A stretch of 64,000 bases of DNA from Dimorphilus gyrociliatus (Eukaryota > Animalia > Annelida). The notes under the pieces are model-generated. The model searched no databases and was not told the origin of the DNA. It worked only from the letters and a program-made list of their open reading frames with translations. The stretch lies in assembly GCA_904063045.1 (NCBI GenBank), contig CAJFCJ010000027.1, positions 496,001-560,000 on the forward strand, in the 5' to 3' direction. Shown here piece by piece: positions 1-64,000 of the stretch (position 1 is the first letter of the stretch; each line of letters starts with the position of its first letter). The position numbers and the translations under genes were made by a program.

Positions 1-1793
1 ATTTTTAGATATTTATGTTTAGCCTGTGATTTTCTATTCTTTAGTTGTTCAACACTTTTTACTTTCTGTTTGTAAGGTTTTTTCTTTTTTTTTTTTCACA
101 AACATTGTTTGTTTGATAAAAAACATAAGAGAAAGGAGACTTTGACAAGTTTTCATTATTTTTCCCCTATTATTATTTGTAGTGTTTATTAATATTATTA
201 CAATCGTTTTGCTTGTCCAGTGAACTTGGTGAAATGTATTTAAAAAATGGGTGGAGGCGCTTAAAGGTTGTGTTAATAACGTATATTCGTGATTTTGAAA
301 GGGAGACTTGTATAGTTTATGAATCCATTGAATGCTTTCATATTCTACATATATGGTACATAGTCATTTATCAAACGTGTCGGAAAAGACGGTTTAGACG
401 TAAAATACAGCCTATAGATCCACGTTAGATAGATATTGTTGTCTTAGACGGGACGATTAAACAACACTTCTCCATTTTAATTCATTCATAATATAAAGCT
501 TGTCAATACATGTAGAGAACCTTCACCTTGAAATTATTTCTCGAATTTTCTTGTTTTCCGATAAGTCGACTAGTTTTGAATATGTATTATTTACTATTCA
601 CCAAGACGTTATGCTGTCTACATGTTAAATATTCCAGAGTAGACAAATATTACGTATACAACGATTATATGTTTTGCTAGAAAAAATAGAGAAGAATAAA
701 GGGAGGTAAAAGAGAGTTAGAAAGGGAAAGAAGAGGGAAGGATAATCTGAATAAAATAAGAAAGCTGAGGTATTGATTCTACTACAAAGAAAGTCAAGAA
801 TGAATTAATTAGAATATTTAAGCTTACTCTATAAAAAAACAATTTATTATTAATAATTCTCTCTCCTAATTTATGTCTGTAAGCCTTTTATGCATAAAAA
901 CTAATCTCTAAAGCAGATGTCGATCGATTTGCGATGCATTTCCGTTATAAGGAAGAAGTTATCAATAAGTTGATAATGACTTTCGAGGTTGAAAATGAGA
1001 TTGTTAAGAAAAGAAAAGAGTTTAGTTTGTAGTTATTGAATAGAAGTGAATAAGAATTAAAGGGCTTAAAAAAGGTACTTTTAATTAATAAAGGTAAATG
1101 AGAAATGAATTTTAGTAAATTATTCAAAAGGGATATATTTTTCCTTCCGTTTTATTTAACTATTAAATAGTTTCGTTCTATAAAAATTTTATAACCTGTC
1201 TAATGGTTTATATCATTTAGTCTTTCCCTACCGTGATGTTATTATCAAACTTCCGATATTCGTAACATTTAATGAAGAGAGGGGAAAGAAAGAGAAATAT
1301 CGCGTGAAATATTACAGGATGGAGAAAAAGAAATCAAGTTAACTATTAATGAGTTTCGACTAGCCTTAATTTCAATGAACCGTTAAAAAGAAAAGAAATT
1401 TCATAAGAATAACGAAAGTCAGTTGCATCAAGATAGAAAAATTATTGCTCCTTTAGGCTAAATGCTCTCATTTCTTATTCCAAAGTATTTATAATGTCAA
1501 AACAATAATAAATTCTAGTAAAGAATATACTAATTATTATTATATTGGGTATTATAATATCATTTCATAAACGATTTGCGTACAGTATGTCTATTGTATA
1601 TGAATATATATGAGTATATTTGTATGCTTATTTATCGCTTTTTCTATCTATCTATCTATGTGTCTGTCTAGCTTTCTTTCTCTCTCTTTTTCTCCTTTCT
1701 CTATCTGTACGTCTGTTTGTCTGTCTCTTTTCCTTTTCCACTTCCTCTCTCTTCACCTCTCAATATATTTATGTATATGTATGTATGTGGGTA

Positions 1794-1826
<33 letters not shown>

Positions 1827-4196
1827 ATAATACTGAATTAGGATCAGTAATCAATAGAATGTAACAGCTGTGTTTGTATGTATTGATTTATGAATGCACG
1901 AGGAAATGTTTTTATATGAAAAGTTTTGGAGCAGGCAGATGGGCGAATACTTAGGGGGATGAATATTTTTCTGACTTTTTAAATATAATATTTTTACAAT
2001 CAATATTGTCCTTGGAGAGAAAAAAAACAAGATTATTATGTTAATTATTCTTTTTTTTTATTATCATATACAGTTCTCTTTCTTTTTGTCTTCTTTCTCC
2101 ATTTCTCTAGCCTTCCAACTCTTCCTTTATTCTTTTCCTTCCTCCTTGTTCATTTGACTTCACTTAATCTTCTGTAAATTTATTAATAATCTTGCTTGCA
2201 CTTTTATTGTACTCGTATCTGTTTTTAGCGGCTCTCTTCAATTTCTCTTTTCTCTAGATTTCCTTCTTTCCGTGTAAAATAATAATAGAAGAGAATAGTG
2301 TTTTTTTTATTTAAAGACTAATTATCTAAATATCATCTGATTAGCTTTACTTCGGTTGTTATTAAGTAATCTGACCTTGTTTTTCAACCAGTTCGAGATA
2401 AGCCTATTTAAATAAAAAATCGATTCCGGGGATCAATCGGTCATTTACACAGTTACATTATTTTTTATACTTCTAAAGAAAGTAGGAATATTGACAGCAT
2501 TTCCAACAGTTACACAGCTTCACTTACAAAACCTAGTGCAATGTTGATGCAGTATGTATAGGCCTACTTTAAACGGATTGCACAACTTTGGTTATCTTCG
2601 TATTTTTTCATATATTTTGATAAGCTATCAAACAGCTGTAAGTCTATTACATTAAAAATGAGCAAAATAAAAAAAAAACAATTTTTTAAAAACTTTTTTA
2701 CAGTGTTTTTTGTTGAACTTGAATTTGTTTTTAAGCTAATTTTTGGATAGGTTGAAGGAAGAATAAAGAGATACTCTATATCATATACAAGCATACAAGT
2801 ATAAATTTATATATAAACTTAACGGAAATAAAACTTTTATAGTTTGTCTCTTTTTTTTGTATTTCATTATATTTTATTATTATTATATTACAATGATAGC
2901 AGGAAAAATTTTTGTAACGTCCTTTCCTCAATCTTTCGCTCCTCTCTTCCTTAAGTATTTTTTTGTTTGTTTATTGTTATTATTTTTTTTAATCAAATGT
3001 AGACGCCTTTCTTTTCGTTTTCCTTTTTTTTTCAAGGTGACAAAAATAAACACAAGAAACAAGATCGCCAAAAATTACAATATGTCTTTTTTTTGTTCGT
3101 TCATATTTTATGTTTATATATATATATATTTATATATGCAAACATGTAAAATACATATTCAATATACACATCTATACGATATATAAATGTATATATATTA
3201 CATATTTAAAAATATATACATATACTCAGTCGTATATAAAGGAGTTCGGCTTGAAGAAAACAACATTAAAATATATAGACAATATCGAATCGAAAAGTAA
3301 ATTGTACATGTATACATAAGCAATAATTTTAATTATATACGTTATGTATACATCTACATAAACCAGAGATGTAGACAGATATATAAATATATAGATACAT
3401 TTAATAAATATATACTTATATATAAGCGTCTCTGAATATACAGATATATAATGAACACGTTATTTTTTGTCCTCTTATTTCTAATATATGCAGGAATATA
3501 ATATACAAAAATAGAGAAAAGAGTAGCATTTCTCTGTAGTTATATATCCATATATTTAGTTTAGTGGTCCCTCTTAACAAAAACTTTTTCCTTCTAATGA
3601 TAATTTCATTGTTAAACATTTAATATTTTTTCCTTTTTGTTCATCAATTTATGTTTTTATTGTTTGTATTTTTTTTTTATCAAATAAAATTTTCCTCTTT
3701 TTTTGTCTTTTATATTTTAGTTTAGGCGTATGATCATTCATATTGAAATACGAAACGCCATTAAAATATTTTATTCTCTTCAGAAGCCTAGATAGAACCT
3801 CAAATAGTATTAGAGAGCTCGATGAACTGGCTTAAAAATCTTTTTTAATCCTTAATTTTGGACCGTAAACTAAATAAAGCCAAATTACATATCTACATAT
3901 ACATTATACACTTTTTGTTGTATACACGTATATATTATCATATGTACCCTGGCATTACTGCCACAATTACTTCTATTCTACATACATATAGGTCTTTTAA
4001 TTTAAAATATATATATATAGATATAGATATATATATATGGTAATGTACGTACATATGTAAATAAACATATTTTATATAAGACTTACATTCTGTATAATTT
4101 TTAATCCAGAAAGATAGCTTCTTATATAGCACATACCTATATACTGTACATATACTATATATACATAAATATATTTATATATCTCTTTCTGTTACC

Positions 4197-5429
4197 TCAG
4201 GAATAAGCCAAATTTGTACAGGCATACATAACATTAGGAGATGGCGATAAACAAGGCGTGGACGACGACGAAGTGGAAGGCGACGTAAACGTATAGGTTA
4301 CTGCATTCTTCAAATCCGGCATTTGAAATGGTCCGTAGAAGACCTGATCAACTATTAAACCGGTTTCAGCTTGAAGTATCTGGCAGGCTAAAAATCTGCC
4401 GTCGTATTCCAATTGGATTGAGGCCATATACTGTTCGATTAAGGATAACGTTTGGCGACGTTCATGCTTCATTAAACAGATCGTAGAGCTATCTATGACC
4501 CAATGCAAGACAGTAAAGAATTCGTAGCGAGCAAGGAGATCTTCGGATTTCAAGTGATTAAATAGGTAGGATTCTAATTTAACTGCCTGTTGATCAACGT
4601 CTGGGAAGTCAATGAAGAATCTCGAGCACATGTATCGTTCTAAACTTTGTTGATCAATGTCAGTAGCTGGTTCATACTTTTCTACTAAAAGATGGCAATA
4701 TTTCAATAAACCACCCCCCCTTATCTCCTCTGGGAATTTTGTTGAAATCAGTTTCTCTTCAAGGTGTTTATAAGCCTCTTGGAAATCACCAAACATACTT
4801 TCAGCCACAACCGTCGGGTAAAAATGTTCAGTTACAGTAGGTGGCTGTACCTCACTAAATGCCAGCAGCGAATCTAATACAATCTGGAATGAGTCGACAG
4901 AGAACTCGTAAGATCTCTTCATGGAATCGACAAATTTGATTTCGATGTTACGACCTCCGTCGGTCTGTGCCAAGGAGACCAACGACCATCGGTCAGTTTC
5001 GGTGGAGACTTTAACCAGTTTTTGAACATAACCTTCTTTTAGAGAGCAATCCGATAACCTTCTTCGGTTAACATCGTCGGGTAGGAAGGTTCTCAATGCT
5101 TCTAGAACTGCAATCTTCACTTTTTGTAGTTCGACGTGAGTAGCTAGCGAATGAACGTTGAATATAAGATCGATGTCGTTGTAATTGTCAGTATGTGGGG
5201 CATCATGGACGACGTAAGAGGCTGCTCCTCCATTTAACCGTATGTCTTTGACCAAAACATGGGATGACATAAGATTTTCTCTAACCTTTTTAACGAAGTC
5301 CATAAGTTGAACTCTAATTTGGGGGAAGTTACCACGTCCGACAATGTTAACTTCCTGCCGCATCATTGAGTCCAACCTGTTAACCTGTTCAAAGCAGAGA
5401 ACTGAAAATCTGTTCTTTTCGCCCTCCAT
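4197..5429 (-). CDS. TENT5: Terminal nucleotidyltransferase 5 (FAM46/TENT5 non-canonical poly(A) polymerase), intronless CDS, ~410 aa
   Basis: The ORF carries FAM46 hallmark motifs: GRGNFP, RLNGGAASYV, NDIDLIF (catalytic DxD), KVSTETDRWSLVSL, NIEIKFVD (third acidic residue), FSVDSFQI, EIRGGGLLKYC and ERYMCSRFFIDFPD. The ORF track starts at a TTG (5435). The first in-frame ATG is at 5429, and an in-frame TAG lies ~40 nt upstream. Confidence 0.95.
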   Translation of the reverse strand: MEGEKNRFSVLCFEQVNRLDSMMRQEVNIVGRGNFPQIRVQLMDFVKKVRENLMSSHVLVKDIRLNGGAASYVVHDAPHTDNYNDIDLIFNVHSLATHVELQKVKIAVLEALRTFLPDDVNRRRLSDCSLKEGYVQKLVKVSTETDRWSLVSLAQTDGGRNIEIKFVDSMKRSYEFSVDSFQIVLDSLLAFSEVQPPTVTEHFYPTVVAESMFGDFQEAYKHLEEKLISTKFPEEIRGGGLLKYCHLLVEKYEPATDIDQQSLERYMCSRFFIDFPDVDQQAVKLESYLFNHLKSEDLLARYEFFTVLHWVIDSSTICLMKHERRQTLSLIEQYMASIQLEYDGRFLACQILQAETGLIVDQVFYGPFQMPDLKNAVTYTFTSPSTSSSSTPCLSPSPNVMYACTNLAYS

Positions 5430-5626
5430 CCACAACAGAAAATCGATTCTCCCAACAATATGTTTATGGATCTACTCCTGTTCCGGTCGTTTTTCGTAAA
5501 GATTTATGAACGATACGATTGTTCTGGTTGTACAAGTCCAATGTAGAATAATTGTCAGCAAATATCTTACGAGAATTTTCTATTGTACACTGTAGCCTCA
5601 ACGTCCAGAACGCAAGCTATTTGTTG

Positions 5627-6649
5627 CTGTGAAAAAAGAAACTGCTATAAGCGCCACCTGACGACCTGTCGGCCTACGCGAATATTTAATTAGTTTCCAC
5701 TGGTTTTAGATGATCGCATAGAAAGTCGATAATATTATCATTTTTTTATAATTTAATCCTATGAATCGTGGTTTTTAGCATTTTTATTTAACAGATAGGC
5801 CTATATAGATTAAAGATCATTTTAATAACTAGATTAATTAAGTAAGAAAGAGGAGGAAATATTAAATTTTCTCGAATTGACAAAACCTCAGTTAGCTGTG
5901 TTGATAGTTATTTATATCTATAAACCTACATTATAAAGACTCTGTACCTCTTCTATGCCATACATGCTGACTATATGGACAGATATATATATATATATAT
6001 ATATGAATTTCCTTTGTCTATGAAACTCTTAAATAAAATTACTCAACTTGCCTATCAAGTACATTTCTAATAATGTCGAAATAGTCTATAAGTATTAAAA
6101 AATGTAGTGGGGGCGGTGGGCCAGAAAAAACAGAGATCGAATGAGAGGAAGCAATATCGTATAGAATATCTTAGAACAGTTATTATATATCATATGCTAT
6201 ATATACATATTTATATACTGTTTAAATAAATGTACTAGTCTATATATATATAAATAAAGGAAGGTATTTTGCAAGTTTTGATGAGTATTTTTGTTGTTAA
6301 TAATGAATAAGGCAAATTATATTTAAATTATTTAATTATGAAATTTTGTATTGTTTAGCTGTTTATTTTTATCTTTTTCTTCCTCCAGCTCTTTCAATCT
6401 GTCTCTCTATCTCTATCTTCCTCCCCCTATTATTTTTGTTTCCCTCCTTCTCTCTCTCTTTTTCTTAAATTAATTTTCTCTTTCCCAGCAATTCATTATT
6501 TTGGTTATTTTTTACTATCAAATTTTTTTTCCTGATAACGTTTCTCTATTTTCTAAAAACAGCAGTGTTGTTGCTATTTTTATTTGTTCTCAATTGGAAC
6601 CATTCTGTGACGTAGTGACGCCCCCACGAAAAATTTTCCTACTCCTTAC
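5627..6649 (-). other. Putative 5'-UTR intron of TENT5 (non-coding first exon ending at 6650)
   Basis: On the minus strand there is a donor GGCTGCA|GTAAGG at 6649 and an acceptor TTCTTTTTTCACAG| at 5627. No upstream ATG was seen between 5626 and the start codon. The pairing of these two sites is inferred. Confidence 0.45.
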
Positions 6650-7178
6650 TGCAGCCGTCTACTCCACTGTTTCTTTTTTTTTTCCCTTATTTTTCCCTCT
6701 TTCAAGTAGCAATTTCTTTCTTTTATTCGTGTATTGTTTAATGTTTTTTTCTCCTTTTAAAAAGTCTATTCACTACCTATGGTCCCTGTCTTGTTATTGT
6801 TCACAAATCGCTATTTTAAATATATATACTTATATAAATACAAGTGTATACTATATATATATATATACATTTAATTAAACAGATTAAAGTATGATCGCTT
6901 GAATATATACATATGTCACTTTACGTTGAAAGGTATATATTAAACAGGTTTTAGCGTACAAAATTTCAAGAAATGTATGTACAATACATATATATACATA
7001 TATACTGTATATAATATACTTTTATACTGACAATTCCTCTCACTATTTACTATAGATCTAAGCTTTTTTAATCTTTCTTCTTTTCAATATGATTTCTACC
7101 GTTAGTTTACTCATCAGACAATTATATCTTTGAATTTTCAAAAAAAAGACATCGCTCGTTTAGACGGAATATTACGAA

Positions 7179-7344
7179 TCACGTGATCACCACCAGAAGA
7201 GCGTCTCTCGTCGCCCACGTCGTCACGTGGTCAATTTACGTCACACGATCGATGACATGTTAATTAGTAGACGTTTTTTTTGCAAACTCAAAACACACAA
7301 ACTATTTTTAGGTCGCAAATTTTCGTGTGACGTCACTTGACTCA
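7179..7344. promoter_or_regulatory. Cluster of bZIP/bHLH/EGR-type motifs, likely TENT5 promoter or enhancer
   Basis: Motifs lie in a CpG-rich island within AT-rich DNA: TCACGTGA 7179-7186, CGCCCACG 7212-7219, GTCACGTGG 7222-7230, TTACGTCA 7236-7243, GTGACGTCAC 7327-7336 (CRE palindrome) and TGACTCA 7338-7344 (AP-1). Confidence 0.5.
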
Positions 7345-10300
7345 TGCATACTTACATTCTTAATTGTACAAGTGTTAGAGAGAATATGCTATTGAATTTT
7401 TAACGGGTTTTAAAAACTGCCAGAAAAAACAGTTATAGACCTAGGAATAAGTCGAGAGGCCCGATAAAAATTCTAAAGAACATATACCTACATGTTTATT
7501 ATTAAATGGCCTTGTATCACTTAAGCCTGTGATTATTTACTTTTCTAGTCAAAGATGAACTTGTTAGAAAATGACATTAGATGGCATTAGGTTTTCGCGT
7601 TGGCTACGCCATCTATTAAATAAGTAAACGTTTTATTGTCCTATTTTATTGTCCTAATAAATATTCCAGCATACGTTTCCAGGTAAAAACTAAAGAAATT
7701 TTAAATTTTCTATAAGGAGATTTTGCAAATTAAGAGTAATTTAAATATTGGTAAAAGTAAATCTTTACACGGTATAGAAAAGCTTGAAACGTTATTTTTA
7801 GTTAGGGTTCAGTCTTCATGAATGATATAAATGTGTTATACATATACATATATATATATATATACTGTATATATGTATATATATTAGTATAAATACATAT
7901 ACTAAATACAGTAGATTCATATAGTTTTTTAAGATCTTACTTCTACAACGAAAAGCTTTTTGGCCTTTGGCCTTTGCCGCAAATGGCATAATTAACGTAT
8001 TTTTGCCAGATATTATTTATTTAATAGAAAACCTGATGGCAAAATATAGGCAATAAATCAATAAGTATGTGATATATTAGTCAAATGTACAAGTTGATAC
8101 TATAAGATATCTATTTGTAAAAAAAGAAATATGTGTAACGTTTAAAATTAACTGCAGATTTACAAATTATAATCAGATGGAATAGAATCAATTCATTCCT
8201 CGTTCAACAATGCAAATAATAAAGTCATATATATATATATAAAACAGTAAAACTTGAACTCTACCATTCCGAAATCACTTGACTTGAACATTCTAAAAGA
8301 GTTTTATTAGCTTTAATTTTCTATTCTGTTTCATTCTTTTACAGTCAATAGATTTGGAATGTTAATACATATATGTATATATATATATATATATAATGTA
8401 AATATACATATATAAAGATAAATACATATATATAACAGTGTAACTAGTCAACATATAACAGTATATTCATTTTTATTGAATGAATAACCTTGAAACGTTT
8501 GCTTATTAAAAAAATTCAAGATATATTCACTTTTATTTGATTGAACAAGCAGAAAAAACAAATTTTATAGAATATAGATTTTTTTTTCTTATATTTTTTT
8601 ACCATCTCTAAGTGTTAGATAAGGCTTTCTATATAGCTTTAATATATTTATATAAATAATATATATATATATATACTGTATATATTGTATATATTGTATT
8701 CTAACAAACTATTGAATTTAGATTATGTAAGGATATGCAAGCTTAGCGAATAAATTAAAAGATTCAAATATCAGAAAACTTATGGAAAGGGAAAAGAAAG
8801 AGCATAAATCAGCAAAAGTTCTTTTTAACTTGGATTTTCTATGAAAAAAAGGACTATTAAAAGAATCCTAGCATTTATTATCGTAATAGAAGTCTCCTAT
8901 TTAACTAAATACAATAGCTATACAATAAAATTTAGGTACTTTAAATAGCCTCCTAATTCCTAATACTCATATGTTGAATATTTTATAAATGTCTGTAAAA
9001 AGAATGATAAAGTTGATTTCTGATGAGAGAATTCAATAAAAATTAATTTATAGACCGTTTAATCGCTTAAGGTAATTTTTTTTCAAGGGTAATATACTAC
9101 TTTTACCCAAGTAAGGAGTATTTTTAATTTTAAACACTTAATGATACTCGTCGTTTTTCTCTCTGTCTCTCTCTCTCCCTTTTTTGCAAGGTCACTAACG
9201 TGTGTAACAAGTCTAGATATACTGTATTGCTTGTTAACTATTCTAATTATATTACAATTAGTGTTTATGTGCTATTTCTATATATAAATAAAAATTGAAA
9301 TAATTTATAACATCCCGTCATGAATATATCATATATTTATAAAGTATGAGTTGGCTAAACAGCGAGCTTTATAAGGCCATATAACAATTATCTAACTAAA
9401 TTTCAAACTACTTCTTTTTTTACTGTATCAGTTTGGAAATTTTTGCAGTAGTTTTTCATCTTAATCTTCATACGAACCCTCATAATTAATACGAACAATG
9501 AAAGCGAAAAAAAGGAGAAGAAGAATGAATGGGTAGAAATATAAATATAGGTCTTTTTTCAGTCACTAAAGCTAATGCATTTTTTTGAAAGATCGTACAT
9601 ATATAGAATGTACTCTTTGGAATATTATATATGGTTCTGGTATAAAAATATCTAACCTTGTGTCGTATATATATATATATATATATATTCCTGATGCATA
9701 TTTATAGTTCTTTAATTGTTGAATTATCTTAAAGATATAAAACTCAAATAAGTGAATAAAAAGTGAATAGGATATAAATTATTACTTTTCTTCTCTGGTT
9801 TTAGTCTTATGAGTCATTTATTCTTTTTGTTTTTTAATTTTAACGTAACAAGGAAATATTTTCAATATACTTATCATTTCTTTTTTATATAAAAATCATT
9901 TATTCTTTCTTGTTTTTTTTTTTAAAAAAACAAAATAAAGAAGAAATATTTAATCATAATTTTTTATCAAGGCCGTTAAAGAGCATGTCAAAAAAAAGAA
10001 CTTATGAAAAAACATAATTTCGTAGTACAAGCGTAAGGTCGCAAATTTTACTATTTTATCAAAGATAGAATTAATGAGCTCTCCTCATACTCTTATTTCG
10101 CCATGGTACACTTTCTTATGTAGTATTATTTAACTAATCTTTCCAATTGATAGATCAAGAATAACGGTGTTTTATATCAATGGAATGGAAAAAGAAACTT
10201 TAAGTATTACTTATATTCTATATAATAAAAGGATTTTTTCATTCTGTTGTTTCATCAGCATGCTTTACTCACCTCAGTACTTGTATACAAACAATTGTCT

Positions 10301-13300
10301 ATATGATGTATGTTTAACTACATAGCATGCTTCCATTTCTTTGTACATTTATATATAGTATACAGTATAATTTATGGAAAAAAGCTTTAAATCGAATTTA
10401 TCTTAATTCTAGATTTATAAATAAGATAATTCTATTTGAGGTTATTTTAGAAAAAAAAGCCAAATAGATAAGATAAGGAAAAAATATAAGAATTAAATGA
10501 TCATCGAAAATACGGATAATTTAACAATGATTAATCTTCATAAAGCTTGTGTAATCATACGTATTGAATAAGATTTTTAGATTAATAAATAATTAACTTA
10601 TTCAACTTGAAAATGATAAAAACATATGTGTTTTTGTCAAGTAGGATAAATGTTTTATATTATTATTTGTATATCTTTACATATTTCGCTTTTTTTTAGT
10701 TTCGAAAAGGAATATCATTATGATATATTCAATACTATAATAAATTCCCTTCTCTTATTAGGCAACTTTTTCCATAGCTTCAATTTTCTTTTCTTTTACC
10801 CTATATAACCTAAGTATATTGATGTTAAGATCAGATTTACTCTTATCATAATTAGCTAAGTAACAAGAAAGTAAAATTAGAATCACGTTAGTTATAAAAT
10901 AAAATAAAAAACAAAAATATTAAGAATATTACTGTATTTTATTTGAAAATATTAAGTGTCCGTTCTCTTCCGTACAGGAAATAGAAACAAAAAGCTTTGC
11001 ATACTTTCGAAATAAACACTGTTACACATATTATCGATATCCGAAAAATCCTGTAGGGAACGTGCCGATCGTTGTTTGTCATATTAGTTTACTACGCTAT
11101 GTAAACAGGTTACAATTGAAAGCGTTATGTTTCCTTATCGAAGATTCGTAATATTAAGAATAATGATTCGAAACAATTTGCGTACTTGTATTACTAAAAA
11201 AATACAATTTTCGTGATTTATACCAATATCTTCATTAGAGGCAAGTCAGACAACTGTTGTTCCGGACGGACGACTTTCTTCAGGCTGATTTATTTGGTAA
11301 AAACTTGCATGAGTAGAGGGAGGAAAAATACTTAAAATAAATAGAAAAAGCATTAGAGTTATCTCCCGTGTGATCAGTTATTTGATTGACAGTCTATATC
11401 GTAAAAATACACGATATTAACAGTGTACATAGCTACTATAGTAAAGCTAAAAGTAAAGGGAAAAAGAAAGGGAAAAAGAAAGGGACCAGGTGCTAATACA
11501 GATGCAGCTTAGACATCAAACCACCGTAGAGTAATATTTTAGCAACAAAATTGACCTTTATAGCTACCCGCAAAACAATTAGACGCTAAAGGAGACGCCT
11601 AATTGATCTTTACGCTGGTAGAATTTTTGAAATGCTCACAGCAATTCAATTATCGCTTTAGTCATATTTTTTTCTACATTATACAAACGACAACTAAAGA
11701 AAGAAGAGAGCGAAGAGTAAAAATTTGTATTAAAATTCTGTTTACTTATCAAAAAGAGTATCTATTAGATAATAGAACTTAGTAAGAAATGTTTAACTAT
11801 TTCTTCGATGTTAACCTAATTAACAGTTGTTTATTATTTAGGAACTTGTAATTTTTCAACTGAAGTCTAACAATAGATGAAAATGTTGTTGATAGCTATC
11901 AATTTTATAGTAATAACAAGGTGATTTTGAATATTTAATTAACCTTTAAAATAATCTAATTGCGTAGGAAATGAAAAACACTTATTAATTTAGGTTAATT
12001 ATTCTCTATTAAAAGTTTACCATTGTCCAAAACAGAAAAACTAGTCTATCAATTAAAGATAATATTTGTTTATTAAAAATTAATTATTTAACAGCTGAAA
12101 GATAAAGAGAAATAGGATGAATTAGTTATTTTTTACTTTATTATATATTAAATCATCTTAAACGCGCAATATGTATATTATAAACATATGAAAATATTCC
12201 AAATAAATATATTTGTGTATACTTATATCAGATAGTATTTATATAGTACATATGTGTCTGTCTCTCTTCGCTCTTTCTTTGTTTTTTTCTTTTTTTTCAT
12301 TGTTACATTCTCTCTATCGTCTATTCAGTTATTCTCCCCCGCATCAACTCCTCCCCTAGTCTCTCTCTCTCTCTTTCACTACCTCTTTTCCTTTCTTCCT
12401 CTCCCCTCTCCCAACCTCCCTCTCATTTACTTGTATACAAATATTTACAAAATATTGAATTGTCTACTTTTACCGATTTATTACATTCCTCACCTGTAAA
12501 TTATTTATTGAACACCAAGAGGGAGATACACCAAAATATGTACAATAAAAATATAACAGTAAAATTACAACATACATCAATGAAATTACATAATACATTT
12601 TCGTTTCTTTTCAATCTGTTTCACATCAAAGGATCTTTCTTTCTACTCATCTATCCATATGTTCAATATATTATGTTTTCATCTATTAAATTTTCTCTCT
12701 TCTCTTTTATTTCTACTTATTTATTTCTTTTATTTATTTAAAAGTTTCAAAAGAAAAAAAAGAACTTGAAATAGAAAAAGTACTGTAGAGGAAAAAATGT
12801 TATAAAGAAGAAGGAAGAGGGGAAAGAAAATGAGAAGAAAGTTAACTTAATTTAAAATTATAGTATATATAGTATATACAGTATATATAAGGCGACAGAG
12901 AGAGAGAGAGAGAGAGAGTCCCTAAGTTGTGTATTCATTGATATGATAATAAATTTACTAGACAAAGGGGTAGAATAAAAGGGAAAGACAGCGCTTGTGC
13001 GTGTGTGTGTATATATATATGTTGATATACGTGTGAAAACGAGGGCCTAGAGTGAGATAGACAAAAAAAAGAGAGATAAATAATATAGATATGGATAATT
13101 AAGAAATACACAACAATTAAACAAATTTAACTAGTTTCTAACAATAGTACAACTAATGTATGACCTATTTGACAATTTAATATTAAGAAAGACAGACAGA
13201 GACAAACACACACACGCATAGATAAACAAATAAATAGACGAATAAAAAGGCAAAGGGTCATAAATTTACTTTTGATCACTAAGCGTTGATCTGAACAATA

Positions 13301-15359
13301 GTATAAAAGCAGAGTTTGCAATTTTTTAAGAAAGTTATAAATAATGTATTTCTTTTGATATGGCATATTTACTTTAAAATTTTATTCAGGATTGTTATTG
13401 TCTTTATTATAAATTAATTTACCTTAGGGCAAGAAAATTATAAGAGTTTCCCCTTCTTTTTCCATATTATTATTCCCTGCTTAGTACTGTACTCTTCTTT
13501 CTCCCCATTTTCTTTCTATCTATCTTTTTTTCCATTATTTACCTTCGTTAAAGGGAAAATTAACTTTGCGTTCTCAAAATAAATTAACCTACAATATGAT
13601 GAGGAAACTGAGCTTTAACGAATTCTTATTTTAATAGTCTGATATAAAATGTACACAACAGTGAAATATTTGTATAGAATCGATGAGAAAGTAGAAGTCA
13701 AAAGTACTTGATTAGTATATCTCTATATTGTTGAGTGTTAAGAATATCTCAGGTACAGAATGGGATCAAATTAAACTTTATATTGATTTTTTTCTTGTAT
13801 AAATCAAGATCAAACATAAAAATGAGTGTTATAAATTACAATAAATAAGAATAGACTAAATTTGGTGGTTCGAAATAATTTAAGGTAGTCTAAATGAAAT
13901 TGTTTTGCATTTAGTTTTATATTCTAACCTCGATGAGAAATAAATTTATTTTTCATTCTTTTCTTTAAGATAAATCGTTTTTGTCAAACAGAAATTAAAT
14001 AATATAAGTACATTCTCTAATGTAAAAGCATTCCTATTTCCATACTCCATTACTGCTTTTTTAATCATTACCATGGGCAAATTTTATGCTTAATATTCAT
14101 ATGAATTTTCTGCTAACATATAAGAATGGAATCATTCAGTATCAAATACTTAGAAGCACTTATATAGGGATTTATAATCAAATATAAAATTATTAATTAT
14201 TGACTTTTAGTCCTTTGATAAACCTGAATTAAATTTCTTGTCTGTTGGACCTTTCATTTTTCACATTTTTTTGTAGTTTATAATATTTAGTCTCTACTCT
14301 CTTTCTCTCTCTCCTTCTCTTTCTCATTTCTCACCCATTCTCCTTCGTCATCAGTTTATCGAAGGTAAACTTAATAATGGAGACAATTCTCTTTTAATAT
14401 AATAAATTATATAAAAAAATTGCAGTTAAATGTTAACTTGAAAATAGTTCAAAGGTTGAAAGCTAACAACACTTAACTTGGAAAATAGTTGAAGTTAATC
14501 TTTCCCTAATCTATTAAGCTAATATTGATCAATCATTTATTTATGTATTCTATGTCAGTTAAGAATTTTATAGTCTTCTATTTCGTTTTTCCATTGTCTG
14601 GAATGTTCTATTACATTTAATTATATAAAATAGTCAACTTTACATCATACTTACCTTTTTTATATAAACACCATTTTTTCTTCTTTTTACCAAACAACGC
14701 TCTGTCCAAAACATTTCAGTCTACATTTGTAGATAAGTCTTTCAAAATCATAGCAAATATGGTAAAACAGTTTCTTGTTTTTATACTTTAGTCCAGTTCT
14801 TTTTTTTGCGTTACTCATCATCCCTACTTTATCTTTTAGCCTGGAAGGTTACACCAAGCTTTTTAGAAGAGTTTTTATGACGTCACAAGAGACTAGAAAG
14901 GAATCTATACTTGAAGTATTAGTAGATTAAACCCCCGTTTTCATGACATAACTCTAAATAACAATTTGTTATTGACTCGTCCAGTTGGATAAAAACAATC
15001 ATAGCGGATTTTAGAGATAATCAGGAACGAGAACGAATAGCTGTGGTATTTCCGTACGTTCCAGCAAAACATCAATTACGTATAGGTTTACAGGTACAGA
15101 ATTATATTTACAAGTGCAAGAATGATTTTCATCGATTACCGTCTATCTTTAACAATTTAGTAACATTAAGCAAAGACGAATATGAAAATAAATAAACTTA
15201 CAAAAAAATGAAGCATGTTTGTTTTTTTATCTGATAGAGTATATAAAAAGAATAACGTTCCTTCTTTCAATATATAAAGACAGTATATATTATATAAAGA
15301 TATAGATAGTCTAACTGCTTCTGCTTTCTAGATTTTTGCTATTTTTTACTTCTCTTTCA

Positions 15360-15395
<36 letters not shown>

Positions 15396-16584
15396 CTCGT
15401 TGTATTTATTCACTTTATTTACCGTATAAACAAAAACTGATATGTAGTACATATCCCCTATAATGCTTCCGGGATTTCTGTGTTTTTTAAACGTGGTCTA
15501 AAAGGTATTGAACATTTAAAAATATGTTGAGAGCTCTCGGTAAATTCTACAGTAAATTAGACAATGAGACAAGCAGTGCAAACCTGCTGAAAAATAAAAA
15601 CGAGAAGTAGTTTAATTATCAAAGGTATTATAATCAACATCCAAACAATAGGTATCACGCAATTTTCGAATAGAATACTCGGCTACTTTGCGTGCCCAAC
15701 AAACTCTTTGTCAGTTAGAACGTTCGATGAGGCCGTTTTTGCAAAGTAAAGCAGTCCTTCTAATCGACGACGCCACTTTTTTTCACAAAATTGACTCGGA
15801 CAGGCGGTGAAAAGGCCACTTTGTCGCCCGTCTAATGCTTTGCCCTCATACTTTACCATTCGACGCTCGTTAGACACTCTTTTAGAGAAGGAGTGATGTA
15901 GATTTTTTTCTTTTACTGTTTTTTATTCCAACTATATAATTTATTTTTAGCTAAACTGTTAAAAACGCTTTTGATCTGTCCAACTTTAATATCTGATACG
16001 CTTATGTATATAAATATATACAATACATTCGAAAATATTACATTTATTACTTTATAGCATAAAACTAGCTCTTAGTTGCTTAGAGAATGATAAAAAACGT
16101 CAGATGTAATAAACGCTTCATTTCATTTCACTTTTGTTTTAGACGTCATTGAGTTGTTGGAAGCAATTGAAACAACTTTTTAATTATTTTATAAATATTA
16201 ATAAATTCAAGGAGAAACAATCATTGTTTATAATAGTTTTCTTTTCTTTGTCATCCTATCCTTTCTTCTTGATATAGAAGAAGATATATATATATATATA
16301 TATTCAATGTTAGCTTAACGCACGCGACTAGTGACGCATTACACAAAAGTATGTGTAGGGTCAAAGAATAAGAATGCATATTCTCTCATTTACATATGTC
16401 GACGTTTCAACGCATTTAAATAGCTTAAGATATTCATAATTTTTTTGTATCTAATAGTACAAGAAGTAGTATTTCATACTGGAAGAAGATTCTATTGATA
16501 GTGAGTGACGCTGAACAAGACGAATTTGATGTAGGTGACGCCTCTGTAGTGTCGCCTGTTGCAGTTAAGCGCCAAAAGCCGCCT

Positions 16585-19500
16585 ATGGCGTTCAATTTTG
16601 TTCTTCTTCTCTTCTCTATTATCGGAACCGAAAGTGTTACATCGTTAATTGGTGAAAGGTTTGGCGGTAAGAAAACTTAACTCTTTTACTGCTATCATTT
16701 CAGTCTAATTAACCTTTTATTGAGTACTAGACGAGGCTGATCTAATCAAATTTATCAATGTTTTTTTGTACAATAATAGTTCACTTTTCGTAAATATTTA
16801 TGACAAATGCACTATTAAATATTTAAATTTTCAGTAGAATAGCGTAAGGTTTCTCCAATATACTTTAATCCTAATTTACAGCTATTAGACCTTGTAAAAG
16901 TTTTATTACATTTTCACCTTTTTGTCATTCCCAATACAGAAAGGGGTGATAAAAAGGATTATAGCTCAACAACTGTTTAAAAACAGAGAGATAGAGAGAA
17001 AAAACAGAGAGAACACATTGTTAATAATGATATTTTTCTCGTTCGATATTCTTATTCACAAAGTATGGTGACAAAAGCCAACGCTTTGTTAAAAAGTCGT
17101 CACGCAGACAAAAAAAGTGTCGAAGTCCTATAAATGAAAGCACTACTGTAAAGGAAGAGTTTCCGCGGCGTCTAGTAAATTAAGCGGTTCCTATCAAAAA
17201 TATTTTGTTAAGATAGAATGAGATGTAAAAAATAGGAAGACCTGTATCTCTATAATTGTTATTCAGTTGACCGTATTATTAGAAAAAGGAAGGTGTATAC
17301 AAGTCAAAAAAGTTACTTTTTCTTTGTTTTTTTTTCCTTTTTATTATTCATTATATATTATTATAGAGAAAGAGAGATAGAGGGAGAGAAAGAGAGAGAA
17401 AGAGAGTCATATCTGCATAATATAAAAAATTTAGTAACTTATTTTTATCTTTTAGATTTTCGTCTCTAAAAATCGTTAGAAATGAAATTATACTTAATGT
17501 CCTTTATAGATACCCAAAGGTGGAAAACTTTTTGAAATATCTACTAACATATAACTGTACTGTTATGTAACTTACTGGTTATTTATTATCATATACTATT
17601 ATATTAGTTTAAGATAATTACAAATAACGCAATAATCAAAATATTCTTTTTGAGCCCTTTGTTTTATTATTTCCTCTCTTTTTTTTCTTCCTTCCTTCCC
17701 TTTCTAATTTTACTTTTTCTCTATTTAAAACTATAATTATCCATACTTTAAGTATTATACCCGCAAAGAACAGACTGGTTAGTAAACTCGAAAAATGACA
17801 GACTAATCGGATTAGATGCGTATGTAAAAACTCTTTAAAAAGTAATATTAGTACTAAATGCATTAGTATGTAATATGAGTCAATACCGAATTGCTTTGAA
17901 AAGCCGGCTTAGTACGTAATAAAAGAAATGCAATATAAAAAACAGATATTTTTATTGACTATATAAGGTCAGACAGCTCTTCGCATAAAAACTTTTCCAT
18001 AAATATCCTTTATATGTTTTATTATATATAATTAACATTTTCTAGCTACACTTTTCATATTTACTTACTCCAAATGAGAAATATATACAACTCATTCATT
18101 TAACCCTTTAAGGCATTATACGATTGAATATCATTAATTAAGTAACATTCGCACAATTTTATTTATACTCTATCTTCTCTTAGCATTTTATTCCAAGTTT
18201 AAAAACGGTAAATAACCAAAAATAGAATAGTACGAAAAGAAAATAAATGAATAACCTTCTTTCAAAAGCGTTTCTTAAATCTCTTTGTTCAAAAAATCGA
18301 CTTTTCTCTTCGTTTTCAATCGTTTATTCTCTCTCTCTTTCTCTTTCTCTCTCCTACACACACACACACACACACACATACAATTACCACACATCTTTCT
18401 CTCATAGTCGTTGTCTCTGATGTATCTCCAGCATCTTCTATTTCCTTTGTGCAAAACGTTTAAAAAATATTAAACATTCTAGTTTGCAATTCAAAGGGGA
18501 GGGAGAGGATAAGGAGAGAAAGAGAGAGAAAGAGAGAGATAGAGAAAAAGAAAAAAAAGAGAGAAAGAAAGTGAAAGCAAGAGAAAGAAAGAAAGAAAGC
18601 AAGAGAAAAAAGGAGAAAGAAAAAGAAATTAAAAATTATTGATTTATAAATATTCCATCATAAAATAAGGCATACGGTACAAAAGACAACACGCAATAAC
18701 AATATGTATATCAAAAATTAACATTTAATATTATTAATCATGATAATGATGGAGCAATAGAATTAGGAAATGTCTAATTTTCCTATTTGTTTGATATTCC
18801 TTGAAACTCATATATTGAATTGTTCAAGTTTTTTTCCGATATTTTTCAATTAATGCCTCGTTTCTTTAAAAACTTTGTCGCAAAAGTTTTTAAATGCCAC
18901 TATGATTATGAATTGAATATATTGATTATTCATATAATTAGTGGAAACATAATTTAAGTAGTAATGGATATACGAAGAATTTATCTTACGTATTGCCTTT
19001 TAAAGAAATATGATACGTCTAGTACGCTATTACACATCTTATTTTATAATCAATGATAAATTGATTATTTTGTGGTGCGCGTGCAAACAACGGTTTGTTT
19101 GATAGGGGGGTAAGGATTTAGAGATAGAGAAAGAGAAAAGAGTGAAAAAATACGAAGAGCCTAAGATAAAGAAGTGTTTTGTACATGGGAGAGCCCTCTT
19201 TAATGTAAATAGCCTATATGAAAACCAATATAACGTATATATTGTTTAATAAAAGTAATCTCGTGTTTTTTGTTCTTTTCTAATTTAGTAGATATGTTAA
19301 TAACATAATTCTTGATGTGTATAAAAATAATGGTTCATATGTGAAATATAGGTTTTTAATACTATAATAATTAATACGTTTTTTGTAAGATTAGCGTTAA
19401 TATTTCCTCTTTCTTCTCTCTCTCTCTCTCTCCCTAAATATAAGTGTATTAAGACTCTTAAATAGAAAAAGATTATTAATCTTTGTGTATTTCTAATTAA

Positions 19501-20680
19501 GAGGAAAAGAGAGCAAAACATATTATAATATACTATTGTATTGATAAGGGATAAAGAAATCATGTAAAATCTATAACTAATTAAGCATTCTGTTTGTAAA
19601 TGTTTCTTATACTTGTACTATGCCATATATAGCCAATAAAACAGCTATTTCTAAAGTATATACTGTACACATTCCCCCTTGTTTTAATATAAAGATTCTT
19701 CTTGTTTAGTTTTACTAAGGTTTTTTTTAATAAGTGACATTATAAATGATTCAAAAGAAATATAGATAGCTACACTTTTCCTTTTTAATAGATTGACATC
19801 TTGTAATGAAATCGATTCGTCTAAATAATAAATATGAAAAATTAAGTGAAATTTTCATTAGAAATACAATGGAACTATGAACAAATTATTGGAAATTAAA
19901 AGATATTGGCTTGTTTAAATATTGAATAATTATTTTCCATGAATATTCATATTTATATTGTATGAATATTTAAATAAGGTTAAAATATATATTCTAACTA
20001 AAACCAGTATATAGTGTACGTTTAGCTTTAATAGATGTATAGTTGTAACCATTTTAAGGTTACTTATTAAGAAAAAGATAGCTAGAAATTGCTGGTAATC
20101 GGAAAGTGAAAGTAGCCAATTTACTAGAGATTATAAAGTTATATTAAAGACGCGTTAAATATTAGAAAAAATAGAGTAAATTCTTCTATCTTGCGCTAGA
20201 TTTCATAAATCTACTTATCCTATTCATGCTAATGAAAATTAAAGATACACACTTGTCATAAGATAAATCAGTGCTCATTATAATAAAAGTCTCTTTTCTA
20301 GCATAGTTCTAATCTTCGATTCGAAATAAAAAATGACTTAAATTAAAAGAGAGATAGAGCATAAAAAAAATGTTACTTTGATTACTTCACATTATGATGT
20401 AAGGGTGTAGTATGAAAAAAAATATCTATACTGGTGGAATGTATAATAAAATCATTATAAATTCCATTTGGCTATTGGTGATGACATTTTTTAACCAGAT
20501 AAAACGAATAGAAAGCATGTATTCTTCTAAAAATATATTCCGTAAATTAATATCAAAATTTGATCTATCTGAAGTTATATATGTATAACTGTAATCTATA
20601 AATAGGCTTTCCTTTGGATTATCCTTTGAAGTAAGCTACATTATCGATCATACCTACGATTTTACAACTATGTATTCTTG

Positions 20681-20715
<35 letters not shown>

Positions 20716-20990
20716 AACAGCTTTCAGGATGTGCGAATAGATGGTATTTGAAGGCTAATTAGGTAGAAAAGAAAAGCCTTTTCCTTACCTTGTTTTAAGA
20801 ATTTACTATAAAGATATATTTATAAAAGAAAACATCATTTACTAATCTTCTTGCAAACTAAAAACTATCTGTACTTGTAATTAGACTGGGCATTAATTGC
20901 AATTTTTTCATCACTTAATAAACCCTACAATTCTTCGTTATTTATTATCATTTCTTTTCTTTTTTTGTAATTAAATCCTTCTCTCCCTTC

Positions 20991-21024
<34 letters not shown>

Positions 21025-24000
21025 TTCGTCTGACCTTTGTGACGTAATTTACTTTTATACAATTGAAAAAGAGTAAAAGCTATTTTTTATCATATGATCA
21101 CTTTTAACAAGAGCAAAAATTGCAAAAACATTCTATATTTACACTTTTTTGTGTTTTCAAATATCAATTATATTCTGTAAAAGAGTAAAAGTATAATATA
21201 TTTCTATGTACTGACATCTTTAGTAAAATGAACTTAAAGGCTTTTTTCTTTTTATTTCTTTCAGGTAAAGCGTTCACTTGTAAATCTCTGGAATCAATTA
21301 ATATTTCGTGCCTACCAAACGAAGTGTTGAGAATATCCAGCGCCTTTTTTGGTACTTTTAGAGATAGTAACTGTTTTGATGATTCAGTAATTTCAATACC
21401 CCAATGCGCTGTTGATATTACGATGTACCTGTCAAGAAAATGCTCGGCTCTTCCAAGTTGCTCTTTGACTATTCCGGATGAGAACATATCGAAGAGTTTT
21501 AGCTTGTTCGAAAGTAGAAATAAGGAGGCTTGTCGGAGGGCGGCCCCTTTTATGAAAACCCTTTTCTCCTACTATTCATGTGTACCAGTCGAAGTTAAAG
21601 GTATAGTTTTCTTGCATCATTTCAGTTCTATAAGTTTCCTATCTTGTCGTATACATTACAAAGATATCTAAAATGTAAGAAATAATTGATCATTAATCGG
21701 TACGGTCTCAATTCAATAGCGTATCACAGATACAAGGCAGGAAATAGACTATCCGTCTTCCGTGCGGATAATTAATTGAATATTCTCAGTTATAGACTAA
21801 TGAAGAGTAATATAAAGCTGACATATTCTCATTTCTTTCCTAACGATAATATATACGAATATAGATTCATAAAGACATTGCGTATTACAGTTAAATTTGA
21901 TATTATTGCATAAATCACTGACTCTTACCAAAGTTCAAGTGATATCAAACGCTGCATTTATATCTATCTTTCCACTGCATTTGATATTATTTCACGGTAA
22001 TATCAAAAGAAAAAGAAACTGTTAAGTGATTATATGAAGTGTGTATAAACAGCCTTTTATGTGTATTGCGTATATACAGTATATATCTATATATATACAG
22101 TATATACTGTATATACTGAATATACAATATCTGTTCAATGTACATAACATTAAATAGAATTCCATATGTAAAGTCTTTGCTTACGATACTAGTTGTATTG
22201 TGTATGAAGCGTACGATTGTTTTTTCCGTATGAATAACAAATGAACAGTATTTTTTTAATCAGTTTTAGCTGCAAAATGATTAATCACCTTATTCATTGT
22301 TTATGTTCTATAGATTTTTTATTTAATTATTCAAATTTTACATATTTTTTTGTGTTTTGTATAAAGGTAACTGCGAAAGGGCACAGAACGTAATTAGCGC
22401 TAACTCAGGATACTTAAGCCCAAAGATAAGACGCTGCACCATCACATGGCTCTTTCGGGCAGGAATCGGGCAACGCTGGAAGTTCACTTTGATTGACTAT
22501 TCAACTGGCTTAAGCCAACATAACTGCGCTTTCATGACTATTGCTGATATTGAATCAAAGAGGAACCTATCAAACGTATGTCACGCTAACGAGCCCTCAC
22601 TAAGCAAAGGTCACGAGGTTAGGGTCACCTTTCACTACTCTCCAAACTCATCCAACTTTCTACTACATTATGAAGGTAAGCATTTTTTTGCATTATCCTA
22701 AAGGCTATTCAAGAAAAGAATTATAGCCAAGAGTCATCACCTTAACGAATACATTAAGCGTAAATTTAATAAAGAATGGGAAATGATTTCATTACATCTT
22801 ATTTCTGCAATGTAAAATATGATTAAAACAATTGAACCTCTCGTAAATAAAGAGATTTCTATTTCTAAATATCAACGTACTATTACCATTCACAAAACTA
22901 ATCAGTATAGGCCTAGGTTGTTTGATTAATGCATATAGGACATGACGATCCAGGTTTGTTTGACTCCAATTTATGCATTCTTCCAAAATAAAAATTTACG
23001 AAAAAACGATTAACTTTCTTAACGGAATAGAAAAACAGAGAGAGAGATAGGATGAATTCAATATTTTACAATGTTTACAATTCCAAAACTAAGGAATAGA
23101 ATTATTAGGAGAAGAAGAATAAGATTGTATTCCTTTGTTATTATTTTAATTGAGCTGTATCATTCGTCATTTATCTTTTTTTTTTTCCAATTCATAAACA
23201 AATTGAATAGTAGTCAATCAATGCACGATCGGTTTAACGCTCGTTTTTTTTATTATTTAAAAGAATATAAACAATGTAGAGTTTATAACATGTAAACCTG
23301 TATTTAGACATCTACAATTTACACTTCATATACGTTATTTAAAAGTTGTTAATAAAAAGGTAGAAATTATGCTTATCTTTCTATTATACAGTATATCTAT
23401 ATACTGTACTTTTATATTAAAAATGTCTTTTCAATTTACAAGAGTGGAAGGAATTATGTGGTTTTTAAAGATATATATATCTATATATACAGTATATATA
23501 GACATATATACAGTATATATACAGTATATATATATTACCTCTTCATATTCTTTTTACAATAAATTTCAATAGATTTTTGATTTTGGTGCATAAACTCTAT
23601 CTTTTTTTTGCCTTTGTTGTTTCTCTGCTCACGCATCTATATATATATAAGCTATAAATTTATATGTGCATATATAGCATATATGAATGTAAAAATAATA
23701 TAAGGGCACTCTGAATAAAACGTAGAGCACTCTCAGTGTACATGAAATAGACTGCCCTGATATTTCTGATGTTTTAAATATATAAGAGAGACAGCCATAG
23801 ATCCAGCTACCAGTAGGTAACTAGAAAATGTCATCTTTACCTTGTAGACATAAAACTATATGTCAATAAATATTTGGAGAATGCTTTAGACTGTATTTTG
23901 CAAGTAATGATGTAATAAAATTAATAAGGTTAAAATTTTTTATAGACTAATGATAAAGTATTTGTTAAAAGCCTTTAGTTTTTATTTTTTATAAGAAAGA

Positions 24001-25765
24001 CAGTATTTTTATAATCTTTTCAGTTATCGGGTGTAAAATTTACCAACCGGGAAAGAACGTATTCATTTCCTATTCGTCTTCCTCGGTCGTCCGTCTTAAA
24101 TGCAACTTCACCTCCGAACGCACTTGGAATTTGCAGTGTGTAAATAACAGCTGGTTAGGAGAAGTTCCGAATTGCGTGGCGTTCAATGTAGGCGTCACTT
24201 CCGGTTTATGGAACGGAGCCGCACTTTATATCGCCGTTGGCATTGGTATTCTCATTGCCTTCGTTCTACCAGTGGTCGTGCTCTTTTGTCTACGAACGTA
24301 TGTTGCTTTCCTCAAGTTTTTTTCATTATAGCAAACTATATAAAACGAATATGTGAACTCTATAATTAATTTACAAAATACTTCTCATAGTATCCGTCCT
24401 ATCAGTTGGTCCATTTACAAAAACGAAAATCAACCATATTACTAGGCATAACGTAAGATTATGAAAAAAACAAATTAATGTATATTCTCTCAATTAGGAA
24501 ATGCTTCGCTAGTCTGTCTAAATATAATATGGTGTTAAGTCGACTGGTACTAAATATAGCGCCTTGAGGAAGGCGTGGTATAATAAGTAGTCTTGAAAGA
24601 TAATTTTTTAATGGTTAAAGATAATACCACTAGAGGTGAACATAGAGCTAAGTACAACTTGAGGTTTTATCCCTCTCTTTTAAACTATGACAATGACATT
24701 GATGATGCAGTTGATAACCAAGAGCAATAGGAACGAAATTCTTTTTCAGATAGAAAAATAACCAGTACTAACAAAACACTCGGAAAACTTACCGTCAACT
24801 ATGTATAGGGATCATTGTTAGGCCAAATGAATCAGGACTTGTCCATTAGGCAGTACAACTTGCCCTATTTAGACAATACTAATGAATGATTGATCTATTC
24901 GACGAAATCTGTAGCATTTATTAGGAAAACGAATAGAACTAGACAAAAGTCGGTTAGGTGCACATTCTATGTTTATATTTCTAAATAACTTTGCTTGGCT
25001 AAATATTACAATAAAAAGAAAGACAGAAATACAGAATAAGCGTAACAGGAGAAGTAAAAACTAAAGAAACAAAGAAAGAAAGAGAGAAAGAGAGATAGCT
25101 AGATAAAGATAAATAGATAGGGAGAAAGAGAGTGAAAGAGAGTGAGAGAGAGTGAGAGAGAGTGAGAGAGAGGAAGAGAGAGAGAGAGAGAGAAAAAAGG
25201 AGAAGAGATAAACGAACTGTTAGCCTAATTTATCCAATTTAACTAAAGAGACTATTTTAATCTGTTTTTTTTTTGTTTTTTTCTCTTTAGGCGTCTACTA
25301 AACAAAAGACACTCAGGTGAAGAAACTCCAAATTCAATAACGTTAAAAGTCTCCCATAATGAAGTTTATAAAGAGTTAAATAACATAAAATTATTAACTG
25401 GGCAGTCTTCTCCTTGCTCTATTGCTTCCTCTTATGAACAAAGCCCTAAATCTGACTTTTTTCGTCATCAAAATACTTTGGACACATTTAGAAATCGGGC
25501 AGAAACTGTTTACGCAAGAGGACGACCTATCAGAAGTGTTGCAGCCAGGAACGCTCAACCAGAAGTACTGTATGACTTTTCAACTGTACGTCCTCTGACA
25601 GCTGTAGTAAAAACTGCTGATGACATACATATCTTTGAAACTGCTGCTCCAGACGATGGAGGATTAAATGTTTACGAGAAATCAGATGCTGATAGATTAA
25701 AAAAGAATAGCTATACATATGGAGAAAAATTAACAATACCGACTAATTGCAATTTCAAAATTTAA
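16585..25765 (+). CDS. Type I membrane protein: signal peptide - SUEL/Gal_lectin-like - CUB-like - Sushi/CCP-like - TM - Tyr-containing cytoplasmic tail, 491 aa
   Basis: join(16585..16666,21265..21600,22367..22675,24024..24297,25291..25765) = 1476 nt, with all junctions GT-AG and frame-consistent (phases 1,1,1,2). Exon 1 encodes signal peptide MAFNFVLLLFSIIGTESVTS. Exon 2 is C..I.ISC....LRISSAFFG...C...LSRKCS...SC...YSCV (SUEL-like). Exon 3 is SGYLS..CTITW...WKFTLIDY...FLLHYE (CUB-like). Exon 4 is VIGC...LKC...W.LQCVNNSWLGEVPNC plus TM ALYIAVGIGILIAFVLPVVVLFCL. Confidence 0.85.
22073..22113. repeat. Three TATAC[A/T]GTATA units embedded in a TA tract (putative Tc1/mariner excision footprints)
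   Basis: TACAGTA at 22075 and 22096, TACTGTA at 22105. This is one of many such clusters (see findings). The repeat is seen directly; the footprint interpretation is inference. Confidence 0.6.
23385..23528. repeat. TA-rich tract with five TAC[A/T]GTA units
   Basis: TACAGTA at 23387, 23488, 23509 and 23520; TACTGTA at 23402. Confidence 0.6.
25130..25195. repeat. (GA)n/(GAGAGAGAGT)n microsatellite
   Basis: Read directly from the sequence; lies in the last intron of the SUEL-CUB gene. Confidence 0.9.
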
Positions 25766-28700
25766 GCGGTAGATGGCAGTAGCTACAAATTTTATATTAT
25801 CAGTTTTTCTTATAAAGAGAGTATTGATGAAATTTTGAAGCTTTAAAAGGAAAATGATATAATAGAAGTTGATAAGAATTAATCTACTTGCATTGGAGGG
25901 AAAATATCGGGGGTTTCTAATAAAATAACCGATATGAATACCCCAATTGGAGAGGTCGATTAAGAAATTTCATCTTGTCTCATATCTACTATGAAAACAT
26001 TGATAATAACGAATATTTATATATTTCAACTTCTGCACAAAATGACAATTTAATGTGATCAATTCATTAGAAAGTATAGCTTTATATATACAGCATATTT
26101 AAAACTATATATATATTGTATATATAGTATATGTAATGCACAGTTACTGTGTATACATTAAAATATACATGCATATATTACATATACTGCATATAAATGA
26201 GACATATATATATATATATATATATAGACATTAATTATTCAAGGTGCAGTTTGTACACCGTCCCGTCAAAGATGCTTTTCAAACTAGTTATGAAAATAAT
26301 TTCAAGATTTTCAATGTTTTTTTCATGTTTAAGTTATTATAAATTACGAAAAAGAGAACATTTTTCATAAACATTTTGTATATATAAATAGATATCTCTG
26401 TTCGTTATTCATTTCAATAGTTTAACCAATTAATTTTCATATATTCATTCAAATGAAGAAAATAACGAAGATTACAGTGAAAAAATGTGCAAGACGATAA
26501 GATTTCTTTTCAGCTAAGCTTATTAACGGAAAGCTATGCTCATTCTATAAAATGGGTCAACTATTGGTTCAGGTGATCAAATTGAATAGGTAATAAGTAA
26601 ATTCGTATTAATTAGTTTGAAGAAATAGGAACTATATAACTTTAGATGAAATTTTAATAAGTTATAACGGATAAAGGTTGCAATTACCATAAAGAATTAA
26701 AATACAATTTTTGTAATTGCTCTTTTTGTATAGAATGTATTTATCATTCTAAAGATTATCTCATTCCCAATTCAGAAATATTATTATCGAATGAACTCTA
26801 CTGGAAGAGTAGTGCTAGTTCAGTTGTGGAAGAGATAGTAGAATTTGAAAGAAATTCTAAATACCAAGGGATATATAAAATACATGGGAAAAAGGTTATT
26901 TTTGTTCACCGTTGCCCTATTTCTCTTTTGTTAATGAGTTATTTAAATATATATTATAAAATTGTGCGAATATTGAAAAAGGTAGAGAGAAATAGAAAGA
27001 CGATTAGAGATTGAAAGAAGATTGGTAAATAATGTAAACATAGCAGATACGATAAATAATAATAATAAGGAAAATTTTAACAACGGCTATAATGAGAAAA
27101 GCACAAGGGAAATTGTGAAAAAAGTTCCTATTACGAAACAACGTATCTGATTTATTAATCAATAAATAACGAATTTTAATGAATTCTTTCAAACATAGAC
27201 ATAAACTTGGTTTCAAAATTCCTTAGAAACCACTTAAAAGGCAGATACACATATAGATCTAAGCGATTTGTGGTTTCATTACAATCATAAGAGAAATGAG
27301 AACAATACCGAACCTAAGAATAAAGGAACAGACGAAATTATCTGTACAACTAATTAGCCATATCACACTTAAAAAATGAACTGTCTAATAAAAGCCTCAA
27401 TGTTTAATTGTATCAATATATATATATACATTAATTTAATGTTTGTTTCGTATTCTTGCAATAGTAAAGGAGACTGTATATTATAATATATCTGCTAAAA
27501 CTCTTAATTGATACATTTCTTTCATTATTCCATGACTAATTCTTAATAAAATCAACATTTTCTCCAAATATAATTAATAAATATAAATAATACAATCGTT
27601 TTTTCACTCCACTACTCCTTTTCCTTTTTTTTCATCCTATTACTCTTCTCCCTTATTATTCTACCACTCTAACCTTACTAGAAATCAAATATGGAGTAAA
27701 ACATTTTACAAAATCGGAAATTGAATCGGCAACTGGAGACTTTTGGGAATTATAGTAGTGACATGATGGAAATGTTAAAATAGGAATAGAATACAATAAA
27801 ATAGAATCTTAGGAAATTGGAAGAGTATGCGCATGCTGTTTACAAAACAAATAAGATACGAATAAAAAATATCTTTGTCTCTTCTTTTCTTTCTTTTTTT
27901 GAGATTAACTAAAAATTAAAATATACTAGCAAGTACAAACTCTTTGCATCATATTTATTTCTTTATTGATTTATCCCTCTCTTTCTCTCTCTCTCTTCTT
28001 TTCTTAAAATAATACTGGATAATAATTCTATCATTCTCTTCTATAAAAGAGGTACAAATTTTCTGAATAGGCTTAAATTATAGAAATTGATTGTAATTGA
28101 TGAGTACCATTCCATATTTTTCATATTTATTTAGCGACGCGTAAAAATAATAAAATCAGTTAAAGAATAAAATGACAATAAGCGGTGTTACTAAATATAT
28201 AAATAGACTAAACTATCTTTTAATAGATAAACCAATCGATAACAAGAATAAGAGAAAGAGTAACGATAAACAATGAGAGAGATGGATAAACAGATACAAG
28301 CGGACGAGAAAGAGAGAGAGAAGAAACATAGAAAAGAGAGAAACATAGTACACACTCAAAGACTTACATATTCATACTTAATCTATTATTTTCAAAGGAG
28401 TACTATTTTTACAGTTATGAATGAAAGAATACGAAAATTTTAGGCTGAAACACGGTACATTTTTTTTTATTCTGCTACGTTAACACATTTTTCTTTAGAA
28501 AAATAATTGTTTTCTATATTTCATAGGCTTACAGTAAATTTTTGTATATAGAGAGATGTATTTCTACTGGTAAAGAATGATAATATAATGGAAAATTAGT
28601 AATAATCTAATTTTCAAAAGATTGTCTTTGAAATGCAGTATTTTAGGTTCATACTATGTTCTTTTACGTGGAATAAGGAAGAAAGAGAGAAAGAGTTCTT

Positions 28701-30717
28701 CTTTAAACTATTTTAAGTATTACATAAATGAGATGCTTTCTTATCAACTTCTGATAAATTTTTCAATGGTTACGAGCCTTTCCATTCATTTAAAATTTAA
28801 GAAATATGTCTCGAATAAGTCATCTTCTCTACTTTGAAAATTGTCAGATATGTCTTTTATTCTTTTCAATAAAAGAGAAGATTGACTTGTTAGTAACTTT
28901 TTGAATAAAATATATACATACTATATACAGTATTAGCTAACAAATGGCCATTTCTCTTTTACCACAGGAAGTTGTCCAACTCGATGGCTTATAGTTAATA
29001 ACAATATTTCTTTTTAATTTTATCATAATCTGATTGTATAGTCGTTTATCTCGAAAAGAGACGAGGTAAATAGAGAGAGAGAGAGAGAGAGAAGCAGAAG
29101 ATAAAAAAGAGTAAACAAAATCTGAATTTTAAGAATGAAGATACGAAAGAGGAGGTAATAGGAATGTAGATCATTAGTAATTACACATTAGTCAAGCTAT
29201 TAGTGATAATATGTCTTTTGATTAGGAAAATAGTCGAGTTTACGTTGTCGAGGTGCCTAGACTGAATACTTATTTGATATTTTAACCAATACCTATGATA
29301 TATTAGAAACATACAAATATTTTGTATGTTATATAATCTATTTTCTACACTTTGCTATATTCCAACAAGTTACCTATGTAAACTTTTAGTCAAAAGAAGA
29401 ATTGTCTTTAAAAATAACTTGCCTAGGTAACATTTCCATTCTCTAAGCAGTAAAAAGATGTAGCAAAAGTAAACAAACAATAAACAATGTCATACTGTAG
29501 TTATATATTTTTTTTATTAAAATAGAAGAATACTTTGAAAGTGAATCAGTTTGAAAATTGAAATATATGTTTGCTTCTATTCTAGGTCTTCTATCCCTTA
29601 ACATTTTAAACTGTTTGTTAATCATCTTATTATTTATTTAGATAGCAATCTTTACATCTTAATAAACAATTTTAAAGTGTTAAGTGTATGTATCCCATAT
29701 TAGATTTACTTTTGTATTTGCAACTATGTATATTAATTATTTATCATCTTATTATGATCGTTTCTCTGAATTGAATTTAATAATAATAGAGTTTTTATAT
29801 AATTTTTAAAGGCGTTTCCAATTAGACGCCTTTAAATATGCATTTTCTGTTAAAAATTACCTAAAAATAGAAATTACAAAGAATTTTTTAATGTTTTAAT
29901 TTAGAAATTTACATCCAATAGAAACTAAAAAAATAACAATGCGTAATACTGTAATACTTTCCCTAGTATTAGGTTGACAAGCAACGCCATCTGCATACCA
30001 ATCCCAAACTAACTTTAAGATTAACAAGAATTTATTGCTAAGAGGTTATATTCCTATTGGCAAAAAGTACTACCATTTAAATTCTTCAAAGGTTCAGCCT
30101 AGTCAACCTTATTTCATATCTGTTAGAGCATCGACCTTATCAGTGGTTTTTGCTAAACTATAGGAAATAATGGAAAATCTAGCTGAGCGGTCGAATAGTT
30201 GGGTTTAGCCGACCGGTTTTCGGTAATGATTATGTTTCAAAGTACAACAATTAATCGTTACATCGATAACAAAGTTACTTGAAGAATTTGCAACATAAAT
30301 TCTCGTTTTACGCTAAGTGAAAATGCCAGAGTAAATACTTTTTTTTATTACGCAATGATATTATTCATACGAAGCGATGAATGAAAGATTGCTGTATATA
30401 ATTTGATTTGTATAAAGCTTGTCAGCAGACAGATAAATTAGAAAATTTTACATGATTATACAGTATATTTGCAGTCAGTTCTTTTCTATTTTTAAACTTA
30501 AAGTATTCACTTAACAAATTCAAGATTTGTGTACATAATAATCATATCAATAGCAATGTATGTGTTTTATTTTGGAAACATTGTACAATGATTATTAATG
30601 ATTGGATGATTTGTATTACCAATTGTTTACCAGGAGAAAAACATCTCGAAGAGTCACTTATGTAATTTATAAAACTTTAATCATACTGAAAGAGTGATAG
30701 TAGTAGTGTTAGTAGTT

Positions 30718-30750
<33 letters not shown>

Positions 30751-31274
30751 TCCTCCCTCCTTCTCTCTCTCTCTTTCTCCCTCTCTTCGAAGGCAACAGA
30801 ATAAAAAGTAATATTTGAAAAACTATAAAGTAACCTAAGGATGTATTTAGCATTCCATTATCTATTTACTATATAAGAAAAAATAACAGGCATTTCTATA
30901 AAAAGCTTTTTATAAAATAGAATTGGTTCAATGAACTTTCCTAAAGTGTAAAAGTTGAAAAAAAAGTCCAACTTCCTGTTTATAAAATAGTTAAGATTCT
31001 TCCCTTGGAATGGATAAATTCAACTAAAAACTTTCTTTTTTTTTGTAATATTATCCAACTGATGACTATTGCAGAAGTGCTAAATTTTTTTCCTTTTGTG
31101 AAAAAAATAGGCCTAATTAAAATTCCTTTTTTATTTACCCCGCCCCTGAAATGGTAAGTAGTAAGGAAGAAAAACAAAAAATAATTCAAATATCTTGTTT
31201 AGAAGTTTATTTTTTTAATATTTTTATAAAATATCCATACATGCATTAAGGCTTATATCTTTCTTAAATGTTTG

Positions 31275-31289
31275 TATATATATATATAA

Positions 31290-31336
<47 letters not shown>
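31275..31336. repeat. (TA)n microsatellite
   Basis: About 60 nt of near-perfect TA repeat. Confidence 0.95.
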
Positions 31337-31339
<3 letters not shown>

Positions 31340-31530
31340 TGCATATAAAATACAGTTAAATATTTTGCATTAAATGTTAATTAGTACTTTCATCAATAAT
31401 ATTTCATCTTTTAAATTAAAATTAGTAATATCTTTAACGATTATTCATACTTTAACTCTTAAAAGGAAAACGCAACTGCACTCATTTATGAATTCTCCAC
31501 TAAGCTAATTGAGTTTTAATCTTTGTTTCT

Positions 31531-34448
31531 TTATAAAATTGCATATACCATTGAAAGAGTTATAATGTTTAAAACGTAGAACATGCACGTACTAATTGCT
31601 CCATTTCCGTTTGACAGAACTGCAGAGGCTCTGGTCCTTCTTTGGCTCTCTCTCGAATATTGTTCAACAGATCCAATAAAATCACATATATATTCTATAA
31701 TTATTTAGAAAAATTAGCTTTATATCTCTTTCTCTGAAGTTATTAAACGAACCTGCATAAGGAGAATTAAACTCATCCAGAAAAATAATATTGGTCTTTT
31801 CTCTAGCTCTTCTACAATAGCTTGTATCGGAAAGATCGTTGTAGCATCTTCCGGAAATGAGAAACAAAGTCCGTTTGTCGCTATTCAGAATCGCCTTATA
31901 GGAGGAGAGAGTCGGGAGGATAAAGAAAAAAGCATGTTTAAAACTCTTTTGTTTTAGCCCATAAAAAATTCTTTATAAAAATTTCTTAGTATCAAACATG
32001 TAAATAAGAAATAAAAACAAGTTGATTTGATTGAACTGGAATTTAGACTCGTACTAGAATATCTTTCTCTCTTTCTATCTCTCTCTATCTCTCTTGTTTC
32101 TTTTTCTAAGTACATATTATAAATCAACTAGAATATATTTCCAATGAAACGAAAGTAATAGATTAAATAGATCACCAGCAGAAGGATTTCTTAGAAAATC
32201 ATAAATATTTTCGCCAGTGGAAAAAAAAATAACCACCAACCTTTACAGGCTTAGACATAAAAAAAAGATAAATGGTAAAACGGTATCGATCATGCCTTAA
32301 AAAGGCATAAACGTTCGCAGGAAAATCTTTCTTTATGATATTTTTTGGTGGATAAGACTAGAAGAATAATACCAGCAGAAGCAGTGAGTTAAGAGAGCAA
32401 ATAAGAAAGAAAAAAGGAAAATTTAGATAGATAGATAGATAGAAGACAAGGAAGTAAACACCTAAGCTTTATATTTAGTTTATGTACGTAGTTTTAATCT
32501 TTGGAAAAGTTATTATTCACTTTTTAAGTATTTTTTTCTTAGAATTTCTTGGAAGTGTAAAAGAGATTAACTAATTTTTTTATATAAAAATTTCGTATCG
32601 ACTTTTACCTGATAATCATTCTGCCGAAGAGCTTGGGGATTTGATATAAAAATGACTGAAATTTGGCCATGCTCTGGTCTGAAAAACAAACAAAACAAAC
32701 AAAACTATTGCAAGTATAACAATATATTGAAATTAGAATGATTTAACTTACGGATGAGAATATTGCTGTAAAGTGTGTTTTGCCATTTGATCATTGGCGT
32801 TATGTATACTTTCTTCTACTCTAAATTGACTGTGGATTCTTTGAATATGTTCAATTTTTTTATCTTCTAGCATGGCAAAACCCTCATGAAAGGTAAATCC
32901 CCAAGGATGGCAATCTTGCCGAAGTAATGATATATGAACTGAATTCTTTCGGATGAACTTTTTAAAATGATCAAGAATATCCGTAATAATTCTTTCGTAG
33001 CTATTCAACTTTGCATCAGTTCCGTAGAGTGGAACGCAGAATAATATATCCAAATGTTCTAGCCAAGTTTTTTTTGGGCATATTTTGTCGCACGGTTCCC
33101 GACAATGAGCTGGACAAGTTGGTTCAGTAACAGGGGGTGGTCTTCCACAAGCTTCGAACCAAACATTAACCAATGTCTTATTTAAATTTTGTGTATTATT
33201 ATTAATAATAATAGATGTATGATCCTCGATTAGAGGAAGAACAAATCTCCACGATTCAAACGTTTGACTGTTTAAAATAAAGCAAAAGGTGTGTAAATTA
33301 TACTTGGGCTAGAAAATGTTTAGATTTTTATAAAGGTCAAACTAAGAATTTCGTATACATACAATGATGTAAACAAATATATTTTCTAATGTTTTATACT
33401 AGTCTACTATGAATACTGATTGTATACGTTATACATACATATATTAATATATATACAGTATATGTATATACTGTATATACTGGTACAAGTCATATTAGTA
33501 TTATAGAGAAAATACGATAATATAGTGAAGCTATTAGTATTAGTTCTTAGTAAATTCTTTTAAAAAGTCAATAAAAAGATGGTCTTTTTATGTTATTTCA
33601 ATGGAATTGCTTATTTAATCTAAGATTTTTTTGCAAAGATCTTGGATTACTGCTTAACTATAATGGGATGATAGAGCGTAGATTCTCTTTGAATGTCAAG
33701 AATATGTTTTCAATTTTCCCCCTTCGCATAACCTTATAAAAATACACATCGAGTCACGTATGCAATCGAATTTTTACAAGAATCATTTAGTTTAGTTTAC
33801 TAACAATTTAATTAGGCGAATCATACTCACTTATCAACTTTAAAGAAGATGATCTTATCAATTTTATTAGATTTCTTTGCCGCTAGTAGTTTACTAAATC
33901 CAAAATTTAAATTGTATGTATTTTCTTTAAACTCTCCATCGCTTATAACAACAAGGATTATTGGTAGATTATCTTGTTCTTTTAATCTCTGTAATCGTTC
34001 CAAGTGACCAGGTTCGTGTAAATAAACATTCAAACCAGTATTTATTTTTGTTGAACGAGTCCAATTCAAAGGTTTAGGTCTCATATTTTCAATTTTATGA
34101 ACCATTTCAGATCTAATCCTTTCGTTGTGAAGTCTTTTGTCGGAATTCCATACTGTTTTGGAATATTTGGCAAATTCTATTAAACCAAAAGTAGATTTTT
34201 CCGACAAGTATTTTAACGTAAGTATAATTATCTGTTTCTCTCTTTCTAGATTATCAACAACTGAAGACGACGAGTCCATAATAATTGTAATATGAGCTTT
34301 GCATTTTTGCAAACTTTGCTTTATCCTTTTTTAAGTGGAACGTTGAAGATAAGAAGGAAAAGAATAAAATTAATTAATGTTTATGTAAATAACAAAAACT
34401 AAGTAATTAATACTAATTACATCTAAATAGTACAATAGTCGTTTTATC

Positions 34449-34517
<69 letters not shown>

Positions 34518-35024
34518 TTTTCTTAGCTGTCGGATTCGATAAAGAATAGGCTGTTAAGCTGTACTGTTAAAACAATAAACAGCTCGATAAATACTGAAGG
34601 TGTGTAAGTTTTTTTTGTCTTGAAAATGTTGCAAACGGTCAACAGGTTTTATTTATATTTTCTGTACCATTTTTTTCTTTAATATTTCACTTAATATGAC
34701 CCTTTTTCTTCTTCTTCTTCTTCTTCTTTCAATTGCATTTTATTTATAACTATTTATCAATATTTATATAATTAATTAAACAATTATATACTTACGCTTC
34801 TATGTATCTTAGATCATCCACGTATCGCAAGTTATCGGAATATGAGTTGACTGTTTATAGGATAAGGGAAACATTATAATAAATAATAACAATAATAATC
34901 CGTAGAGAAATAAATAAAGAGTTAATTAAAAAATTGAATATTAAGTAATTAATAGAAACTTACCGAACACTTTATGTTGGTGAATAACAGCTATTAAGAT
35001 GAATAGTAGCTGACGGCTAGACAT
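31531..35024 (-). CDS. Secreted, putatively GPI-anchored tandem von Willebrand factor A (vWA) domain protein, 500 aa
   Basis: complement(join(31531..31694,31753..31894,32609..32678,32752..33267,33831..34325,34796..34850,34964..35024)) = 1503 nt, frame-consistent with GT-AG junctions. Signal peptide is MSSRQLLFILIAVIHQHKVF. vWA1 has MIDAS IIMDSSSSV, STKINTGL and LVVISDG. A Pro/Cys linker precedes a degenerate vWA2 (LDILFCVPLYG, ISVIFISN, TLFLIS). The C-terminus LSNGNGAISTCMFYVLNIITLSMVYAIL* is a small-residue site plus hydrophobic tail. Confidence 0.85.
34449..34517. repeat. (TA)n microsatellite in vWA gene intron
   Basis: About 68 nt of TA repeat with rare substitutions. Confidence 0.95.
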
Positions 35025-38000
35025 TTTTCTGATAGAATACAAACAGATAATATTAAAGAGGAAAAAAATAGTTTATATATACAAAACGATTTTCGAATGA
35101 ACAAGTATAAAAACTTAAAGAAAAAAAATAAAAACATGCCATTAGGTGAAGAAAAAAGTGTTTCGTAAGATTTAAAAACAAATTTCACCTCACTCTTTTG
35201 TTATTACAGGTTTACAAAGTCTGATGGGCGTAGTACATAGTCAGGAAATCGTAGGCCATATAAAAAAAATTCTAAGTATCCAACGTTTGCAGCTGTCCGA
35301 TAACAGTAGACCTTTGCGAAACGCTTGATTGAAAAATTTGCAACAGACGCTTAACACTATTATTAAAACGTTCCTATTAGTTATTATTTTATAGCGTATA
35401 GCAATTAATCAAATAATTAATCCAAGGCCCTTATTGTCTTTTCTTAATTTTTTAGTTAAAGAGGGCAAAAAAACATGTACAACAACAGTGCGACACACAT
35501 AAAGATAAAAGTAGAAAAGTAGAAGCAATTATCCTTCTCTAACGTATGATTCAAGTAGATTATTAATTGATATTTAGTTATATCTTACCTCCAAATAAGC
35601 TGCTATCACTCCTTTCTCTAAAAGTTGATAAATGTTAATTTTTGATCCTGTAGAAGGTTTACGAAAGATTATGGCAAAAAAATCAGTTAAAGCTTGTCTT
35701 CTCTCTTCTAATGTTCCGTATTTGTCGGACCGCTATCAAACTTGATATTGAGCTGTTTTAAAATAACTTTTAAGTAACTTTTAGCAAACTTTTTTTTATT
35801 ATAAAAACATTTTATAGTAAAGGATGGAAGGCATTTGAAATGTTAAAGTTTTTTTAAAGAGATAGAGAGATTAGGAGGGGAAAAAGAAAGAAAGAAAGAA
35901 ATAGTAGATAAGTTAGAAAGAAACAAAACAAAAATAAAAACTTTAAAGTTGAAAAAATAATAGAAAAAAAGTTTTGTTTTTAAGAAAACTTGTTATAAAA
36001 GTTTATTATAAAGAAAACTTATCAGCGGAGAAAGTTTATACTTACCTATGCAACAGTCATAGCGGAAAATAAAGAATCTTTGGCAAAAGAACTGGGTGCC
36101 CCAGTGTTTAGACTGCCGAATAGGGAACCAGAGTAAACTGTAGAATATCACGTGATTAAGAGAGAACGTTTTGATAAAAAAATCTATTTTAACTTACAGA
36201 TTCATTTATCATATATGTGACTAATTTTAGAAGTATTTTATTAATCATTATATAATGAAGCGGATGTAAAAATTTCAATATTTACCAATGAATTAGAGAG
36301 ATTCTAATCGCTTTTATCAAACTTTTTCCCACTCATTTTTGAAATACTAGAAAGCTTAACTTAAGTTTTAGCTTAAATATCTTATAATAATAGGCTTGTG
36401 TTTCTTTCTTTATGTCCAAAAAGTAGTGTACTTTTGACAAGTGAAAGTTCTACAAGTCCGATTGAGCTGCCAATTTCGTTCGGAAAATACCAACAATCTG
36501 CATTAGAGTGTAAATATAATCAATCAAACTATAGAGCGAATGTGGAGGTATTCATTCATCTGGTTCTTTCGAACATAAATTGTACATGCAAATATATCTT
36601 GTTTCTGAGGAAAATATCTTTCTTTTCACGGAAACCGCACCCCATTTAAATATTTCACTCAAGTTTTTAGTAGCAAAAATCGTCGACCTTATACCCTCTT
36701 ATCCTAACAACATTTGACCATTCTTTCATCATATATCTCCTCGAAGAAATTTTAGAACGATTAATTGTAAACAATCTTTGTGTAATTGCCGCTATTATGG
36801 AATGGGAAGAGACTAAGAGAGAGATTGCATTTATGTATGTATGTATATATGTATGTTTGCGTATGTGAAAGCGAGAGAGAGAGAGAGAGAGGGAGAGATA
36901 GGGATACAGAAATAGGAGAAGACAATTTATAGTTTAAAAAGATGGAAAGTAAAATATAATCTCCTTTTCTTTCTATTTTATCAATTTCCGGTAGAGAAAA
37001 TATTACTTATCTTTTTAATATGAAAACAATAGATAGTTAATAAAAGAAGAAGAACTAAAATAAAATCTATGAACTAGTCAAGTACACATATAAGACTATT
37101 AAGGCTCATTATATCTACTTCTAGAACATAAACTTTATATTATATAATTAGTAAAAAGTAGTTTCCATAAATTTCTCACGAGAATCTAATAGCCTATCAT
37201 TAAGCAGATATCTTGACTAAAGTATAGGGTTCGCTGGTGCATTAGGTAATCAACGCTTTAACGCTTCATTCAGCTTGCTATTATTCTTTCTATTATAAGA
37301 TTTATGCCTAATTACAAAATAAGAGAGAAAAGAGCTTTCTTGACTGAAAATATTGAGCATATATATTTTTTTATTTATAATAATAAAAAAAAACAAGAAA
37401 CTCCTAAAAAGTAATCAAGTAGTCAGTGAGTATGAGAAACACATTGTTCTTATATAGCTATAGTTACCTCCCATATGAATCATTTTACAGATTTTGTAAA
37501 ATGGTAGCTTTTATTTTAATTTGTACAAACAGTTTTAATCCATTTTAAGAATATAACCTTATAGCTTCCAGCAACGAAAAGGCTTGCAGTTAGCATATGT
37601 TTTACAGTATTAATGAAAGTAATACACAATCCACATTCCGTGAGGCCTACTTGACCATGTTTTCTTAAGTGAGTATAAGGTATACATAATATGTTTATAG
37701 ATGATAATTTGAAAGAAAAATTACACAAAAAAGAATATGTAGGCTATTATGTTACTTTTCTTTATAAAAGATAAGAAAAACGGGAGAAATTTTACTTGAA
37801 TGTATAATACTTTTATAAAAATATGGGACGGTAGTAAATCTGTTTTTCTTTTTCAAGAGGTGAGATCTCACCCAATAACTTAATCTATTTATATTTACTA
37901 TAGAATAACTGAATACGTCCTCAAAAAGTAATTTCTTTACAAATCATCTACTTTACATAAATACGACGTCCGCCCACAATATGCTCTCATAATTTTATAA

Positions 38001-38119
38001 TTTAATTCGAATTTGTCACGCAAGCTTCCTTTTTTTCCTTATTTCTTTCTTTTATGAAACTTTTCATCGTTTTACTTTTCCTCTCCCACTTTACTCATTT
38101 CTCATCTTCCTTACCTGTA

Positions 38120-38205
38120 CACACACACACACACACACACACTCACTGATATAAAAATACACACACACACACACACACACATCTTCACTCACTCACTCAC
38201 TCACA
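38120..38205. repeat. Compound (CA)n/(CTCA)n microsatellite
   Basis: Two (AC)n runs followed by (CTCA)n, read directly. Confidence 0.9.
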
Positions 38206-38761
38206 CTTAAACAATCATACATGCAGAAATAAACTCCCATTTAACATTACTGCAACAAATTTAAAACTAATTCGCCATTTTTATTTCATTTATTCTGTTA
38301 TTGTGAATATAATGAATTTTTTAATTTGCAGAGATACTTCTTTCTTCTTCTCTTCAAGATAATCTTCTTATATATCTTTATCTAGTTAAAGTATTAATAC
38401 TTGTGCAAATTGACATTTGTTGACTTTGTTTGAACTTGAAACCTAAGTAAGAATAGTTAAAGAATAATGTGAAGAACTCTTGAATGTCAAATTAACATAT
38501 TTTTTTTTCTTTTTTTTTTGAATTCATATTTTTGGCTGCTGGATAATTTGTAATTAAAGTCAAACAAGCTTTTGTTGTAAACAAATAAATGTCTATATAT
38601 ATATATATAACAAAGAATAAAGGAAAAAAGATATGGTAAACGGAGTAGTACAGGAAGTACTTGAACAAATAGGAAACTAAAATTGCTCCGTGAATGTAAT
38701 AGTTAAGAATAAGAATAAATATAGCAAAGAAATTAGCTAATGTTAAATTATTTGAGTTGAA

Positions 38762-40442
38762 TTAGATCGTTGAAACGTAAAACATTGTAAAACTTGTTGA
38801 ATGGAAATCACTGCGAAAACCATAAGGGGATTCCGATTCAAAGTATAATTCATCTCCTTTCTGTAATTTCAAGAGTATAGTACGACTAAATATATCAAAT
38901 TTTCCAGCTGATCTTCCATTTTTTAAAACACCACCTGAATATTGATTATTAATCATAAGTTTAAACTGAACATTTTTATTATCAGTCGCACCAACTCCCA
39001 TGTACATAAAATAAATGCCTGGTACTTTTATCATGTACGTATCAAGCGAAGAATCCCAAAAATTGCCCTCGTTTACAAACACTTTGCTGAAAGGAACAGG
39101 GTTAGATGCTGGTGAACCCTGAGAGGAAATTTCGGTTGCGGCTGAAATCATGGGATATCTTCGACCAACTTTTATTCTTAACATCGTGAGAGAACTTCCC
39201 GCAAAGCCCCTTAGTATTCCAAATTCTACCTTACAATGGAATATATCATTCTCATATAAGTATATGGAGAAAGCTCTCGATATTGTATCATCGTTAGAAT
39301 TATTTTCTCTCAATATACCAGACTGTACAATGAACATATCGTTAACAAAACATAGCATTTTAAATTTTGGACCCTCAGCAGTAATTCCAAGATTGATATA
39401 ATACACTCCTTTTTTCTTAATTCGAAACTTTCGCGTATCTTCGATCTCGATACCTTTGATTTCTCTCACATCTTGATAGTGAACGGTTTCACCAGCATTT
39501 GTATCGTCACCAAGAGTCGTTGCGGATAGATATTCGGGACTATCGTATTTAAACATTAACCACGAAAGAATTCTCGAGTTCATTGTGCCAATAGGTTTTG
39601 CATCTATATAATAAACTTCCGGAAAGACTATGCTTTCAGCAGAAAAGTAATCGAAAGATGTAATACTATTTAAAGAATAACTATTACCAGATTGATAAGA
39701 AGTTAACTTTATGTCATATTTCGATGTAGAGTTCCTTAAGATGATCTCATTTGCGAATTTATTAAAAGCGAAATTTAATCCTGTAATATACATTCCATCT
39801 TCTTTCACGACGGCTTCTTTCGTAGATATTTTGTATAGATTCTTATTGTTGAAGTCCATGAATTCAAAATTACATTTTGACCCAGGAGTCATCGAACCAT
39901 GAGACGTTTCAGAATATACGAAAAAAGCAGGCTTGTCATCTAAAATAGAATAAAAACTATATTCGACTGTATGTCCTTATATTAGCCTACTAACCTGAAT
40001 TCTCTCCAAAATCATCGTAAGTGAACAAGTTTACCTTTAAAGAAGACGCATATTGTAATATTGAATATATGGTTTAATTAATAGAAGAGAAAGAATGTGA
40101 AAATAGTCCAGAGAGATAAGAAATAATACAAACTGGTCTAGCAAAAACTTTTCCAGCTTTTGAATGGCATTCAGTACCAAATGAATTGGGATAAAAATAA
40201 CACATTTTCTGATTTTTGTCAAATGACAAACTTTCGCATTGTTTCGCTTGAGAGCAGAGAATTGAACATTTTAAGATGTTTCCAGTCGAAAAGTGTTCAG
40301 AATCCATAACATTTGAATAACAATAATCATTATGGAAAACTTCATAGAGAATTTCTTGCAATTCATCCCCTCTCGCTTGAAAGCAAAATTGAATTAATAA
40401 GGTTAATGATAGATAGAGAAAGTTTAAATATATGCGCTTCAT
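38762..40442 (-). CDS. Secreted protein with N-terminal PAN/apple domain and three tandem globular C1q domains, no collagen region, 508 aa
   Basis: complement(join(38762..39939,39995..40034,40134..40442)) = 1527 nt, frame-consistent. Signal peptide is MKRIYLNFLYLSLTLLIQFCFQARG. The PAN-like region is CSILCSQAKQCESLSFDKNQKMCYFY. gC1q signatures include VPFSKVFVNEGNFWD..TYMIKVPGIYF...LLKLQKGDELYF...TSFTMF (third, clearest), FRIKKKGVYYI...YLYENDIFHC...SSLTM (second) and PAFFVY...DGMYITGL (first, most diverged). An acceptor TTTTGTGGCAG just upstream of the ATG implies a 5'-UTR intron. Confidence 0.87.
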
Positions 40443-43400
40443 ATTACTGCCACAAAAAAGAAAAGCTGATAATTCTTAAAGTTATATATATATATATATA
40501 TGTATTTAATTTTGTTTGAATGTTCAATAAAAATAATCTATTTAGGTAAGTGGTTCTATTGAGTGTTTTCTCTTTATGATAGCCAAACTATTAAAGCACT
40601 TTTTGACTATAAGGAAGTTGTAAGAGATGGATTATCGATTCCTTAACAACTGAACATCGTCTTTATTGTTCAGTTTGAAGTCGAAACACTTAAAAATTGT
40701 TGCTTGTATTTTACTAAAGTAAACTCATTTTTTGGCCGGAAGACAGCTCTCAACTGCTTTTGAAAATTACCATTTAGGATAAATACAATTAGGCCATTTT
40801 TTTACCAATTCTTTTTGTTGTTGATTAAATAGTTCCATTAAAAGTATACACTTTAAGAGAAAGTCATTCTTGAAAATATATTCATGAAGTACTATAGGAA
40901 AGCTACTTAAAGATGTTACAGTTTTTTTCTCCTTTCGTTCTAGTAGCTTTAAGACGCTCTCACGAAGTTTCAAGGTGAGAAAACCCAACATTTTAGAGAC
41001 ACAAAAGGTCTTTCTCTTTTTCATTAAGAAACTTTATTACTCTTAAGTAAAAATATTCTACTATAAAATGTTTAAAGAAAAAGAGGGAAATATAAGGAAA
41101 AAGAGGCTTTAAATTCTTCTTTTTTAGTTAATTTAAATATCATAAATAACACTTAAACAATATGTTTTATCAATAACAATCATAGTATTACAAACGGAAG
41201 GAATTATTGCTTATTTGACATATTTTTCTCTAAGTGTTTTTTTTTCAGATTTCAAATGTTCTTAGAAGGATTTTCTTCATTCACATGAAAGTAAGTCAAC
41301 AATAAGTAAGAACTTACTTAATCCGGCAACTTTATGATGAATATTCCCCTAAAGAAACTTTTATGTTTTCGATTTTTGCCTATACGTTTAATCCGAGATT
41401 CTTCCTTGAAGTGTATATAATGCTATGTATATAGAAAATATAAGGCATTTAGATTACGAAAATCGAAAAAAAAAGACTCGAAGGGCCACAAGGTTTCAAC
41501 TTTGGCCATTAGGAAAAGATACCAAAGTATTTTTTCTTAGTATTATATATCAGGAGGGATTATATTTTCTAACATATAGAATTTACAATTCAATGATGTG
41601 TGATGAAATGCAATCGACCGGAAATTGCATGTACAATACAGAATTTTATTTGTTTGGTTATATTTATATTTACATGGTCACAGCCATTGTTTTAATATTC
41701 CTTTCTTGATATTGTTATCCCATATATTTCAATAACTAGAATACTGCTTATTTAAAATGTATTAAAAGTTTATTAAATATGAATATTTCTTCAGTGAAGA
41801 ATATTAATAAATAAGTTAATTTTATTTTAGATAAATAAGAGAAATATAGCAGAAAGAAGAATAGATGTTAATTACATAATTAATTAACTGTTCCATATTT
41901 TATTTTGTTTAAAGAAGACTATATTAAATAAAAGATATATAAACTATTTCAATATTTAAAAAAAATGACACTTATGAAAAATTAAAAATGAATATTTTTA
42001 TAATTTAATTGAGGAATAAAAAACAATGGTAGAAGAAGAATTGTAGATTGTATTAAGTATAACTCCTAACGGAGAATAATAAAAATAATAATCGAGTCAT
42101 TTATTCTTAGTTTGAAGAGGGAAAAAAAGCCTTTTTTTTCAAAATTGTCGAATTTATCTTGAGTATTTAAAGTCCCTGAGGAAAAAACTACAAACTGTAT
42201 ATTTTCACTCTTGTACTATTCTGAGAAAAAATTGGGTTCATTTTTCGTTCAACTCTAAATTAATAATTCTCGGACGACCTTAACCTACTTTATCAAAGGA
42301 TTGATTAAATGTCGTTGATTATGAAAGGTAACCCTATTATTTCTAATGTCATAGTCTAAAGACAGAGCATGAGCTAAAGAGAAAGGGAGACAGACAGATT
42401 AAGTTTAACCGTAATGATCCTAATTACATTATTTCAAGGACTAAACACCATTTTTTTTGTTCTATTCAGCTTTAACATTTAATATTCATAAGGGATGTTT
42501 TAGAAAATTGAGTATTATTAAAAACTCACTTCAAGGACAGATATAAAAAAAGAAAAATCTTATAAATATATAATCATCAAAGACATCCTCCCACATTATC
42601 TTTCTCATTGATTTTTAGGTAGATGAATAAAACATGTTGCTCTTCTGCCAAACGAAAGAAAGAAAGGGGGACAATAGTAAAAAAAAAGTCCAGATGCCAG
42701 AAAAATAAGAGTATTTACAATAGGAAAAGAGAAAGAAAAGGGTTGAAATAAAACGTTGTCGATTCCCTTGAAACCATCGATATTCGCTGAGAGGTTAATT
42801 AATTTGTTCATTTATTCTTCCAGAAAGATAGGAGCAAACGCTATCTTCTAGCTGGAAATAGCTCAAACTGCTAACAATTTCAAATAGTTGAGTAGTTCCT
42901 ATGAAAAATTTTTCTGTATACATATAACCCATATATATTAGTATGTATATAAGATACAATACAGACTGGCTATTAATAGAAAGTAAATATAAAATGTAGT
43001 CGTAAAATTATGGTTTAGAATTGATAAGTTGATATTCTGATAATGTTATAAAGATGTCATTTTCGTTAGAATTTATTAAACTGTTATTGGATTTTATTGT
43101 TTTTCGTAAGGAAAGTTTTTATTTTGTAAAATGATGAAAGTAATAAAATTTAGATATCTTTAACTATTAAAATACTTATCTCAGGAACCTATCTCCTATA
43201 GACACTCAATTTTTTAGATAATGTATTAACGGTTTCCTTAACGTTATCTCAGAAGAGGTAAAATCACCTTCCTCTTATCTCTACAAATCACCATACATGT
43301 TCATACACTTACACTATTTCTTGAAAAAACTATATAGATTCCTTAATGATAAGCTTTTGTTCAAGTTTATGCTCTCTAGGAAGGTTTGCTTGTACTAGCT

Positions 43401-46400
43401 TGGGCATTGTTCATTGTATCTAAACATAAATATGTAATGGTTGTTGAAAATCAAAGACTGCCCAGTATATCATATATCTGAGGGTACTTTTCATATAATA
43501 TTTGATATAAAAAGTTAAATATTGATGTATGGTATACAGTAATATCTGTTTTTTAACTATTGCTATGTATGAAAGGAATAGCTTGTCCCAACAACTCTAA
43601 CTATAGATTTCAATCTATAAACGTTTCTGTCATTTAATTTATATAGTAACCTGCTAACTATATAGAATTTCTCCGGTTATTCATGGCTCTCTCTCTCTCT
43701 TTCTCTATTTTAATTGTCAACTGCAAAAGACGAATACAAGAAAAGAAATGGCATAGATTATTTATTGTTATAGTGACACACTTTCTCACATTTGTATACG
43801 TATTACTAGAACTTTTGGAACGTCTAGTATAGCGGTTAAAATTTTAATCCTACGTGTTGGATTTTGAGTATTCTATTTAGTGAATTGATTATCCTAAAAG
43901 GTCTATTATACGGGGCAAGAAAGAAAAATTGATAAATTATAGTATCTTAATAATGTTCAATTTTTTAGATTATATACTGTTGTAGAGTTTAAAATCAAGG
44001 TCTAAAAAGGGAGCTCTGATATATTAATGAAATAAAATATACTTGATGCTAAAGTTAGATGGATAAAAAGTATTATAGATAAATTTGAAAGATATAGTCG
44101 TTTTAGCGTCTTTATGATCTTTTACTACAGAGATATGTCAATTTCCTTTTAGTTTTACGTTTAGTATAAGATTCATTTATATTTAGTATTTAGGATATAT
44201 AAGAATAATTATTAATATATATATTAGTATATACAGTATATATATATATATATATATGTTAAACTTGATACCAAAAATTCCCTTTTTATATCCATAGAAA
44301 CGAAAAAAAAAACTATTGATTAGTAAACCGATACGTATTATACGACCAGACAAATTTCATTGTTGTCAGCTTATTTCAAAAGTACGATCTCTCTCACGGC
44401 AAACCCGTTTTTTTTATCTATTTTTAGCATTTCCGCTTCCGTTTCACATTAACTTTTTATTTTTATTGGTTAAAGTAACTCTTAAAATATTTGTCTAATA
44501 CTAATATTATTAAACGTTAAATTAGCTCTTTTATTCTCCATTATTGATATTTCAAGTTATATATTTAACCGAATTACGTTGCTATGGTAAAGTTAATTTA
44601 CAGTTGAAATAATAAATCACCTAAAAGAAATCCTTCGTTGACTTGTCCTATTGCACAAGGAGGTTTGAAAGAGAATTGAAGATTTTTAAGTCTTCTTCTC
44701 CTTCGAAATTCAATTTAAAAAAATCTTACCTGTTTTCCTTTCTTCTCTTTCCCTTTCAAATTGTCATTAAAATGTTTCCGTTCTACAAAAACATAGGAAA
44801 TTTTAACTAAAAATACGAAATTCCAATAAATTTTAAATTATATAGACTATCTACAAATATCAATCTATGAATATCTCAATCTGTGATAGCATGTTCATTA
44901 TTACATTAATTTGGCTACTGTTTTCAGTTCGTAGTAATTTGTATGACAAGTATGATAATTAATAATTAAAAATCTATAGTTAATAAACCATCAATTCAAC
45001 TAGGAAGCTATCTATATGTCTTTATAGTTTTCTTCTTTTTCAAACTTTCATCAATTAATAAAAAGTTTTTGGGTAATTTTTGCAACACGAGTTTGTAATT
45101 AAGCACGGATTAAAATTCTTCTCTTTCAAGAATTAAATTTTCATGTTGAAAGAAAAATCGGAAGGTATAGGTAGATGAGAGAGAGAGAGAGAGAGATAGA
45201 CAGAAAGTAAAAAAAAAGCATGCATTAGATAGGGGAGAGAAAGAAAGAAAAAGAGGGGAAAAAAAGAAGAGGAAGATTTATTGCAGTATTATTTCAATCC
45301 AGTTGCCTATCTGTTTCGTGACTGTTTTTGACAAATGTTGCATGGTGGAAAACAAGAGTGTTTATACTACTAGAATAAACTATGGTCTTCTTTATGATTT
45401 TGTTTCTTTTATAATAGTTTTAGTTAATTAAATTCCTTCTATAAAAAGTTTCTTTTTTGTCGCAGATTTTATATTAATATATCTAGTATACAGTATATAA
45501 ATATGTGAATATGTTTATTTATAAAAGTTATGTTATATAATACATTGTATAAACATAGTATGTCAATGAAAAACTACAGGTAACCTTAAAGGGAAAGTTT
45601 ATTTTAAAATAAGGTAACTATTATTATCTTCCTATGAAATTATGCATTATAGTTTTGTTCCCATATCAACTGATGTAATATGAATATATCTATATAATTT
45701 ACAAGTGTTTCGCTATGTTTGTTTAATATAGTTTGAATAGTTTGTTAAGGTCAAACGTTAACTATTTGTAAGGATTGCATAGAATAATTGTTGGTCTCTG
45801 CTTTCCTCTGTTAAATTTCAAACGAATGTATAGATATTTTGTTTTCCCCCTACAACCCTATATCTATGGCTATATCATATCCAGCTGTGCCTTTTAGAAC
45901 AAATATAGGAATTTTCCAATTCGTACGCTTTTTTTTATCGATATATAAAACAAAAACTATAAAATGCTCCAAATTAAAGTGATAAATTCAATTTTTTGAG
46001 TTATTTCTATTGAATATTCAATAGTTTATTTAAAATTTTTCAATTTTTTCAGCATTTTTTAATGAAATAAATATTAGTCAATTTATTCCCCTTTTAGATA
46101 TAAAGCTGGTATCAACTTTTTTTAATACTAATATTATACAGTAGTACTTGTCTCTGATGTCTACATATAGTAAATTTATACATGTAATCTATTTTTAACT
46201 AAATAAACTACTTATTTGTATACAGACTTTTCTATGAAATATTAAGATAATTTTTCTAATAATATTCATTTGAAATGTACGAAAATAATTACATAATTAT
46301 GAAAATTACTGGTTACTCTATCTATTAATGTATCTTGTATCGTACTTTAAACAGTTTAAAAAAAGGCGTTGCAGCCCGAACAAAGTAAAAGTCTTATTCT

Positions 46401-46785
46401 AATTTCTCTTTGTAATTTCAATATAATTATTACGATAGTTAAGTACAGTCTTGATAATAAATATGCTAAATTAATAGCGTTTTAGACGTTTCGGAAATGA
46501 AAAATTTTTGTAAATTAATTGAAATACCCAGAGAAATTTGTCAAATCAATTAAATTAAGTCGAACTTTAATTACAGCTTAATTTAGATTTTTTTCCTTTT
46601 CCTTTTTAAAGGTAAGTCAATTATCTCTATCTTTAAGTGCCGAGGTCATATTTTTTAAAATGAAATATCTTAGTAACAAAGAACATTAAAGATTGAAAAT
46701 AATGTTCATTTTATTGATAAAAAGGGGAAAACGTATCAATATATTAATTCAAAGACCATAATAAAAGTAATACTGAATACGTTGC

Positions 46786-46807
46786 ATATACTGTATATAC
46801 AGTATAT
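46786..46807. repeat. Perfect 22-bp palindrome made of two head-to-head TAC[A/T]GTA units
   Basis: The sequence is ATATACTGTATATACAGTATAT. Confidence 0.85.
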
Positions 46808-47751
46808 ATATATACATATATAAGTTATTGTCTTATTGCACTCCTAAGGTCAATTAGTTGCAATTTAAATTATCTTTTGTAGATGTTTTGATAATTTCTT
46901 TCATGATTATTAAATGATTATTTCAATATAGTTACAAACTTACTACTCTCTTCTTTTTTATCTTTTCATCTATATCTCTTTTTTTTAACACTATTTTTTC
47001 TCTTTACATATGTATTTGCATATTGTGTACGATAGGAAAATGGCTGGAAATTAAACAAGAAGATAAAGGATAGTGATTAAGGAAAGTATAAAGTAAATAG
47101 AATGGAAACGATCATTTTTAAACTATTTTCTATTCTCATTTTCTTTTCTAGCTCTTATATTACAAGGCGATGATAAAAGGAAAGTATTATCAGTATCTTA
47201 GGAATAATCTTCATTAACGGTAAACTATAACACTTTTCGCTAAAAAAAAATGAAAAAAAGCCTTCAGGCACTCTTTCTATCTTTTATATAAAGAATATGA
47301 CATAATCTATAAAAAATTTCGTAAGTTAATAATAAATGACATTTTCCTTATCGATATTCGTCCTTTATTAATTATTAATAAAGTTCAAGACAACTTACAG
47401 TTAAAGCTCTAAAGGTATAGATCAATTCTAAAGAGCAAAATGTTACTCTACTCGGAGCTATCTACTTAACAAACAGAAATACCCAGACTCTCCTCTATCA
47501 TGACCAAAAAAATAAAATTTCTATATTTAGATCGGAGATCTCCTTTAAATGCTATATATTCTAGAACCTTCCTTATATCCAATCCGAGTTTAAAAATAGC
47601 AGTCGTTAAAAGTGGAATATTTGAATAGGAGGGGATAAAGATAAAATGGTTCTTTTATTACTATATACTCCGAATGCATCAGCTGAGGCAGCGATTTAAA
47701 ATTAAATAAAATGTAGCAAGAAAGGAAAAATTAGAACGGAAGTTGTTTAGC

Positions 47752-47858
47752 CTAAAAGTAATCTCATCGTCTATACTAGACGTCAAAAGAATGGCTGAAA
47801 TTCTCTAGAACCAGTTTGGCTCTTTGACGTCAAGTGGTGTGATGAGATTACTTTTTAG
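47752..47858. other. 107-nt imperfect inverted repeat (hairpin; pre-miRNA-like, MITE-like or paired CRE sites)
   Basis: The left arm CTAAAAGTAATCTCATC...GACGTCAAAAGA...GGCTG pairs with the right arm CAGTT...TCTTTGACGTC...GATGAGATTACTTTTTAG. The structure is seen directly; its function is unknown. Confidence 0.5.
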
Positions 47859-48572
47859 CCAAAATTTACTTTTTGTACGTTAATAATTCAGAATATTGTA
47901 TACTATAAAATACGACTAAAAGTAGGATGAAAAAATAGGTTAGAATTCTTTAGCTTACTGCATAAGTATGGCATATATGTGTTAGAAATTATCTATTGTC
48001 TCTATTCATTTAAAAGTACCTAAACTATTATCTCTTTTAAATTATGTAATTCAACCTTTTAAGATAATTGAAATTAAAAGTATCCTCTGTCCATCAATTA
48101 TAGTAAGTGCTTATAGTTTGCATTCTACTCAATTTTAGCAAACAAAACCATGACAATTAAAACTTGTATTCTCAAATTTCTATTCGTTTCGGATTATTGT
48201 CAAAATAGTAACCCTAAAGGGAACGAAACATAAATTTAAAATAGAGACATAATAGAGAAGAAAGAGAGCGAATAAATAAATAGATAAATCTAAATATTGG
48301 TACTAAACGTCTTTATATATATTCTGTTTACATATATATTAGTATATATCTATAAATACTGTACATATAGATAGATATATATGTGTGTATATGCATTCTT
48401 ACACATTGTGCAGAATATTACTATTTAAAGTAATAAGAAAACTAATTAAAGAATTTTATAGTTTAGTTTTTGCATTTATACAGTCTATGAAAATAATAAA
48501 AATGGTAAGAAAGCTATAAATACAGTATTTTACAGTAGTAAGGTCTTTTTATTGGTATTCGTTCTTTTGTTT

Positions 48573-48576
<4 letters not shown>

Positions 48577-48630
<54 letters not shown>

Positions 48631-48648
48631 CCTCTCTCTCTCTCTCTC
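48577..48648. repeat. (TC)n microsatellite
   Basis: About 70 nt of TC repeat with one interruption. Confidence 0.95.
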
Positions 48649-50109
48649 ACACTTATAAAATTCTTTGACAATTACATAACCAAATATAACCTACTAGTCC
48701 ATATAAGTTATATAATAAATTGTATTATTTAGTTTTTATAGCATAATAGAATAATAAATACTGTTGTAGTAAAAAGAAAAAATGTTCATGTTTTCTTCGT
48801 TTCTTCTCTTCATTTCTTTTTTTAACGGTTCTATCATTTTTGTTTGTCGTGATGTTTATTTTCATTAGTCAGTCTTTAACCGTTTGAAAAGTTTTTTAGA
48901 AAATCGCTCTATTTAAAGGCGAAAGAATTTCACGACTTATGGACACGACTCCCATTCTTGATGTATTAATCATTTAATAATATTTTTATTTTATATTTCT
49001 TCATAATTTTTGTTATGTCAGTGATATTTTCAGTTATAATACAATACAATAATCTTTAGCTCCTTTCAAAATGGCGAATTATTCGATGTCATTGCCAAGG
49101 AAAAGGAGTGATAGAGAAGGGAATTACCGCCATCTGGCGATAGTTTAACCATAGGCATCAATATGTACATTGAAGCAGAAAAGAATCTAAACTCTTAATA
49201 GACGGAATAATGGATCAGCAATTTTTGATCTTTAATGAAAAATTTAAGGTTTCTCCATTCTACATACATGAATAAATGACTGGCTTGATTAAGATACAAA
49301 TACGTTATAGTGTATAAATATCCTTTCCATGAGAATATTTATATTTATTCTTATATATATACAGTGTATATATATCTATATATATATATACCAAGTTTAG
49401 CTATATATAGATTAATCACTAGAAGATTTCTACTGAATAATTATATACTCATTCTCCTAAAAAGAAGGATTATTCATGTTAGGCCCAAACATTTCTTTTA
49501 TTTTATCTATAGCAAACCAATAAACGTGGTAGTATTATTCAAGATGTTCTTCACACACAGTATATATATATATGTATATATGTATTTTGAGAATGTTATA
49601 TATGGACATATATACATATACTAATATATATAAAATCAGATAATATGATATATATAAATATATATGTATATGTTTTATACTTGTCTATTTTATATTTTTG
49701 TTTTTTTAATAAAACAATCTAATTCATTAACCGAATAATAATGACGTGAGTTTTTTTGTCTATAAAAAGTGCCTTAATTAATTCTATTTTCGGACGCAGG
49801 ATAACAAACTCGCAGGAAGTGCCTACCAAATTTGGATTTTCTGACGTCAAAGGAAGGCGGAAGTTGAATTTCCATATATAGAAAACTGATGCTTAATGTT
49901 GAAAAATGAACATTTTTTGGTAAGTATAGATGGATTAAAAAATTCTTTATCATTTTTAGCAAAAAAAGAATTTCTTAATAACCACTTTTGTCTTTAAAAC
50001 AACGAAAACAGTATAACTGCTTAATATTCATTAAAATGACGTCTTTTTAAACTAGGAGCTGGTTGGCTAATGGATGACCTAGTTACAGGTCACAGCGTAA
50101 AAGCTTCAT

Positions 50110-51423
50110 TCATAAAACTTCTTTCGATGCTGGCAGATGTATATGAGAGATGGAAACTTTAAATCCTATATCACCGTTTACTTCTGACTTATCGAGCGTC
50201 TCTTTTGACGCTTTTACATATTCCGAGACGGCACGATTAAATAGTGAATCGAGTGATGAATTGAATACACCAGCTTCAACGGCTTTGGGATACGAAACGA
50301 CATTTTTCTCGGGTGAAAATCCTCTAAAAGGTTGGTATTTTTGCGCCATCTTTTGTGTAAACGCTTCAAGTTCAATGACTTCAATCAAATGAAAACAACT
50401 AAGATAGCCGACGAGCAATTTGAAAATCCATATAGAACAATATAAAATTTGGTTAGTAAAGAATTTGATCCAAATTCGATTATCACCGGATTTAGTTTAC
50501 AGGTATATTAGTAATGTTATAAGTCATAATATTATTTAATATAATCATTTTTAGCATAATTTAATAATTCGAATAGGAATTATGCACAGTATTTGCGAAT
50601 GATCTTTACATAATATAATATAGAGTATCCTCGTATTATTTGCCTATTTTCTCGATTTTCCTCTCTCTCTCTCTCTCTCTATCTATCTGTCTATCTATCT
50701 ATCTTTTTTTTTGTTATGTAGACATAGTATATGAGAATTATGTATTAGCAATTAAGTTTACTTTCTCTCTTATCTACAAAAGCTATAAACATACTAATAC
50801 ATAGATGTATATATGTATGTGTGTATGTACACTGTATATACTTGCATATATTAATAAATACAGTATATTGATAGGTATTTATTTATGTCAACCAAAAAAA
50901 ATTTTCCCCATCTGTTTTCTCTTCTCGTTATTTTTCTTCTGTTTTAAAATAGTCTGTTTTTAATCCTTAACAAATTTACATTCCCCTCCTTTCCTACTCT
51001 GTTAACTCTAGTATACTCTTTATTTTTCAATATAAATACAATATACCATACAATAAAGAGAGTATCACAGAGAAAGAGAGAGAGGGAATAAAAAATTTTT
51101 GTCATTTTCTCTTTTTTTCTTACCCTTTTATTTGTGTGTTTGAGTATGGTAGGAAAAGTATAATATAGATAGATAGAGAGACAAAATAAAGGAGAAATAA
51201 AGATAAAAGTATCCGAAAGTTAGGTGAAATTATTTTTTCTATCTAAAAATTCTCTGTATATATTTATATGCCTATTAAACAAAACATAGTCAATATCAAG
51301 GCCCAACTAGATAAATATAAAGACACGTTAATACAAACTATACAATATATAGATTTTGCGTCGCACCTTACCATTCGAGAGAAGCGTAATATGCATTATT
51401 AATCTTAATAGGCAAACATTCAT
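50110..51423 (-). CDS. Putative small secreted orphan protein, 106 aa
   Basis: complement(join(50110..50378,51372..51423)) = 321 nt. Exon 1 MNVCLLRLIMHITLLSN ends in a phase-1 G|GTAAGG donor. It joins in frame at the acceptor TTGTTTTCATTTGATTGAAG| to a GC-elevated ORF (VIELEAFTQKMAQKYQPFRGF...KEVL*). No family recognised. An alternative start at ATG 50349 (AAGATGGCG) is possible. Confidence 0.45.
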
Positions 51424-52598
<1,175 letters not shown>

Positions 52599-53217
52599 AC
52601 GACTGGTTCGTTCAGTTATATTTTTGTGTTCGATTGTTTGTTCCCATTCCGCCCTTTTTCAATTTCTTCATAAGACATACTGAGGGCTGCAAAAATATCG
52701 GTAGTATAACTTTCCAAAATTTATCAAGATACTTAAAATTCCATTTGATCTAGCTCCTATATGGATGCAACATCCTTACAATTCTCTCTCATATTATAAT
52801 GACCATTAACTTTATTTGAAATAAGCCCCAATTTAATATATGCCTATCAGAAAATCTTTTACCATTTTAACAATTCTTTTTTTACCAAAAAGAGAGAATT
52901 TAGTTAAAAAAGGTAACGCTATACTTTATTAAGCGTCTACTTTTTTAAATTTTGCAACATTTTCTGTTTTTTACTTTAACCAGTTTATTTCTTCTTTTTT
53001 TATATATTTTAATACTTTTTACCATTTAAAAATGGTTGATAATTTCTATTTACCCAATGTTTTTTTTCTTCAACCCCGATTTCAAAGAAAGGTATAGAAC
53101 AAACTAAAAAATCCCATTCTTTTGATTTTCAAAGCGAATTTAGATGAAAAAAAACGAATTGTTAATCAATAATAATGATAATGATTATGATGTTGTTGGT
53201 ATCGATGTTGAAAATTG

Positions 53218-53260
<43 letters not shown>

Positions 53261-53689
53261 TAAAAAAAAGAAATTAAATTGGACTTTTAAGAAGATAATA
53301 AAAGAAAAAAGAAAGCAATATTTCTTTTTTCATTCATTCAAGCAAAATCTTTTAAGTTTGCTGTTTTAATTCAACTTTTAAACGATGATGAATTTTCAAC
53401 TGAAAATTTTCTGACAGAACCAAAAAAACAAAAAATTAGAAACGAAACTAGAAAAATTTATGAAAATTAAGAATATTTGAAGAATATTTTTTATACTATC
53501 ATTGTTTTAAAACATAAAATGATAAGATATAAGCATTTAATAAAAAGAAGGAAAAGTAAGAAAGATTTCCATGACCTTATTATATGTAAAAATTTTCAAC
53601 TGCTGTTTTTCCTTGATTTTTCCTGCCCTGCCTTATCAAAACAATTGTTTAAGAGATTTACTGTATCATAAATACATGTATGTATCTAT

Positions 53690-53775
53690 ATACAATATAT
53701 ATATATATATTTATATATATATATATGTATATATATATATTTATATATATATATATGTATATATATGTGTGTGTG
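53690..53775. repeat. (TA)n tract with internal tandem duplication, ending in (TG)n
   Basis: Read directly from the sequence. Confidence 0.9.
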
Positions 53776-56729
53776 TATATCTGTCTGCACCATGTGCTTT
53801 TATGTAAATAAATATAAAAAACCAACGTAAAACAGGTTTATATGAAATTAAAAGCAGTAGAAGGAGTGAGTTGAATAATGATATCACTCTATATAGCCTT
53901 AATAAATAAGTAGAGAAACCTTCTGTAAATGAAGGGCTTAACTGAAAAATATGAAATGTTTAATTCATATAGATTTTTAATTGAAAATATTAATAGGCAA
54001 AAATAATAAAACTCCATCCAGTACTGTTTCAACAAGGTTTCCAATGCACATAATTTCAATAATATATATATATATATACTATATACAATATGTATAACTA
54101 TAAATATACGCGTTTACCGTATATAATATACTCTATATAGAGAATATTTTTATAAAATATGCCTTTATAACAGAAGCGTCTATTCAAAATAATTTATTTA
54201 ACTCCTATATAAATACTCATATATTTTTTGTGGTTATGTTTCCTTTTAAAGATTTATGATCAACAGCGTAGTTGGACTTTGACAAACAATCTTTACTTTT
54301 GGTCTTATTTTATCCATATTCTGAATATTGTCTTATCTACTTGAGCGTTTCTTTTATGTAAATATTTCATCTAAATCTTATATTACCGGCTAATATCTAA
54401 AACATCAAGTAATATTACACTCTTTGCTCTAAACAGAAGAATGAAGAGTTAAACCTTTACCATACACATTTCTCTTTTAGAAATAGAATTCTTCCAATAT
54501 TGTTGCTTTTTTAAAAATTGTCTCGTAAAATGTCTGTTTTTAATCGATCATTAAAAAGTGAAGGGAAAAAAGTTGATCGAAAGGATTAATAATAAGAAGA
54601 TTATCTCATTAAAGATTTATTTTAAAGCCGTTTTAGGATGAACAAATTAATTGTTTTTAGCTTAGCTAATAGATAACTGAAGAAACGAAAAATACTTAAC
54701 CGACTGTTGTAAAGTGTAAAGTATTCTTACATAACCATAATAGCACTATAATTAAACATATACAATATATATACATATACTGTATATATATATATATATA
54801 TACCGACACTTGTACCATTACATTAAAATATAGACGAATATGCCAGATTTAGCCAACTGCTAAAAACTTGACTTGAGCTGGAAAAGAAAAAAAAACCATT
54901 AGAAGAGAAGTTCTAAGTAGGAGAGGAGCTTTTCCCCGACGAGAGATCATCATTAATTTTTTGACGCGTACTATTTCGTGCTTAGAATCTTATTTAAATA
55001 AAAAAAAAGTAAAAAAAAAACATTTTAGACGCTTCCTCACTGATAGCCGTTTAATTTCAAGTGAAAAAAGATTGATCGGAACAATTATATGCAGTCTATA
55101 ACCTGTTGAAAAGGGACGTTAGCTTTTTTTGCAATTGATTTTTCCCTTTTTGCGAGCTTTATATATATATATATATACCTATATATTTATTTATAAATAG
55201 GGGAAAAACTACTACTATTTTATCGATTTACATCATTTTATACACTGACTTTTTATTTTAATTTGTTTAAGGTGTTTTTAATACAATTTGTCGACCGAAA
55301 ATATCTGTTTAAACAATCTGTTTTTCACATTGCCTGAGATAGTTTCAGGACGATTAATTATCTGTAAACAGGGTCGCTCGATGATTAGTAGCGCCCTCTT
55401 CTTTTTTTCACCATTTATGACATTCGGATGACCTTCGAGTTGGCTGCCATATATTTAAGATATCGCTCTTTAACCTATCATATACGCTACTAGACGATTT
55501 CGAGGGCTTGAAATCGATATCATTTCTTCAGAGATATTTGTGTTCCGGTTTGTGAAGATTCATAGAACGTATTTATTGATGTTTGTATAGAGAAAAAGAC
55601 TAGTTTATTTTAAAGCTACAAAAGAAAGAGAATCTATAGATTCACTCTTTATTGATGTAGTTTCTGTGACGGAAACTGTTATTTATAGTCTGTAATGTTA
55701 AATATGAACGACCTTATCAATATATAATATGTAACATAGTCAAAAGACTATTAAGAATTAACGACGATATAAAACAATAGTCATTAAATGTAAAGTTGAC
55801 CTTAAAAGGTAATATGCACTTGTAGAATATCTTCTCATTAACCAGCGTACAGATACTACTATAATCACGTTTTATGTCGTCATTAAAAATGGAGAGCAAG
55901 AAGGAGAGAGAGTGAGAGAGAGTGAGAGTGAGTGAAAGAATGAAAAAGATGGAAAAAGCTATATTTTTCCATCTTCAACAGAAACGCTCAATGAATAGCT
56001 AATTTTTACATGATTGCATGACTATCTCTAATCAAATATTTTATCACAATAGATTATACTACTGAGTACTTTTCTAATTACATCAAGCAAGCCAACCTAA
56101 AGGTATTAACTGACCTTACACTTGGATGAGTTTGTTCATTAATTAAACTAGCTATCTGTTATCTTAAAACATATATACATATATACATATATATAAATTT
56201 TATATATATTTATATATTATTTGTTTCATGCAGTTCAAATGCTACGGTTGCCATTCTTTCTCATAACAAGGTGAGAGAGTTCATAATTGAATAGTTTTAA
56301 CTATTGCTATTGTTTCTCTCGTTTGCTCTTCCTTTCTTTTCCCTCTCACCTCTATCTCTGTTTCCTATATCTAACTTCCTCTCTATTCAGCCGATAACAG
56401 TTACTTTTTATTTTATACCTCTAATTTTCTTTCGATTAATCAATAGCCAATAACAGTACATATGTTTATTTTAGGTCTTAAAATACATCCTAACTGATAC
56501 ATTGCCTATAATCAAATGCTATTAACGACCTTATAATAAAAGTTCTAGATGAAACTAGAACATATATTTTATATGTTTGATATTACAAAGTCGTTTCTTT
56601 CATTGTCAATTGTACTCTATACAGTATGTATATTATTGATATAATTACTATATCCTAAGAGATATTTTCATAATCAGTTTATATACTCAAATCTGAAACT
56701 ATTAATCGTCTTAGGAAGACAAACAGTAT

Positions 56730-57520
56730 ATGATATTCTATCGTATTTTGTATTTTCTAACAGCTTATCCATTGGTCTTGTCGCATACTTTTACGATCCA
56801 TCGTCATTCTCAAAGCTATTTAATTAGTAAGTTTTGTCAAATTCCTTTTGCTAGCAGAGGAAATATTAATTAAACAACTTAACTATTTTCTATTAGTTTT
56901 AACGTCTCGAATGATTATGAAACTTGTAAGTAAAACAGAATAAGAAAGAGAAAAAGGTTAGTATTAATGACTTACGCCATTATTAGGCAATGGAACGGAT
57001 ACAACTATTGAAATTAGAGACGTTAGTTATGAGAATTTAAAAGAATTATTAAAGATCAAAGACGAAACAGTACCTTATTTAATAGATGTACGAAATAGAA
57101 GTGAAATAGTTGAAACTTATCTTCTACCGAAAGCCGTTAATGTCCCATGTTAGCTTTTTATTCTTTCATTATAGATAAAATTAAATATAACTAAATATTA
57201 ATTATTCAAGTGCACGAATTAAATGAAGCCTTTCGACTTCCTAAGGACAAGTTCCAAGAGAAATATGGTAAATACAAAGCGGAAAAATCGCATTCGAACC
57301 TGATAATCTACTGTAGAAGTGGTGCAAGGGCCGTTGAAGGTTATCGATGTTTATATTCTATGGGATATATTAACATTAAGCGGTAAAAATAAAATTCTTG
57401 TAACTGCTAAAAAAAGAAATCTTTTATTGTCGCTCAAATTAGAATTAATATCCTGTTTTATTTCTTCATTACAGATACAAAGGATCCTATTTAGAATGGA
57501 ATGAACGCTTAGAGCAATAA
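56730..57520 (+). CDS. Single-domain rhodanese/thiosulfate sulfurtransferase (TSTD1/TSTD3/RDL-like) with N-terminal signal-peptide-like exon, 158 aa
   Basis: join(56730..56826,56987..57148,57211..57382,57475..57520) = 477 nt, frame-consistent (phases 1,1,2). Motifs are VSYENLKELL, LIDVRNRSE, AVNVPL, IIYCRSGARA (active-site Cys loop), MGY and YKGSYLEW. The gene is missed by the ORF track because its exons are short. The domain exons are high confidence; the exon 1 assignment is somewhat lower. Confidence 0.9.
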
Positions 57521-60417
57521 CATTATTCACTTTTGACAAATTTAATATTCATTTATGATAATAAAGTTTACACTTCTCATCTTTATTTTGTCATTTTATA
57601 AACTAGCTAACGACCATAAACAGTATCAACTTTAGTAGTTGTAAATTGTGTGTTTACAAGTAAATAATACGCTTATAAACACGTATTTTATATCCATTTT
57701 TCTTAAATTATTCACTATTAACAATTATTAAAGGAAAATTAATCCATTTCATCTCCATCCACTTGTCTCTCTCTCTCTGTCCTGGTGTCTCTTTATCTTC
57801 TTTTCCTGCTGCTCACTCACTTCAATATTTTTTGTAGTTATGTAAGCTTATTCTCTAAAACTTACATGATTCTAATATGACCTTATCGTTTACAAATATA
57901 GCAAAAAAGTCTGACACATCTTATGGTTCTATTGTATAATTAAAAAGAAGTTTTTAATAGAAGAAAAAAAACGTATCTATTTGGAAACTATAAAAAATTC
58001 TAGGTAAATGCTTTTATAGAGACAAAATGTGATATTTTTATTCTTTCCTAGGATAATTTACTAAACTATTCATAGATCCTTTTATAGCAATTGTATATAT
58101 TTTTAGAGGATTGTCTTTATTGTAAGACTGTATAGTTTTCTCTTCATTCCTTACATAAATTCTTTTCATCTGCAAGAATTCTTTAAACATACCTTAGCAA
58201 CAAAGAAAATCAACGCTGTAATATCTATAAATAGATTATAATAAGTATAGAATTCCTATAAGCTCATCCTTCATCTTTTCTCACTTATAAGTACAGGTGG
58301 TTATTAATAAAATGCGACCTTGTATATGGAATCAAGTTCACACGGAATACCTCTGCTATAAAAAGTGATTGATAGTCAATAAACTGGTTTATGCTGCCGT
58401 CGTTTATAAAGTAAATCATTAAATATAAAGCAATAAAGTACCAAATGTATATGGTATATTGCAGTACGTACTATACATTATTATAGATATATATATATAT
58501 ATATATATAGTATATTAATGTATTCAGCAATGAACATAAAGGATTACGTTAGATGGTATCATTCACATAGAAGAAAGAGTATATCTTGTTAGTGTATATC
58601 TACGCTAATTCCTAATAATTACGTGACAAAACAAACTACTTAAGTAGAAAGAAAGGGAAAAGTCAGTTAGGTGTAAACGACTCTTTCGTAGAAGAAAGTG
58701 CCGGTTGACAATAAACAAACGTAATTTCTCTTATAATAACTTGTGTATATAGCTTTCAATCTTTCTTTTAAGCCATTTTTTTATATCATTCTTACTTTGT
58801 TCTTTCTTTTCCTGCCCGGCCTATTTTTATAAAGTATAGCCTTAAGAAACTATTATGAATTATACATTCTATGCCTTTGATTTATTACGCTTGCTATTCG
58901 TATACTAGTATTATTTTTTATATACGGATTAATTATATTAATAATCTTAGCTTAATCTATTCAAATAGAATGTAAGAGAAATTATTATGAAATAGAAAAA
59001 GAGAAGAGAGCAAAGGGCTCAGATTTAATTTTACAAAGAGTTAAATAATAGCATGTACGTCAACTGTATAACAAGATTAATTAATTGACTTCCAGGAAAC
59101 GTTTCTAATTTATAATATATGTTTTTGAAAAACACATTGTATCCTCTTTCTTTCACATCTTCACAATTGTTTCTTTTTCTCCGTACTCCAGTCACTCTTC
59201 CATACCTGCTTACTTTCTCCAACTCTTATTTCTCTCTCTCTCTCTCTATCCTTCCCCTCCCCTATATTTTTTCGGTTGAGAAGACTTGAAAGAAGTATTT
59301 GAGTAGTTGGAAAACTGTTAATAAAACACGATCTTTCCAAGAAATTACTTCATCTATAACCTTATCTTATTTTATTTTTCTAGCAATTTTCACACGCCAT
59401 TCATTAATTGCTTACTCGACAGTTGGATTAATTAAAACTAATCATTTTTATACTATAGAATTTATATCATAACAATCTTAAATCAATCTTTTCATTCTTT
59501 AATTTCCCATTCTTTTTAATAAACGCAAGAAAAGCAAAGAGCTATAACTAATGGAGGATTTCAGTTTTTTAGTTCAATAATTATTCGATAGGGGACTCTA
59601 CCAAATGAATCTGTTGATAAAGCGACATCTACCGCCAAAGGTATTGTCAAGGTTCCTACGTTAGTTTATTGTTATCGTATAACAAATAGACTTTACCCAT
59701 TAGTTTAGCGTAAATAAGGCGGGAAAATTGTATTCAACTGAATGAACTGGTGAAGAGATTATATCTAAATACTATAAATGAGGTAGTTGTTGGTAAATGA
59801 TAAAAAAAAGGATTAAAGTGAGATTTATTCATACCTTAATAATAAAGATTATAATCAATTAAACCATTGAACAAAGCATAGCCAAGTTTTTAACTAGAAA
59901 ATATGGTTGTCTTTTTTTTAAAAAAAAAAGAAAATGATTATTTTTTTATGAATTCTCTCCTGTGTTTAAGCAACAACGAACGAATATTTGAACAAGCTAA
60001 AAACGCAATAATAACACACTTTTTTTTTACCTGTTGCTTCTTCCATTAGGGAAACAAAACAAAAATTGATAAAGTCTTACTATTTGTTATGTAATTATTT
60101 CAAGTATCCTTTATAAAGTATATAGAAAATTCAATACTCTCATTGCTTTTTTATTTTTAGAGGTAAAGTTGATTAAAAGGAGAGAAAGAGAAGAACAAGA
60201 AGAGCACAAGGTTGTATATATAGACTACAGGTATTTATAAATATATGCCTTTCCTTCTTTTTTAATTGTTCGTCATTGAAATGATATAAGAGTTGGGCGT
60301 GAATAGGCTTCAACGACTATTACAAATAACATTCATTTCAATACCGTAGAAATTCCAGTAATAATATCCTAGATAGTAAGTGAATTTAACTATTGAATAA
60401 CTCTGTATGTAAATCTG

Positions 60418-60433
60418 GTCAATAGATGGCGCC
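60418..60433 (-). promoter_or_regulatory. CTCF-like motif (GGCGCCATCTATTGAC)
   Basis: Close match to the CTCF core GCGCCATCTAGTGG. This is the best of ~9 similar GC-rich motifs in the window; binding is not demonstrated. Confidence 0.4.
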
Positions 60434-60920
60434 TTGTCTATTTACAAAACACAGACTTAGTCTCAGTAGAGAGTTTGCGTCGAAAATATACAAATATCTA
60501 CATAGTGAAAAAAGGTAAAAAGTAATACTAATATGAAATAGAAAGAGAAAACTTTGAAAAGAAGGGAATGTTTCTTCAATAATAAAGAGAAATGGAGTAG
60601 AAGAAGCCAAAAAAGAAAACTATTTCTATTCTCATTCTTTCAATTTTAAGAAAAGATAAAAAAATAAGGTTTGTACTAATTAATTAATAAATTAATTGAT
60701 ATTCTTTATTTACATAAGTAAATAATAGATTATTATCGTATCTATTAAAAAATCATTATTCTATTAAAACTTCTGTTACATTTTTATGGTCTATCTTCCA
60801 ACTTTTACTCTCTTTTATGAGAATAAAAGCAGCTGGAAATCCAATTAAAAAACTCTCGACACCTATACAGTCCACCATTCACAATTAATCTCAATTAAAT
60901 GCTCCTCCATAATTGAACCA

Positions 60921-61899
60921 CTATTTCTGATAAATATTAAGATATAGCCGTTGAAATCGCCAAAGGCGCGCTTGGCGTAGTGCCAAAATGTTGATTGTAT
61001 ACGAAGTTCGAGAGAGTCCTTGATTGAATCGTGATGAAACTGGCCGTGAACAACACGCAGCGTCTACGTGCTGCGAGTTTTTCTTCCATAAAAGAAAGAT
61101 GAGAAACAGTCGATTATTGAAAGTTCTTTGTCGAAGAGCTTTTTTTAACGGTAAACTTACTATCCACCAATATCGATCTGGATGGAAAGAGAACAAACAA
61201 CAAAGTAAACGATTAGTTTTAGAACTATGTATGCTTGTATATATATATATATATTTATAACTTTTCATCTATATATAGGAATTATTCCCTTCCTAGTAGT
61301 GAACTATGAGATTTGTTATTAAATAGCCGAATAACTTCATTTTTTACTTGAATTGCTTTAGGGTAGAATAAATAATAATAGGGTCACACTTTTCTTAAGA
61401 CTCGTATCCATTTCTATAAGCGTTGGGCTCGTTCACATTGTATGGCCTCTTTTTTTGAGGTGATTTATATATTCTGGCCCCCTCACTTTAAAATGTAATA
61501 ACTCACTGAGGTATCCTCCTCCAAAAGCTTTCCATACTAAAGTATTAACAAGGCGTTTGTCTAGTTTTTCACAAAGTTTAACCAGCTGTAAAAGTTTTTT
61601 ACAATAAGAGTTATTTCTCTTTCTATTCTCATTCAAATGACTGGAAAAAAACGTACGCGAAACGATTATCAACCTCCTACATGGGTCGTTAATTACATGA
61701 TTAGCACACGTGCCCTTGGACTGAAATACCTCGTGTTTCTACTCTTTCTACCCTTTATCATCAAAGGATATTTTTTTAGATAAGAAATATCGAATGGTTC
61801 TTTTGAAGTTTTAGGGAGGCGACAGGTAAATTTTCTCGCTCTCCTACAGGCTGTATTTAGTACCCTTATAAGCTCCTTATGTATCGTTTGCTTTAACAT
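60921..61899 (-). CDS. Possible spliced orphan gene (basic ~156-aa protein) or lncRNA, containing a 17-nt microexon
   Basis: complement(join(60921..61070,61161..61177,61507..61640,61730..61899)) = 471 nt, frame-consistent. Splice signals are AG|GTATTT, TTTTTTTCCAG|, A|GTGAGT, TTTCCATCCAG| and |GTAAGT. No domain recognised, and the composition resembles random AT-rich translation. Confidence 0.3.
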
Positions 61900-62409
61900 C
61901 TTTTAAAGTATTTAATTAATAGTTGCCACGCTATGGACAGCATGCAAATTTCCTATTTAAATAAAACAGAGTAAGGGGGTGGCCATGTTATAAATATATA
62001 GAGAGTATATTTAATCCTCTTGCACGGTCTCGGTTTTTGATTTATATTTCCGCATTAAGAATGGAAAAAAGTATAGAATGATATTTTCTACCAGCAGATC
62101 TTGTTTAGCTTTTGAACGCTATTTGTTAACAACATAAAAAGATAATAATTAGTTGAAATAAGAGAGTGAATGGCTCATCTTTTCCTTTTCTGCTCTATGA
62201 ATTGATAAAAATAACTAGGTAGAGAAATAAAAGAAAACCAACCCCTAAAAATAGTTGAAAAATAGGTAAATAAATTAGGTTTATTTAAAATTTTATTATT
62301 CAAGTGAATTGAGCAGAAATGGAAAGTTTTCCTTTTTAAAATAAAAATAATAACATTATAGAAACTTACAAGATTAAAATAAGAAAAGAAAAAAGAAGAC
62401 GAAAGAGAA

Positions 62410-62490
62410 CTAATAGTAGAAATAGTAGTAGTAGTAATAATTGTTGTTGTTGTAGTACTAATAGTTGTAGAAGTAGTAGGAGTAGTTATG
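62410..62490. repeat. Degenerate (GTA)/(GTT) trinucleotide repeat
   Basis: tagtagaaatagtagtagtagtaataattgttgttgttgtagtactaatagttgtagaagtagtaggagtag; this explains the poly-Thr antisense ORF 62175..62522. Confidence 0.85.
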
Positions 62491-64000
62491 AACAGAAACG
62501 AAAGAAGAGAAGAGAGGGACAAAAAAGAGAAAAAGAATGAAGGAAAAAGATTTTTTTACGATGTTCAATAGAAATAAATCAACAACACTATTATTTATGA
62601 CCGTTTTTTTTTCTTCTTTAATTTCCTTCGTTCTTTCTTTCCATTCTCTCTTGAGCTATTAAAAATATTATATTAATTTATTTTTACTGCGTAAGAATTA
62701 TTATCTAAATATTCCTTTAGACGTAAAAAAGTTGACGAGGTTTTGTATAATAATACAAGAAAAAAAATACCCTAAGGTATGGGAACAGGTGAACCGGACT
62801 TAAAAAAAATCCCTAATAAGTCAACCCGAAAACTGATCCTGATGATTACATAATCTCGCATAAACAAATAAACAAGTGGATTGAATAGGTAGAAAAGAAG
62901 GTCCCGGGCATTTATGTCACGAAGCCGGCGGTTTTTGATGCATTGAAATCCCCATATTTACTAAAAACATATATAGGCGCAGTTTTAGCTGGTTCCCGCA
63001 TTCCTTAACGATAAAAATCGATGAAGATCATGACACGCTTACGTGCAACGGGTTTTTACATCAATCATTTCGGGTTATACGCAAAAAAACATGACATTTC
63101 TCATTTAAAATCACGTGAGCGTACATTTATTCAGATAGGGTAGTCTCGGATTTCGGTCATTCGTTTTCCCACTTTCCCTTTGTTATCGTTGGTGTCGAAC
63201 ACGCCATACCTAAGTCTTTGAGATATGCCAGTGTTCATCTTCCCTTCTCCAATTCTTTTATTCATCCCCTATCATTTTACACAAACAGCAAATATAAATA
63301 TTTATAAATATATAAAAGATAAAAGTTTATTCTGTATTTTCTATAATTGTATAAAGTATAAATACAACGGTAATATTATACTAGTTTAATAGTAAATTCG
63401 TGAATAGACCGGCTAATTTGCTCCATGTTTGTATACTTTATGGGAAGGAACGCTTAGATTTCAGATGAGGTAAAAACCTTTTAACCCCCGCCTTGATTGA
63501 CCGATAAAATACGAGAAATTATCCATATGCTTATTCGCCCAATTTCCTCTTATTTATTAAGCTGTCGGTATTGATTTATTTCAATGAAATGAATTGATTG
63601 GAAAATTGGTCGCAATTAGCTAATGAAATAAAGAAACGAATGAAAAAATAGTCTCCAATTACTGCTTTGTATAATCTTCCTTTATATACTTTAACTATAC
63701 AGAATAGTTAGTATACTAATATTTCTTTTTACGAGAATAATTTAGTCCCTTTCGGTAACAATTCAACATTCATACAATTGATAATGATTGATGCACGACA
63801 CGAGATGGCTGCTTTTTTTAATAGATAAAATTAAACTTAATAGAGATATTTGTTACCAATGATAGCCTATTGAATGATCTATTATCTCGATATATTTTCA
63901 AAATAAAAATACCTTAATATACACAGTATATCTAGCTCTTCGTTAGACATCTATAGAAAGACATTAGTTGAATTGAAATATTTAAAATTCCATTATTTCC

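What the first reader, a model, noticed from the sequence alone, without database searches (positions are those of the whole stretch)
56730..57520. Rhodanese with a secretory signal peptide and N-glycosylation sequons: a candidate extracellular sulfurtransferase
Seen: the rhodanese frame is closed by a TGA just upstream of the 56986 acceptor, so an upstream exon is required. The nearest compatible phase-1 exon (56730-56826, A|GTAAGT) encodes MIFYRILYFLTAYPLVLS-HTF, a basic-hydrophobic-small-residue pattern. The product has sequons NGT and NRS and an intact CRSGAR loop. Established: animal single-domain rhodaneses (TSTD1, TSTD3, yeast RDL1/2) are cytosolic or mitochondrial, while exported ones are mainly known from bacteria (periplasmic PspE). 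Inference: a secreted enzyme for sulfide, cyanide or persulfide handling in mucus or body fluid, plausible for a sediment-dwelling invertebrate.
Basis: partly seen in the sequence, partly recalled or inferred. Interest (0 to 1): 0.7.

Follow-up and report, generated by a model that had tools for sequence, protein, structure and literature searches.

The report
Annelid rhodanese with hydrophobic N-terminus

Summary
The rhodanese gene is real. It is already in GenBank as DgyrCDS13749 of Dimorphilus gyrociliatus. It has an intact CRSGAR catalytic loop, and its closest solved structures are human TSTD1 and yeast RDL1/RDL2.

The proposed first exon is not. A spliced transcript contig, 100% identical to the window, shows that ATG 56730 lies in an intron. 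The exon actually starts at 56764 and is read in another frame. A 29-nt micro-exon (56897-56925) was missed. Translation starts at ATG 56239, in exon 56234-56270.

The resulting 167-aa protein begins MLRLPFFLITSLSIGLVAYFYD. That is one arginine followed by 18 uncharged residues, which is signal-peptide-like but only borderline. In this 28% GC window, 3-12% of random ATG frames look similar.

The public model uses a third, non-hydrophobic start (MESKKERD, 55889), which was not seen in the RNA examined.

Many arthropod homologues (HSP67B2/CG4456/TSTD3-like) carry clear signal peptides. The nearest relative, from the annelid Ridgeia, has a mitochondrial-type presequence.

Verdict: the gene model is corrected. 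Secretion is plausible (about 0.5) and untested. Interest is modest.

The parts
56073..56103 (+). 3' part of a 5'-UTR exon, with donor AAAG|GTATTA. It holds an in-frame TAA 11 codons upstream of the start codon. The exon's true 5' end is unknown (about 56053 if collinear with the genome).
   Evidence: The loose-end consensus of X2 record 2 (30 letters) matches 56073-56101 and is joined to 56234.
56234..56270 (+). First coding exon. ATG at 56239 (context caaATGc) encodes MLRLPFFLIT plus 2/3 of Ser11.
   Evidence: X2 records 2 and 4, joint 56270|56764 GT..AG at contig depth 334. This is the first ATG of the mRNA and opens a 167-aa ORF.
56271..56763 (+). Intron of 493 nt. It is partly retained in a minor contig (56241-56623, depth 23 against 334).
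   Evidence: tables 2, 5 and 8.
56764..56826 (+). Coding exon 2, encoding LSIGLVAYFYDPSSFSKLFN and part of Tyr32. It is the second half of the hydrophobic segment plus linker.
   Evidence: Also present in the public protein P0001.
56897..56925 (+). 29-nt micro-exon encoding FNVSNDYET and the first base of Cys42. It holds the sequon NVS. Skipping it would create a TAG stop.
   Evidence: Joints 56826|56897 and 56925|56987, both GT..AG. Translation.
56987..57148 (+). Rhodanese exon (N-terminal half of the domain), with the sequons NGT and NRS.
57211..57382 (+). Rhodanese exon holding the catalytic loop Cys-Arg-Ser-Gly-Ala-Arg (57312-57329).
   Evidence: The relative in run X1 shares the splice 57148|57211, and its three listed differences are all synonymous.
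57475..57883 (+). Last exon: the C-terminal 15 codons, stop TAA at 57518-57520, and a 3' UTR running at least to 57883.
55889..55911 (+). First coding exon of the public model DgyrCDS13749 (MESKKER + GA|GTGAGA), in GA-rich low-complexity DNA and joined to 56764 in that model. It was not seen in the transcript contigs laid here.
   Evidence: It lies outside the stretch laid, but contig 4 shows only the 56270|56764 joint.

Best explanation
Window 56073-57883 (+) is the Dimorphilus gyrociliatus gene DgyrCDS13749. It encodes a single-domain rhodanese sulfurtransferase of the TSTD1/TSTD3/HSP67B2/RDL class. The mRNA seen in a public transcriptome has a 5'-UTR exon and six further exons, and it encodes 167 residues from ATG 56239.

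Shown: the splice pattern, the ORF, the rhodanese fold, and the six-residue CRSGAR loop with catalytic Cys130.

Inferred, step 1: Cys130 takes up a sulfane sulfur as a persulfide and passes it to a thiophilic acceptor such as cyanide, sulfite, glutathione or a protein thiol, as in TSTD1 and RDL1/2.

Inferred, step 2: the N-terminus (Met-Leu-Arg, then 18 uncharged residues LPFFLITSLSIGLVAYFY, then Asp-Pro-Ser-Ser) acts as an ER signal sequence. The positive N-flank and neutral-to-acidic C-flank would place the rhodanese domain in the lumen or outside the cell. It would either be cleaved (candidate sites SIG|LV or LVA|YF) or remain a weak type II anchor. A summed Hessa free energy of about +3.3 kcal/mol for a 19-mer argues against a stable membrane helix, so cleavage and secretion is the likelier of the two.

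A second, non-hydrophobic start exon in the public annotation (55889) may give a cytosolic isoform from the same gene.
For: Gene model: the 865-nt spliced contig is 100% identical to the window, has five GT..AG joints, and is linked to the UTR exon by a second contig. Its first ATG opens a 167-aa ORF with an in-frame stop upstream.

Family: Pfam Rhodanese at 54.8 bits against a cutoff of 22.2. The best PDB sequence hits are TSTD1 6bev at 6.7e-13, RDL1 3d1p and RDL2 6k6r. The AF2 model has pLDDT above 80 and up to 98 over the domain, and the best Foldseek hit is 6bev with TM 0.89 and rmsd 2.0. Cys, Gly and Arg of the loop are invariant in 19 homologues. The gene is under constraint: the three listed differences in a roughly 95%-identical relative are all synonymous.

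Signal: 15-residue Kyte-Doolittle mean 2.1, an uncharged run of 18, net charge +1 before and 0 or negative after. It falls within the range of homologues with obvious signal peptides and far above those with presequence-like or absent N-extensions.

Precedent: about a third of the sampled active domains belong to proteins with clear signal peptides. These include Penaeus, Homarus, Panulirus, krill, Tigriopus, Lepeophtheirus, Amphibalanus, Limulus, Anopheles, Megaselia, Musca and a Pieris isoform. On the tree this trait changed at least 13 times. The sequon at DVR-N-x-S/T, present here as NRS, occurs in 27/47 signal-labelled domains against 3/32 presequence-labelled domains.
Against: The hydrophobicity is borderline. 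The 12-residue mean is 2.29, at the low end of the signal-bearing homologues, and Thr, Ser, Ser and Gly interrupt the core.

In this 28% GC window, 12% of random ATG frames reach the same hydropathy and 3.3% also have an 18-residue uncharged run.

No dedicated predictor (SignalP, TargetP, DeepTMHMM) was available.

No close relative covering the N-terminus was found, so conservation is untested.

The nearest relative on the tree, annelid Ridgeia piscesae, has a classical mitochondrial-type presequence.

The sequon count is not above chance (P=0.11).

The public annotation, made with PASA and EVM (PMC7854359), has a different, non-hydrophobic start.

RNA evidence comes from one run, as contigs, so isoform ratios across stages are unknown.
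Confidence: 0.5

Rival explanations
1. The enzyme is cytosolic. Either the hydrophobic N-terminus is an unselected by-product of T-rich sequence that is too weak to engage SRP, or the functionally dominant isoform is the annotated one starting MESKKERD (55889). The enzyme would then work like TSTD1 or Drosophila CG12279 in the cytosol.
For: The public model P0001 has a charged, non-hydrophobic start. The hydropathy is borderline, and the chance rate of such stretches here is 3-12%. Most characterised animal single-domain rhodaneses are cytosolic (PMC12189691). The sequon count is at chance level.
Against: The only transcript evidence examined has the 56234-56270 exon at high contig depth and no 55911|56764 joint. 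This ORF has no other in-frame ATG before Met145, so the hydrophobic start would be translated. Eighteen uncharged residues directly after Met-Leu-Arg are hard to leave exposed on a soluble cytosolic protein.
Confidence: 0.27
2. The enzyme is mitochondrial. The N-terminal hydrophobic stretch would act as a mitochondrial membrane anchor or part of a bipartite import signal, keeping the compartment suggested by the presequence of the annelid sister protein and by yeast RDL1 and RDL2.
For: The nearest relative on the tree (Ridgeia P0065) and many family members have presequence-like N-termini. RDL2 is mitochondrial by its PDB title. Sulfide oxidation is mitochondrial in animals (own knowledge).
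Against: There is only one basic residue in the first 27, and an Asp directly follows the stretch. There is no amphipathic Arg/Ser/Ala-rich segment and no positive C-terminal flank of the kind typical of signal-anchored outer-membrane proteins (own knowledge of Tom20/Tom70-type anchors).
Confidence: 0.15
3. One reading: translation starts at ATG 56730, exon 56730-56826 is joined directly to 56987, and the signal peptide is MIFYRILYFLTAYPLVLS.
For: The donor at 56826 is real, and the phase would fit.
Against: There is no transcript coverage of 56686-56761. The acceptor is at 56763|56764. A micro-exon lies between 56826 and 56987. In the observed mRNA this frame has no ATG and is closed.
Confidence: 0.02

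Closest known systems
Human TSTD1 (thiosulfate:glutathione sulfurtransferase, PDB 6BEV)
   Same: Both are single rhodanese domains of about 115 residues with the same fold (TM 0.89, rmsd 2.0, 30% identity). Both have a catalytic Cys in a six-residue loop followed by basic residues.
   Different: TSTD1 has no N-terminal extension and is cytosolic. The worm protein has about 45 extra N-terminal residues, made of a hydrophobic segment and a low-confidence linker, and its loop is CRSGAR where TSTD1 has CQMGKR.
Yeast RDL1 (YOR285W, 3D1P) and RDL2 (6K6R)
   Same: Both are single-domain sulfurtransferases that align over the whole domain (1.9e-12 and 7.2e-9).
   Different: They are associated with mitochondria. 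RDL2 has a presequence, not a hydrophobic signal-like start.
Arthropod HSP67B2 / CG4456-like / TSTD3-like proteins with signal peptides (for example Penaeus vannamei P0073, Megaselia abdita TSTD3.2 P0084, Lepeophtheirus salmonis P0105, Limulus P0010)
   Same: They have the same domain family, an active CRSG-type loop, and an N-terminal hydrophobic leader ahead of the domain. Many also carry the N-x-S/T sequon after DVR.
   Different: Their leaders are stronger and more canonical. Many have a second, inactive rhodanese domain, or a lipocalin domain in Limulus. The worm domain does not group with them on the tree, so any signal here arose independently. None has been characterised experimentally as far as I could find.
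Ridgeia piscesae tandem rhodanese (KAK2184793.1, P0065)
   Same: It is the nearest relative by tree and identity (43%), and it is also an annelid.
   Different: It has two active domains and a long Arg/Ala/Ser-rich presequence-like N-terminus.
E. coli PspE (periplasmic single-domain rhodanese)
   Different: It is an analogue only. No PspE chain was among the PDB sequence hits at E<=0.001, and the closest relatives of the worm protein are eukaryotic.

Membership tests
Rhodanese-like domain (Pfam PF00581) | Profile match above the curated cutoff | tested here: met
   P0001 scores 54.8 bits against a cutoff of 22.2, covering 99 of 102 profile positions. Exon 5 alone scores 22.3 bits.
Rhodanese-like domain (Pfam PF00581) | Alpha/beta rhodanese fold | tested here: met
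   The AF2 model has mean pLDDT 84.6, with the domain between 81 and 98. Foldseek's top hits are all rhodaneses, with 6bev at TM 0.89.
Catalytically active sulfurtransferase-type rhodanese | Catalytic Cys at the start of a six-residue active-site loop with basic residues, as opposed to the seven-residue Cdc25 loop or a Cys-less domain | tested here: met
   CRSGAR at 57312-57329. Cys, Gly and Arg are invariant in the 19-sequence alignment.
Catalytically active sulfurtransferase-type rhodanese | Thiosulfate:cyanide or thiosulfate:thiol sulfur transfer activity | not testable with these tools
   This needs an enzyme assay.
Eukaryotic single-domain TSTD1/TSTD3/HSP67B2/RDL group | One domain only, with closest sequence and structure relatives in this group | tested here: met
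   The names given by sources to the top hits are HSP67B2, CG4456-like, TSTD3 and thiosulfate:glutathione sulfurtransferase.
Eukaryotic single-domain TSTD1/TSTD3/HSP67B2/RDL group | Orthology to one named member (TSTD1 or TSTD3) | tested here: inconclusive
   The tree has 117 columns. The worm row is on a long branch (0.94), sister to Ridgeia with SH-aLRT 88, and no starred clade holds it.
Secretory-pathway protein with N-terminal signal sequence | An n-region with positive charge, a hydrophobic h-region, and a polar c-region with small residues at -1 and -3 | tested here: inconclusive
   Met-Leu-Arg, then 18 uncharged residues with a 15-residue Kyte-Doolittle mean of 2.1. Candidate cleavage sites are SIG|L and LVA|Y. 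The call is borderline, and such stretches occur by chance in 3-12% of random frames here.
Secretory-pathway protein with N-terminal signal sequence | A positive call by a trained predictor (SignalP, TargetP or DeepTMHMM) | not testable with these tools
The joined 167-aa protein also has no reference, so it was not sent to any search tool.
Secretory-pathway protein with N-terminal signal sequence | The leader is conserved in orthologues | tested here: not met
   The nearest relative has a presequence-like start. No close relative covering the N-terminus was found. Signal-bearing homologues exist, but in other clades.
Secretory-pathway protein with N-terminal signal sequence | N-glycosylation or disulfides typical of exported proteins | tested here: inconclusive
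   Three sequons are observed against 1.25 expected, P=0.11. There are three Cys in total (42, 130, 142), an odd number that includes the catalytic one.
Bacterial periplasmic PspE | Specific sequence kinship to PspE | tested here: not met
   There was no PspE chain among the PDB hits at E<=0.001. It is an analogy only.

The most novel reading that the evidence does not exclude
A single TSTD-type rhodanese gene of a miniature annelid uses alternative first exons. Exon 56234-56270 gives the hydrophobic start, and exon 55889-55911 gives the charged start. This would send the same catalytic domain either into the secretory pathway or into the cytosol. It would be one instance of a widespread but undescribed habit of animal HSP67B2/TSTD3-like rhodaneses: they swap N-terminal targeting exons, with a large clade of signal-peptide-bearing forms in crustaceans and scattered cases in insects and Limulus. 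That would imply an unstudied extracellular persulfide, thiosulfate or cyanide chemistry in invertebrate body fluids or mucus.
Probability: 0.3. Interest if true: 0.6.

Novelty: new member of a known kind. Interest (0 to 1): 0.35.

Why it matters
For the genome, the result corrects the 5' end of a deposited gene model: a new start codon, a 5'-UTR exon, and confirmation of the 29-nt micro-exon. It also shows how easily T-rich intron sequence in a 28% GC genome mimics a signal peptide.

For biology, animal single-domain rhodaneses are treated in the literature as cytosolic or mitochondrial. The homologue survey here shows that many invertebrate members are predicted to be exported, and no paper in the library describes this. 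If the worm enzyme or its arthropod counterparts are really secreted, sulfane-sulfur handling outside cells becomes a testable topic. That could include sulfide or cyanide detoxification in mucus, hemolymph or gut.

In itself the locus is an ordinary enzyme gene.

Tried and rejected

2. My own first alternative was a tiny exon MIMKLV (56911-56929) in phase 1. It is rejected. The real micro-exon ends at 56925, and the MIMKL frame is out of frame with the rhodanese, giving only a 22-codon internal ORF.

3. A word search with the public protein found only itself and one 41%-identical protein, so there are no close relatives for a conservation test.

4. A scan of metagenome contigs with exon 5 gave 503 pattern matches, none of them a relative.

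5. Literature searches for secreted or extracellular animal rhodaneses found nothing relevant. The rhodanese mentions in the planthopper saliva and tick sialome papers concern a USP8-type protein and a housekeeping transcript.

6. Placing the worm domain inside the signal-bearing crustacean clade is not supported by the tree.

7. Sequon enrichment as evidence for export is not significant.

8. The joined 167-aa spliced protein has no reference, so it was not sent to any search, fold or look-up tool. It was assembled only inside local scripts from window coordinates, for translation and hydropathy. Searches used exon 5 by reference and the public protein P0001, which shares residues 12-167.

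Full report
**What is in the sequence**

The window is AT-rich (28% GC). Three exons encode a rhodanese domain: 56987-57148, 57211-57382 and 57475-57520. The loop Cys-Arg-Ser-Gly-Ala-Arg lies at 57312-57329.

**RNA evidence**

One public run (X2, coded organism A, kept as contigs) holds the stretch at 100% identity. It contains an 865-nt spliced contig with these exons:
- 56241(+)-56270
- 56764-56826
- 56897-56925
- 56987-57148
- 57211-57382
- 57475-57883

All five joints are GT..AG. A second contig links 56234-56270 to an upstream UTR exon that ends at 56103. A minor contig (depth 23 against 334) runs unspliced from 56241 to 56623. Contig depth is zero over 56686-56761.

A marine metatranscriptome (X1) holds a roughly 95%-identical relative with the same 57148|57211 splice. 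Its three listed differences (57242, 57332, 57359) are all synonymous third positions by my reading of the codons.

His ATG at 56730 is intronic, the exon begins at 56764, and a 29-nt micro-exon was missed.

Joining the observed exons in a local script gives a first ATG at 56239 (context caaATGc). It has an in-frame TAA 11 codons upstream in the UTR exon, and it opens a 167-codon ORF. The small ORF MIMKL in the micro-exon, which I first considered, is out of frame with the rhodanese.

**Identity**

A HMMER search of 1.84 billion representatives with exon 5 alone returned a 164-aa protein that is 100% identical over the exon. It is DgyrCDS13749 / CAD5125542.1 of Dimorphilus gyrociliatus, the miniature annelid with a 73.8-Mb genome and a median intron of 66 bp (PMC7854359).

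The public model equals the transcript ORF from Leu12 onward, including the micro-exon. It starts differently, with MESKKER+D from 55889-55911, a GA-rich stretch. I saw no 55911|56764 joint in X2. However, the laid stretch began at 56230, and the annotation pipeline gave heavy weight to transcript assemblies, so an alternative first exon cannot be excluded.

**Family**

- Pfam Rhodanese: 54.8 bits against a cutoff of 22.2.
- Best solved relatives by sequence: human TSTD1 (6bev, 6.7e-13), yeast RDL1 (3d1p) and RDL2 (6k6r).
- AF2 model from a 19-sequence alignment: mean pLDDT 84.6, domain blocks 81-98, first 44 residues of low confidence.
- Foldseek puts 6bev first, with TM 0.89, rmsd 2.0 and 30% identity.
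- In the alignment, the DVR motif, the catalytic Cys, and the Gly and Arg of the loop are invariant.

The enzyme should therefore work as these relatives do, through a Cys persulfide. That step rests on family knowledge and was not tested.

**The N-terminus**

The transcript-encoded start is MLRLPFFLITSLSIGLVAYFYDPSSFSKLFNYFNVSNDYETC, followed by the domain.
- The 15-residue Kyte-Doolittle maximum is 2.1, over residues 4-18.
- The uncharged run is 18 residues.
- The net charge is +1 before the run and 0 to negative after it.
- The simple Hessa sum for a 19-mer is about +3.3 kcal/mol (the scale values are from memory).

This looks like an ER signal sequence rather than a mitochondrial presequence. 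There is one basic residue in the first 27, and an Asp directly follows the stretch. It also looks like a cleavable leader rather than a stable anchor. The charge rule predicts that the domain would be translocated.

The case is borderline. The 12-residue mean of 2.29 is at the low end of homologues with obvious signal peptides. In this window, 12% of random ATG frames of at least 30 codons reach the same hydropathy, and 3.3% also have an 18-residue uncharged run.

The three sequons (NVS, NGT, NRS) compare with 1.25 expected, P=0.11.

**Relatives**

A profile word search gave 1313 hits at E<=1e-10. The top 120 are named HSP67B2, CG4456-like, TSTD3 or thiosulfate:glutathione sulfurtransferase where a name exists.

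I scanned the N-termini. Many have textbook signal peptides:
- Penaeus, Panulirus, Homarus and Meganyctiphanes
- Tigriopus, Lepeophtheirus, Eurytemora and Amphibalanus
- Limulus, where a lipocalin domain precedes two rhodaneses
- Anopheles culicifacies, Megaselia (TSTD3.2, 140 aa) and Musca
- an isoform of Pieris rapae whose sister isoform differs only in the first exon

Others have presequence-like starts or none.

A quick IQ-TREE of 147 active domains over 117 columns is poorly resolved. It places the worm domain on a long branch, sister to the annelid Ridgeia piscesae tandem rhodanese (SH-aLRT 88, not starred). That protein has a classical presequence-like N-terminus. The signal label needs at least 13 changes on the tree. 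My labels are a hydropathy heuristic, not a trained predictor.

The sequon after DVR, present in the worm as NRS, occurs in 27/47 signal-labelled domains and 3/32 presequence-labelled domains. This is confounded by shared ancestry.

So exported forms of this family are probably common in arthropods. If the worm's leader is functional, it arose separately.

**Literature**

Searches for secreted or extracellular animal rhodaneses found nothing pertinent. A recent Drosophila paper treats CG12279, CG4456 and CG6000 as single-domain rhodaneses and predicts CG12279 to be cytosolic (PMC12189691). The library is limited to open papers.

**Verdict**

A different, RNA-backed N-terminus is signal-like, but only marginally, and there is no conservation or experimental support.

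My odds are about 0.5 for entry into the secretory pathway, 0.27 for cytosolic and 0.15 for mitochondrial.

The locus is a new member of a known kind, already deposited with a different 5' end. The more interesting lead is family-wide: many invertebrate rhodaneses are predicted to be exported, and their N-terminal exons are repeatedly swapped.

**Left out**

Searches were done with exon 5 by reference and with the public protein.

Noticed in passing
window 51879-52598 (+): A 239-aa open frame with three consecutive C2H2 zinc fingers (Pfam zf-C2H2 1.3e-19). The finger block looks EGR/Krox-like. It is the upstream neighbour of the rhodanese gene on the same strand.
   Followed up: partly
window 55889-55911 (+): The deposited model DgyrCDS13749 starts here (MESKKER, in GA-rich low-complexity DNA with several possible GT donors) and skips both the UTR exon and exon 56234-56270 that the transcript contigs show. 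It is either an alternative promoter and first exon or an annotation error.
   Followed up: partly
window 56241-56623 (+): A minor contig runs unspliced into the 493-nt first coding intron (depth 23 against 334 for the spliced form). This intron is far longer than the species' 66-bp median, and long introns are reported to be retained more often in this worm (PMC7854359).
   Followed up: no
proteins P0147 and P0137 (Pieris rapae / P. brassicae TSTD3 isoforms): The two isoforms are identical from 'STMVDPVRF' onward but have different first exons. One is signal-like (MESLRSINALFAIGIVCMANLS). The other begins MGNSNS, a possible N-myristoylation start. This looks like the same kind of first-exon switch as suspected in the worm.
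   Followed up: no
protein P0010 (Limulus polyphemus XP_013788659.1): A signal peptide and a lipocalin-like N-terminal region are followed by two active rhodanese domains in one 448-aa protein. This combination is unusual and apparently undescribed. I judged the lipocalin part by eye only.
   Followed up: no
window 56170-56225 and 58478-58512: Two (TA)n / (TATATA)-type microsatellites flank the rhodanese gene. I avoided them when laying reads.
   Followed up: no
family alignment, position after the DVR motif (window 57094-57102): An N-x-S/T sequon directly after DVR is present in 27 of 47 domains from signal-bearing proteins, in only 3 of 32 from presequence-bearing ones, and in the worm protein. 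It may mark exported members but is confounded by shared ancestry.
   Followed up: partly
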